Assembly (NCBI RefSeq): GCF_030684315.1
Contig: NC_081384.1
Span: 6,418,655 to 6,482,654, forward strand
DNA: 64,000 nt
Source: Stegostoma tigrinum
Taxonomy: Eukaryota
Direction: 5' to 3'
The notes beneath the pieces are model-generated. The model was not told where the DNA came from. It did no database searches and worked only from the letters and a program-made list of their open reading frames with translations. Positions 1 through 64,000 of the stretch are shown here, piece by piece. Each line of letters starts with the position of its first letter. Position 1 is the first letter of the stretch. A program made the position numbers and the translations under genes.

Positions 1-570
1 TGGTCTCACTGGCACCTTCTACAGTTGAGCAGGACTTCCCTACTCTTACACTCCAACGCCTTGGAAATAAGGGCCAACATTCTCATAGCTTTCCGATTAC
101 CTGCTGCCCGTGTGCTAGCTCTTGTGTTTTGTATACAGATAATCCCAAGTCAGTTTGTGTTGCAGCTTTCTGCAGTTTTTCTCCATTTAAATAATACTTT
201 CATCCTCTCTTCCAAAAAGAACATTTTTCCACATTATACCCTGTTTGCCAACTTTTTACCCATATATTTAACCTATCTGTCAACTGTGCATATACCTCAC
301 ACCTATTTCTGTGTCATCTACAAGTTGGCTATGGTGCATTCACTTCCTTCCTCCGAGTCATTAATATATATTGGAAACTGTTGTGGTCCTAGCACTGATT
401 CCTGTGGAAGCCCATTGGTCACACATTCCCAATTTGAAAAAAGAATGCTTTATCCCCCTTACTGTTTACTGTCCACGAGCCAATTCTCTCTCCATGTCAA
501 CATACTACCTCCAGCATTGTGGCTGTTTTTAATGACTTAACCTTTTGAGAGGTACCTTGTCGAACACATT
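1..570 (-). mobile_element. CR1 LINE fragment (RT region, decayed)
   Basis: Reverse complement resembles the CR1 ORF2 copies elsewhere in the window (e.g. GAATGTTGGCCCTTATTTCCAAGG; CAGGAATCAGTGCTAGGACCACAACAG for GSVLGP). Confidence 0.8.
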
Positions 571-750
571 CTATCCATGTGCTGAAATAGACTGGACTGG
601 ATGGCTGAAGCTGCTTTAATATTTGAAAAGCACCTTGGAAACAACAGTTCATTTGATCCCCGTTCCCTGACTCTGTTCCAACTGCCCCACCAAGCGGTAT
701 TGTGATGATGGTGCATATAATCTACAGAACCGACTATAGCAACTCATTAC

Positions 751-1665
751 ATTTTTCCATCCCCTCCCCTGTCTGCTTTCCGGAGAGACCACTCTCTCCG
801 CGACTCCCTTGTTCGCTCCACACTGCCCTCCAACCCCACCACACCCGGCACCTTCCCCTGCAACCGCAGGAAATGCTACACTTGTCCCCACACCTCCTCC
901 CTCACCCCCATCCCAGGCCCCAAAATGACATTCCACATTAAGCAGAGGTTCACCTGCACATCTACCAATGTGGTATACTGCATCCACTGTACCCGGTGCG
1001 GCTTTCTCTACATTGGGGAAACCAAGCGGAGGCTTGGGGACCGCTTTGCAGAACACCTCCGCTCAGTTCGCAAAAAACAACTGCACCTCCCAGTCGCAAA
1101 CCATTTCCACTCCCCCTCCCATTCTCTTGATGACATGTCCATCATGGGCCTCCTGCACTGCCACAATGATGCCACCCGAAGGTTGCAGGAACAGCAACTC
1201 ATATTCCGCCTGGGAACCCTGCAGCCATATGGTATCAATGTGGACTTCACCAGTTTCAAAATCTCCCCTTCCCCTACTGCATCCCTCAACCAGCCCAGTT
1301 CGTCCCCTCCCCCCACTGCACCACACAACCAGCCCAGCTCTTCCCCCCCCACCCACTGCATCCCAAAACCAGTCCAACCTGTCTCTGCCTCCCTAACCGG
1401 TTCTTCCTCTCACCCATCCCTTCCTCCCACCCCAAGCCGCACCCCCCGCTACCTACTAACCTCATCCCACCTCCTTGACCTGTCCGTCTTCCCTGGACTG
1501 TCCTATCCCCTCCCTACCTCCCCACCTACACTCTCTCCACCTATCTTCTTTACTCTCCATCTTCGGTCCGCCTCCCCCTCTCTCCCTATTTATTCCAGTT
1601 CCCTCCCCCGATCCCCCTCTCTGATGAAGGGTCTAGGCCCGAAACGTCAGCTTTTGTGCTCCTGA
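751..1665 (+). pseudogene. PLE ORF C-terminal part: CxxxxCxxC linker plus GIY-YIG endonuclease (no RT, no native start)
   Basis: Open frame from 751: IFPSPPLSAFRRDHSLRDSLV...CNRRKCYTC...NVVYCIHCTRCGFLYIGETKRRLGDRFAEH...RRLQEQQLIFRLGTLQPYGIN, running into the track ORF 925-1665. Confidence 0.88.
1619..1650 (+). ncRNA. Minimal type I hammerhead ribozyme (PLE family A)
   Basis: CTGATGA-A-GGGT(CTAG)GCCC-GAAA-CGTC^AG: conserved core, stem II hairpin, loopless palindromic stem III; stem I is only ~2 bp. Confidence 0.8.
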
Positions 1666-1763
1666 GATGCTGCTTGGCCTGCTGTGTTCATCCAGCCTCA
1701 CATTTTATTATCTTGGAATCTCCAGCATCTGCAGTCCCCATTATCTCTGATAGCAACTCATTA

Positions 1764-2230
1764 ATTCTGTGCACCAACATCAGCCCACTCCTCACAGCCT
1801 GCAATGTCAAAAAGCCCAAGAACAGCAGGGCTGTGGTTACATCATCACCAGTTCTCTCCAAGAACTATTCCTTTAAGGCATCACTGCAGCAAAGACTCAC
1901 TGCTGCCAAATAGTTGGTGATGGAAGTTTTCAGAATGCCAGTTTCTTGTAAGTTTCTGACTGCAGGCTAAATCTGTGCACTTCACTCACAACAGCAATTA
2001 GCCTGAAATTGACCTCAGAGTGAAGCATCTGCCTTTCATTCTCTCTTTTTAATGCTTGTGGCATTAATGTGTGAAATATGATGGATGCTCTCACAGTGAT
2101 AATACAGATAGATTGAGGCCCCTCCAGCGCAGTATACAGCTCGAGATTTTCTGATTCCATTTTCATAAGAAAGGTGGCAGGTGACTGGAGAACATTGTCA
2201 TTGAAACACACCATTCCATCTGCACTGGCA
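1764..2230 (-). mobile_element. Possible highly decayed Gypsy gag relic (target of the PLE insertion)
   Basis: Translated fragments IFHTL, VVSEVHRF and TNYLAAV resemble Gypsy gag motifs; contains stops and frameshifts. Confidence 0.3.
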
Positions 2231-2747
2231 TCATCAGCTCATTCCTTCTCCTTCTTCCCCTGAAGCTGTTGAGCACTTGCTGGAGTTGCAAAATTGTAAT
2301 TCCTGAGATGGATACATTCCTGGCAAGGCATAGCATTTGTTGTCCTTCCCTAATTGTGCTGAGACTTTGGGAGTTGAGGGCATAGCTGGCAATGGTTTGA
2401 TTCAACTGAATGGCTTGCTACTGGGGAAGAAAACTGGCAGGGCAACTGGGAAGTGCAGGAAAATGAGACTGATTGATTAGCTTTTTCAAAGACTTGGCAT
2501 AGGCTGCTGGCATCACAAAATATCCTGGTGTGTTGCTGTAGGATTCTGGGAAACAACACTTCAAAGAGAAGTTATAAGTCAGCCTTAATATTATGCTTTA
2601 GCTTATGGACTGTACAAGGTAAGAGGAGATGGTTTTTATTCCTTAAAAAATAGTAGAGAATCAGTTGGTACCTAAGGTTTTGGAGTAGATTTGTAGCTCG
2701 GGTTGTGGGTGTTGAGGTTGGTTGGCTCACTGAGCTGGTTTGTTGTT

Positions 2748-2791
2748 CCGCAGACATTTCGTTACCGTGCTGGGTAACATCCTCAGTGCAG
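2748..2791 (-). ncRNA. Minimal hammerhead ribozyme (family B, left arm)
   Basis: Minus strand CTGCA-CTGAGGA-T-GTTACC(CAGCAC)GGTAAC-GAAA-TGTC^TGCGG: 5-bp stem I and perfect 6-bp stem II. Confidence 0.85.
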
Positions 2792-3857
2792 CCTCTGATG
2801 AAGTGTCTGTGTGTTTTCCTGCCTGGTTTTTAAACTCTGAGGTGATGGATTGCCTCACTTCTGGGTTTCCTTCGTAGTGGAACGTATATGGGGTCGAGTT
2901 CAATGTGTTTATTGATAGCCTGCTTTGTGGAGTGCCATGCTTCCAGGAATTCTCGTGCTTGTCTCTGCCGAGCCTGTCCCAGGATCTTGCTGTTGTCCCA
3001 GTTGAAGTGGTGGTTCTCCTTGTCCATGTGGATTGAGAAGAGAGTGTGTTGGTCGTGTCTTTTTGTAGCCCTTTGGTGTTCATGTTCTCTTGTTGTTAGC
3101 TTCCTTCCTGTTTGTCCGATGTAGCGTTTCTCGCAGTCTCTGCAGGGGATCTTATAGATGACATTGGTCCTGTCCATGGTGGGGAGTGTGTCTTTAGTTC
3201 AGGTGCGCACTTGTTGTAGGGTTGATGTGGGTTTTGTGTGCCACAATGATAGAAGAGTGTTCGAGAGTAATGGATATCCAAAGAACTGGGTCAGGAGATG
3301 CCTACAGGAACCGCATCAGAAAGATTCTACACGTCCTGACACATTCATCATACTACCCTACATCAGGAACATGTCAGAGCTCACCACAAGACTTCTACGA
3401 CCGCTGGGCATCAGAGTGGCACACAAACCCACATCAACCCTATGACAAGTGACTAAAGACCCACTCCCCGCCATGGACAGAACCAATGTCATCTACAAGA
3501 TCTCCTGCAGAGACTGTGAGAAACACACAACCAGGAAGGAAGCTAACAACAAGAGTACACGAACACCAAAGGGCTACAAAAAGACACAGCCAATACTCAC
3601 TCATCTCAATCCACATGGACAAGGAGAACCACCTCTTCGACTGGGACAACACCAAGATCCTGGGACAGGCTCGGCAGAGACAAGCACGAGAATTCCTGGA
3701 AGCATGGCACTCCACGAAGCATGCTATTAATAAACACATTGAGCTCAACCCCATATACGTTCCACTACGAAGGAAGCCCGGAAGTGAGGCGAACCATCTC
3801 AATGGACCCCAGAGTTAAAAAATCAGGCGGGAAAACACGCCAACGCTTCAACGGACG

Positions 3858-3901
3858 CCGCACTGAGGATGTCACCAAGCAGGGTAACGAAATGTCTGCG
3901 G
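3858..3901 (+). ncRNA. Minimal hammerhead ribozyme (family B, right arm)
   Basis: CCGCA-CTGAGGA-T-GTCACC(AAGCAG)GGTAAC-GAAA-TGTC^TGCGG: perfect stem I CCGCA/TGCGG, one mismatch in stem II. Confidence 0.85.
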
Positions 3902-4365
3902 AACAACAAACCAGCTTGGCAAGCCAACCAACCACAAAAGTCAGTTGGGCTTTCACAGCAGTCTCACAACTCAACGATCACTTATTATAATGCCAGCTGC
4001 TTTCTTAAAACGGAAAGAACTCAAATTCTCATGGTGAAATTTGAACTCATAGGCTCTCAACACATGCGCATCTTTACATTGGGTAACATGTCTGCCAGGG
4101 TTCCAAATCCACATAAGAACCAGAAGAAATAATTGAATAGCAGTAAGCATGGGAACGTTATTTAATTTAACTCTCCTGTTCATGGATCCAGAGGCTGACT
4201 GTCAGATCCAATTGCTGCTCATGTTGAGGCCAATTAAGGCAGGACTCACAAAGACTTCTGCTGGACTCCCCAGTGGTCTGGACTCGCCTGTCCGCATGAC
4301 TTTTCTTAAAAACCTGATGAAGGCTTTGGTCACCCATCTTGATATATCACTTGCGGCTCAGAATT

Positions 4366-4440
4366 AAAACAGAAATTACTGGGAAAGTTTTCCCAGCAAT
4401 TTCTGATTTCCAGCATCTGCAGTTCTTCGGGACTTTTTTG
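4366..4440. mobile_element. Small palindromic remnant of an older PLE terminal-repeat family
   Basis: CAGAAATTACTGGGAAA / TTTCCCAGCAATTTCTG hairpin followed by CCAGCATCTGCAGTTC, the shared PLE tail. Confidence 0.6.
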
Positions 4441-5789
4441 GCTCAGAATTAAATTTTGTTTGTTAAAGTTCTTCTAAAATGGCTATGTTAAAAGGTCCTA
4501 TCTTTATACACCTTGTTATTGTTATGCTCTTAATTTGAAGAGACAGAGCCATTGATTTCTGTAAAACTTCAGTAGGAGGTCGGATTTAAATTCTGGTTTA
4601 TTTGAAGGTCAGGCTACAGTTAGTATTGTACTGTTTCTGCCATCAATATGTTCTTTTCAAGCTTAGTGCCAGATTTGCAGGAAGAACTGAATTACAGCTG
4701 TAAATTCTTTATCGTTTGAAGACTAAATTTAGTGAGAAAGCAAGTCTTGATTTTATTATTGTGTATACTGAGAGGAGTACATCAAGGTGAGCTTCACTGT
4801 ACTACACTCATCATTATTCATCATAAAACCATTTGTTAGTTCAAGAGCCTGTGTATCAGTTTAGTGAGAGTACGTGTTCAGTACTCTTTTCAAAGGAGAG
4901 CAGAATCACGTAATGCCACATGGCAAATTCTAACAGGGACATTACAACAGTGACTATACTTCAAAAAAAGCCTTCATTGACGGGAGAATGCATTGAGATC
5001 TCCTGAGCTCATAAGAGGTGTGGCATTAATACAAGTTTTGCTCTGTTTAGTTAAATACCTGCATTATGATCCCTGCGTCATGTGATTGTTTACATTCACA
5101 GAAAGTAGGCACTCCAGATCAAAGGAGGCACAAATATCACTTGGGTAACTGGTGAACCTGAGAGAATCACTGGTATAAAACACGTAAATGTGTCTGGTGA
5201 ACTCATCATCTCATTGGGATAAGTACATCTGTTAAATTTTCACCCACTGCCTTAGGCCCTGATTTCAGGCTGATTCAACCTATTATTTATTGCTTAGAAT
5301 TAAAAAATTTTGTTGAATTGCATCTGAGTGCACCTTTAACTTAAACCATCTGATCAAGACCAAGCTCCTTGTGCATCATGTTCAGGAAGGAATGATGCTA
5401 GACTTAAACCATAGAGAAAACAAGATGTGACAACACATCAGCACTCTGTGTGAAACACCCAGGCCTGAGGAGGACAAGCAGACAGACTCACCGTGGTATA
5501 ATTCACAGCCTTTTTCCCCCAAAGTGCTTGATGTATGATTTATTCTGAAGAACAGCATCTTGTGTACAGAACTATCCACAACAGCCAAATTTATAAAGCG
5601 CCTTTATGATAGGAAAATATCCCAAGTGGCTGACATGCAAATAAAGATAATAATAGCAGGTGCTGTCCACTTGCCCCTTTCAATAGTATCATGGTTGAAC
5701 TGATTATAGCCTCAAATCTATTTTCCTGCTTAACCCCAAAACTTCTGACTCCCTTCTGATTTTCAGAAGGCACTTGATAAGATACCACA

Positions 5790-6010
5790 CATTATTCAAC
5801 TTCATAAGAGCAAATTCATGGTGCTGGAAGCAATACGTCAGCATGGATAGAGGACTGGCCCAACTAATAGAAAACTGACAGTTGGGATAAAGGGGCATTT
5901 TCTTGAGGTAACCCTGTGACGAATGGAGTGTTACAGGGATCAGCGCTGAGGCTACAATTATTTACAATCTGTATTAAAGATTTGCATGAGCAAAGTGAAT
6001 GTACTATAAT
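5790..6010 (+). mobile_element. CR1 LINE RT fragment
   Basis: GGAGTGTTACAGGGATCAGCGCTGAGGCTACAATTATTTACAATC is a decayed GVPQGSVLGP-LF motif. Confidence 0.75.
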
Positions 6011-6425
6011 TGCTCTGTGACTAGTTACCATTCTCGATGACAACAATCTTCTGCATGCCAACATCTATATGATTGGCTCACAGGCAGCCAAACAGCTTGG
6101 GGGTGTGAATGTTTTAGCAGAAAGTGTTGGACTTCTGAAGGAAGAGAAGCTGTTTTTGATCTGATCTAGGAACATCTCAAGTGTGAAGGTAGGCAGTTTA
6201 TCTTCCCTTTCTAGTTGCTTAAGCTGTGACTCTTAATTTATTGATCTTTATATGTGAGATCTAGTCACGCTGTACCTCGTGAAAATAAATGAAAACATCT
6301 GGAGAAGGAAGATCAAGATCAGCAGTTTGACCTACACTAGGACCATCTCAGAAAAGCCTATGACTAGTGGCCACAGAATTACCTTCCCAGTCTTTCCTCA
6401 GCCCATGTGGTTTTTTTTCCTGAGT

Positions 6426-6490
6426 ATACGTGTACATGTGCGCATGCATGTTCGTGTGTGCATGTGCGTGCATGTGCATGTGTATGTGTA
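6426..6490. repeat. Alternating purine-pyrimidine (TG/CA/CG) microsatellite-like tract
   Basis: TACGTGTACATGTGCGCATGCATG...GTGTATGTGTA. Confidence 0.8.
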
Positions 6491-6679
6491 AAGATGTAAT
6501 TTGCAAGGCCATTTGAATTTTAAAGAGTAGAGTTATATTACAAGAGTTCATCAGGTTTTCCTGCAGCTGCCGTCTTGTTTATTTAAAATGGATAGCAATT
6601 CTTGATAATTATTCAAACCTGGTCCATGCATTATCAACAATTATCAATTAAAGTCTGTTAAATTGTGGAATCAAGAAGA

Positions 6680-7735
6680 CCTAGCAAATCTGGAATCAAT
6701 GGGGATCAGAAGGAAAACTCTCTGTTGATTAGAACAATACCTGGCACATAGGAAGATGGTCATAGTTGTTGGAGGTCAGTCATCTCAGCTTCAGAACATC
6801 CCTGCTGGAGTGCATCAGGGTGATGACCTGACCTGGCCCAATCATTTCAGTTGCTGCATCAATGACCTTTCCTTTATCATAAAGGTTTTGGAAATATTCA
6901 CTGATGATTGCATAATGTTCAGCACCATTCATGACTCCTCAGATACTGTGCCTATATTCAGCAAAACCTAGATAATATCCAGGTTTGGGGTGATAGCAAT
7001 AAGTAAAATTTGCAACGCACACACATGCCTGGCAATGACCATCTCAAACAGCAGAAAATATAGCCATGTCTCCTTGACATTCAATGAAATTGCCAATGTA
7101 ATCACTGATTGTCCTTACAATCAATATCCTGGGGATTACCATTGACCAGAACCTGGACTGAACCAGCCATATAAATATTGTGGCTACAAGAGCAGGTCAC
7201 GGGCTAGGAATTCCACAATAAGTAACTCACATCCTATCTCCCCTGTGTCAGTATCGGCGCAACTTAGAACTGTGATGGAATACTATTCACTTATCTGATG
7301 GACGTAGCTTCAAGTGAAACTCAGCAAACTCAATACTATTCAAGACAAGCAGCCTGAATGATTGCTACTCTATTCACCACCTTTACCCTTCACGACAGAT
7401 GCACAAGGGAAGCAGTGTGTACTGTCTACACGATGCATTGCAACAACTCACCAACATTCTTTTGACAACCTTCCAAACCGGTTGCTTCTACTAGCCAGAA
7501 GGATAAGGGCAGAAGATGCAAGGGAACACCACTATCTGCAAGATCCCCTGCAAATCCGAACCTGGAACTTTGTTATTGTTTTGTCGCAGTCGCTGGATGA
7601 AAATCCTGAAATTTCTATCCAAACAGGACTGGAAAGGTTCAAGAATGCAGCTGACAACTACATTCTGTTGGGTAATTAGGGATGGGCACTAAGTGCTGGC
7701 TTCACCAAAGATACCCACATTCCCTTGGAAGAATA
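6680..7735 (+). mobile_element. CR1/L2-group LINE, RT through 3' tail (decayed)
   Basis: GVHQG...CINDL...FTDD motifs; tail GGGTAATTAGGGATGGGCACTAAGTGCTGGC is shared with the SINEs at 15668, 20070, 40710 and 51058. Confidence 0.8.
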
Positions 7736-8020
7736 ACAAAAGCCTTTAGCATCAAGGAACTTCAGCATCGGCCACAGTTATATATCAAAGAGATTTATTG
7801 ACATTTTCTTCACGTAAAATTATTCTTTTTGTCTTACGTATTTTAATCTCGATATCTTCTTGTTTCTTATTCATAACTTTATCCCTTTGTCCCTAAGAAG
7901 CTTTCAGTATTAACTAAACTTAAGCTGTTTAAACAAGAACCACAGGTCTGCTTTAAATTGAATCATGAGAAATGAAAAGGAGACATACAAATTATATTTA
8001 TCAGCAGCTCATTGACCATG

Positions 8021-8352
8021 AGGCAGCACAGTGGCTTATTGGTTAGCACTTCTACCTCACAGCACCAGGGACCCTATTCCACCCTCAGGTGACTGTCTGT
8101 GTGGAGTTTGCACATTCTCCCCGCATCTGTGTGGGTTTCCTCATTGCGCTCTGGTTTCCTCCCACAGTCCAAAGATGTGTTGGTTAGGCAGACTGGCCGT
8201 GGGAAATTGCCCCTAGTGTCATGGGATGTGCAGGCTAGGTAGAGTGGTCGTGGGAAATGCAGGGATGGGGTAGGGGGGGGGCATTGCTGGGTCTGGCTGT
8301 GATGCTTTTTGAAGGGTCAGTGTGAACTCCACACTGTAGGGATTCTATGATT
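8021..8352 (+). mobile_element. V-SINE (HE1-like)
   Basis: tRNA-like head, V domain TGTGTGGAGTTTGCACATTCTCCCC...CCTCCCACAGTCCAAAGATG, tail ACACTGTAGGGATTCTATG. Confidence 0.9.
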
Positions 8353-9660
8353 CTGTGTGGTGAGCATGCCTGAGGGTTGTGACAGTGGTGATGATTGAGA
8401 GATACGCATTATCTTATAATTATTGTATGATCTTCAATAATCGCCCATTGAGGAAGGTATTTCTGACCGTAGAGATTGTGCAGGCTTGGAGATCAGATCC
8501 ATAAGCATTTGAATTACTGAGCACCACCAATTCTGCTGAAAGGGTTAACAGCTAGAACAATGGTTCTCTAATTACCAGCAAAATCAGACTATTGATGAAA
8601 AAAGTGAAGCTGCATCTTTTCTCTGATCGCAACTAATTGCTTGGCAGCATACTTATTAACAGATTAAAACCTCCCACAATGACTATGGAGAAGTGTGGCA
8701 CTGTATCCATAAATGGTTAAAGAGTGATAGCCCAGAGAAGTAAAAGGGAGACAATGATTTTCTCAGAGTGATCTGATAATATGTGCTAGCTACTGTGCTC
8801 TCTGACAGTGAAAGGAGTATTCTTAATAAGACTATTACTGTGAGCCATCTTCCCTTCCCTCTCCTAATAGGGACAGTGCAATCTGTGTTGTGGAATAAAG
8901 GACTGTTGACAACCACCCTCTGATTTTATTGCTTCTCCCAGATAGCTGCTTTCAATTCTCAGACAGTGAATGCAAGGCTATATTTTGTATAAATTGTTTG
9001 CTTTCTTTATGCATTTGGTACAAGTTCATATTTGCAGACAAATCGTATGGAATTCACAGATAAACTAACATTGTTTCAAAGTAATCACTTGCCTATTGGT
9101 TAACTGTACATCACAAAAACATATTCATCGTTATGGTGTCCATAAATGTAATCCAGCCATTAATGAGATTAAGCAATTCGTACAGTTGCTGATATGCAAG
9201 GGGACAGGCAATAATGTGTAATGAGGCAGGTTTAATAAATAATCTCAGGGTAAAACATCCCTAAGGTAACATAACAACATAAGAAATAGAAGCAGGTGCA
9301 GGCCATCTGGTCCCTCGAGCCTGTTCTGCCAGTCAATAAGATCATGGCTGACCTTCATGGACTCTGTGACCTTAAGAGTGTAGAATTTAGCATTCAGTTT
9401 GAGAGTGAGAAATTTTGGTCAGAAACAACTGTGCTGAACTTAAATAAGAGTAATTGTAAGGGGATGATGGTAGCGTTCCTGGAAAGGACTGGGAAAGTAG
9501 TTCAGCAGCAAAGATAGTTGAGGAACAATGACAGATACCTAAGAAAATAATTCATGATTCACAACAAGGATTTATCTGAGTGAGAAAGAGGGATTATAGG
9601 GAGGGATAGCCTGACCATGGCTTACCGGGGATGTTAGAGATAGCATCAAGTTGAAAGAGA

Positions 9661-9772
9661 GAGCTATTGTGGTGCAGTGGTAGTGCCCTACCTCTGGGCC
9701 AGGATGCCCAAGCTCAAGTCCCACCTGCTCCAGAGGTATGTAACAACATCTTGTAACTTGATCAGAAAATAT
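9661..9772 (+). mobile_element. Short (~110 bp) tRNA-derived SINE inside CR1
   Basis: A box GTGGTGCAGTGG, B-box-like CTCAAGTCC; same family as the 20451-21055 cluster. Confidence 0.7.
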
Positions 9773-10412
9773 TGAAAGAAAATTGAAGGAAGAAATACAG
9801 TGTAGCGATGATTAGGGATTGGGAAGATATTGACTCCAACAAAAGATGACTAAAAAATAATAAAGAGGGAGAAAATAATGTTTGAGAATAATCTTTCATG
9901 TAATATCAAGATTGAGAGCAAGAGCTTCTTCAAATGCATAAAGAGGAAGAGAGAAGTCAAAATTCTCATGGGAACCTTAGAGAATGAGGCTGGGCAAACA
10001 ATGATGGGGAACCAGGAAATGGCAGAGGAGTTGAATAAATACTTGACATTGTTTTTACAACAGAAGACACTAATAGCATTACAAAAGTATAAAATAATCA
10101 ATAAATACCAAACAACCATGATGGTAAATGGTACCAGGGAAAAATAATCGGGGTAAAAGTGATGCGTGCACTTGACCAGATGGGTTGTCACCTAGGAACG
10201 CCAAATATGTAGCTACAGAGATAATAGATGCACTGGTAGTAATCTTCCAAGAATCCTTAGATTCTGGAAATGCCCTGAAGGATTGGAAAACTGCCAATGT
10301 AACAATCTTATTCAAAAAGTGAAAGAAACAAAAAAAGGTAACTATACACCAGTTTATTGAACATCTGTTATTGGGAAAATATTAAAATCGATTGTAAAGG
10401 ATGTAATTGCAG

Positions 10413-10728
10413 ATTAGATTAGATTCCCTACAGTGTGGAAACAGGCCCTTCGGTCCAGCAAGTCCACACTGCCCCTTGAAGCATCCCACCCAGACCCATC
10501 CCCCATAACCCACACACCCCTGAACACTACGGGCAATTTAGCATGGCCGATCCACTTAGCCTGTACATCTTTGGACTGTGGGAGGAAACTGGAGCACTCG
10601 GAGGAAACCCATGGATACACGAGGAGAATGTGTAAACTCCGCACAGACAGTTACCCAAGGCTGGAATTGAACCTGGGTCCCTGGCGCTGTGAGGCTGCAG
10701 TGCTAACCACTGAGCCACCGTGCCACCC
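10413..10728 (-). mobile_element. V-SINE (HE1-like), near full length, inside CR1
   Basis: Minus strand GGTGGCACGGTGGCTCAGTGGTTAGCACTGC, GGTTCAATTCC, V domain and (AATCT)n tail. Confidence 0.92.
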
Positions 10729-12087
10729 AAATATATAATATCATTAAGCAGACTCAACATGGACTCATGAAGTGGAAATCATGCCAGACAAATTTTCTAG
10801 AATACTTTGAAGGAGTAACAAGCAGCATAACTAAATAGCAACCAGTACATGTAATGTACATGGATTTCCAGATGTTGGCTTTTTAATAACAGCCAGTGGT
10901 GTCAAGGCATGGGTAGAAGATTGGCTAAATTGTGGAAGACAGAAAATTGGGATAAGGTGAGGGTTGGGGTGGGGGGAGGTGAGATAATTCAGGATGGTAA
11001 CCTGTAACCAGTGAAATGCCAAAGGGTTCAGTGCTGGAGCCGCAATTATTTGCGGTATACATTCATGGCTTTAATAAGGAAAATGAACAGCCAAATCTGC
11101 AGATGACACAAAATTAGATAGGAAGGCAAAAGGTAAGGATGACACAAAGTGCCTGCAGAGGGATATGGACTGGTTAAGTGACTGAACATAAGGTTGGCAG
11201 ATAGAATATAACATGAGAAAATGTGAGGTTCTGCACTTTGGCATGAAGAATAGAGGAGCTTAATATTATTTAAATAGAGTGAGACTGCAGAAAGCTACAG
11301 GACAGGGGATTTGGGATGCTTCATCCACGAATCGAACAAAGCTAACACACAGGTTCAGCAGGTATCAGGGAAGGCAATGGAATGTTAGCTTTTATTTTAA
11401 AGGGAGAGGGAAGTCTTGTAAAACTATACAAGCCATAAGTTGAACCACATCTAGAACACTGTGAACATTTTGGACCCAGGAAAGGTCTACTGGTATTTTA
11501 AGGTAGTCCAGAGAAAGTTCACCCAGTTAATTCCAGATATGGAGGGACTTTCATATGAGGAGCAATTGAATAGGTTGGGCCTGTACTCATTTCAGTTTAG
11601 AAGAATGAGAGGTGACATTATTGAATTGAACAAGCTCCTTAGGGGGGCTTGACTGGGTAGATGCAGAAGGGTTGTTTTCCCTTGTGGGAGAGTCTAGGAC
11701 CAAAGGGTATAATCTTAGAATAAGTGATTGTTTATTTAAAACAGAGATGATGAGGAATTTCTTCTCTCAGAGGGTTGTGATTCTGTGGAATCCTTTACTG
11801 CAAAGAAAGTCAAGGGTAGGTAATTAATTTTATTCAAGGCTGAGATATACAGGTTTTTATTCAGTAAGGTAATCAAAGATTATAGGAAAGCAGAGTTGGG
11901 TATTAACAGATCAGCCTTGATCTCAAAGAATAGCAGAGCAGACTCAGATGGGCTGAATGGTCTGGTCCAATCCTACCATGTATGGTCTTATATGTTGATT
12001 GAAATACAAAGTATGATTCCACAAAAAAAAACTTTGGCCTGCTTATTCTTTTCCATCCAGAATACCATCGTTGCTGCCAAAAATAAC

Positions 12088-12350
12088 AATTTGTGTTTAT
12101 GTAGCATTTTCAATGTGGTTAACCATGCTGTAGTGTTCATTAGATGTAATTGGATACAAATTACTCACTCAAAAGGAGGACAACTGCACAAAGACTCGGT
12201 TGCTAAAGCACGGTAAATGTTTAAGGAGCTCCTTGAGAAAGGAGAGATAGACACAGAGGTTTGGGTCAGTAAGTCCAGAGATTGAAGCCTTAACAGTTAA
12301 TGTCTCATCCACCATTTGTGAGATGAAGCAAGCTGGGAGTCAAGCAGAAT
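12088..12350 (-). mobile_element. L2-like LINE 3' end (old)
   Basis: Purine-rich plus-strand pattern shared with 18690-19010 and 58670-58990. Confidence 0.5.
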
Positions 12351-12920
12351 CCAGCTCGTTATTCCAAGATGATCGCAGTTTCCAGATCTCAAATACTCAT
12401 CCTCCTTAACAGCCCCGACATATCCACTCAATAATAACTGCACAATTACGAAAATCACTCACATCTTTATACAATACCATTTGGAATAATTCATTTTTGA
12501 AAGACAAGTCATTGGTTATCATTTAGCTGCAACTGCTTTGTACAATTTTACATTTCAAGTAGCATCGCATTAGTTCAAAATGTCAAAGTACGTCATGCAC
12601 GCACACTACAAAAAAGGTTTTGGTGAGTTTGAAGGGCAACAAGGACTGAAAGGTTGCTTCATATGTTTCTCTAGCCTAAAATACAGCCACCTGAATCCAT
12701 ATCTATATGATACATGTGGGAACAGAGGCCACTGAATTAATTTGTGTTATCCAATGCTCGTTTACATAACTTATTCAGTAGCTGGAACCAAAATTCATTT
12801 TCTTTTGGTATACTTCAATAATTTGCCCTCGTACTAATCTTAACTCTCCCGCTCTATCAAGCTCATTAACGAGCAAAATAGCACTGGGTGTTTTTTATTT
12901 CCTGGTGATTGTTGAGGTGT

Positions 12921-13200
12921 GGAGGTCTTCTGGTGCAGTGATAATATCCCTGCCTCCAGGCAAGAAGTGTCAGGTGCAAATCCCACAGCACCAGTTTGTG
13001 GCCATGGAAGATGGGTTTTTGATATTGCCAAGCTAATTAGTTCCCAGTCTGTAAATCCTTCCAATGCAGGTGGTAAGAGTGGGAGAGCGTCCTGTTCAGA
13101 CATGTTGTAGGGGACAATGGCAAGTCACTGCAATATCTTGCCAAGCATAAACATAGACCAATCCAACATGGTCCCTGATTGCCAACGTTATCTTATTGAG
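12921..13200 (+). mobile_element. tRNA-head SINE with an RTE-like segment
   Basis: Head TGGTGCAGTGAT...GGTGCAAATCCC; CAATGGCAAGTCACTGCAATATCTTGCC resembles the RTE/BovB motif AAATGGCAACCCACTCCAGTATTCTTGCC. Confidence 0.55.
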
Positions 13201-13249
13201 GTGGAATGCTAAGACAATACTGAAGAGTGGCCATTGATGGAGCTCACTA

Positions 13250-13720
13250 CCAACTTTCAGGATTGGAGTGGAGTGTCACTCCATCTGCAAGTTATCCTTG
13301 AGGTGGTGAGATTGGAAGGGGAATGTCATCCACCCCCTTCTGAAACATGCTCTTCGCAAATATGGTCTGGAGTGGGTTACAATGGTTCTTGTCCTGTGCA
13401 ACTCCCCACCACAGAACTTTACTGTATGGACTGTTGCCAGGGTAATGCAATGAGGTAGACATCAACTGTGACTGAACGACCATCAGCACAGTGAAAGGTG
13501 CACTACCTGAACCTTGCTGGTCTTCCAGTTCCAGACGTTGTCCACAACCAAGTGTTTCAGACTGGCACTGGGACCATTCTAAGGTCAAGGAATGTGAGCT
13601 GAGGGATGCACTAAAGCCTGGGGCAGTCACTGGGGAAATGGTATCAACTGAAGTCACTCTGACATGGTGTACCCAGTGGCTCAAACCAAAATAAAACCCA
13701 CCATGTTACATGTTTCACCC
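13250..13720 (+). mobile_element. Tx1/L1-clade LINE ORF2 C-terminus (decayed)
   Basis: Fragments LYGLLPG, KGAL, NLLVFQ and SKVKECELRDALKPGA match the Tx1 C-terminal pattern. Confidence 0.65.
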
Positions 13721-15419
13721 AAATAACTCTTCTAAACTAATGATAATTGTAACTGGGAGTAACTTTTAACATATATGGAATGAAACGTTATACATCATTG
13801 AAATAAAGAACATTGTTGGAAAAAGATCATGTAGCAGAAAGGGATACAAACAGCTGTTGATAGGGTTTAGACATAAACAAAAACTTAGTTCCTGGTCTTG
13901 GTGATATTGTCTCTGTATATTAGCTGACCAGACATACTGACACTAGACCTATCACTTCTGGGTACTTTCCCAATGTTGACCATATTAATGCCAATGCCTT
14001 CATTCTATGTTAATATTAGCATTGTACAGCACAGAAAGATCCGTACCGGGGCTGGATCACTCTGATGGACCACAGGAGTAAGGTAGGGGAAGAGGCAGAG
14101 GAAGATGGCTTGAGTGCTCATGGTGAATGCTGTCAAAATATCATGATAGAGAAGGGATGCTAAAGTGGGATCGCCCCAGCACAGACTGTTTTCTGGGGGA
14201 CTTTGGCCTGAGTGTGTTCAATGTGACGGGACAGCAAAGAAACTAAACTGAAATAGTACAAAGAGTGAATTGAGGAATGGGAGTGCAAGTTTACAGGGCC
14301 ATTTCATATCAAAGGACCTGAATGGTCTAACAAGGAACGGGGCGGGGGAGCAGAGTCATAATTTGGATGGTGGATGGAGGGGTGAATAGAAATTTGAAAA
14401 GGTGTTTATAAAACCTTAACAAAATGAGCCACAAATGGCATTGGTGAGCAGTGCAGAGAGGACAGATCATCAAGTGGTGTGGGTGTGGAGGGGAAATGCA
14501 GGAGGGGCTGTCAGCGGGGAGCTGGGGTTTGGGAACAGGATACAGGATGAGAAAGGAGCTTCAAAGAGACTCATGGTTGAAGAGGGAGGTGGGTGGCAAT
14601 GGGGCAGAAAGACAGGGGGAATGCTTGAAGGAATTGCTTGGATAGTCTCAATCTTTGAGGCAAATAAATCCACAAAAGCTACTCACAATTTCCCACAAGG
14701 AAATGCTATCTTGTGTAGCTGATGTCTTTTTCCTCTTTGGCCGGGTGATCACGGTTAAACCTCTGTGTGTTACTAAACAGGGGCCAGGTTCTGTGCAGGA
14801 ATTCACTGGCACAGACCCACAGCACTCTTGCCTACTTTCAAAGAGTTAGTTTTAAATGTTTCTAAATTCCTTCCCGTTGTTTATCCATTTCCGTCCTTAT
14901 CTCCCATCTCTCGCTCACTCTCACACACACCATTTGGAATCTTGGTGTTGATAGCATTACTTGTCAGTAATGTTCAGCTGTCTGAATGCCAGACAGTGGT
15001 CAATATGTGACAGTAAGCCAAGTTAACACACCAGCTTAGTCACTGAGAGAAGGAACAACTGCAAGAAGGTGTTGAGAGGAAGGGACATTTTGATTTGAGT
15101 ATCAATGAAAGCCAATCTTTAAAAGCCAACAGGTGTTACCATTCATGAAATTGAACTCCGTCGTACGTAAGAGTCATGATGACTGAATTCAGGAAACAGA
15201 CTTTACACCTTACGGAGCATAAAAATAAAACGGTATAAAAAGAAAGGCTAGTCACAGTGCAATCTGCTGAAACAGCCCTGCACAGCTGAATTTCTCCTCC
15301 CACATGAAATCATTAGCAAGTCTTCACTCACTACTTCTTACAGATGTCACTATTAAGAATGGGACATTTACAAAATGACTGCTTCCAAAGAGCAACTCCT
15401 AGACCAGGTGCAGCAGAGA

Positions 15420-15655
15420 TGCAAGTAAAGTACTGTTGGTGCTGGAACTCTGAAACAAAATTTGGAGCATGCTGGAGAAACTCAGAGGGTCTGGCAGCAT
15501 CAATGGAGAGAGACAGAGTTAATGTTATGAGTCCAGTATACTCTTCTTAAGAAGAAGAATGCCCTGTTTCTGAAGAAGAGTAATATTGGACTCAAAATGT
15601 TAACACTGTCACTCTCCGGAGATGCTGCCAGCTTTGTTCCTCCAATTCTGGTCTC
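15420..15655. mobile_element. Palindromic non-autonomous PLE derivative (older family) with decayed hammerheads
   Basis: Arms GAGTCCAGTATACTCTTCTT and GAAGAAGAGTAATATTGGACTC; CTGAAGA-A-GAGT...ACTC-AAAATGTTAAC is a mutated core. Confidence 0.7.
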
Positions 15656-15667
15656 GTGTGAATCAAG

Positions 15668-16012
15668 GGAGGTGTTGGTCAAGTGGTATTATTACTGGGC
15701 TGTTAATCCAGAGACCCAGATAACATTCTGGGGACCCAGGTTTGAATCCTGCCATGGCAGATGGTGGAATTTGAATTCAATTTTTAAAAAAATCAGGAAT
15801 TAAGAATCTAGTGGTGACCATCCTGTTGAGTGTCGGAAAAACCCATCCGGTTCACTCATATCCTCTAAGAAAGGAAACTGCCATCCTTACCCGGTCTGGC
15901 CTACATGTGACTCCAGACCCATAGCAATGTGGTTGACTCTGAAGTGCCCTCTGGGCAATTAGGGATGGCAATAAATGCTGCCCTCTCATTGACACCCTCA
16001 TCCTGTTAATGT
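15668..16012 (+). mobile_element. tRNA-derived SINE sharing its tail with the LINE at 6680-7735
   Basis: GGTTTGAATCC B box; CCTTACCCGGTCTGGCCTACATGTGACTCCAGACCC body; GGGCAATTAGGGATGGCAATAAATG tail. Confidence 0.85.
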
Positions 16013-16397
16013 GCAAACAAAAATGTAATTCCTTAAATTGCTCCACAATTGGCAATCCTGGCAGTGCTGCACAGTTCTAAAAAAAAATTGGAATTCCACC
16101 TCCCTGTCAAAGTTCTCCATCTCTCTGTCCTCTGAGAGGGTGTGCAGAATCGGCTGCTTGGCCCATGCCTCTTTGGCTAGCTGCCCCGATGACACACGTA
16201 AAGAGATCTAAGAGGTGATCACCTTCAACCACTAGATTCATAGAGGCCTCCACAAGATGGATTCTGGGACATTATTTCCACTGTCTGCAAAACCAGAGCT
16301 ACAGTCAGAGGGCTGAATTTTAGCCTAAAAGGAATGTAAATTTGGATCAAGTAACTTAAAGTCTGAACGGTATTCTTCTGAACCTAAAATTTCACCC

Positions 16398-16620
16398 AAG
16401 TTATAGTGACTTAACGAGGTCAGCCAGATGGACATCATAGAATAAGTTCCCTGATTAGGGCTGTTAACCTGGTCCAATCAGGGAGCCCTGGCTGACAGAT
16501 ATAAACAGGAGTGTCAGAGGTTCTGCTTGCTCAGAGAGCTGGATCAGTGTCAAGGACTCTCCATGTGTAAATGAAGGGTGACTTGGTGACAGGATTTGGC
16601 CTCTGTGGTGTTATTTCACA
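16398..16620 (+). mobile_element. Solo LTR of the Gypsy family at 38487-40694
   Basis: CCAATCAGGGAGCCCTGGCTGACAGATATAAA...GGGTGACTTGGTGAC...GTTATTTCA matches both LTRs of that element. Confidence 0.82.
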
Positions 16621-16640
16621 AACTGTCCATCTCTGGCTTC

Positions 16641-16862
16641 AGTGCACATTCTCCCCGTGTCTGTGTGGGTTTCCTCCGGGTGCTCCGGTTTCCTCCCACA
16701 GTCCAAAGATGTGCAGGCGAGGTAGGTTGGCTACACTAAATTGCCCGTAGTGTTCAGGGGTGTGTGGGTTATGGGGCGATGGTTCTGGGTGGATTCTCCA
16801 AAGGTCCTTGTGGACTTGTTGAGCCAAAGGGCCTGTTTCTACACTGTAGGGATTCTATCTAT
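16641..16862 (+). mobile_element. V-SINE, 5'-truncated
   Basis: V domain and tail present, head absent. Confidence 0.88.
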
Positions 16863-16864
16863 CT

Positions 16865-17150
16865 ACAGAACCTCAGGATCAGGGATCAGCTATTTCATAC
16901 TAAGCTGAAGAGAAATTCCTCCACTTTGAGGAATATGAATCTTTGGAATTCTCTACCATAAAGAGCTGTGGATCCTGAGTCATTGAGTGTACTGCAGACT
17001 GAGTCTGATAGACCTTTTGGGTACTTAGAGATCGAAGTGTTATGGGTAGAAAGGAGACTGGAGTAGATGGTGAGGATCAGCCATAACCTTGAGCAGTTTT
17101 GAAGAGTTGTAAGGCCTAATCCTGCTCTTATTTCCAAGTTCTTATTTTTC
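16865..17150 (+). mobile_element. CR1 3' end
   Basis: AATCTTTGGAATTCTCTACC (NLWNSLP) and GATCAGCCAT in the 3' UTR. Confidence 0.75.
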
Positions 17151-17639
17151 TTACATTACAAGAGGCTAATTGAACAACAATTCTGTGCAGAATTGAAGGA
17201 GGCAAAGTACTTTGGGGTGTTTAGCCTCATCAAGAATTCAAATTCTTGTTGTTTTCATTGATTAATTTTAATTTGACTTTACTTTTGCAAAGTACGAAAG
17301 TAAAAATGCTTTTAAAGCCTGGCATTGAATTTGGCTTCAGGGAAAGGGTTTATTAAAACACTTTCAAGAACATGCTGAGGTTAAGCAGAGGGAACGGTTT
17401 CCCTCTGCATTATAAACCCCTGGCTGCTGCGCAAGGTTTGAGAAGCCAGCGTGAAAAATATCTCTCCATTCCCTTTCATCTTAATGAAGTGTGACATTTC
17501 CAACTGAGACAGACTCAAAAACAGTTGGTTTATACTTACATTTTACAAATTAGTTTTTTTATGGAATAAAAATGAATTGTTCAGTAGTTTCATTCTGCAA
17601 ATATTACCCAGGAATTTCTCAGAGCTCGTGCCAATAATG

Positions 17640-18310
17640 GCATATTTTTCTCTCTTTGCAGGAAGTGTAATAACAACACAGCAAAGTGCGACAGAGCATC
17701 TAGATACTGGTGAACAATGTGATTAACAGTCTCCCTTATCAACCTAACTCGTTTGATGCTCAGAAGAGGTTCATTACAGGCAATGCTGGATTCTAGAGGT
17801 GAACCAGGAGTGACTGCCTTTGATATCAAGACAGCATTTCATTGACTAAGCCCCATGAAGCAGTACTAAAATTGAGAATCAAGGGGAAAAGAAAAAACGC
17901 AGTGGAATGAAATCTGGCACAAGCAAAGATGGTTGTAGATGTTGGAGGACAACCACCCAAGCCCCAGGCCATTAGTGTTCCTCAGTGCTCTGTCCTAGAG
18001 ACAATGATCTTCAGCAGCTTCATTAATGACATTCCCTCTAACTTTGATCAATCCATGTCACAACTCCAGGACAATATCCAGGCTTGAGCTGATTCGTAGC
18101 AAAAAACATTCATGTCAAAAATGTATCAGGTAATGACCATTTCCAAAAAGAGAGACCCTAACTTCATCCTCTTGGCACTCAACAGGATGACCAGAATCAA
18201 ACCTCACACCAATAACATTCTACTCGATAGCACTTGCCAGAAACTGAACTACACCCAACCACATCAATACTGTGCCTACAGGAGCTGATCAGAGCCTTTG
18301 AATTCTGTCC
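17640..18310 (+). mobile_element. CR1/L2-group LINE RT fragment, same family as 6680-7735
   Basis: GATATCAAGACAGCATTT (DI-AF), GTTCCTCAGTGCTCTGTCCTAG, ATTAATGAC. Confidence 0.7.
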
Positions 18311-18689
18311 TGCATTTTTCGGCAATTCGGAATTCATGATGTATCTCTTCCAAATCACAAATTGATGGACAATTTACACATGAGTAACAATAAGTGTATT
18401 CAATTTGTCTTCTATTTGGCTACAAAGTCTTGGTGAATATATAATTGTAATCCTTCCAAATATAGTACATGGGTCAAGCCTGGCCGATAAGCTATTTAAC
18501 AATGGTCTGGGTCTGATTTTTGATAGTATGCAGTTTCGAACATTACTCCCTAGAAATAAATGACTTGGGAAGAGAACAGCATTAGAACCTTGTGATGAGT
18601 GTATACAAATCCACAGAAATGTAGCATAAGCAATTTTAGACTATTCAGTGAATCCCAGGATTTCAAAGTAGACAGTATGGCTTTCCATG

Positions 18690-19010
18690 GTGGAGCATTT
18701 ATATTGGGAATGTGCAAGAAGCCAGACTAGGAAAAGTGCAGAGAACTAGGAAGGGCTGTTGGGTGTAATAAGGATAGGGAGGTGCAAGGCTGTAGATGGA
18801 TTTTAATACAAGGATACAAATTTTGAAACTGAAACATTGCTGGGCCAGGAGCTACTCTAGGTCAGCGAGAACAGAGGTGATGAGTGAAGAGAATTAGTTA
18901 TAAGTTAGGACAACAGCATTTGAATGAAATCAAATTCACAGATGGTGGAAGATAAGAAGTTGGTCAGGAAATCAGTGGAAACAGCCAGATTTAGAGGTAG
19001 CAAATGCAGA
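18690..19010 (-). mobile_element. L2-like LINE fragment
   Basis: TTAGAGGTAGCAAATGC and GGCCAGGAGCTACTCTAGGTCAGCGAG resemble antisense L2 ORF2 C-terminus. Confidence 0.5.
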
Positions 19011-20069
19011 AATATAACACAATGTTATCTTGCTCTGAAGACTTGACAGTATCTACTTCTCTAGATATTTTATTGTGTTCTTTCCTCTGTTCACCAATGA
19101 CTAACTTTATGTTCAACATCCCTTTATCATTTTAAGAAAAATAAAGTAGAATATTGCATTTTTTAACACTCTTTTTGTACAAATCACGAGAATAATGATT
19201 GCCGGAAGAACAAGATCAGTACTGTTGGCCATTAAGTATTTAAACCAAACGTGCATGATTCAAAACCTTTAACTCTTCAAAGTAATCAGGTAACTCAGCA
19301 TCAAATCGAGGAGCATTCATAGCATACTTGTGAGGAATTTCTCTCGCCTGCCTCTCCTTTACATTGTTGCCCCCACTGTGAAGGTACTCACCTACTGCAC
19401 ACAGTGAATGCACACACATGCACAGACACACAGAGGCACACACATGTTCTCAAGCACTGGCACAAGTGTGTGCACATGCCTCAATGTACACACCATATCA
19501 CTACAAGGTGAGGTGAGGAGGTGAAGCCTACATGGATTGAAATTGGACTTCTGTAAATGCTACAATACAACTGATGAGCTGACAGAACTGCATCATAAAC
19601 CACGTCCATTGGATCCAATGAGAATTCAATGTTGGTTAGAGAGTGAGAACATCACCCATTGTTACAGTTCCTGATAACAAAGCACATTGGGTGGAGTCAG
19701 TAACAATCCAGTTCTACCATTGAATCAGCTGAATTGGTGTCCACAGATCCTTGGCTCCTCAGCAGTGCATTAGATTTTTTTTTTATTATCGACCTATTTT
19801 TCTAATCAACTTGTTCAGAGACACATTCGGGACACTGCCACTGTGCCATAAAACAGCCCTTAAACTCTATCATCTGTATGTGTCTCACCTGTAACCATTC
19901 GTAGTTATGGAATTGGAGTTAAAGAATGTCACTGGATGAGTAATCGAGAGACCCAGGTTAATTCTGTAAAATACGGGGCCTCAAGAAGTGTCTCTGCCTC
20001 TGGGCCAGAAGTTTGAGGTTCAAGTCCTACCTTAGGACCTAATGGTCATAGAGGTCTGTTTTTTAACAA

Positions 20070-20292
20070 TGCATGGGATGAGGGTGTCACTGGCCAGGCA
20101 GCATTTATTGCCCATCCCTAATTGCCCTGCAGGTAGTTAAGAGCCAACCACGTTGCTGTGGGTCTGGAGTCACATGTAGGCTGGACCAGGTAAGGATGGC
20201 AGTTTCCTTCCCTAAAGGACATTGGCGAACTAGATGGGTTTCTCCCACAATCAACAATGGATTCATGGTTATCATTAAACTCTTAATTCCAC
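20070..20292 (-). mobile_element. tRNA-derived SINE, 3' half (family of 15668)
   Basis: GCATTTATTGCCCATCCCTAATTGCCC...GGGTCTGGAGTCACATGTAGG. Confidence 0.85.
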
Positions 20293-20450
20293 TTTTTTGT
20301 TTTAAATACATATTACATCAAAGAAGACTGATTTTAAAAAGTGATATAGCACAAACCTTTCACTGCAGCATGAGCATCTGAACCAGATTTGTGATTGTTA
20401 CGTTAAGAGACAAGGTGCAACCAATTTGGACTATAAAGTTTTGCCTTAAA

Positions 20451-21055
20451 GGGCCTCTTGTAATGCAAAGTAACAGTCCCTACCCCTGAACTGAGAGGCC
20501 TAAGTTCAAGTCCCAACTACTCCAAAGGTGTATCATAACGTCTCTGAATGTGTTGATTAGAAAAATAGTGAAATTAAAGAAAAAGCTTTGTCTTAGGGAC
20601 CCTCCTGTGGCACAGTGGTAGTATCCCTACCCCTAGACTGAGAGGTCTGGGTTCAAGATCCCCCTGCTCCAGAGGTGTGTAATTACGTCTCTGAACAGGT
20701 TGATTAGAAATTCAGGCTAAAAAAGATATGATCCCCACTAATTATGAGTGTACTAATGTTTGTCCGTCTATATCACTTCATTTAAGGCCCTCTTGTGATG
20801 CAATAGTAGTGTCCCTACCTGTTGACTTGCAACCCCAGGTTCAAGTTTCACCTAGCCCAGGGGTATGTAATAACATTACCACACGAGTTGATTAGAAAAG
20901 TGGTGACATTTAAAAAAAAAGTTGTGTCTTGGGGCACCGTTGGGGTACAGTGATAGTATCGATACCCATGTACTAGGAGGCCTGCGTTCAAGTCCCACAT
21001 GCTTCAGGGGTGTGTAATAACACTGTCTGAACAGATTGAATAGAAAAGTAGGTTA
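20451..21055 (+). repeat. Cluster of four head-to-tail ~110-bp tRNA-derived SINE units (two dimers)
   Basis: Units start at ~20451, 20596, 20786 and 20931; each has an A-box-like 5' end, GTTCAAG and ends in TTGA(T/A)TAGAAA. Confidence 0.8.
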
Positions 21056-21379
21056 AATAAAGAAATTATAATGTCTTGCCTTCTTTTAGAGTAATTTAAG
21101 GTTCTCTGCAATGTGCTATTGGATCCAATTATTGTCAGGCACATAACAGGGCTTAGAAAGGAAATGATAAGGCTTGTTATTATATAGTAAATCTCAAAAA
21201 CACCAGACATTTCAGAGACTTTTACAGCCAATGAAGTACTTCTGAAACACGATCACTGGTTCAGCGCAGAACACAAAATTTATGCACATACAGAATATTC
21301 CCTCTGCTTATTGCACGAAAATTACAGCATTGTGGTAAAGATCAAAAAAGCTACTGTTATGATGTTGATTTACAGATAC

Positions 21380-22925
21380 ATAGAAGTGTAGAAATTAGGA
21401 GCAGGAGTAGGCCATTCAGCCCTTCAAGGCTAGTCCACCATTCAACATGATCTTGTCTGACCTTCCAACTCAGTACCCTATTCCCACTTGATCTGTTAAG
21501 AACCGAAGAACAATGAGCAAAGAACAAAGAAAATTACAGCACAGGAACGGGCCCTTTGGCCCTCCAAGCCTGTACCAACATGCTGCCCATCACAACTAAA
21601 ACCCCCTACCCTTCCAGGAACCATGTCCCTCTATCCCCATCCTGTTCATATATTTATCAAGAGGCCCTTTAAAACTCACTATTGTACCTGCTTCCACTAC
21701 CTCCCCCAACAGCGGGTTCCAGGCACACACCACCCTCTGTGTAAAAAGCTTGCCTCATACATCACCTTTAAACCTTGCCCCTCCCACTTTCAACCTATGT
21801 CCCCTAGTAACTGACTCTTCCTCCCTGGGAAAAAGCTACTGACTATCCACACCCTTCATAATCTTGTAGACCTCTATCATGTCACCCCTCAACCTCTGTT
21901 GTTTCAGTAAGAACAACCCAAGTTTCTTCAACCTCTCCTTATAGCTAATGTCCTCCATACCAGGCAACATCCTGGTAAATCTTTTCTGTTCCCTCTCCAA
22001 AGTCACTCACATCCTTCTGGTGAGAGATAATGGGAACTGCAGATGCTGGAGATTCCAAGATAATAAAATGAAGGGTCTAGGCCCGAAACGTCAGCTTTTG
22101 TGCTCCTGAGATGCTGCTTGGCCTGCTGTGTTCATCCAGCCTCACATTTTATTATCTTCACATCCTTCTGGTAGTGTGTCTACCTGAATTGAACACAATA
22201 TTCCAAATGTGGCCTAACTAAGGTTTTACAAAGCTGCACCATTACCTGCCAATTTTTAAACTCAATGCTCTGGTGGATGAAGACAAGCATGCCATATGCC
22301 TTATTGACTACCTTTTCTAACTGTGTTACTGCTTTCAGTGACCTGTGTATCTGTATACCCAGATCCCTCTGCCTATCAGTACTCTTAAGGGTTCTTCCTT
22401 TTACTGTATATTTTCCATCTGGATTAGACCTTTCAAAATGCATTACCTCACATTTTTCTGGATCAAACTCCATCTGCTATCCCTTTGCCCAAGTCACCAA
22501 CCAATCCGTATCCAGCTGTATCCTTTAATGGTCCCCATCGCTATCCACAATTCCACCAAACATTGTGTCATCGGCAAACTTATTAATCAGACCAGTTACA
22601 TTCTCCTCCAAATCATTCAAATATTACAAACAACAAAGGTCCTAACTCTGACCCCTGAGGAACACCACTAGTCACAGTCCTCCATTCAGAAATGCATCCT
22701 TCCACTGCTACCCTCTGTCTTCTATGACTGAGCCAGTTTTTTATCCATCTTGCAAGCTCACCTCTAACCTCATGCGATTTTACCTTCTGTATCAGCCTGC
22801 CATGAGGGGCCTTGTCAACAGCCTTACTGAAGTCCATATAGACAACATCCACTACCCTACCCTCATCGATCATCTTTGTCACATCCTCAAAAACTCAAGC
22901 ATGTTAGTGAGACATGACTACACTA
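21380..22925 (-). mobile_element. CR1 LINE(s): RT through 3' UTR, with nested tails
   Basis: VDVVYMDFSKAVDKAPH, GVPQGSELGPLLF, KCEVMHF, LVRPHLEYCVQF. Confidence 0.93.
22022..22157. mobile_element. 136-bp PLE family A mini-insertion with inverted 5' piece and 15-bp TSD
   Basis: TSD TCACATCCTTCTGGT at 22007-22021 and 22158-22172; hammerhead lacks the initial CTG. Confidence 0.9.
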
Positions 22926-23009
22926 TGCCTACATCTATGTCCACATCTTCTTGAAAGTCGTCAATGACTTGGTCTCCACATTTTCCTGTGGCAAAGAATT
23001 CTACAGACA

Positions 23010-23235
23010 GGGATAAATGCTGGCTGGACACCAATTATATGATCTTTTACATCCACCAAAGATGACAGACAGGACCTTGGATTCATTACCACATCTAAAA
23101 GGCAGCCCCTCTGAGTTTGCTCTGAGCTGTTCTGGAGCATTGGCCTTGATCTTAGTGTGTCATTCTGGGAGTGGGACTTAGACTCACAACCTCTGACTCA
23201 CATATGGGCGCACTATCAACTGTGTTACATCTGAC
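23010..23235 (-). mobile_element. DeuSINE-like element
   Basis: Antisense Deu-like GATCTTTTACATCCACC...GACAGGACCTTGG and head GGAGTGGGACTTAGACTCACAACC. Confidence 0.65.
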
Positions 23236-25084
23236 AGCGAAACAAGGCAGGGCACTAATGCTGCTGTTTAGGTGAGAATGCAGTTCTAGTTGCAGGCTCT
23301 GTCATAGCATTTACACATTGGGGAGACAGTATTCCAGCTGGGCTCCAAGACACTGTGCCAACAGTAACAGCATTAACTTTTTTAATGAGAGTCTACTCAG
23401 CATGTGCATTGCTTAATGAGGGGGAAAAGTATTGAATTATTTGAATCATTTTTGAGCCTCATTAATTTTAGCCTCACTTCCTCTAGTTCTGTCCAAATTA
23501 AATAACCAACTAACATTTGTATTATCCAGTGCTCTCAGTACTTCAATAACCCTGTCCCTTCTTAATCTTTTTATTAAGGAATGAAAAATACTATGACTCC
23601 CTGTTTTGTAACTTAGAAAATCCCTGAATCTCTAAGCTTCCCTCGGACTCCTTCAGTTTCTTAGAACAGGTGGATGTCTGAAGTGACTCAGGTGCAGCAT
23701 TGCTAACAAACCATGCAAGTTTAGGATACCAGACCTAAACGGTATTTAATCCTGCATCCCAGTTCCTATTGACACAGCAATAACATCTTCACACTGAAGG
23801 AAACTCCAAAGTACATTCTATTTTCTCCATGCTATGCACACACATTTCATGTTTGCAATTCCTACAAGCTCACAGCTCCAAAAGAGAACCGAGAATGGAG
23901 TCCTGTATTCCTTGAGAAGAAATGCTTGTCAAGAAGCACTGCACCTTTTTCCTCAGAAAACTGAATTACCCTTTTAACTCTGTGTTTTATTTCTGGGAAC
24001 AATTGTCCACCTTGGATTCTTCAGTCCACCACCTCACCCTCCAGTTGTAACCACTCACCTCTGTTCCATGTGCTCCAGCCAGGTAAGTGGGCGAGGGGGT
24101 CACATACTCCTTCGCAACTTCCAATAGCAATGCTGCTCTGTGGCTCAGCAGGCAGGAGGCACGTTTCTATGGGGTAAGGCAGACAGTGACAGTTTGTGCC
24201 AGTGACTTGGGTGGTGCCAGCACGTTGCTTGACCAAGTAGCTGCTAAATGAATACAAGGACATCGCAGTGGTGATGGTGAATTACTGGAGTCTTACACAA
24301 GTGAGAAAAGCCCGGTAATGAATGAGTGGAGTGATCGAGGCTGATGGTGATTGGGTGGAACTGAGAATTCTTTTACATGAGTGACTGAACTTTCCTGACA
24401 CAGCATCAGTGGTGTAATGTTCCACCTATTCTACTGGCTATTGTACCAATTTGCAGCGGGTCCATCATAAACAATGAAAATTAACTGCTGTTATGTTGTC
24501 ACATTCCTAGACTGTAAAATTGTCACCAACTTTCATCAGATTAAGATTCTTCATTCAATAGTCTATCTCTGAACAGGATTAATCATTCAGAGTTGTCTTT
24601 AAGCTTTGGTTGTCTATCACTATGGAGGAACATTCTTTTAAGAAAAATAGAGACGCACTCCAAAAACTTAGCATCATTAGTATTAGAACTCTCCTTCTTT
24701 CTGCCTAATTCTTTCACAGACACTTTTGAATTAGTGAATTTTGACAGCATTACTTAGCTTTCAGACTGTATTTTATTAATAGAATGAGGGAGCTGCATGG
24801 ACTGTTCTTGCTGAACTTGCAGAGTCACCTTCCCTAGGTACCCTGCAGGTAAAACGGCACCAGAAGCTATACTAACTGGGCAATAGCCTTCACTGAATCC
24901 AGGGAGTTCATGTTTTCCCACTTGTAGCCCCCTTTCCCACAGGAACACAAGGCAAACCAGCATTAGTTAGCAAGTTAACGGGAGATATTGGAAGATTAGT
25001 TAGAGTGTGTGCTACATCCCCCAAATTTATGTTTCATCCAACTCCAGTACACAAACATCTGACCTATGTTGCTCATGAATCAAC

Positions 25085-26430
25085 TGTGTAAGCTAATTAA
25101 TAATGGATTGGTTAAGTCATAAAATCAGACAAAGCCAACATGGATTTATGAAAGGAATGTTATGCCTTTCCAAAGTTACTGGAATTTTTTGAGAAGGTCA
25201 CAATTAGAATTAATAAGATGGAGCCAATGGATGTGATTTACTTGAACCGCAAGAAGGCTTTTGAGAATGTCCTATATAAAGAGACTAACAGATAAAATGA
25301 AAGTGTATGGGATTGGGGGCAGTGTACTGACATGGAAAGAGATCAGGGTGGCAGACAGGAAAGTGCGATTGGGATTTTTTTTTCAAGCGGCTGCCAGTGA
25401 CTATTGGGATAGCACAGGGATCAGTGCTTAGGCCGCAGCTGTTCAAAATAACATTCACAGTTTAGATGAGGGAAATAAACGTAACATCTCCAAGTTTGCA
25501 GATGACACAAAGCTAGGTGGGAAGGTGAGCAGTGAGGAGGATGCAGAGATGCATCAGTGTAATTTGGACAGGCTGAATGTGTGGACAAATGCATAGCAGA
25601 TGACGTATAATGTGGATAAATGTGAGTTTAGCTTCTTTGGTAGCAAAAACAAGAAGCCAGGCTATTTTCTTGAATGCTGGTAGATTGAGAAAGCGGGGGG
25701 TGGGGGGAGGGGGTGGTGCGGGGAATAAGATAGTGCGCCAAGATCTGGCTATCTGCGTACACCTGCCATTGAGAATAAACATGCAGATGCAGTAGGCGGT
25801 GAGAAAAGCACATGGTATAAGGATAGCATACCAGTGAGAGGATTGGCGTACAGGAACAGAGATGTCTTGCTGTAATTGTGCAAAGCCTCAGCGAGACTTC
25901 AGTGGATTATTGTGTGCAGTTTTGGTCTCCTTACCTGAGAAAGGATGCCCTAGTGGCGGACGGAGTGCAAGTTTTATTAGACTGGCTCGTGAAATGGCAA
26001 GACTGATGCACGAAGATACTCTGGATCAGTTAGTACTATGTCATTGGGGTTTAGAAGAATGAGGGGGGACTGCACAGACACCTACTGGACAGTATAAATG
26101 CAGGACAGATGTTCCTGACCACCAGGGACTCCAGATTTAGGGACCACAATCTAAGAATACAGGGTAGGCCATTTAGGACTGAGATAAAGCAGAATTTCTT
26201 CACTCAGAGAGTGGTGAACCTGTGGAATTCTCTGACCAAAAGTGGTTTCCATATTGAATGTTTTCAAGTAGGAATTAGATATAGCTATTAAAGCAAAAGG
26301 GATCACAGGTAATGGGGACAGAGTGGGAACAAGGTGCTGAGTTGGATATGCAGCCATGATCATTTTGAATGGAGGAGTAGGGTCAAAGGGCTGAATGGCC
26401 TACTCCTGCACCTATTTTCTTTGTTTTTAT
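25085..26430 (+). mobile_element. CR1 LINE RT through 3' UTR (decayed)
   Basis: TCCAAGTTTGCAGATGACACAAAG (SKFADDTK), FFTQRVVNLWNSL, 3' UTR GGGCTGAATGGCCTACTCCTG. Confidence 0.9.
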
Positions 26431-26999
26431 GTTTCCAAGGCATAAAATGGCTCCCTTGGTGGGGAAGTGATTTGCTGTAGAACGAACCGGGTCTACCTCA
26501 GCTTTGAATCTCAGTGGGGGATTAGCAATGTTGGCAACAGTCAACCTCAAATGGTCCTGTGCAAAGAAAAGTGGCTTGTGGCCAGGTGAGAAATCAACTG
26601 AAGCTCCACCTCCCAGAGGATTTCCATGACCCATTGCTGGAACTGATATTCAATGATGACAGAATCTGACTGAATTTCATGATTCAAATGGCCCGTCAAT
26701 GCTCAATGTGTAGACTCACACGTGACAAGTGACAGTTTGTCAGAGGTGTAAGAGACACGGGACAAGGTGGGGGTTGGGAGGAGGTCTGCATAAAGCAAAA
26801 AAATATGAATTGTTAAATAAAGAACTGGGTACAAGATGGAGAAACCATGCAAGAGGGGCCTTTGTGATGATTTCAATGTTTTATTTGAAATTATATCATA
26901 ACATAGACCTATATGTGAATTTAAATCTAGGCAAATATGTTAGAAATATGCATTCACAATGGCAAGTAGAAAAGGAGGTGCATTAGGCTTCTTAATAAC

Positions 27000-28215
27000 A
27001 GAAGAGCCCATGGTGTTAGAGGGAGTATATTAGCATGAATAGAGAATTAGCTAACTAGTAGAAGACAAGGGTAAAGCTAGATCAGGGAATAACAGACTGG
27101 TGAGTCTCATCTCAGTGGGTAAGGAAGCTATTGGAGAAAATTTTGAGGGTGAGAATTAATCCCCATTTAGACAGGCAAGGTTTGGTTATAGATAGACAGC
27201 ATGGCTTTGTCAGAGGGATGTCATGCCTAATAAATCTGCTCAAATTTATCAAAGAGGTGACCAAGTGTATAGATGATGGTAGTATAGTTGTTGTAGATTG
27301 TATGGATTTTAACAAAGCCTTTGATTAGGTCTCACATGGGAAACTGATAAAGAAGGTAAAAGCACATGGGAACCTGGGTAACTTGGCAAACTGGATCCAA
27401 AATTGCCTTCATGGCAGGAGACAGAGGATGGTGATAAAAGCTGGTTGCATCACATGGAATACAACACAGTGGAATGCAAGGTTACACATCTTGGCAGGAA
27501 GAATAGAGTAGGTGAATATTATTGAAATGGAGAAAGACTGCAGAAAGCTACCATGAGTCACAAAAAGCTAACATCCATGTTCAGCGGGCAATAGTGAAGG
27601 CAAATAGAATGTTGGCCTTTATTTCAAAAGGGAATTGAATATAAAAGTAGGGAGGTTTTGCTAAAACTATACTTGACACTAGTTAGAACATAGCTAGAAT
27701 ACTGTGAACTTTTTTGGCATCCTTATACAAGGAAAGGCTTTGGAGGGAGTCTAGAGGAGGTTCACTTGGCTGATACCAAGTATGGAGGGACTGTCTTATG
27801 AGGAGAGGTTGAGCAGTTTAAGGTTGGATCATAAAAGAATGAAGAGATTGCTTTATTCATACATAGAAGATTCTTAGAAGACTTGACAGGGTACATTTGG
27901 AAAGGTCATTCCCTTTGTGGGAGAGTCTAGGATAGAGGGCATAATCTCTGAATAAGGGATTCCACATTTAAGACAAAGATGAAGAAGAAATTCTTCTCTT
28001 AGAGGGTTGTGAATTTGTGGAATTCTTTACCATGTAGGACTGTTGAAATTGCCTTGTTAAGTACATTTTTAATCAGTAAGGACAACAAGACATAAGGGGG
28101 AAAGGTCAGAAATGTAGAGTTAAGGATAATCAGATCTGCTATGATCTCAATGAATGGTGGAGCAGGCTTGATGGGCTGAATGGCCTACGTCTGCTTCAAC
28201 AGTTCATGGCCAATG
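27000..28215 (+). mobile_element. CR1 LINE fragments, two subfamilies nested or joined
   Basis: QHGFVRGMSCLINL...MDFNKAFD; later 3' UTR GATGGGCTGAATGGCCTAC. Confidence 0.88.
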
Positions 28216-28639
28216 ATCTTACGTTAATAAGGAGGCAAAAGCATTGACACATCCAAATTGTTCAAAAGATTATGTTGTGGTCAAAAATTATGGCTTGGTT
28301 GAGAGGATGAGAATCAGGTAGCGAGAAATGGCAATTAACCAATGAGTCACATATTAATAGATTCACCTCAGTTGGAAAAACCAACACTGTGCTAAAAGTG
28401 GTGACACGATTCAGTCGCATTATTCTATATGTATGTGAGAGGGACGCAGCCAGGAATGAGGGGTCCTGTTACAAAGCCTGGATCGCTAATGGAAATCAGT
28501 GAAATTACTGTTCAGAAATCAACCTGATTGTTGACTGGCCTGGGCCCCAAATCATACCATTGGACTAAAATACTTGAATGGAAGTGACCGCAGCTCTCTT
28601 GTGTGGAAGACATTTACTGGCCTCTCGTTGCCAACTTCA

Positions 28640-28755
28640 GTTCAAAACATTGGCTCAGTTTCTCCCTTCACAAATGTTGCAAGACCTGCTGAGTTGCCCC
28701 CAGCACTTCCTGTTTCCATATCAGTTTTTCAATCTCTTCAGTTTTTTTTATTTTA
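28640..28755 (+). mobile_element. Old PLE terminal-repeat remnant
   Basis: CAAATGTTGCAAGACCTGCTGAG...CAGCACTTCCTGTTT resembles the 43570 and 58083 family. Confidence 0.5.
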
Positions 28756-29054
28756 CTGGCTAATTGAGGTCACCAAATGATATTCGAGCTAAGGGCTGTT
28801 GACGCCTCTCAAACAAATTTTACAATAAGTATGGGGCAAAGGTGTCGCAAACTAAACAAACACTCTTCCAATCTTTTGAATAAATGCTTACAAATATTGC
28901 TCCTATTTTTATAACTCCTCTCCATGCTCATAGCAGTGAGCTTGTACAGGGAGAAGTCAACAGATGTATTCATGATTAGCAGCAAGTGTTTTGCTGAGAG
29001 ATAGAAAGATAAATGTTGCGATATGTATATTTTCCTGGCCTAATTCTCTCAAAG

Positions 29055-29165
29055 GCTGCTGATGAAAGGTCATTGATCTGAGAAGCTAATTCTGCTTCTC
29101 TCCCCATCAATGCTGCCAGGTTCACTCCAGCAAGCTCTCATTTTATTTTCAGATTTCGACCATCC
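29055..29165 (+). mobile_element. Old PLE terminal-repeat remnant with partial hammerhead
   Basis: CTGATGAAAGGTCATTGATCTGAGAAG followed by the family tail. Confidence 0.55.
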
Positions 29166-29640
29166 AGGATATTATTACATTGGAAAGGGTGCAGAAAAGA
29201 TTTATAAGGACGTTGTCGGGACTGGAGGGTTTGAGTTATAAGGAGAGATTGGGTATTCTGGGACTTCTTTCCCTGCAGCATAAGAGGCTGAGGGGTGACC
29301 TTATAGAGATTTATTTAGAAATGAGGGGTACAGATAAAGTTCTTTTCCCTGGGGTGAGGTAGTCTAAAACTAGAGGGAACAGATTTAAGGTGGCAGGAGA
29401 GAGATTTAAAAGGGACCTGAGGGGGAACCTTTTCGTACAGAGGGTAGCTCATTTTTTAGAATGAACTGCCAGAGAAAATGGTAGATGCAAGTACAGTTAC
29501 TACAATTAAAAGACATTTGGACAGGTATACGAAAAGTTTAAGAGGAATATGGGCCAAACAGACAAGTGGGACTAATTTAGTTTGGGAAGCCTGGTAGGCA
29601 TGGACAAATTGGGCCATAGGTCCCACATGAATCTATGGCT
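29166..29640 (+). mobile_element. CR1 LINE 3' end
   Basis: ERVQKRFIRTLSGLEGLSYKERL...RLRGDLIE. Confidence 0.9.
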
Positions 29641-29669
29641 ATATCTACAGTATTTTTCTTTTAGTTCTC

Positions 29670-29820
29670 GTTGCAATTTCAGAGGCATGGGGTTAGCCAT
29701 GGGAAATGCAGGGTTACAGATAGTGGGCGTGTTGATCTGGGTGGTCTGCTCTTCAGATCGTCAGTGCAGACTCGATGGGCTGAAAATGGCCAACACCTGC
29801 ACTGTAGGGATTCTATGATT
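29670..29820 (+). mobile_element. V-SINE 3' part
   Basis: GGGAAATGCAGGG...CACTGTAGGGATTCTATG. Confidence 0.75.
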
Positions 29821-32800
29821 GAAGTTAGACTGAGAGGTTTTCATTAAGCACATCATATGGAATCAAGGCAGGTAAATGGAATTAAGATAAAGATCAAAAA
29901 TGACTAAATTGAACAGCAGATGGTTTCGAGAGGCTGAATGGATTATTCCTGTGTCCTTTTAGCTGATGAGGATACAACGCACCTAGCTAGTGTACAACCT
30001 GAAAAACTAATAATGAAATTTGATGAAGGGGCTAAAATAAATTTAAATATGACTTAGAATGAGGAAGGCTTGTGTTCTAATACATGAAGAAATCTTGAGT
30101 ATGTTAAGTGAGGGATAGAGCGAATAAAACAGAATGCAAAGAAATATAAGGAAAGAACTTAGAATATACATTTATGTCATAAAAATATATTCACAATTTG
30201 TTTATCCTGCACTTTGGATAAAAATTTATAAGTTGTTCTCATGCCTTAGTCTGTATCTGCTATAATTACTGAAATTTTTAGGAATTAATGATTAATCTCC
30301 AGGATACCACTGTGAGTAAACAGAGGAGAAAAGCCATAGGCGCTCTGAAAAAACCCTGTATGTTGTTTTCCTTTGCTTTCAGCGTTGTTTATTAGTTAGA
30401 TAATGCCGAAGGTGGGACATTTAGCTATTTGTTGGCTGGTTGAATCATCCAAATGGATAACAAAAAGTGTTCAATTTACAATTGACCTGAGAAGATGGGT
30501 GTGACCAAATATAGGAGAGTGGGGGCTGGAAATTGGTGGAATGGGATCACATAATGAAACTTTCAGGAACATGTGCAAATAGAATGAGCAGCATTGGCTT
30601 TATCTGATTTAGAGTTGTGAACCATGGTGGTATTCTGGTGGGGAACAAATAGTCCACATTCGTCAGATACATTATGGACATTCAAGTCTTGGATAGGCAC
30701 AAGGATGATAGTAAAATGTAGAGTATACATGGTAGATTGACTTTAGAGTAGGATAATAGGTCAACCCAACATCATGGGCCAAAGGGCCTGTACTGTGCTG
30801 TACTGTTCTATGTTCTATGGTCATGGAGTAATGAGAAGAATATGTGCCATTGCCTAATGATTGGAAGCCAATAACACCCACTGAACAACACTTCTTCACT
30901 TCTCCATTTGCGGAGTTGTCCAACCAAGGTCAATACTACTTTGATGTTTTCTTCTGTTAAATCATTCCCTTGGACTGCCTTCCAGTGAGGAGTTGTGGGA
31001 TTTGGGATACTGTTCTATCCAAGTCATCTTGGTCAACTGTGGATGTGGCCGATGGACAATGATCTTGAAATCCAGTCTAATCCTAGTCCATCAAAACCAT
31101 AGGAACTGACACTAATTATAACACTATCACCACTGTCCCTTTCTGTGAGACCAGTGACTCGCAGAATTGAATCTGGAACTTCCTGCTTTGTGGAATTCAT
31201 TACCACACAATATAGTATCTAACCACAGGTGGCACAGGTAGTTACAATAGAAAGACCTTTTTAGTCCTAAGGTTATCATCGATCATAGAATCCCTATAGT
31301 GTGGAAACAGGCCCTTCAGCCCTACCAGTTCACACTGACCCATCCCCCTAGAACCCAAGTAAGCTACACATCCCTGAAGACTAGGGATGTGAAGGTTTGA
31401 TTTAATGAGTGGTCAGATCAACAGAGGCTATTTTCTCTGGTGTGTGTGTTGGACGGGGCAGGGTGAATTAGGCTGAGAATAAGCTGTCATTAACTAAAAA
31501 TTAGACTAAAAATTAGATTGGGCAGTTCAGCAGTGATGTCAGTACACACCTCCCGACTCAAAAGGTCAGCTAAAATTGGAACTCTCCCTCCCAAAAACTT
31601 GCAGAGCTTGGGAGTCAATTGTCAAAATTGAGTTTGTTAATGTTTAATAAGGCAAGGGTATTTAGGGATTTGAACTAAGGAGAATGAATGGCGCAAATAT
31701 GCAGATTAGCCATGGGCTCACTGAATGCGAGAACAGACTTAAGGGAGTGAATGGTCTGATCCTATCATTGCCTGATGGTAGCCAATGTGATAGAAAAACC
31801 TTTATTTATAACCTGCATGTAAAATTTCAGTCCGATGGTATCTCAGATCTTATGTACCTAAACAGGTGAAATTTACAATATAAAAAATTCTTCAAAATTA
31901 CTGACTTTGTTTTAAGATCTGGCAGCTTACTCATGTATCGTGTATGTTTCTGGTTATTAATTGAAGTGGCAATAGACAGTTTTACAAAAAATGTGATACA
32001 TAATGAAGTGGTTTAGAATGGAGGGGAAGCCAATTTATTTTCTGCATTTCATTCACGAACAGTAAAAGAGGAAGGAGGTGAAGATAGAGAATGGGATTAC
32101 TATTCTTTCCCAATCAAATAGGGCATTTGTCTGAGGGAACATAAATAGTTTGCTTGGCCAGCTCGCAGTGAGTAACTTCAATGATGCTTTGGGCAGTGGG
32201 TCTATATCTGGCTGAATGTGTTGTTATTCCCATTTTCACCTTGTCAGTCCTTCCTCGCGCCATATTGTTGCATTTCTTTATCCTTCCCCATGCGGCCAGC
32301 AGCTCACCACATTCAACAAATTAGGAACAGTTAGGAAATTACATTTATTAATTTCTCAAGCAGCTGATAAGTATAAATATCGACAGGAAACACTTCTGCA
32401 AATACAAATGACCAACTCCTCTAATTGACCCAAACCCATCTAGAACAGAGCAAACAAGTTTATTATTTAGATCACTCTCACTTTCAATAATTTTTCAGTT
32501 CAAATAGCTGGCAGCTATTTAGTGTCCGTACAACACAAACGTTGCTGGGAATGCTGAGGACTCATTCTAGCACACTGTTTCAATTTACCCCAGTGAAATC
32601 CGCAAGGCACAGACGCTCGGGAGTCGAAAAGCACCAGCTCAAGAGGAAGCATTTTTTTTCTGTAAAGTCTGGACCTTTGTTCAACCTCAAGCTTTTCAAA
32701 TGTGTATCTCTTGCACTTTGGTGAGGTTTAGAGTCCAGATCTTACAGTAACTCGTACAGTGATGACCACAGCTCTGTCTGTTGTACTCGGAGCTTCAAAT

Positions 32801-33599
32801 ATTGTCTGCTCCTTGAGTTGGGCATGTGTAACAGGGAGAAGTGAAATTTAAGGATCTTAGAAAGTCCAAATGTCTAGGATAGCTTAGGTAAAGATTTGCT
32901 CTGCATTAGCTCAATGGTGCACAATATGTGTAGGATCCAGGGTGAGTTAGTTAGGGAGTTTTGGCTCCACGTTTAAAGTGCAGACAGAGGACAATTGTTT
33001 GGGAGCCTGCCGTGGCTTGGGAGGTTATGCCCATCTCCAGCACAAACATAGCTGCATTAAATCTTCACTGTACATAAGCCATACATAAACCAGGCCCGAG
33101 GGGCTCCAGTCAACATACACACAAACACATATATAAATTAACAACCTCAGCTGTATACAAATAAGAGGCTACCAGCATCACACAGCAGAATAACATGGAG
33201 CTCTGCAAAAGCAAAGCTTAGACTAGAGAAGAGCTAGCAACATACAGCAAAAAAACCGTCAAAAATGCAAGCCTGGGACAAGTGTAAATAGCAAGAATCC
33301 CTACATTCATTATTCTGCAGTGACATTGGTCTCAATGATTTGTTGGCAATGAGATTCAGCTGAAAGGAATGGTGGTTGTTCCTGTGACAATGGGACAAAA
33401 TCTGAAAGTTCCTCTCACAAATCAATCAATCATCTTTCCGAGGTAAAAATCAAGTCAATGGACTATCCACCTCTCAGTGTTTGTGGTTACGAGGCATCAG
33501 AAGTGAACTTCACAAAAGAGGATAGTCAATTCTATGGTGCAAAGAGCTAATTAAAAATGGACCTTGTCAATAGAAAGGATCCCACTTGCGTGGGATTTG

Positions 33600-33855
33600 A
33601 GAAGTGGCTTATTTATCTTAGCTCACAGCCTTGTCACTGTCAGTATAAAATAAACAGCCAAGGCACTAAATCAAGGTCCTGTCTCTCCTCTGAAATGGAC
33701 TTAAAAAGATCCCTTAGCAGTGACTGAAGAGAGCGGGGCTGTGTCCTGGTCAGCATTTATCCCTTGGCCCAACTCATCAGAAACAGGTGAATTAGTTACT
33801 GATCTCAATGCTGTCTAAGGGAGTTTACCGTGCACAAACTAGCGATACATTTCAG
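33600..33855 (+). mobile_element. DeuSINE-like element (Deu domain)
   Basis: TAAATCAAGGTCCTGTCT...AAAAGATCCC...GTGTCCTGGTCAGCATTTATCCC. Confidence 0.7.
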
Positions 33856-33859
33856 CAGA

Positions 33860-35265
33860 TCATCGGACTCAGGAACAGAAGTAGGCTATTCAGCACTTTT
33901 GAGTCTGTTCTGCCATCCAATAAAGTCATGGCCAATCTGATTATAACCTCAACTCAACTGACCTACCATCCTTCCCCACAACTCTTGACTAGCTAGTTCA
34001 ATCTTTAATAAATTTAACGTCAACTGTTTTCTGAGGAAGAAAATTCCACTGACTAATGTATCATTTGGAAAAAAGAATGTACTCATCTCTTCTTAGAACA
34101 GAGAATTTTTTAGTCTTAGACTGTGTCCCCCTAAATTCCAGTCATTTCCCTCAAGAGGTTTCATTCTGTTAAACTCCAGTGGTTAAAGGCTGAAGGCTTT
34201 TTCCACAAGATAAGCCCTTTGCCCCAGGAATGAGTTGAACAATTGCCTCTGAACTGCTTCCAAAGCAACTATATTATTTTTCAAATAAGGAAACCAAAAT
34301 TCTGCGGTCCTCCGGAAATGATCTCACCAAGGGTCTATAAGGTGCAACAAAAATTCTCTCCTCCTAGATTCCATTTTCCTTACAATGAACACTAATTTTT
34401 GAATGGCTTTCCTGATCACTTGCTGTGCCTGAAATTTGAATCACCTCTCAGTTTTCCTGCCACTGCACAGACCTCCAAAGTGACAGCAGCATCTGGAACC
34501 AGGAGCCTATTAGTGTGAATGGGCAGTGGCTAGATCCTCTGAACCATACAGCTTAGAGGGAAAATTGTGATCAGACCTGTTCTTCCTCTCACCTATTCCC
34601 TCCTCCCACCTCAAGCCTCACCTCCATTTCCCACCTACTAACCTCATCCCGCCCCCTTGACCTGTTCATCCCCGGGCTGACCTATCCCCTCCCTACCTCC
34701 CCATCCCTACTCTCCTCCCCACCTATCTTCTCCTCTATCCATCATCAGTCCGCCTCCCCCTCTCTCCCTATTTATTTCAGAACTGTCTCCCCATCCCCCT
34801 TTTCTGATGAAGGGTCTAGGCCTGAAACGTCAGCTTTTATGCTCCTGAGATGCTGCTTGGCCTGCTGTGTTCATCCAGCTCCACACTTTATTATCTTAGC
34901 TTAGAGGGAACATTTCCTGCAAAATCACCTTTTGTGGTACATGTGCCTGGAAACCCAGATCCCCTTTGTAACCCTAAATTCTGCAATCTCTCTCCACTTA
35001 AATAGAGCACTGCTGTTCTATCAAGTTCACATTTTTACACATTATACTCCAGCTGACAATTTTTAGCCCACTCAGTTAATCTCTCTATATCTTGCTGTAG
35101 CTTCTATACCACCTCCTGAGACTTAAGTTTCTTATCCTGGTGGTTTTCAGCAAATCCAGTTATCATACATTTGCTCACCATATCCAGGTTACTGATATAC
35201 TGATACGTTGATTATAAATATTTGAGGCCCCAGCACTGATCTCTGTTGCGCTTCACCAGTTACAA
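33860..35265 (-). mobile_element. Fragmented CR1 LINE
   Basis: Antisense 3' UTR GTAGGCTATTCAGC; GAGGCCCCAGCACTGATC is antisense GSVLGP. Confidence 0.7.
34563..34897 (+). mobile_element. PLE family A 3' fragment with hammerhead (~34802-34833) and 13-bp TSD
   Basis: TSD AGCTTAGAGGGAA at 34550-34562 and 34898-34910; CTGATGAAGGGTCTAGGCCTGAAACGTCAG. Confidence 0.9.
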
Positions 35266-35729
35266 CCCAAAGAGGACCAGTGATCACACACTTAATTTGC
35301 TGTAAAATGCTACTGGGTATCATGAAGCTGTGTGAGATATGGAATCTCTAGCAGCTCAACTCTGTCACTGGACTAAGTATCAGGGTAGGTTATGTGACCA
35401 TACCTCTGGGATGGGATTGAACACACAACCTCCTGAATGAAGAGGAGAGATAGATAATGATCGAGTCTGGAAGACATCTACAGATCAGGGAAAACTGAAG
35501 GAGAACAGGGAAGAAAACGGGAAGGAAGAGTGATGCATTCTAACCAACTGGATCATAATCTGCCCATGGTTACTCTATAGTAAATTCTCTACACTGCCTA
35601 AACATCCATCAGTAGTTCATTCAATTATTCTACGTGTAAATGAGTCTATAGCAAATCTTAAAACAGCAAATCATGTGCAAAATGGGTCTGAAAGGGTTAG
35701 TTCTGAGGAATTCCATAAGGCCCAGTAAC

Positions 35730-37985
35730 CATGGCGATGTCACATGGACTTATGGGTAGGGAAGTTTTGAATCTCGAGAGAGTGAGCTGAAATATCTGGT
35801 CCTTTTCAAAATCTCTTACAAAATCTACCATATCAAGGTAGCCTGCAACTAGTTTTTACATGCAATAGATTATATCTTGTAAACTATAAGAGACTCTTAG
35901 TTTGACCAGGAGGCCAGTTCCTTCTAGATCCTTCTAGAGAAGTCATAATTAAATAAAATTGAAAATTGAGTTAAACCGATTAAATCATAATTCTAGATCG
36001 TTCCCTGCAGAGTAGTGGAGAAACGTGACTCTGGCGATTTCAATTCAGAATTCGTAAGAGACACAATTGTGCTAGATTACTGGTGAGACTTTGTCAGATT
36101 TATCTCAAATCTACAGAAGACCTAACTCTAGAGAAAGGCTTTCAGATGATGAAGAAATACAGATCATTACCAAGCAGAGAAGATCAATCTTTATGAGGAG
36201 ATCAGCAGATTCCATTCAATTCCTACAAAACCATAAAGAACACAATCCAATACAGTGAGTGGGACAGGCACTAGACATTGAAAGATCTTGTCCATGTGAC
36301 AGGGCAATGAAAATCCACAGGCACAGACACTGCCCAATTTTCAAAAGTTAATTCTTTTTCTGTCTCACAACAGGTTACTTTCAGAAAATACGTGAATTGT
36401 GGACATAGTTTCTGAAAAACAATTATGGGCAGCACAGTGGCTCAGTGGTTAGCACTGCTGCTTCATGGCACCAGGGACCTGGGTTCAATTCCAGCCTCAG
36501 ACTGTGTGGAGTTTGCACATTCTCCCTCTGTTTGTTTTCCCCAGGTGCTCCGGTTTCCTCCCACAGTCCAAAGATGTGCAGGTGAGATGGATTGGCTATT
36601 CTGAATTACCCATAGTGTCTAGGATGGGAAATGCAGGGATAGGGTAAGGGGTGGGTCGGGGTGAAATGCTCTTCAGAGCATCAGTGTGGACTCGATGGTT
36701 CAAATGGCCTGCTTCCACACTGTAAGGATTCTACAAAATCAAATAGCTATCCACACATAAAAGGTTACAAATTAAATCAGTCTACAACAAAAGAAAAATC
36801 CAAAAAGTGTACTTAGGGACAATTGATGATCCAGATCTTACATTTTGGAAAGATGTCATTTAATTCAATGGTCATCTCATGAATTTCAAGTTAGATGAGT
36901 GTCATGATGTTATCAGAGTCATCGTTAAGAAAATAGCCCAGGAGGAATAGCACTTAAGGTTAAAAGCATGCTACAAGCAACTGCCCAATAGAAGCAAAGC
37001 CAAATTGTAGAAAACCTACATGTACTTTGCAATTAAGAATTCTGTCTTGACAGGAAAACACATGTTGAGCTCAATGGCAGAAAGAATTCAACTTATAAAG
37101 TTAAAGAGCTGCCAGTCAATGAACAACTTCAATCAAAACATGAAGACAGCTCAGACTGCAAGGAGCAACAAGGTTTGCAAAGAGCAACAAGCAATACAAA
37201 AGCTAATAAAAAAAATAACTGCTTGAGCCGACTGAAATCAAAAGCTGGTATAACTCAGAGTGCTATACAGCCTAGTAATCAAACAGCCAGGAAAGATTCA
37301 CTTCTGACATAATGGTCAGAAAAAGTCCAATTCAAGTATAATAATTGAGTTCCTTTTCTTCCCAGGAAGCATGCTTTGTAGCTATAGTACAGATCTCTCC
37401 ATGCCAGAAGCTATCCTCAACTAGCAGAAAGTGGATTCAATGATGAAATTACTGAAGATGGATGAGAAAGCCCGAACCAATCAGTATTTGAAATAAAAAG
37501 TTGACAATCCTCTGTACAAATCCACAGGTGGATAAAGCTCTGAAGGCACAGAATGAAGATGTGGTGCATGTAACTCAGTGGAAGCCACCACTGAGAAGGA
37601 ACGGCCAATGTCCAACAATTCAAGGCCTTGCAAGGAAGATAATGCTTGTTGTTTCGGAGATTGAGGATAGGGCAAAGGAAGAAGTTGTCTGTCCCATCAG
37701 GGAAGCCATCACTTGTGAAGAACATCCAAGAGATTAAAAATTCTCCTATTTAAAAAGGGATGTTACACTGTTAGGAAGAGATTTTGTGATAAAGGTCGTC
37801 GAATCAGTAAACTCCCAAACATCCAAGTCCAAAAAGAGAGAAGTCTAATTCCATTCTCAGAGAACTGTGAAACTGGATTCTGAAACTGTAACGTCAGAGA
37901 CCTGGTGATGGAGATGAGGCACTGATAAATGGAATGGTCTAAATAGATGTATGTTATCAATCATGAAAACTGGTTTTGGAAGAGA
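35730..37985 (+). mobile_element. Heavily decayed Gypsy internal region (gag, protease, pol remnants)
   Basis: SEFVRDTIV, EDLTLEK, decayed Zn knuckle (HRHCP), NGHLMNFKLD protease-like segment. Confidence 0.6.
36427..36735 (+). mobile_element. V-SINE (HE1-like) inside Gypsy relic
   Basis: GGGCAGCACAGTGGCTCAGTGG, GGTTCAATTCC, V domain. Confidence 0.92.
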
Positions 37986-38147
37986 TGTTGTACATGAGTT
38001 TGAAAGAGTTATTATTGAGGAATGTTATATGTACCAACCGCTATGATGGTATCAAATGGTCTTGTGGGGTGAACAGTTGAGAATCACAAAAAGAATGAAG
38101 CCCTAACACCTGGTCCTCTCAATCTCTGTCACAATATCAAATCAATT

Positions 38148-38450
38148 GGGCAGTATGGTTAGCACTGCTGCCTCCTAGCGCCAGGAACCTCAGTTCAATT
38201 CCATCAACAACTGACTGTGTGTGGAGTTTGCATGTTCTCCCTGTGTCTGTGTGGGTTTCCCCCTGGTGTTCTGGTTTCCTCCCATAATCAAAAGATGTAC
38301 AGGTTAGGTGGATTAGCTGTGGGAAGTGCAGGGTTGTGGGTATAGGGTGGGGGGTGGAGGGGTGTGTCTGCGTAGGATGCCCTTCAATCGGTCAATATGG
38401 ACTCTATGGGCCAAATGGCGAACTTCCACAATTTAGGGACCCTATAATTC
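38148..38450 (+). mobile_element. V-SINE (HE1-like)
   Basis: Head, V domain and decayed tail. Confidence 0.88.
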
Positions 38451-39489
38451 TACATCAATTTAACCTCTAACCAATTGCCAATATGTTGAAATAACTTCAG
38501 AGACTGGTATCCTGTCACTAAAAATCACATTTTATTTACACGTGGAGAGTCATTGACACTGTTGCAGTTCTCTCAGAGGCAGCTCTAAGAGTGAGCAGAA
38601 CGTCTGACATTCCTGTTCTTATCTGTCAGCCCGGGCTCCCTGACTGGACCAGGTCAACAGCCCCAGTTAGGGAACTCATTCTATGAGGGCCGCCTGGCTA
38701 ACCTCATTACAACCCTCCGAGTTTAAGGATGTAGGCCGGTTTATTTTTTTCTGGAGATGCCTCCTGGGGTGTTTCAGCACCAGCTCAGGTTCCTTAAACT
38801 CTGCCTGGTGGTGTGTTACACATAATAGCTCACCACTTGCACTCTGAATTTCTCCCAAAATGCTTTCTTTTGTCCAGGCTGCATAGGTATTGAGGCAGTG
38901 ACTTCTGCCATGTCCATCTCAGATTCAGAGATATCTTCAATGCTTGATGGAGAGGGAGAACCCATGGTTTCTAGAACAGAGGAAAGGCAGTCGAGGAGCA
39001 GGTCACGTTCTGCTGCTGCACAGGTCTGTGATTTTCATATGGTCTACGTGATTGTTCAGGACCATTGCACCTGCCTGAACTTAAGATGTCACTGGGCCTG
39101 ACCTCATGTCGACCATACCTCTTACCCATGCAGGGCCATTCCTGTGGTTCCTGCACCAAATTTCATCCCTTGGACTAAATGCTCTCTCTCCCTTTTATGC
39201 CACTTCACCCTGCCCCCAGGTCCAGGTAGATCATATTTCACCTGGTGCGGATTCTTCTCCTCATCAACAACCCTGCTGGAGTTATCCCTGCATTCTCCTG
39301 AGAGATGGTCCTAAAGTCAACTAGGAACTAGGACAATTTGATATTGAGTGAAGCTGTAGGCTGTTTCTGTTAGCCTGCCTTCAAAACTTAGACTGCTCTT
39401 TCTGCCAAATCATTGAAAGACAGATGATAAGGAGCTGTTCTTATGTTGAATACAATTCAACTTTAGGAAATACTCAAATTCCCTGCTGG

Positions 39490-39998
39490 TAAATGGTGGT
39501 CTGTTATCTGTTATTCTTCAAAGAATTATGTACCTGGACCCTTACGTCCCTCTGTTCTATGGCAATACCTACTTTTAATTGTATAATCCCTATCATTGTT
39601 TGTCTTACCAAAATGCAATGCATCACATTTATCCATCTGCCACCCCCCAGTCGATTGACCCAATTGATCAAGATCTCTTTATAATCTAAGATAACCTTTT
39701 TCACCGTCTGCTATACCAACAATTTTGATGTTATCTATAAACTTATTCACCATGCCCTCTATATTCTCATCTAAATCATTTGTATAAGTGACAAACAAAA
39801 GTGAACACAGCACCAATCCCGATGGAACTCCTGGTCATAGGCCTTCAGTCCAAAAAACAACCCTCCACCACCACTCTCTTGTCATTAAGCAATTTTGTAT
39901 CCAACCGACAAGCTTGCCCTGAACCCCATGAGATCTAACTTTACTAATTAGTCTACCATGCAGAACCTTGTCAAAGATTTTATTAAAGTCCGAGTAGA
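39490..39998 (-). mobile_element. CR1 RT fragment inside the Gypsy element
   Basis: Antisense of DFNKIFDKVLH; EQRDVRVQVHNSLK. Confidence 0.8.
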
Positions 39999-40284
39999 AC
40001 TGATAGCATCGCAGATTTGACCAAAACTCGGAGTCATATATTTCCCTTGGCTAAATCCGTCAACTCTCAAAAGGTTTTAGTATCTGGTGTGTCAGCCAAT
40101 GTTAGGTTCCTAATAACTGAAAAAGCTGCATGTCTACAAGCTGTCTGGAAAAAAAAATTCTCATTTGTTTTCCTCTTCCCCAATGTAATTTGTTGGGAAA
40201 AAATAACATTCTTTCTACATACTTGCCCCAGTCTTCAAGAGTAGAATCAAAATCAAGTTTCCCAAAAGCAACAATGATAGAAAT

Positions 40285-40399
40285 CAGAGATAATGGGAAC
40301 TGCAGATGCTGGAGAATCCGAGATAACAAAGCGTGGAGCTGGATGAATTCAGCTTTTGTGCTCCTAAGATGCTGTGTTCATCCATTTCCACATTTTGTT
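40285..40399. mobile_element. 115-bp PLE family A mini-insertion (inverted piece plus sense piece) with 15-bp TSD, in Gypsy gag
   Basis: TSD AACAATGATAGAAAT at 40270-40284 and 40400-40414. Confidence 0.88.
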
Positions 40400-40709
40400 A
40401 ACAATGATAGAAATGTTTACCTCCAACTTAAAGATGATTGTCACCAGCAAATTCCTTCTGGGGCATGGTTTTATCTCATCGCCACTAAAATAACTCCACA
40501 GAGGCCAGTATCCCATCACCAAGTCACCCTTTATTTACACATGGAGAGTCCTTAACACTGATTCAACTCTCAGAGTGAACAGAGCCTCTGACATTCCTAT
40601 GCTTATCTGTCAGTCAGGGGTCTCTGATTGAACCAGATTAATAGCCTCAATCAAGGAACTCAGATTCTATAAGGTCCTGGATGACCTTGTTACATACTTC
40701 CTTAAAATT

Positions 40710-41035
40710 CATTCATGGGATGAGAGCATCACTGGCTAGGTCAGCATTTATCGCCCATCCCTAATTACCCAGAGGGCGGTTTAATAAGCAACCTCATTGC
40801 TGTGGTTCTGGAGACACATGTAGTCCAGACCTGGTAAGCATGGTATTTTCTTTTCCCAAGATGCATCTTGCCAACAATCAACAATCAACAATGGATCCAT
40901 AGTTATCATTAGACCCTTAATTCCAGACTTTTAAAAAAATTCAATTCAAATTCCACCATCTGCTGTAGCAGGATTTGAACACAGGTATCCAGAACTCCAC
41001 CAAGTTTTCTGGGTTGATAGTCTAGCGATTATACT
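40710..41035 (-). mobile_element. tRNA-derived SINE (family of 15668)
   Basis: GCATTTATCGCCCATCCCTAATTACCC...GGATTTGAAC (antisense B box). Confidence 0.85.
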
Positions 41036-41999
41036 TAGCTCAAAGGAAACCACTTCCTGTTAAACTGGAAGAGTCTCTTGCAGTTAACAAGATTGAGTTT
41101 GTTGCATATGTAATGGGGTGGCACATGGATAGGGTGGCAACAGGGTCGGGTGGAAAGTGGTTAGGTGACTGAGGTAGAGATATGCTGATTGCTGGCAGTT
41201 GGGCCATTAGAGGTTGTCACAGAATTGTTACGGCCACAGAAAGAGGCCATTCAACCCATCTTACATGCACCACTTGTATTAACTCGTGCTAATCTGCTGT
41301 CATTTTCTCATTTCACTGCACACCATGTCTACCCAAATAATCACCAATGACTCTTGGAGGCATCAATGGAACAGAATTGGTCATGAGCAAGTCAGGCTGG
41401 GCTGGGGACGGCAGGGTAGTCAGATCTGATCAAGGCCTTAGTAAGGCTTGGTCTGAGATAGCAGGGAGTTCAGGGATGTGGTCAGGGCTTAAAATGGTTG
41501 ACTAAGGGAGCTCAATGTCAGTGTTCTATCACTACCCCAGAGTCAGAGTAGGAACTTTCTGCATAACATTTCCTGAATAATACACTAGGTTAGTAAATTG
41601 ACTGTCTGGTTGGACCTCAGAGACTAGGCAATCTAAGCCTATGTTTAAAAGTGATTTTTTTAAAAAATTCCAATTGGGTGAGGGAAAGATTGGGTGACTG
41701 AAAGTGAGCAGGTTGGTGATAAGCACAGCCAATAAGAGTTGACAATCTAACCGCATAATCCAGAAAAGGCCATGATGGAACATTGCCCCTTTAAACATCG
41801 ATTCATACTTTGTGCAATGAAGTGTGCAGCAACAAGTAGACAGTGAGTTTGATGGGAGGTGTGCCAGTTGTACAATGTGCCACACTAGTAACAATCTACA
41901 TCATTAATAGCAACAGCCCTGTCAGTCAGGTAGGATGTTTGAGACATACAGAGAGACAATGCTGCTGTGCAGCCAGCTACTCGATCACATTCACTGAAT

Positions 42000-42128
42000 C
42001 TGATGCAAGGGTCTAGACCTGAAACGTCAGCTTTTGTGCTCCTGAGATGCTGCTTAGCCTGCTGTGTTCATCCAGCTTCACACTTTATTATCTTAGATTC
42101 TCCAGCATCTGCAGTTCCCATTATCTCT
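42000..42128 (+). mobile_element. PLE family A terminal repeat only; hammerhead has a 1-nt insertion
   Basis: CTGATGCAAGGGTCTAGACCTGAAACGTCAGC...CCCATTATCTC; possible short TSD AATCTGAT. Confidence 0.88.
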
Positions 42129-42534
42129 AAATCTGATAATTGTTTAAGAACATGCTTTGCACCTACTACTCCTTCCTCTGCATGTAATAATTTTAAAGCA
42201 TCTGACTTTTGCTGTACATTTTCCTTTGCATGGCCAGTAAACTGTCAGTGTGTAGATGTTCAGGAACCATTATGCTGCGCAAAAAGCACATTAAGACATA
42301 AATGAGAGTATACGTTGGGGTAACTGAGCATAAAATGTGTGTGACATGAGGAAGTCCTTCACCTTTACTTTCAGGAGCCCATTTCGCACAGGTTTGATAT
42401 TGTATTGGGCGCTATATAGCTTCAACCTTCAGCTGGTCAACAGGTCCAGGCAAATGTCAGTTACCTCAGGCAATGAACATCACTGTGATTTTATTGACAT
42501 TTACAAACAATGACAAAACTAATCGAGATCAGTA

Positions 42535-42750
42535 CAGATAACAAGGTGTGAAGCTGGATGAACACAGCAGGCCAAGCGACATCAGAGGAACAGGAAAGCT
42601 GACGTTTCAGGTCTAGACCCTTCTTCAGAAAAGGGTCTAGACCTGAAACGTCAGCCTTCCTGCTCGTCTGATGCTGCTTGGCCTGGTGTTCATCCAGCTC
42701 TACACCTTGTTATCTCAGATTCTCCAGCATCTGTACTGCCTTTTATCTCT
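42535..42750. mobile_element. Palindromic PLE family A derivative centred on the hammerhead
   Basis: ~85-bp arms; centre GTCTAGACCCTTCTTCAGAAAAGGGTCTAGAC; near-TSD GAGATCAGTA (42525-42534) / GAGAGCAGTA (42751-42760). Confidence 0.9.
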
Positions 42751-43569
42751 GAGAGCAGTAGAATTGGGTTTATTCCTGAAATATGAATATCATGTTAAGG
42801 GAGTTAAATTCAGTCTCTTTATTTTTACCTTTTGTATTCTCCATCCATTCCCTTTGTCCTCCTTTCTCTGTGGGAATTCCATTTCTACAGGCCCTCCCAC
42901 CACACCACCTCCTTCCGCATAACACCCCTCCCCAACCTGAATCCATCATTGCTACTCATTATACAACATACCAGTTTATCAAATAATTGAAATTCACTGC
43001 CCATTTATCCCCAACTTTCATCTCTTTCTTGCTCCCCTCTTTTGTTATATCTGCTCCAGCCATGCCTGCTTCAGTTCTATGGCTTTCAGTCACTCCAAGA
43101 AGGGGGATATCTTTTTATGGGATTGAAGTTTGGTTGACAGGCTCTTAAATCAGGACAGAAGTTATTTCTCTCACCAGCAGTCATCACTCACACATGTAAA
43201 ATGGCTATCAGGGAAAGGCACCTGAATTAATCTTCCCTTTGCAATCTCTAGATACCAAGGTACTCAACCTAAGCCCTACCAGAGATGGCTTCATGCTGTA
43301 GAAACTTGGACACTGAATCTTGTACCTTCCTTGTCTGTTGGCTCACCAGATACTCACCAATCTAAAATCAATCAGTTTAAATTTGGGATTGATAGTTGCC
43401 ATCCAAGAATGTTCAATGAAATGGAAGATCAACAGGTGGACAATGAATTGGCTGTGGTCTTCTTGAATAGTGAAATAGACTCAGGGGAACTGGATGTCCT
43501 CTTCCTGTTCCTGTATCCTTAAGCTATGTACATCTCTTTTTGAAAGAATTAAGTATTTTCTTTCCTAAT

Positions 43570-43780
43570 AAAAACAGCAAGAGAAACTCAACAGGTCTGG
43601 CAGCACCTGTGCTGAGAGAAAGTCAGAGTTAACATTTTAAATCTTCTTCAGAAATTTGAAGAATTTTGCTTTTGAAGAAGCAATGTTAACTCTGTTTTAC
43701 TCTTCACAGATGCTGCTAGACCATCTGAGATTCTTCAGCTTTTGCTGCTTTATTTTAAATCTGCAGCACTTTGCTTTTAT
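43570..43780. mobile_element. Palindromic old-family PLE derivative
   Basis: CAGAGTTAACATT / AATGTTAACTCTG arms, central TCTTCTTCAG / TGAAGAAG. Confidence 0.7.
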
Positions 43781-44479
43781 TTTCTGAACTAATCTATCAA
43801 CTCTTTAGTTCACCCCTCTCTACAACTATGCACTTCTACATTCGTCCAATCACCTACTTCTCTCCCTCAATTTATATCACAATTGAGAATAAGTCTACAA
43901 AAGTTGGATTTTTATTGGTAGCAGTTATCCTAAACAACCGATTTTTGGCCAATCAACAGCACAGGCTAATATCCATTGAGGTACGTGCAGGAGGCTTTCA
44001 GGGTCCTGTGACACAGTGGTAGTGTTGCCACCTCTGGCCCAGAATATCCAGGTTCCTGCTCTGCAGCTGAAAAAGTTGATTAAAAATAGCTACTTGATGA
44101 AGGCAAGGGTGAGAGGGATGAGCAATTACATCAGCAACATTGGGAAAGGTTAATGATTATCTTCCCCTGCAATCAATGGGACAGAAGCCATAAGAAAGGA
44201 AATGAGATGCAGGAGAAAGAAAAAGGGAAATAACTTGCCTTATTTTTCAAAGGAAAAGCAAATGGAGAAAAACAATAATTGAAAAATTAATTCTGATTGT
44301 GTACATTGGAAAAGGGAGATTAATTCACTATTTTGGAAAGCACCAATAAATAACACTTAAAAGAAGACTATATTGAACAAAGCGAGAGTATATTTTCTCC
44401 TTTCGAAGCCATACTTAGATTGCATCCATTAGCTCTGTTAAAGTACAGATGGCAAAATAATAACTGTGTAAGATGGAAT

Positions 44480-45290
44480 TAAAGGGAGGGTTTGCATTTA
44501 GATTCACCTTTTTTCACCTCAAGATGTTCAAAAGCACTTCATGCCACTTTCCTAAAGTAAGCACTATTATAATGTTGGAGACACAATGGCCTCATTGTAC
44601 ACTGCCAGGTCTAACTAATAACAGTGAGATAATGACTGGATCATCTGCTCCAGTGTTCTTGGCTGATGGATGAATGTTGGCCCAGGACACCAGGAGAAAT
44701 AGAAATTATGCTCCAAAATTATGAAATATTTTGATAGAGCATACAGGGAGGAACTGTTTACACTGGCAGGGAGATCAATAACTAGATGACATAGATTTGA
44801 AGCAGTTGGCAAAAGAACCAGAGAGAAGAATTTCAAATGCAGTGAGTTGTTAATACTCTAGAATACACTGCCTAAAAGAACAGGCAGAAGCAAATTTATT
44901 TCAATTGTAATAACTTGAATTTACATAACACCTTTAGCATAGAAAACATTGTAAGAGATGACATAGGAGAGTTGTCACACAAAATTTAGCACCAAGCCAC
45001 TGAACTGGGACAAGTTTGGTCGAAGGAATATCTCTGTTCTAACTTTCAAAGCAAAATTGGATATATTAGTTGAAAGTGGAAAGTTTGCGAGTCTATAGGG
45101 AACATATGAGATTATTTGATAACTCCAAGAGTGACGTTACAGGTTTGATGAACTGAAAGGCCTCATTCTGCTCCGAGAGAACTCTTGTGTTTATTCTTCA
45201 AATAGCATCACGGGATTTTCTACATCCACCTGATAAGGTGACAGCTGAAAACCAGCATATCTGATAGTGGCCTGAAATATCTGTTTAAAT
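44480..45290 (-). mobile_element. DeuSINE-like element split by CR1 and L2 tail fragments (~44700-45180)
   Basis: GAATGTTGGCCCAGGACACCAGGAGAA resumes as TTCTTCAAATAGCATCACGGGATTTTCTACATCCACC. Confidence 0.6.
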
Positions 45291-46019
45291 ATTGTAACCT
45301 AAAACATTCTCCATTCCTGACATCACTACAGAAAATTTAGAATGAGACTCCTGTGGAGTATTTTGGAGAATTTTAATTACTTGACATGAAACATTAACTG
45401 ATTTTTTTCTTCACAGATGCTGCTATTTCTGCTGAGCTTTTCCAGTAATTTCTGTTTTTGTTCCTGATTTACAGCATCTGCAGTTCTTTCAGTTTTTATT
45501 TGCCCCCGTTAACTCTTTGTGCTACCTCACTGAAAACCTCAATGTGATTAGTGAGACCTGATTTACCCTCAACAAATCTGTGCTGGCCTTCAATTACAGA
45601 AACACACCTTTGTTGTTTACAATTATTTTTTGGTGTATCGCCCGATGGATAAACATGAATGCACTGAAGGCTTGTACTGGGAACCAGATGTTATCGTCAT
45701 TAAAATGCTGTGAAAGTTTTTTTTTCAGTTGACAACTGAACTGATTGCAGGATATGAAGTGGAACAGTGACAGTCTGTCAATTCATCCTGTGCTGCAGTG
45801 CAAGAGCAAACTTTCTGTTTTGCAGAAACAGCAGTTTGTTGATGCCGAGATCCTGTCAAATATGGGCTAAAATATACAGTTTGTGAAAACAACAATAGTT
45901 TCTTCACAATTAATGAGCACCAAATTCTGGGGCAATCTGTTGATCAAATTTCTGAAGAAGTCATATGAGACTCAAAACATTAACTCTGTTTCTCTCTCCA
46001 CAGCTGCCGCCAGACCTAG

Positions 46020-46645
46020 AGTCATAGAGTTGTACAGCAATGGAAACAGAACCTTTGGTCCAACTCGTCCATGTTGACCAGATATCCTAAATTAATCTAG
46101 TCTCATTTGTCAGCATTTGACCCATATCTCTCTAAGCCCTTCTGACTCATGTATCCAGCCAGGTGCCTTCTAAATGTTATAATTGTACCAGCCTCTACCA
46201 CTTCCTCTGTCAGCTTTTCCATACACACATCACCCTCTGCGTGGAAAAGTTGCCCCTTAGGTCCCTTTTAAATCTTTCCCTCTCACCTTAAACCTATGCT
46301 CTCTAGTTTTGGACTCATCTACACTGGGGAAAAGACCTTGGCTATTCACCCTATCCATGCCCCTCATGACTTTATAAACCTCTAGAAGGTCACCACTCAG
46401 CCTCCAACACTCCAGGGAAAATGGCCTCAGCCTATTAACCCTCACTTTATAACTAAAACCCTCCAACCCCGACAACATGACCTACCAACTCCTATATTCG
46501 ATGGGCTGACCAATAAAGATTACCAAAAGCCTTTTTTTCACTATCCTATCAACCTATGAATCCACTTTCAAGGAACTATGAACCTGTACCCCAAGGTCTC
46601 TTTGTTTAGCATCACTCCCCAGGACCTTACCATCAAGTGAATAAG
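46020..46645 (-). mobile_element. CR1 LINE 3' end
   Basis: MLSGLEGFSYKVR...RLSGDLLEVYKVMRG. Confidence 0.9.
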
Positions 46646-47067
46646 TCAGTATTTTTTGTTTTTATTTAAGTTAATGGAAAATTCATGATTTCTGGATTCT
46701 GGGCTTACACAACTGTGTTGTTGAAAGCATCTCCTGAAGGATTTAAAAGTACTCAACCTTGTTTTTAAATGCTTCACCAATCATAGAGAAAAACTGGAGA
46801 AGTGGAGGGAATGCAAGATTCAGTGAGTTTCTTTTAGTCTATGTGTTAATAATATTAATGATCTGGAGGCAACCTGACCTGGCTACAGGATGGGATGGTG
46901 CCTTCACCCCTAGTAGTTGATGAATATTCCACCACAATCCTGATGAATGTTGGGACCGAGTGATCGCCAAACCTGTCCAAATCATGCTTTAAGTGTTTCA
47001 ACATCTCCTGGAATCATCTGTCTGTTTTGTTCTGCTATTGCCCTATTATCACCCACTTCAGGTGAGT

Positions 47068-47400
47068 GTCAGCATGGTGGCTCAGTGGTTAGCACTGTTG
47101 ACTCATAGTGCCAAGATCCTGGGTTTGATTCCACCCTCAGGCAACTGTTATGTAGAATTTGTACATTCTCCCAGTGTCTGCATGGGTTTCCTCCCACATT
47201 CCAAAAATCTGCAGGCGAGGTGGATTGGACATTCTAAACTGCCCGCAGAGATGTGAAGGCTAGGTGGATTAGCCATAGGAAAAGCAGGGTTACAGGGATA
47301 GGGTGGGGGTGTGGGTCTGGGTGGTTTGCTCTTCAGAGGGTTGGTGTGGACTTGATGGACTGAATGGCTTGTTTCTACACTGAAGGGATTCTATGATATG
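47068..47400 (+). mobile_element. V-SINE (HE1-like)
   Basis: GGTGGCTCAGTGGTTAGCAC head, V domain, GGGATTCTATG tail. Confidence 0.9.
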
Positions 47401-47879
47401 ATTCTTCCTTGCACCATCTTCCGTTTGTTAGTGAGTTGATTTGAAAATTCCATAAAGGAGATTGTTTGAGTCTTGTTCTGTACCAGATACAGAGGCAAGG
47501 CAAGTCAATGGAGTTAAGATACAGATCAGCCATGACCTAGCTAAACAATACAACATGCTGGATGGCCTTTTGCTATTCGCATGTTCTTTGCTGTTTCATT
47601 ATTCTCAACCTCAATCTATCAACAAACTTCCCTTTTGTTTTCTCTCAAACCTATTCTTTCTCAAAATCAGCATTTACTTCAAAAATTTGTTAAACCTCTA
47701 ACAACATTCAATTCCAATGAAATGTCTAAATGTGATCTAAAATCTCTCTCTGCACAGAGGCTGAGTATTCTAGGACATTCTGTCTTAGATGCAAAATATT
47801 TTTTCCACGCTCAAACACACTGCTGTCTGCATTTCCTTGAATTTAGGAACAGCAAAACTAGAGCTGAGATGCCAGTTGT

Positions 47880-48830
47880 TTTGTTGTTGGAAATCTACAT
47901 CCTTCCAGCTGTGGTGGATACTCAGCCAATCCAGTCTGACAAGGGTGGGGGAGAATGGGGCTAAGTTTATACAGATGCACCCCTGTTGATGACAGAAGAA
48001 AGCAGTCCGCGAGAGGCAGGTTTTGCCAAAAGTGAGGCAGGTCATATGGTTGTCAGGTGTTGTGTAGAGTTGTCATTGTTGGTATTGGATGCTGTTGCTG
48101 TAGTAACGGATTGTCACTACGCTCCAGCCAACATCTATAAGCTGCAACAGTCAATATTTAGGGCCTTTATATTACATTTCCAAGTATCCTTGAAGGGGAG
48201 TTTGGGTGTTATACTGGTCTTCTGGCTTGGATCACCTCACTACCCGGAAAATCCTTCGATGTGTGTTTGCCTTCTATTATGCAAATATGTCCAAGCAAGA
48301 GGGGCTCACCTCCACTTGATGAGAGCCACCTTACTTGGGAGTTTTGTACTGGAGAAGAATGCTGCCTTCACTATTTCATTCTCTCGTGGAAATACCTAGA
48401 ATGTGCCACATCAATCAAAGGTGAAAGTTGCGAAGCTTCCTCTCATGATATCTGTAAGCTGTCAATGTTTCAGAGCTGTACACTAAGATGCTGAGAGGAC
48501 TAACCTTGGCCTCTTTATCTTAAGAGTTAGTTTGATTTTCTTCTACGTGCATGTTATGTTTCAGCTCCAGGTAGTACATCTGACTGTACTGAGCGAACCT
48601 TGATATAAATAGCTGAATGCAACTTTCCTGCTGTGAATAACAAAGCTTTTCTTTTGATATAATCCTCAGATCCATTAAGTCACTGTATTCTTTCTTAAAA
48701 ATATCTGTGAATGTCGTTAAGCCAAAATTTCCACATAGCTGGCTTGATTTAATAGCAGAAGATTTAAAGTGTAAACCCAACGCTGAATGTGGGACTTCAG
48801 TTACACAGAGTGATGGGACATAGATATTTA
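47880..48830 (-). mobile_element. RTE-clade LINE ORF C-terminus (decayed)
   Basis: PKLPFKDTWKCNIKALNID, terminal Zn-finger relic TCLTFGKTCLSRTAFFCHQQGC, GAET motif upstream. Confidence 0.7.
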
Positions 48831-51057
48831 AAATCAAGAACGTAAAAGGGGAAGTTGGATAAAGATGATACAATTAGTTTTAATTGAAAAAAAATCTCTT
48901 CAATTGTTCTATGTGTCAAAAGGGTCAGTTACCAGACGTCATAGATTTAAGGCAATTGATAAAAAAAGAAGCAGAGATGACATGACAGCACAAAATTGAC
49001 ACAGCATTTTTCAAAATTCAGAAATGTACATTGAGAAGGGAGATCAAAACCAGCTTTTGAAAATGAATTGGATAAATACTTGAAGGAAAAATATTTGCAG
49101 GACCATGGGGAAAGAACAGGGAATGTGGGACTAATTGGGAACTCTTTCAAAAGGCTGGCATGTGAATGACGAACCAAATAATCTCCTTCTGTGCTTTGTA
49201 ATTCTAGATTCTAGATCACATTGGCAACATCAACACTGTATTTCCCTGCTCAAACAGACAGGGTTGATCAAACCCATTGCGCACTGTAACAGGGCAGCAG
49301 TTTTTAGGCCTGAAAATCTTTTCACAGGAGTTGGCCACTCTTTTGATAATGAATTGCAGCCCAGAACAAAGCAGATGGCTCAATGCTTTCAGGTCAGAAA
49401 TGATGGCTTCTCAGATCCATCTCTTTGAAAGAGAAGCTTGGCCACAGCTCAAACTGCCCTTCTCCTCTTGGCAAGTTACCATGGTCACCTTTTCCTTAGC
49501 TCTTGACGTGGGCTCTTGATTGAAAATGCAGGGAGTCAGACTTGGATTCGGTCTTAGAAATCTCAGAAAGAAAGGAAGGAGGAATGAGCTCCTAGCCAAT
49601 TGGGAAGGCCTCAGAGAGGGTGTGTAAGAGAAAGGTATCATGTACGATGGACCGTGAAGAGATAGCAATAGTTGGGGTTGTTGTTGGAGCCAGGAAGGTG
49701 AAGAAGATATTTAATTGAAATGCTTAAAATCATTAATCATTTTGGTGGAATATAGAAGGAGACAGGAGTTTCCAATGGCAGAAGGCACATCCAGGGATGA
49801 TAACATTAAGTTAATTTCCAAAGGATCTTGGTGTGAGAGGAGGCATGTTTTTCACAGAGAACGTTCATGGACTGGACTATGATAGGCTGATGGAGGCAAA
49901 TGCTACAATAGCATTCAACAGGGAATGCAGCGTGGGGCATAGAATTTATTGAATAACTTGATCAAACAGCCAGTAATGATGGGCCAAATGGTCACTGCTT
50001 GTGTTGACTCATAGAGTAAGTCAGTGAGAGAGAAAATGCCCTCTTCCCCCATCTCCTTGCATCCTTAGATGCTCAAATTAAGCCCCATTTTTTACTGAAA
50101 TCATTGTTCCCACCCTCACTGTTCAGTTTTGCGTTGGAAGAACCCTTGTGTATTTCCAATACTAAGCCTCTTGATGCTTATCTCTTTACTGCCTGATCTC
50201 TGCATCATTCCAGAGAACCAAAGCAGCTTTGATTCTTCAACTCTCTCAGTCAGATTACTCCACATCTTTCTGATACATTTTGAGTGAGGGGTATTTCAGC
50301 AACACTGAATTTGGTTTAATTCACACAGAATTTTGCAGGATATGCAGAAACAGGACATTATCCGAACTGCTGCACATTGCTGTTTCTGCTCCTTAGGAGC
50401 GTACTCCCAGCAGTTTTTAATCTCATGGTGAATTTACAGATCCCCCTCCAGCTTTCACCATCTTGTGTTTATCCAGTTAATTCCCCCCAGACTCTTCTTG
50501 TAATTGCACTTTCCACATTCGAACTGCTGAATAAGTTTCTGATGAACTCACTATTTTATTTATGACTACCATGGCACTTCATTTCAGCCCCTTGCCCTCC
50601 CTCCCCCCAAGTAATAAGTAAAAAAATTTTCATTGCGTCAACTCTATCAGGTCCCCCTCACTCAGCCTTTGTGCTTCCAGAATGAAGACCCCAGTCCTGT
50701 TTACTATTTCCTGATGATTCTAACCTTTTCATTTCATTGGTTTGACCTGCCACAGGTCAGGCTACAGACCCTTTGTTGGGTTATCCAATGGTTTAAGCAA
50801 AACGGAGAAGCATCAAGTCTGATCTCAACATTAACCTTTGAAAAGCTGAGAGTTTGCTTTGCTTTGATGTAAAATTGATGCAGCACAGAAGTTGACACAT
50901 GATCCTCTGAAGCAGCTCGAAGTAATGCCTGCAGAAATAAGGCAACTTTTCTGGCATCCTCACTCACTTTAGACCAACTGCCTGATGAGACTGGGTGACA
51001 AAATGTAACTAATCAAAACTTACATTTATTTAGTGCCTTTAACTTGATAAAAAGGGA

Positions 51058-51930
51058 GAAGATGATGGTCTATTCATAATATTGCTGCACTGTTAATCCA
51101 GAGACCCAGATAACTTTCTGGGGAGCAGGGTTCAAATCCCACCACAGCAGATGATGGAATTTGAATTCAATAAAAAAAATCTTCAATTAAGGGTCTAAAG
51201 ATGACCATGAATCCATTATTGGAAAAACCCATCTGGTTCACTACAATAAAATGTGAGGCTGGATGAACACAGCAGGCCAAGCAGCATCTCAGGAGCACAA
51301 AAGCTGACGTTTCGGGCCTAGACCCTTCATCAGAGAGGGGGATGGGGTGAGGGTTCTGGAATAAATAGGGAGAGAGGGGGAGGCGGACTGAAGATGGAGA
51401 GAAAAGAAGATAGATGGAGAGAGTATAGGTGGGGAGGTAGGGAGGGGATAGGTCAGTCCAGGGAAGACGGACAGGTCAAGGAGGTGGGATGAGGTTAGTA
51501 GGTAGATGGGGGTGCAGCTTGGGGTGGGAGGAAGGGATGGGTGAGAGGAAGAACAGGTTAGGGAGGCAGAGACAGGTTGGACTGGTTTTGGGATGCAGTG
51601 GGTGGAGGGGAAGAGCTGGGCTGGTTGTGTGGTGCAGTGGGGGGAGGGGACGAACTGGGCTGGTTTAGGGATGCAGTTGGGGAAGGGGAGATTTTGAAAC
51701 TGGTGAAGTCCACATTGATACCATATGGCTGCAGGGTTCTCAAGCGGAATGTGAGTTGCTGTTCCTGCTGGTTCACTAATGTCCTTCAAGAAAGGAAACT
51801 GCCATCCTTACCTGGTCTGGCTCCAAGTGACTCCAGACCCACAGCAATGAGATTGACTCTTAACTGCCCTTGGGGCAATTAGGGATGGGCAATAAATGGT
51901 GGCCTAGCTGGTGATGCCCTCGTCCTGTGA
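51058..51930 (+). mobile_element. tRNA-derived SINE (family of 15668) interrupted by a PLE
   Basis: Head GGTTCAAATCCC up to 51243; body and tail resume after the second TSD copy (51768-51778). Confidence 0.88.
51244..51767 (-). mobile_element. PLE family A 3' fragment with intact hammerhead (51303-51335) and 11-bp TSD
   Basis: TSD CTGGTTCACTA at 51233-51243 and 51768-51778; near-identical to ~1185-1710. Confidence 0.93.
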
Positions 51931-51979
51931 ACAAAAAATAGTTTTAAAAGTCCCAAGGCCATCCACAGAAATATTACTA

Positions 51980-52345
51980 AATGATACTTGCCATCCTGCC
52001 TTAATAATAAGATATTACAACAGTTGGCATCAATGACTGAGATAGCTAAAAGTAACTTTGAAAAGAGGAAGAATCTGTGAAGAGCAAGAAAACTGAAGCT
52101 TGTAACTAGGAAAATGTTGGTAAGAAGCTGCAGGCTGTCCACTTTCTCACACACATGAGAAACTTGGACAATACAAGATCTGAGAGTGGGAATAGAGGCC
52201 TTTGAACTACGCATTGCTAAAATTCCATGTCGAGGTGCTTGAAATTATAAGAGCAAAATAAAATCTAAAAAGTATCATCTAGTAAAGAAATTGTCACTGT
52301 TTCAATCATTACATCAAAGCTGAATGGTTACATAGATCTCTTTGA
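51980..52345 (+). mobile_element. RTE/BovB-like LINE fragment
   Basis: IAKSNFEKRKNL...TRKMLVRSC...ETWTI...IEAFE...KIP. Confidence 0.7.
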
Positions 52346-52391
52346 GAGGATAACTTAGAACACAGCAGAAACAGAGGTTGATTAAGGCATC

Positions 52392-52520
52392 AGAGATAAT
52401 GGGAAGTGCAGATGCTGGAGAATCTGAGACAACAAGGTATGGAGCTGTATGAACACAGCAGGCCAAGCAGCATCAGAGGAGCAGGAAAGTTGATGTTTCG
52501 GGCCTAGACCCTGATGAAGA
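52392..52520 (-). mobile_element. PLE family A terminal repeat
   Basis: GAGATAATGGGAAGTGCAGATGCTGGAG...GTTTCGGGCCTAGACCC. Confidence 0.85.
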
Positions 52521-52699
52521 TTTTGCCTTCTGTTCCAAGACTCTCTCTCAAGGGGAAAGATTCTCAGTTTTAACCCTGTTAAACTCCCTAAGAATCTATC
52601 GAGACTCATTGTACAATGCACAATTCTAGTTCATATTGTGGCATCAAGAAACTTCAGCTCTTCCAATATCCCATTTTCTGTTCCTATAGTAATCTGTAA

Positions 52700-52885
52700 G
52701 TGGCTGTGGCTGTACCTCAGAACAGGAAACTATAGGCTCCAATCCCACTTCAGAGAGTTGAACAACACCTAATGTCAAATTGAGAGCATGCTACATTACT
52801 TGGAAGAACTGCCTTTGGGATGATAACTCAAACCACAGCCCCATCTGCTGCCTTGAATGGATATAAAAGATTCTGTGGCATTGCC
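52700..52885 (+). mobile_element. DeuSINE-like 5' part
   Basis: CAATCCCACTTCAGAGA head; CCCCATCTGC...GGATATAAAAGAT Deu-like segment. Confidence 0.55.
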
Positions 52886-53389
52886 TCCATGCTAGATTTA
52901 GTTTTCACTCTCTTCATTCTGTATGACATTATAGGCTTTTACCTTGTGCACTCAATTATAAAAAAAACCCATATACAGACTCAATTCAAACAACCCCATC
53001 ATACCATCTACTCTAATCCATTTTATTTGTTCTATATGCTCCGTGATCTCTCCACTTTCCCCAGAAAAACACTAAAATATCCATCCACATTTGTACTTTT
53101 ACTGCTCGGCCATGGTTTGCTGAGTTCTAGGCAACTGTTCCCCTTTCTCTAGAGCAACATAGAATCCATTATCTCATATTGGAACATCTCCATCTGTAAT
53201 CTTGGTAACAAATCCATTTCTCATCAAATATTTATGCAGCTCCTTTTGAAATGTGTTCTTGCTTTGTCGGACTTCTGGTGTTGGGCAAGGCAATGCTTTT
53301 CCAATTCACTGTCTGGTTTCATGGCTGCTCACTGTCAACCTGGACCCTTCTGCTCAGAGTTCAAGATCTAAATTAAATGAGGGTAAGAT

Positions 53390-53600
53390 CACTATTAATC
53401 CTACTGCACCACAGTGCCACTGTCTCTCAAGAAAGAGACTGCTTGTGGTGGTTTAACCTGAGGGTCCCCATTTCTCAAGTGAAGGGAGAGGTCGAGAAGG
53501 AGAGTCCTTCATAGTAATCACATCAGTACAGGAATGGAACCTATACTGCTAGTATTACTCGATATTTCAAATCACCCACTCAGCCAACTGAGCTGAACAC
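53390..53600 (-). mobile_element. tRNA-derived SINE (separate family)
   Basis: Minus strand starts GTTCAGCTCAGTTGGCTG (A box) and has GGTTCCATTCC (B-box-like). Confidence 0.6.
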
Positions 53601-54191
53601 CTAAACAAAGAGTTATTCTGTGTCCACATTACTTTCAGTTTAGTTGTGACGTCAAAGGTCTATTTGGTTGATACCGAATTATATCTTCTCTCAATTTTTT
53701 CTCCAGAATGACAGAGCTCTCTAGCTGAATATCAACAGGAATAGACATTCTCAAATTATTGTAAAGGATTTGAATGTCTTAGGGGTATGTTTAGGAAGCA
53801 CTGCTTTCAGTCTCATGACACTAAATAATTATATATCACACAGTAAAGCGTACGGCTAAAAGGGAATAATCCAATATTGGCAGTGGATTGTTTTAGTTGT
53901 GTTCCAGGGAAAAGTTTGAATTCCGAAGGGTTTAAGGTTATTTCAATCCCCTGATCAACTAGGGATCATAGCGCCTATGAACCAGCTGTACTATTTTTAT
54001 TTCTTTAGCAAATGCAATGTCCTCCTTATTTGCTGACTGTAAGGTGATTAATCCACCACTTAGCCTGTAAACTCCTCAGGAAGGTGTAGCATTGTTTCTC
54101 TCCTCCCTCCCACAAGCACAGAAGGGGTTTATACTGAGGCCATGGTGATGGAGGGTGCTGTGCAGGGGCCCTGGCTTGTCCTGAACCTACT

Positions 54192-55020
54192 GTCATAGAG
54201 TCACACAGCATGGAAATGGACCCTTCAGTCCAACTCATCCGTACAGATCAGACATCCCAACCTGATCTAGTCCCATTAACCAGTATTTGACCCATATACC
54301 ACTAAACCCTTCCTATTCATATACCCATCCATATGCCTGTTAAATGTTGTAATTTTACCTGACTCTACTACTTCCCCTGGCAGTTCGTTCCATACTTGCA
54401 CAGCTCTCTGCATGAAAAGGTGCCCTTCAGGCCCTTTTAAATCTTGCCCCTGTCACCTTAAACCTATGCCCTCTACTTTAGGTCTCCCCAACCCTGGGAA
54501 AAAGACCTTGGCAATTTGCCCTATCCACGCCCCTCATGATTTTGTAAAGACCTCTATAAGGTCACCCCTCAGCTCCAATGCTCCAGAGAAAATAGCCCCG
54601 GCCTATTCAGCCTCTCCTTATAGATCAAACCCTCCAACCCTGGCAACATCCTTGTAAATCTTTTATGTACCCTCTCAAGTTCAAAGGCACCCCTCCTATA
54701 AAAGGGCAACGAGAACTGTACACAGTACTCTAAAACTGGCCTCATCAACGTCCTGTACAACTGCAAAATGATGTCCCAACTCTATATGCAATGTTCTGGC
54801 CAATGAAGGCTAAAGTGCCAAACATCATTTTTCACCGCCCTATCTACCTGCAACTCCTCTTTCAAGGAACTGTGCACCTGTACCCCTAGGTCTCTGTTCA
54901 GCAACACTCCCCAGGGCCCTACCATTTACTGTGTAAAAGTCCTTCCCTGGTTTGCCTTTCCAAAATGCAACATCACACATCCAAATTAGACCCCATCAGC
55001 TGCTCCTTGGACCATTGACC
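54192..55020 (-). mobile_element. CR1 LINE 3' portion
   Basis: LYRTLMRPVLEYCVQF...LERVHKRFTRMLPGLEG. Confidence 0.92.
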
Positions 55021-56042
55021 CACAAACAAGTGACATTGCTGAATGGGCTGAACTACAAGCTAGGCATTGCAGAGAGGGACTATGTTGGGAGTATTCCTAA
55101 TCTTCTGCCAAATATGCAGTTCTGCCACATAAATCCAGTATTGGGGCTAATATCATTTGATGAAGCACAACACAGATATTTAATTGTACGACTGCATGTG
55201 TTTATCTGACCTTGGGTATAGTTAATATTGTGAGGACTAGAATACACGAGTGTGTATCTTATCTGTTACAATCCAGAGCACTATTTAAAACTCTAATTTT
55301 AATTACTCCAGCATCATTGAAATATTGGAAAAAGGATCAGGAGTAGGCCATTCGGCCCTTTGAGCAAACCATACCATTCAACTAGATCATGGCTGACCTT
55401 CTACCCCAAAGCCATCTTGTTGCACTGTCCCTATGTCCCTCAATGTTTAAATTTCTAGAAACCTTGAGTATGGCCTAAAAAGGACATGCAGTATGAATGT
55501 CGGTTGCTCCCTTTGTTATGAGCCCAGCTGATGTTGTTTCTGGACAGATCCCAGACAGAAATCTGGCTTGATAACTTTTTTTTTCGTTTTAACTAGGTGG
55601 CCTTCCACTGAAACACCAACACACAATGCTGCAAATCTGGTTTTAACAATAAAACTAAAGTCTATTAAGCAATTGAAACGAAGATAAAATGAAGATAAAT
55701 GAAGATAAAATAAAATAGACCAAAATTATGTAAGTGTAAATTGCCTTTAAAGATCAAAGCAGTCTGATATATAATTTATGTACTTTTAATATGGTTTATT
55801 ATAAGTTACTGTTTTTGGGCTTTAAGTAAGCGATTTGTCAGTTTTCCATGTGCATAGTTAATAATTAACTCATAAATATTTCTTAGACATGGTGATTTCT
55901 CTCAAAACAGTTTTAAAGGCCGAGCTTTAGAAAAAATGGGTTGTGGATACAACTGCTTTGGTTTAACAACTCAACAAGGCAAACAAACATGAGCTAAGAA
56001 TGTCAGGAGGAGTTTTTGTTTAAAAGGTTAAAGAAAACACCA

Positions 56043-56261
56043 GTAGTGATTGGAACCAGGTGGACCTTGTTGACCACGAGGTCCTTGATTGGCATTGTTA
56101 ACCTGGGCCAATCAGGAAGCCCTGGCTGACCAATAGAAACAGAGGATTTAGAATCTCCTCAGTTCAGGGGACTGACTCCAAGCTGGCCACAGCTGCGTAC
56201 TGTGCACAGTAAATAAAGGGTGATTAGGTGTAGGGATACGGGCCTGTATGCAGTTATTTCA
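56043..56261 (+). mobile_element. Solo LTR (same Gypsy family)
   Basis: CCAATCAGGAAGCCCTGGCTGAC...AATAAAGGGTGA...GTTATTTCA. Confidence 0.78.
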
Positions 56262-56727
56262 ATATCCAACTCTTAGAGAAACTGTTTTACTTGATGTTGA
56301 CTTTGATCTTGGGCGGTCTTTTGAAATTCTTTGATGACAATGCATGTGTAGACCAGTGCTCTGAGAGGGAAGGATACTGTGGAACCACATTATTGTACAG
56401 TAAAGAATTAGTAACAGTCTCAGACCAGATTGTTGGGATAAACACCTGAAGAGGTCACTCAAAGCTGACAATGTTTAAACTCAGGTATAATAATAGCTCC
56501 AGGAAGAAGCAATCTGTATTTCCAGTCCATATGAAGTCACAAAAAGCTCAAACACATCGAGGTGTTACAGACAAGGACTGTGATGTGAATACTCTGAGTG
56601 CTGCTTTAATCAGCAGTGTTTCTTTTTGGTACTATATTGGAACTGTTGTTTTGCTTTTCAATTTCATAAATTATTTTTGCCTTTATCTTCCTAAGGAACA
56701 CTTCAGGACACCGCCAATTGACTTCAA

Positions 56728-56950
56728 ATAGAGTCACACAGCATGGAAACAGACCCTGCGGTCCTACTGTTCATGCTGACCGTAATCCAAAATTGAAATT
56801 AGTCCCACCTGCCTGTGCTTGGCCCATATTCCCTCCAAACCTTCCCTATTCATGCACTTATCCAACGATCTTTAAACATGGTAGCTGTACCCACATGCAC
56901 CACTCCCTCTAGAAGCTCATTCTACTCACAAACCATTCTCTGTGTAAAAT
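56728..56950 (-). mobile_element. CR1 3' UTR fragment
   Basis: ATAGAGTCACACAGCATGGAAACAGACCC, as at 54195. Confidence 0.8.
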
Positions 56951-57485
56951 GGTTCTCTGCCAGACCCTACTCCGAAAGGTTGGCACTTGGCCCTTGTGAC
57001 ACTATCAAAGGGACTCAGGCTGTGTGCTGCCCCCTGCTGGGGTTACAGTGCTCCCAATAATTCATAAGGGCTCCCCAGTGCATGTGGCCAGTCTAGCCTT
57101 TGTATCTTGCAGGCTTAAAGTCAAGATGACCACAGATTGACTGCGACAGTGGATCACCAGAATGGGAATAGTTTATTATGCAGACCTGCCTTCATCTTGG
57201 TGGGTACAAAAATTAAAAACAAAACACCCAAGCCTGAGCTTTAGCTGCTAGAAAAACAGGATTTACGAGTGGGAGTGGACCATTCAACGCCTTGAGCCTG
57301 CTCCACCATTCAGTATGATCACAGCTGATGTGGTTGTGAGAAATCTGTAAGTCATTGTAGTCCAACCTCAACTAACCTTCCCACCCTAAATAGACACCAC
57401 TCCCGTGACCATTGCAACACAACCAACAGACAACCGTCGCTGGTACTACTGACATACAACTGAACGAACAAACCTGTTGGATATG

Positions 57486-57795
57486 GGGTGGCACGGTGGC
57501 TCAGTGGTTAGCACTGCAGCCTCACAGCACCAGGGACCTGGGTTCGATTCCACCCTTAGGCAACTGTCTGTGTAGAGTTTGCACATTCTCCCTCTGTCTG
57601 TGAGGGTTTGCCTTGGTTTCCTCTCACAGTCCAAAGATGTATAGTCTAGGTGGATTAGCCATGCAAAATTGCCCGTAGTGGTCAGGGATGCGTAGCTTAG
57701 GTGGATTATAAGGGGATGGGTCTGGGTGGGATGCTCCAAGGGTCAGTGTGGACTTGTTGGGCCGAAGGGCCTGTTTCCACACTGGAGGGATTCTC
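57486..57795 (+). mobile_element. V-SINE (HE1-like), full length
   Basis: GGGGTGGCACGGTGGCTCAGTGG, GGTTCGATTCC, V domain and tail. Confidence 0.93.
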
Positions 57796-58082
57796 TCAAA
57801 CTCAGCAATCTAAATACTAAAATTATCACATTGCAATACAAGATTTTTTTTTGCAGAGTTACATTAAAGCAATGACCCAACAGATGAATGAGCTTCAGAG
57901 AATAGGCGTTGTATGTTTATTTTATTGTGTGGCATTGTAATTCACCAGGATTTGCTCTCAGATTCACAATGCTGTGCACTTATTTTCAACTACTAAAGAA
58001 CCTTATCCGCTCCATGTTAATGCTAAATGTTTCTGCTTAACGCAAAGAACTCCAGCTTCCCCTGAAGCCCACAATTCACAAA

Positions 58083-58272
58083 CGCAGAGAAAGCTCAGCA
58101 GGTCTAGCAGGGTCAGTGGAGAGAAATCAGAGTTAGTATTTTGGATTGAGTAACCCTTCCTCAGAATGTTAACTCTGATTTCTCTCCACTGACACAGCCA
58201 GGCCTGCTGAGTTTTTTTCAGCAATTACTACTTTTGTGTCGGATTCAAAGAATCTGCTGTTCTTTCAGTTTT
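58083..58272. mobile_element. Palindromic old-family PLE derivative (a further single arm lies at ~58465-58560)
   Basis: GTCAGTGGAGAGAAATCAGAGTTA / TAACTCTGATTTCTCTCCACTGAC inverted arms. Confidence 0.75.
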
Positions 58273-58669
58273 CACAAATACAGGGTTACCTGGGCAAGGT
58301 ACATTTGCGGCACATGTGGAATATGACCTGAAGTTTGCTCCCGTTCGATGTGTGTCAAATTCGACCAGCAATAATTCTGGAAGTTATATCACGTGACTTT
58401 CCTTGTTTCAACTTCCCAGCCCAGAGTCTCACAACGGTCCTCCCCACAACCAACAATCCAATATAAAAACAGAAATTGCTGGAAAAGCTCAGCAAATGTG
58501 ACAACGTCAGTGAAGAGGAATCAGTGTTAACATTTCGGCTCTTGGTGACCCTTCGTCACCACCAACAATTCAATATTTGCATTGTAACAAAATTCAGGAT
58601 TAATCAATGAAAATTTCCTTGGAAAGCTGCATGTTTTATGCCCAAATGTTTTTTCTCTAATTAGTTGCT

Positions 58670-58990
58670 CGTGGCAACTTCCATTTCTGTAGCACCTTTC
58701 AAGAAGTGTAATGTCTCAAGATGCTTTGCAGGTATGTAATCATGTGAAATTGACATGGCAAGCAAGGAGATAGTGGGTCAGATCACCAAATGTCCGGTCA
58801 AAGAGGTAGGTTTTCAGCAGAGAGGAGGTGAAAAATTGATGAGGTTCGGGAAGTGAATCTAGAATTTGGGGCCCAAGCAGCTCAAAACGAGAACGTATGC
58901 AAAGCGATTAAAATCGCAATTGTGAGAGGCCAGGATGGGAAATCTAACATGACCCCAGAGGGTTATAGACCTGAAAGAAGTTACATGGAA
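58670..58990 (-). mobile_element. L2-like LINE 3' end
   Basis: CATTTCTGTAGCACCTTTC...GGTCAAAGAGGTAGGTTTT...GGGCCCAAGCAGCT. Confidence 0.6.
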
Positions 58991-59533
58991 GAATTAATCT
59001 TTAATTCCTGAGGAACCCACAACAATTTTGGAGAATCAAGGGGTGAAAGATTATTGGGGGGAGGCAGGAATGTGGAATAATCAGATCAGCTGTGATCTTA
59101 TTGAACGCTACAGCAGATCCGAGGGGCTGAGTGGCCTGCTCCTGCTCCTAATTCACGTGTTGTGTGTAATCCCTGGAGGATTGACAAACAAACTGTGGAA
59201 TTTCCTTTGGGTGAAAACAAACAGAGCAAAGACCAGGTTACACCCTCCTTGGACACCCACTGACGGACCTAGTGTTTACAACTAAGGGAAGAACGCCCCC
59301 AGCTGGAGGGATGTGGGAGAGGCATTCCATTAAAATGATTACCATTCAAATCAATCCAAGTGAGCAACAAAACAAGGAGAATGAAACACTCCACTACAAC
59401 ATCTAGCTTCAGGCCCTCCTTCAGCCAGGCTGGCTACAGCCTGAGAGCTGGGCTGATGTGACTTGTAGCAAGAACGAGTAATCAGCCACCAAGCGTAAAA
59501 GTCATTAAGTGCCACATGCTTCTCTGTGATGTG

Positions 59534-59608
59534 GCCTGCTGTGTTCATCCAGCCTCACATTTTATTATCTTGGAATCTCCAGCATCTGCAGTTCCCATTA
59601 TCTCTCTC
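59534..59608 (+). mobile_element. 75-bp PLE family A tail insertion with 15-bp TSD
   Basis: TSD CTTCTCTGTGATGTG at 59519-59533 and 59609-59623. Confidence 0.9.
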
Positions 59609-60591
59609 CTTCTCTGTGATGTGCTGCTTTTCCAAAGGAAGTGCGTGCACTGAATAACAGGCTGCTGGTCTACTGCAAGATACCAGCTAATCCTGCAACA
59701 CAACCAAATTGGTTCACAAAGCCTCATTATTCAGATACCACGCAAATTTTTATCATTATCCCTTCCCCATGTGTTAAACTACATTTTATTACATATGGTC
59801 CCACCTTCTACATGCTTTCGGGCAGCAAGCACCTGGGGTAAGGGTCAGGTGGCTGGAGGGAGGAGGCGATGTGGAAAGTAGCTTGTACAACAGGCACAGG
59901 AACAGGCTGTAAAGTTGCATGCTAGAGCTGAGCGGTGATCACTGAAGCTCAGAGCAGCATCATGTTTCAGAGTACAGACAATGGCCATTGTATTACATCG
60001 GCAAACAAGAGGAACTGGGCAATAACCTTTTGCCCTGGTGTCACCACCCCCTGCAATGCCATCCTTGCAGCCAGTGCTAGACTGTGTATGGACGACAGTC
60101 TGACTTTGCTCATCCTGCTGCACCAACTTGCATGGACACTTAATTTGACCCAAGGCACTTCACGGGGTCAAACGCCAAACAGAGTTTGAAGCCAAGCCAC
60201 TAAAGCTGGCTGGTTGGGGCAGGTTTCCGAGAGGTAGACGAGCAGAGGAGAGGGAATTCCAGAGTCTGGGACCCCAAGCAGCTGAAGACACAGCCAGAAC
60301 TGTTGGGAGAATGAAAATTGCAGCAATGTGGCAATTTCAGAGAGTTTGTAACATTGGAAATAGGAGCAGGAGTAGGCCATTCAGCCCTTTGAGTCCATTC
60401 CTGTATTCAATATGATCACGGCTGATCAGCCAACTCAGTCCAGTGTTCCCATAATCTTTGATCCCTTCAGCACAAAGTGCGACTCCTTCTTGAAACAATA
60501 CAATGTTTTGGCCTTGACTGTTTTCCACAGAAGCATAATTACATAGTAGGCAGGAGGTAGAGGGGATTTCATGAGAATTTTTAAACATTCA

Positions 60592-60947
60592 CAACACGGT
60601 GGCTCTGTGGTTAGCACTGCTGCCTCACAGCGCCAGGGACCCAGGCTCAATTCTACCCTTGGGTGACTGTCTGTGTGGAATTTGCACATTCTCCCCATGT
60701 CTGCGTGGGTTTCCACCAGGTGGTCCAGTTTCCTCCACAATCCAAAGATGCACAGGTAGGATGGATTGGCCATGCTAAATTGCCCATAGTGTCCAGGGAT
60801 ACACAGGCTAGGTGGATTAGACTTAGGAGAGGCAGGGTTACTTGGATAGGGTATTGGGGGCGTGGGGGGGGGAAGCAGGGTGTATAGGTCTGGGCGGGAT
60901 GCTCTTTGGAGTGTCTGAATGGCCTGCCCTCACACTGCAGGGATTCT
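60592..60947 (+). mobile_element. V-SINE (HE1-like)
   Basis: Head, V domain and tail. Confidence 0.92.
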
Positions 60948-62184
60948 CCAATTCAAAATTCCTCTAGATGCTTGCCTAATATCCAAGACCTCAAGTTTAC
61001 AAAAGGGGTAAAATGGGAGGGCTAGGTAGTATCTGTCCCATTTTCCCAGGCTCAGGATTAGAAACTTAGGATGTGATAGAAAGCAACTGAGTCCTCTCAC
61101 AGCTGGATTCCAGCTGGCCAAATGGAAATCTGTAAAATACTTCTAAAAAGTGGCCTATTTTTACACTGCACGGTGTGGATTAATTATTAACATGGTGATT
61201 CAAACAGGTCATGATTGCAATACCATCTGCTTCCAACTCACAAAAAGCTATGTCCTGCCGCTCTGTTAAATCATTTGCACTTTTCGAAATAAAGAAAAGT
61301 CACCTCTCTCTGGAAGGAGTTGAAAAGCTGTTGATTTTACATTAGATTTCATTAATTGCCTATTAATTGTATAATTATATGCAGGAGGTATGCAATTACT
61401 GCGATAGGCAGTGTCACTTGAAGGCTCTGCAAATAGGCATAGGCTGAAGTTGTGGTTTATGGATCAGGAGGTGTAGGCTTGTCATGTATAACTCTGTAAA
61501 TAAAATACAGAAAATGTAAAGATTCGCTCCTGTTCTATCCTTCACCAACATGCTTTCTGGAAACTCCCCAAGCCTGAGCACAGATGTGCACTATGCCAAC
61601 ACACTCAGGATGTCACAAGCTCCTCAGTAAAAACAAAGCCCAGCAGATGCTGGAGATCTGAAATCAAAACAGACTTCTGATGAAGCATCATATTGGAATT
61701 AAAATGTTAACTCTTGTATCTCTCTCTAGCCCTTTCCATTTTATTTCACCAGCTCATCAGTACTGGTCTCCAGGAATTGATGTAGATACTCCAAAGTTAA
61801 ACCTCCTGAATGTTGGTGTGAGAAGAGCAAGAAGACAAGTCACAGAATCCTTAACGAAAGAGTGTTATTTATTTTCATTTTCTGAATTTTTTTCATTGGT
61901 TGAAAGGGCATTGGTGACTGGGGAAAGCTGTTTACTGTGGCAGACAACAGAGGTCACGTAATGAAACGTTCAGAGATTATTCTAATGGGAATTGGCAACC
62001 CTACCTGTGCTCTGTGAAATAAGTAGCTCCTTTAACAAGACATTGTTTTGTTTAATTTTCTCCAAGAAAGGCAATGGAAGAAATTGTTTTGCAAAGAATT
62101 GGCAATACAGCAGCAATTCAGCAAAGATTCAACGGCAGAACGCATGACCGCTACAACAACAAGTTATATTTGTGTGGCACCTTT

Positions 62185-63112
62185 AGCTGGCAGATAGGGT
62201 GGTCAAGAAGGCATACAGTATGCTTGCTTTCATCAACTAGGGCATCAAATATAAAAGTTGACAAGTTTTGTTAAAATTTTAGCTCGGCCACATTTGGAAT
62301 ATTGCGTGCAGTTCTGGTCGTCACACTATCAGAAGGATGTGGATATTTTAGAGAGGGTGCAGAGGAGGTTTACTAGGATGTTGCCTGGCCTGGAGGGTTT
62401 TAGTTATGAGGAGAGTTTGGATAAACTTGGATTGTCTTCATTGGAAAAATGGAGGCAGTGGGGCCACCTGATAAAGATCTACAAAATTATGAGAGGCAGA
62501 GATAGATTAGCTTAGATTAGATTCCCTACAGTGTGGAAACAGGCCCTTTGGCCCAACAAGTCCACACTGCCCCTTGGAGCATCCCACCCAGACCCATCAC
62601 CCTATAGCCCACACATCCCTGAACATTATGGGCAATTTAGCATGGCCGTTCCTCCCAGCCTGCACAGCTTTGGGCTGTGGGAGGAAACCGGAGCACCCGG
62701 AGGAAACCCACTCAGACAGTGAGAATGTGCAAACTCCACACAAACAGTTGCCGAGAGTGGAATCGAATTCGGGTCCCTGGCGCTGTGAGGCTGCAGGATG
62801 GGATCAGAAACATTTTCCCCAAGGTGAAGAATTCAACTACACGAGGGCACAGGTTCAAGGAGAGTGTGGGAAAGTTTAGGGGAGAGGTGCGGTGAAAATC
62901 TTTCACCCAGAGGGTGGTGGGTGCTTGGAAAGCGCTGCCAATGGAAGTGGTGGAAGCAGGCATGTTGGCAATGTTTAAGGTACATCTTGATAGGCAAATG
63001 AACTGGAGGTGAACGGAGGGATAGAAACTGTGCATGGGCAATAACTAGAGTCTAAATAAGGATTAGGAATCAGCACAGGCTTGGTGGGCTGAAGGGCCTG
63101 TTCCTGTGCTCA
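62185..63112 (+). mobile_element. CR1 LINE 3' portion, interrupted by a V-SINE
   Basis: LARPHLEYCVQFWS...LERVQRRFTRMLPGLEG; resumes with TRGHRFK. Confidence 0.92.
62506..62797 (-). mobile_element. V-SINE (slightly 5'-truncated) inside CR1
   Basis: (TTAGA)n tail and antisense V domain. Confidence 0.9.
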
Positions 63113-63239
63113 ATTCAATTGTATTGTATTAATGAAATGTGTCAAGGGACTTCATAGGTCCATTATATAAACAAAGGACAGCACCAAGCCACATGAGGAC
63201 CAATTATTCAAATGAACAAAGATAAGATAAAGTTACTGG

Positions 63240-63540
63240 TATTTCTGTTTTCCCTAAAATGGGTAATTTCAACACTAGGGGGCACATTAAGATGAGAGGA
63301 GAGAGATTTAAGAGGCAAATTTGTTACACAGAGGGTGGTTCGCACGTGGAATGAACATCCTGAGGGAGTGTTGGATGTGGGTAAAATAAGACACTTGGAC
63401 GGATATATGAAAAGGAAGAGTTTGCAGGGATATGGGCCAGGAGCAGGCAGATGGGGCTGGTTTAGTTTGGGATTATGTTCAGTCTGGACGGGTTGGGCCG
63501 AAGGGTCTCTTTCGATGCTGTATGACTCTATGACTATGAC
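63240..63540 (+). mobile_element. CR1 3' end
   Basis: ACACAGAGGGTGGTT...TGGAATGA; tail CTGTATGACTCTATGAC. Confidence 0.85.
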
Positions 63541-64000
63541 TACATTATAAACTAGGAGGATGAGCTGCATGGGCACATGGGAGCACCACTGCCTCCAAGC
63601 TTGCCTTTAATTTGGACATATATCCTCGTTCCTTCATCCATCTGTGTCAAAATTCTGGAGGTTCATCGTCCCAATGCCAGTGGTCCCAGGAGGAGGCATT
63701 TCAACACCTTCTCAAGCATACTTAGGAAAGGCAAGAATTAGGCCCAAATCAAGAATGGGTAAGTCAACCCTCAAACATTAACCCTCATTAATCCAGAGTC
63801 CACAAAAGTAGCCCTTTTCTTGTTACCTGACCTGAAACAAAATGGTGCCCCTTGTGATATGACGTGATGGAATACAAGAGGGAGCACCCTCGAAACAGCA
63901 ATAATAAATCAACCAGATAGAAACCAATTGTCTCCATTCTCAGTGAAATGTTGTGCAAAGATGTTGTCAGTAGCGTGGCCTGCAATAAACATCGCCCATA

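Follow-up and report, generated by a model that had tools for sequence, protein, structure and literature searches.

Head-to-head terminal repeats of a Penelope-like element in Stegostoma tigrinum: short palindromes as probable products of reverse transcription from both ends of the target cut

In Stegostoma tigrinum several short palindromes, among them the insertion at 42535-42750, lie within a stretch of 64,000 nucleotides of contig NC_081384.1 (the window). They consist of the terminal repeat (pLTR) of a Penelope-like element (PLE), which carries a hammerhead-type core, a putative ribozyme. This raises the question of whether such hairpins are propagated as units of their own, result from a reverse transcriptase (RT) that stalls and folds back at the ribozyme, or originate in another way. 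With a probability of about 0.7, we propose that they are the shortest class of ordinary PLE insertions and that each one probably arose independently, when a single RNA was copied from the two ends of the cut target up to the probably capped 5' end of that RNA. The palindromes are real and abundant, and they belong to a known class of element, so that no new class has to be introduced.

Table 1 Features of the window. Positions within arms, here and in the text, are numbered from the C of CTGANGA (= 0)
Feature	Position	Strand	Description
5'-truncated young PLE	721..1750	+	comprises GIY-YIG region (Pfam E 5e-4, below the curated cut-off) and 3' region; core at 1621; pLTR end tailed
Palindrome arms	4366-4409		86% (self-alignment)
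Minimal old-family palindrome	4366..4440		~22-nt arms plus tail; 14-bp TSD 4355-4368 / 4440-4453
Old-family palindrome	15420..15655		tailed and tail-less arm, core reached by both
Palindrome arms	15491-15631		77% (self-alignment)
Young head-to-head insertion	22023..22158		tailed arm from +80, tail-less arm from +3; 15-bp TSD
Unpaired tail-less arm	34575..34897	+	13-bp TSD
Unpaired tailed arm	41999..42128	+	begins at -1 of core
TSD of the 42535 copy	left 42525..42534, right 42751-42760	+ (left)	9/10 identical
Whole insertion, head-to-head pLTR pair	42535..42750		older subfamily of RT + GIY-YIG PLE, ~82% to young full-length copy
Palindrome arms	42536-42715		88.5% complementary, centre 42625.5 (self-alignment)
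Tail-less arm	42536..42635	-	+92 back to ~-5/-7; full core 42601-42628
Tailed arm	42631..42750	+	+6 to ~+126; without CTGANGA
Microhomology common to both arms	42631-42635		5 bp
One-sided tail	42716..42750	+	~35 nt; in the full-length element continues into the 5' end of the ORF region
Old decayed palindrome	43570..43780		tail uncalled by script
Palindrome arms	43582-43734		70% (self-alignment)
Old-family palindrome	58083..58272		tail-less arm to 0, tailed arm from +19
Palindrome arms	58090-58215		79% (self-alignment)

Self-alignment of the window recovered all five palindromes that a first-pass annotation had reported (Table 1), and the young insertion at 22023 was absent from its list. The features it had ascribed to the 42535 copy, namely a full core on the minus strand, a plus-strand arm lacking CTGANGA and a nearly perfect target site duplication (TSD), were each seen. 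It had left unstated that the ends of this copy are asymmetric, the right arm being ~35 nt longer than the left owing to the tail. The minus-strand core reads CUGAAGA...GAAAC-GUC with its C at 42628 and a predicted cut after 42601. The annotation had also placed the inversion centre at or just 5' of the core in the four larger palindromes. This does not hold at 58083, where the centre lies within the core, and at 43570 the core is too decayed for exact placement; in the 4366 palindrome the pivot lies well 3' of the core in both short arms. An 81-bp inverted match (75%) at 58165-58534 pairs the right arm of the 58083 palindrome with 58455-58534, which is probably another old-family arm. A second PLE family with a different GIY-YIG-like sequence occupies 2712-3950 as a head-to-head pair with long arms; its core, CTGAGGATG...GAAAT, is found at 2786 (minus) and 3863 (plus). 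The window further holds a dispersed repeat in both orientations, presumably SINE-like (10406-10738, 16412-16857, 57486-57809, 60595-60736 and 62347-62718).

The palindrome arms match the terminal repeat of the PLE whose 3' end forms window positions 721-1750. A full-length parent (locus L166) comprises a 3654-bp unit with an open frame of 1099 aa and cores at 3680 and 7334. It carries a single ORF with RT followed by GIY-YIG, flanked by pLTRs, as expected for endonuclease-containing (EN+) PLEs, and its Pfam matches to RVT_1 (E 2e-4) and GIY-YIG (E 2e-3) are both below the curated cut-offs. A C-x4-C-x2-C motif precedes the GIY-YIG domain in the RT-EN linker. Since a zinc-finger-like CxxC motif at this position is a published criterion for Neptune and common to Nematis, the Cys-rich linker suggests one of these two groups. 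One 23-mer of the young arm has 103,604 exact copies in the 3.2-Gb host genome. The older palindromes belong to related pLTR families: in seven cases old-family arms lie downstream of matches to the endonuclease region, one case being a palindrome arm merely near a match. Thus the origin of the palindromes from at least two families, as first annotated, is borne out. CTGAAGA was considered as a palindrome-specific mutation and discarded, since a body-linked older pLTR with CTGAAGA translates consistently.

An Rfam scan gave no hammerhead match at E<=1, and the ribozyme call therefore rests on the motif match to the minimal hammerhead (PMC4209133, consulted in part). Core and stem II fit the minimal type I motif, stem I of the young family has only 2 bp, and in the old family positions -4..-1 are able to pair as a 4-bp stem I. 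Minimal hammerheads in pLTRs have been published, including opposite-strand pairs 100-700 bp apart. Forcing the hammerhead fold on the minus-strand palindromic RNA costs ~36 kcal/mol (from -161.3 to -125.7), so a palindromic transcript is predicted to lock its ribozyme.

Their size and hairpin shape could let the palindromes pass for MITEs of a DNA transposon or for miRNA precursors, and Rfam does return miRNA matches in three stretches. These matches are sub-threshold, with 28-34 bits against cut-offs of 85-108, and the TSDs are variable (9-20 bp) rather than fixed in length. The ends are asymmetric with a one-sided tail, and the sequence itself is the pLTR of an RT + GIY-YIG element. Such an origin is therefore hardly conceivable, and the earlier assignment to PLE-derived retro-insertions rather than DNA MITEs stands on the RT + GIY-YIG parent and the variable TSD.

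Genome-wide, a gap-tolerant pattern found 15,457 head-to-head loci joined near the core through many different junctions, versus none for the reversed-pattern control. The exact junction of the 42535 copy has 211 genome copies, and the best 30 BLAST matches mostly share its junction and ends. These observations, together with the description of PLE-derived non-autonomous retrozymes (10.64898/2026.07.22.740005, in the part consulted), would fit a SINE- or retrozyme-like unit with a palindromic transcript that the PLE enzyme amplifies. The resemblance among the top BLAST matches reflects ranking bias, however, and the argument from them was dropped once this was seen; the 211 copies stand against 15,457 matches with diverse junctions under the looser pattern. 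In a sample of 30 loci with the exact junction the tail lies on the left in 14, on the right in 14 and is uncalled in two, and the same junction is present in different subfamilies. Within an insertion the subfamily alleles of the two arms agree. Spans extend as a series to 3.9 kb, the predicted cost of the hammerhead fold argues further against such a unit, and the described retrozymes are head-to-tail tandems while one tandem faces 84 head-to-head pairs here. An amplified unit is accordingly improbable as a general explanation, even though a minor amplified subset may exist. The mapping of junctions proposed with the first annotation as a test of amplification favours recurrent formation, the junctions being clustered yet distinct. 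The diverse junctions, the tail on either side and the series of spans indicate that the palindromes are made repeatedly, as the short mode of that series.

How the arms are paired was determined in a contiguous sample of 1.264 Mb from eight stretches (3.8% N). It contains 284 arms, which form 84 head-to-head pairs, no tail-to-tail pair and one tandem. Pairs consist of one tailed arm (3' end at ~+127) and one tail-less arm (~+92) in 79 of 84 cases, where 50% would be expected (p 2e-18). All 11 long young pairs are likewise tailed plus tail-less; these were hand-picked, and one of the 12 fetched yielded no pair under the filter. Among old-family pairs the same holds for 21/25, the other four being without a called tail and none two-tailed. 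A TSD was found in 57 of the 79 mixed pairs, versus 0.05 in mismatched-flank controls, and measures 12-17 bp in 49 of the 57. Pair spans follow a bimodal distribution (92-245 bp in 58 pairs, 389-3930 bp in 26), and 58 of the 84 paired insertions consist of pLTR sequence alone, which corresponds to ~46 per Mb for one family. The 55 short mixed pairs show 48 distinct end combinations. Two side observations concern composite loci. At C13:35885000-35909999 (L171-L173) some five tandem repeats of a head-to-head PLE insertion follow one another at a period of 3378 bp; their flanks are nearly identical, and a local segmental amplification is the probable cause. At C1:1472270 (L274) a young arm abuts an old-family arm near the core (C1:1472302), which may reflect insertion of the young copy into an older pLTR.

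The two arms of an insertion appear to derive from one template. Divergence between arms is 0.074 within insertions versus 0.126 after permutation, and subfamily alleles are common to both. Of the doubleton variants among 22 long arms, all 12 are confined to the arm pair of a single insertion, against a share of 0.048 by chance, although shared private variants could also stem from gene conversion between arms. Arm lengths are coupled as well: in the 79 mixed pairs both arms are short in 55, both are long in 19 and only five are discordant (p 3e-13). Several hand-picked long young pairs (L174-L185) have arms that end less than ~20 nt apart and more than 1 kb from the start (-1472/-1476, -1908/-1915, -1408/-1408), which suggests coupled termination or a broken RNA end.

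Shared private variants would also result if a single cDNA came to a halt at the folded hammerhead or just beyond it, annealed back onto itself through microhomology and self-primed the second arm, and self-priming has been proposed for PLE inversions (PMC3846280, in the part consulted). Junctions often show microhomology (e.g. CCCTT/AAGGG), breakpoints gather at the core, and in 42 of the 79 mixed pairs the arms end within 20 nt of each other. A second arm made by fold-back cannot, however, outreach the tailed cDNA that serves as its template, and the tail-less arm extends more than 20 nt further in 22 of the 79 pairs, compared with 15 in which the tailed arm does. Six tailed arms begin at +70 or later, and some hold little beyond the tail itself while their tail-less partners measure as much as 2.7 kb; in the pairs (+94,-2694), (+103,-1457), (+87,+1) and (+80,+3) there is almost no overlap that could be flipped. 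Since the tail-less arm can outreach the tailed one, a single self-primed cDNA cannot yield this pattern, which priming at both target ends does allow. The arguments from tail side and reach lose some weight because the spacer may be flipped by recombination between arms.

The ends of the arms are informative at base level. Termination reaches 26-28 per kb at -15..+15 versus 0-2.4 per kb upstream, likewise for young arms alone, in agreement with the clustering of breakpoints at the core that had been annotated. Because a single young copy served as the BLAST reference for locating arm ends, old arms are biased towards -1, a bias from which the figures for young arms alone are free. Among the first 100 matches listed of young arms that reach 0, read by eye, 35 stop at 0 to -5, one at about -11 and none at -6 to -10; a script run on 30 loci agreed with these counts except for two mislabelled subfamily variants. 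The wall of young arms thus lies 4-5 nt 5' of the core and ~30 nt from the predicted cut site (+27). A pivot at the ribozyme cut site, another candidate, was ruled out, as stem II and GAAAC are kept in the arms and the wall lies ~30 nt 5' of GUC. Old-family arms, read by eye among the first 100 listed, stop within ~7 nt of the core in about 86 cases, and an extra-base signal is not clear there. The TTTT subfamilies, and likewise the tail-less arm of the 42535 copy, read CCCTTTTC at the wall, which matches the TCT consensus YYCTTTYY; the young sequence CCCTCTCT has one mismatch.

Arms ending at -4 number 7,928 versus 556 at the control position +41, counted with similar though not identical patterns. 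The base before -4, C in the parent, is G in 83/100 arms among the matches listed, which were the first along the largest contigs and read by eye. When the partner arm is excluded from the context, the 100 matches listed give G 79, T 15 and A 6. At +41 G precedes 31 of the 100 listed (Fisher 9e-12 versus 79/100 at -4), this control being confounded by partner microhomology and small deletions. Position -2, intended as a negative control, is also G-rich (43 G, 6 A; T is templated there), which fits a second start and equally a plain terminal addition of C by the RT. The extra G at -4 could likewise be due to terminal transferase activity. A 5' G in excess of the template is a sign of capping in full-length L1 insertions (PMC11702581), and a Penelope promoter and transcription start lie in this region (PMC2377424); by analogy with these we infer that a capped transcript begins immediately 5' of the core.

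These ends also bear on stalling and fold-back. With the 4-bp stem I of the old family the wall would coincide with the 5' edge of the ribozyme, as expected for a stall, but in the young family stem I has just 2 bp. Moreover, an added G is unexpected from a stall, and the ends at -4 occur on tailed (16/30) and tail-less (14/30) arms alike. Since the tail-less arm often reaches further and the wall is situated past the 5' edge of the core instead of at the cut site, stalling and fold-back, one of the two origins first suggested, is not favoured and seems unlikely to us.

For two-ended copying we propose the following course. The GIY-YIG endonuclease would make a staggered cut that gives rise to the TSD. 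Reverse transcription would begin at two sites, one per target strand, corresponding to the arm starts at ~+127 (tail end) and ~+92 (inner), and one RNA would serve as template twice, as the private variants and the length class common to both arms suggest. Transcription would begin in the pLTR at the position of the end at -4/-5, and the G would be derived from copying the cap. The two cDNA ends would then be united by end-joining, in line with junctions that vary between microhomology, filler and trimming. Starts in the 5' pLTR would run off past the cap after ~100-130 nt and yield hairpins of ~90-245 bp, while starts in the 3' pLTR would give long arms and palindromes of 0.4-4 kb. In the 42535 copy the tail-less arm would reach the putative start (-5) and join the tailed arm through the native 5-bp microhomology; this microhomology would be the reason why the junction recurs. 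According to the run-off model, the hammerhead sits at the pivot only because it is located at the start of the transcript.

We consider it slightly better than an even bet that this PLE normally integrates by two-ended reverse transcription. A single capped RNA would then be copied onto both target strands by one ribonucleoprotein, beginning at two fixed sites ~35 nt from each other. Copies begun in the 5' pLTR would run to the end of the RNA at a TCT-like start, located 4-5 nt ahead of the hammerhead, and include the cap, leaving ~10^5 ribozyme hairpins as by-products. As 116 of the 284 arms are without a partner within 80 nt, two-ended insertion may not be obligatory, and since many short arms end at +5 to +55, the run-off model needs trimming or later central deletion.

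In the parts consulted of the literature on the PLE insertion pathway, the inversion is explained by self-priming and the tail by resolution through the endonuclease, and the one in vitro study leaves the joining steps open. A natural record of more than 100,000 young arms makes the mechanism testable and yields base-level predictions: two starts, one template and a capped start at -4/-5. If the two-ended reading is true, the inverted pLTR, the tail at one end only and the large number of solitary hammerheads across the genome have a common mechanism. At the density found for this family, mis-annotation of the hairpins as MITEs or pre-miRNAs is to be expected, and where transcribed they would be a source of double-stranded RNA.

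The palindromes had been put forward as a candidate for an undescribed system. This cannot be maintained, as an inverted 5'-truncated pLTR with a one-sided tail of 30-40 nt is published architecture of EN+ PLEs (PMC3846280; PMC8557442, legend of Fig. 2), and junction palindromes are a published PLE feature too, as far as the parts consulted go. By titles and the beginnings of abstracts, we found no report of PLE twin priming, of a cap G in PLE palindromes or of a 5' wall with an extra G in PLEs; repeat libraries and older literature may list such palindromes. The term 'twin priming' has no occurrence in PMC2377424, PMC8557442 and PMC3846280 as far as these texts were available, and the portions consulted of PMC5753468, PMC2997562, PMC5625713 and PMC8969392 hold nothing specific to the palindromes.

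In the parts of the following sources that were consulted, four systems come close. Pen2a_Av of Adineta vaga (PMC3846280) and the scheme in PMC8557442 share with the insertions described here the head-to-head inverted pLTR, a 30-40 nt tail at one end, a short variable TSD, overlap at the junction and a hammerhead-type motif in the pLTR. The insertions in S. tigrinum differ in that about two thirds of the paired ones are pLTR-only, at the density given above for a single family. Both papers regard the inversion as a result of self-priming and let the endonuclease produce the tail by resolution, whereas our data favour two primed ends. The Poseidon element PAc of Anolis offers the biochemical parallel: the purified PLE protein cuts and extends both strands, internal RT starts lie at two sites flanking the tail, and hammerhead cleavage is dispensable (PMC11167929). 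As here, both strands are extended and two internal starts define the tail. The joining steps are left open in that work and neither palindromes nor 5' run-off are derived there; unlike PAc, the element described here shows the Cys-rich RT-EN linker that characterises Neptune/Nematis. Non-LTR retrozymes (10.64898/2026.07.22.740005; PMC7229834) are similarly short, non-coding, derived from PLE pLTRs and provided with a hammerhead motif. Retrozymes occur as head-to-tail tandems or monomers; the insertions described here are oriented head-to-head, differ in their junctions and would, by prediction, keep the ribozyme trapped in the hairpin. LINE-1 twin priming (PMC11702581) resembles the proposed course in the second reverse transcription on the reciprocal DNA end, the retained TSD, the microhomology at the junction and the extra 5' G. 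In L1, however, only part of the insertions are inverted and the second priming relies on internal annealing, whereas in the PLE described here both starts appear fixed and the arms overlap, giving rise to a palindrome.
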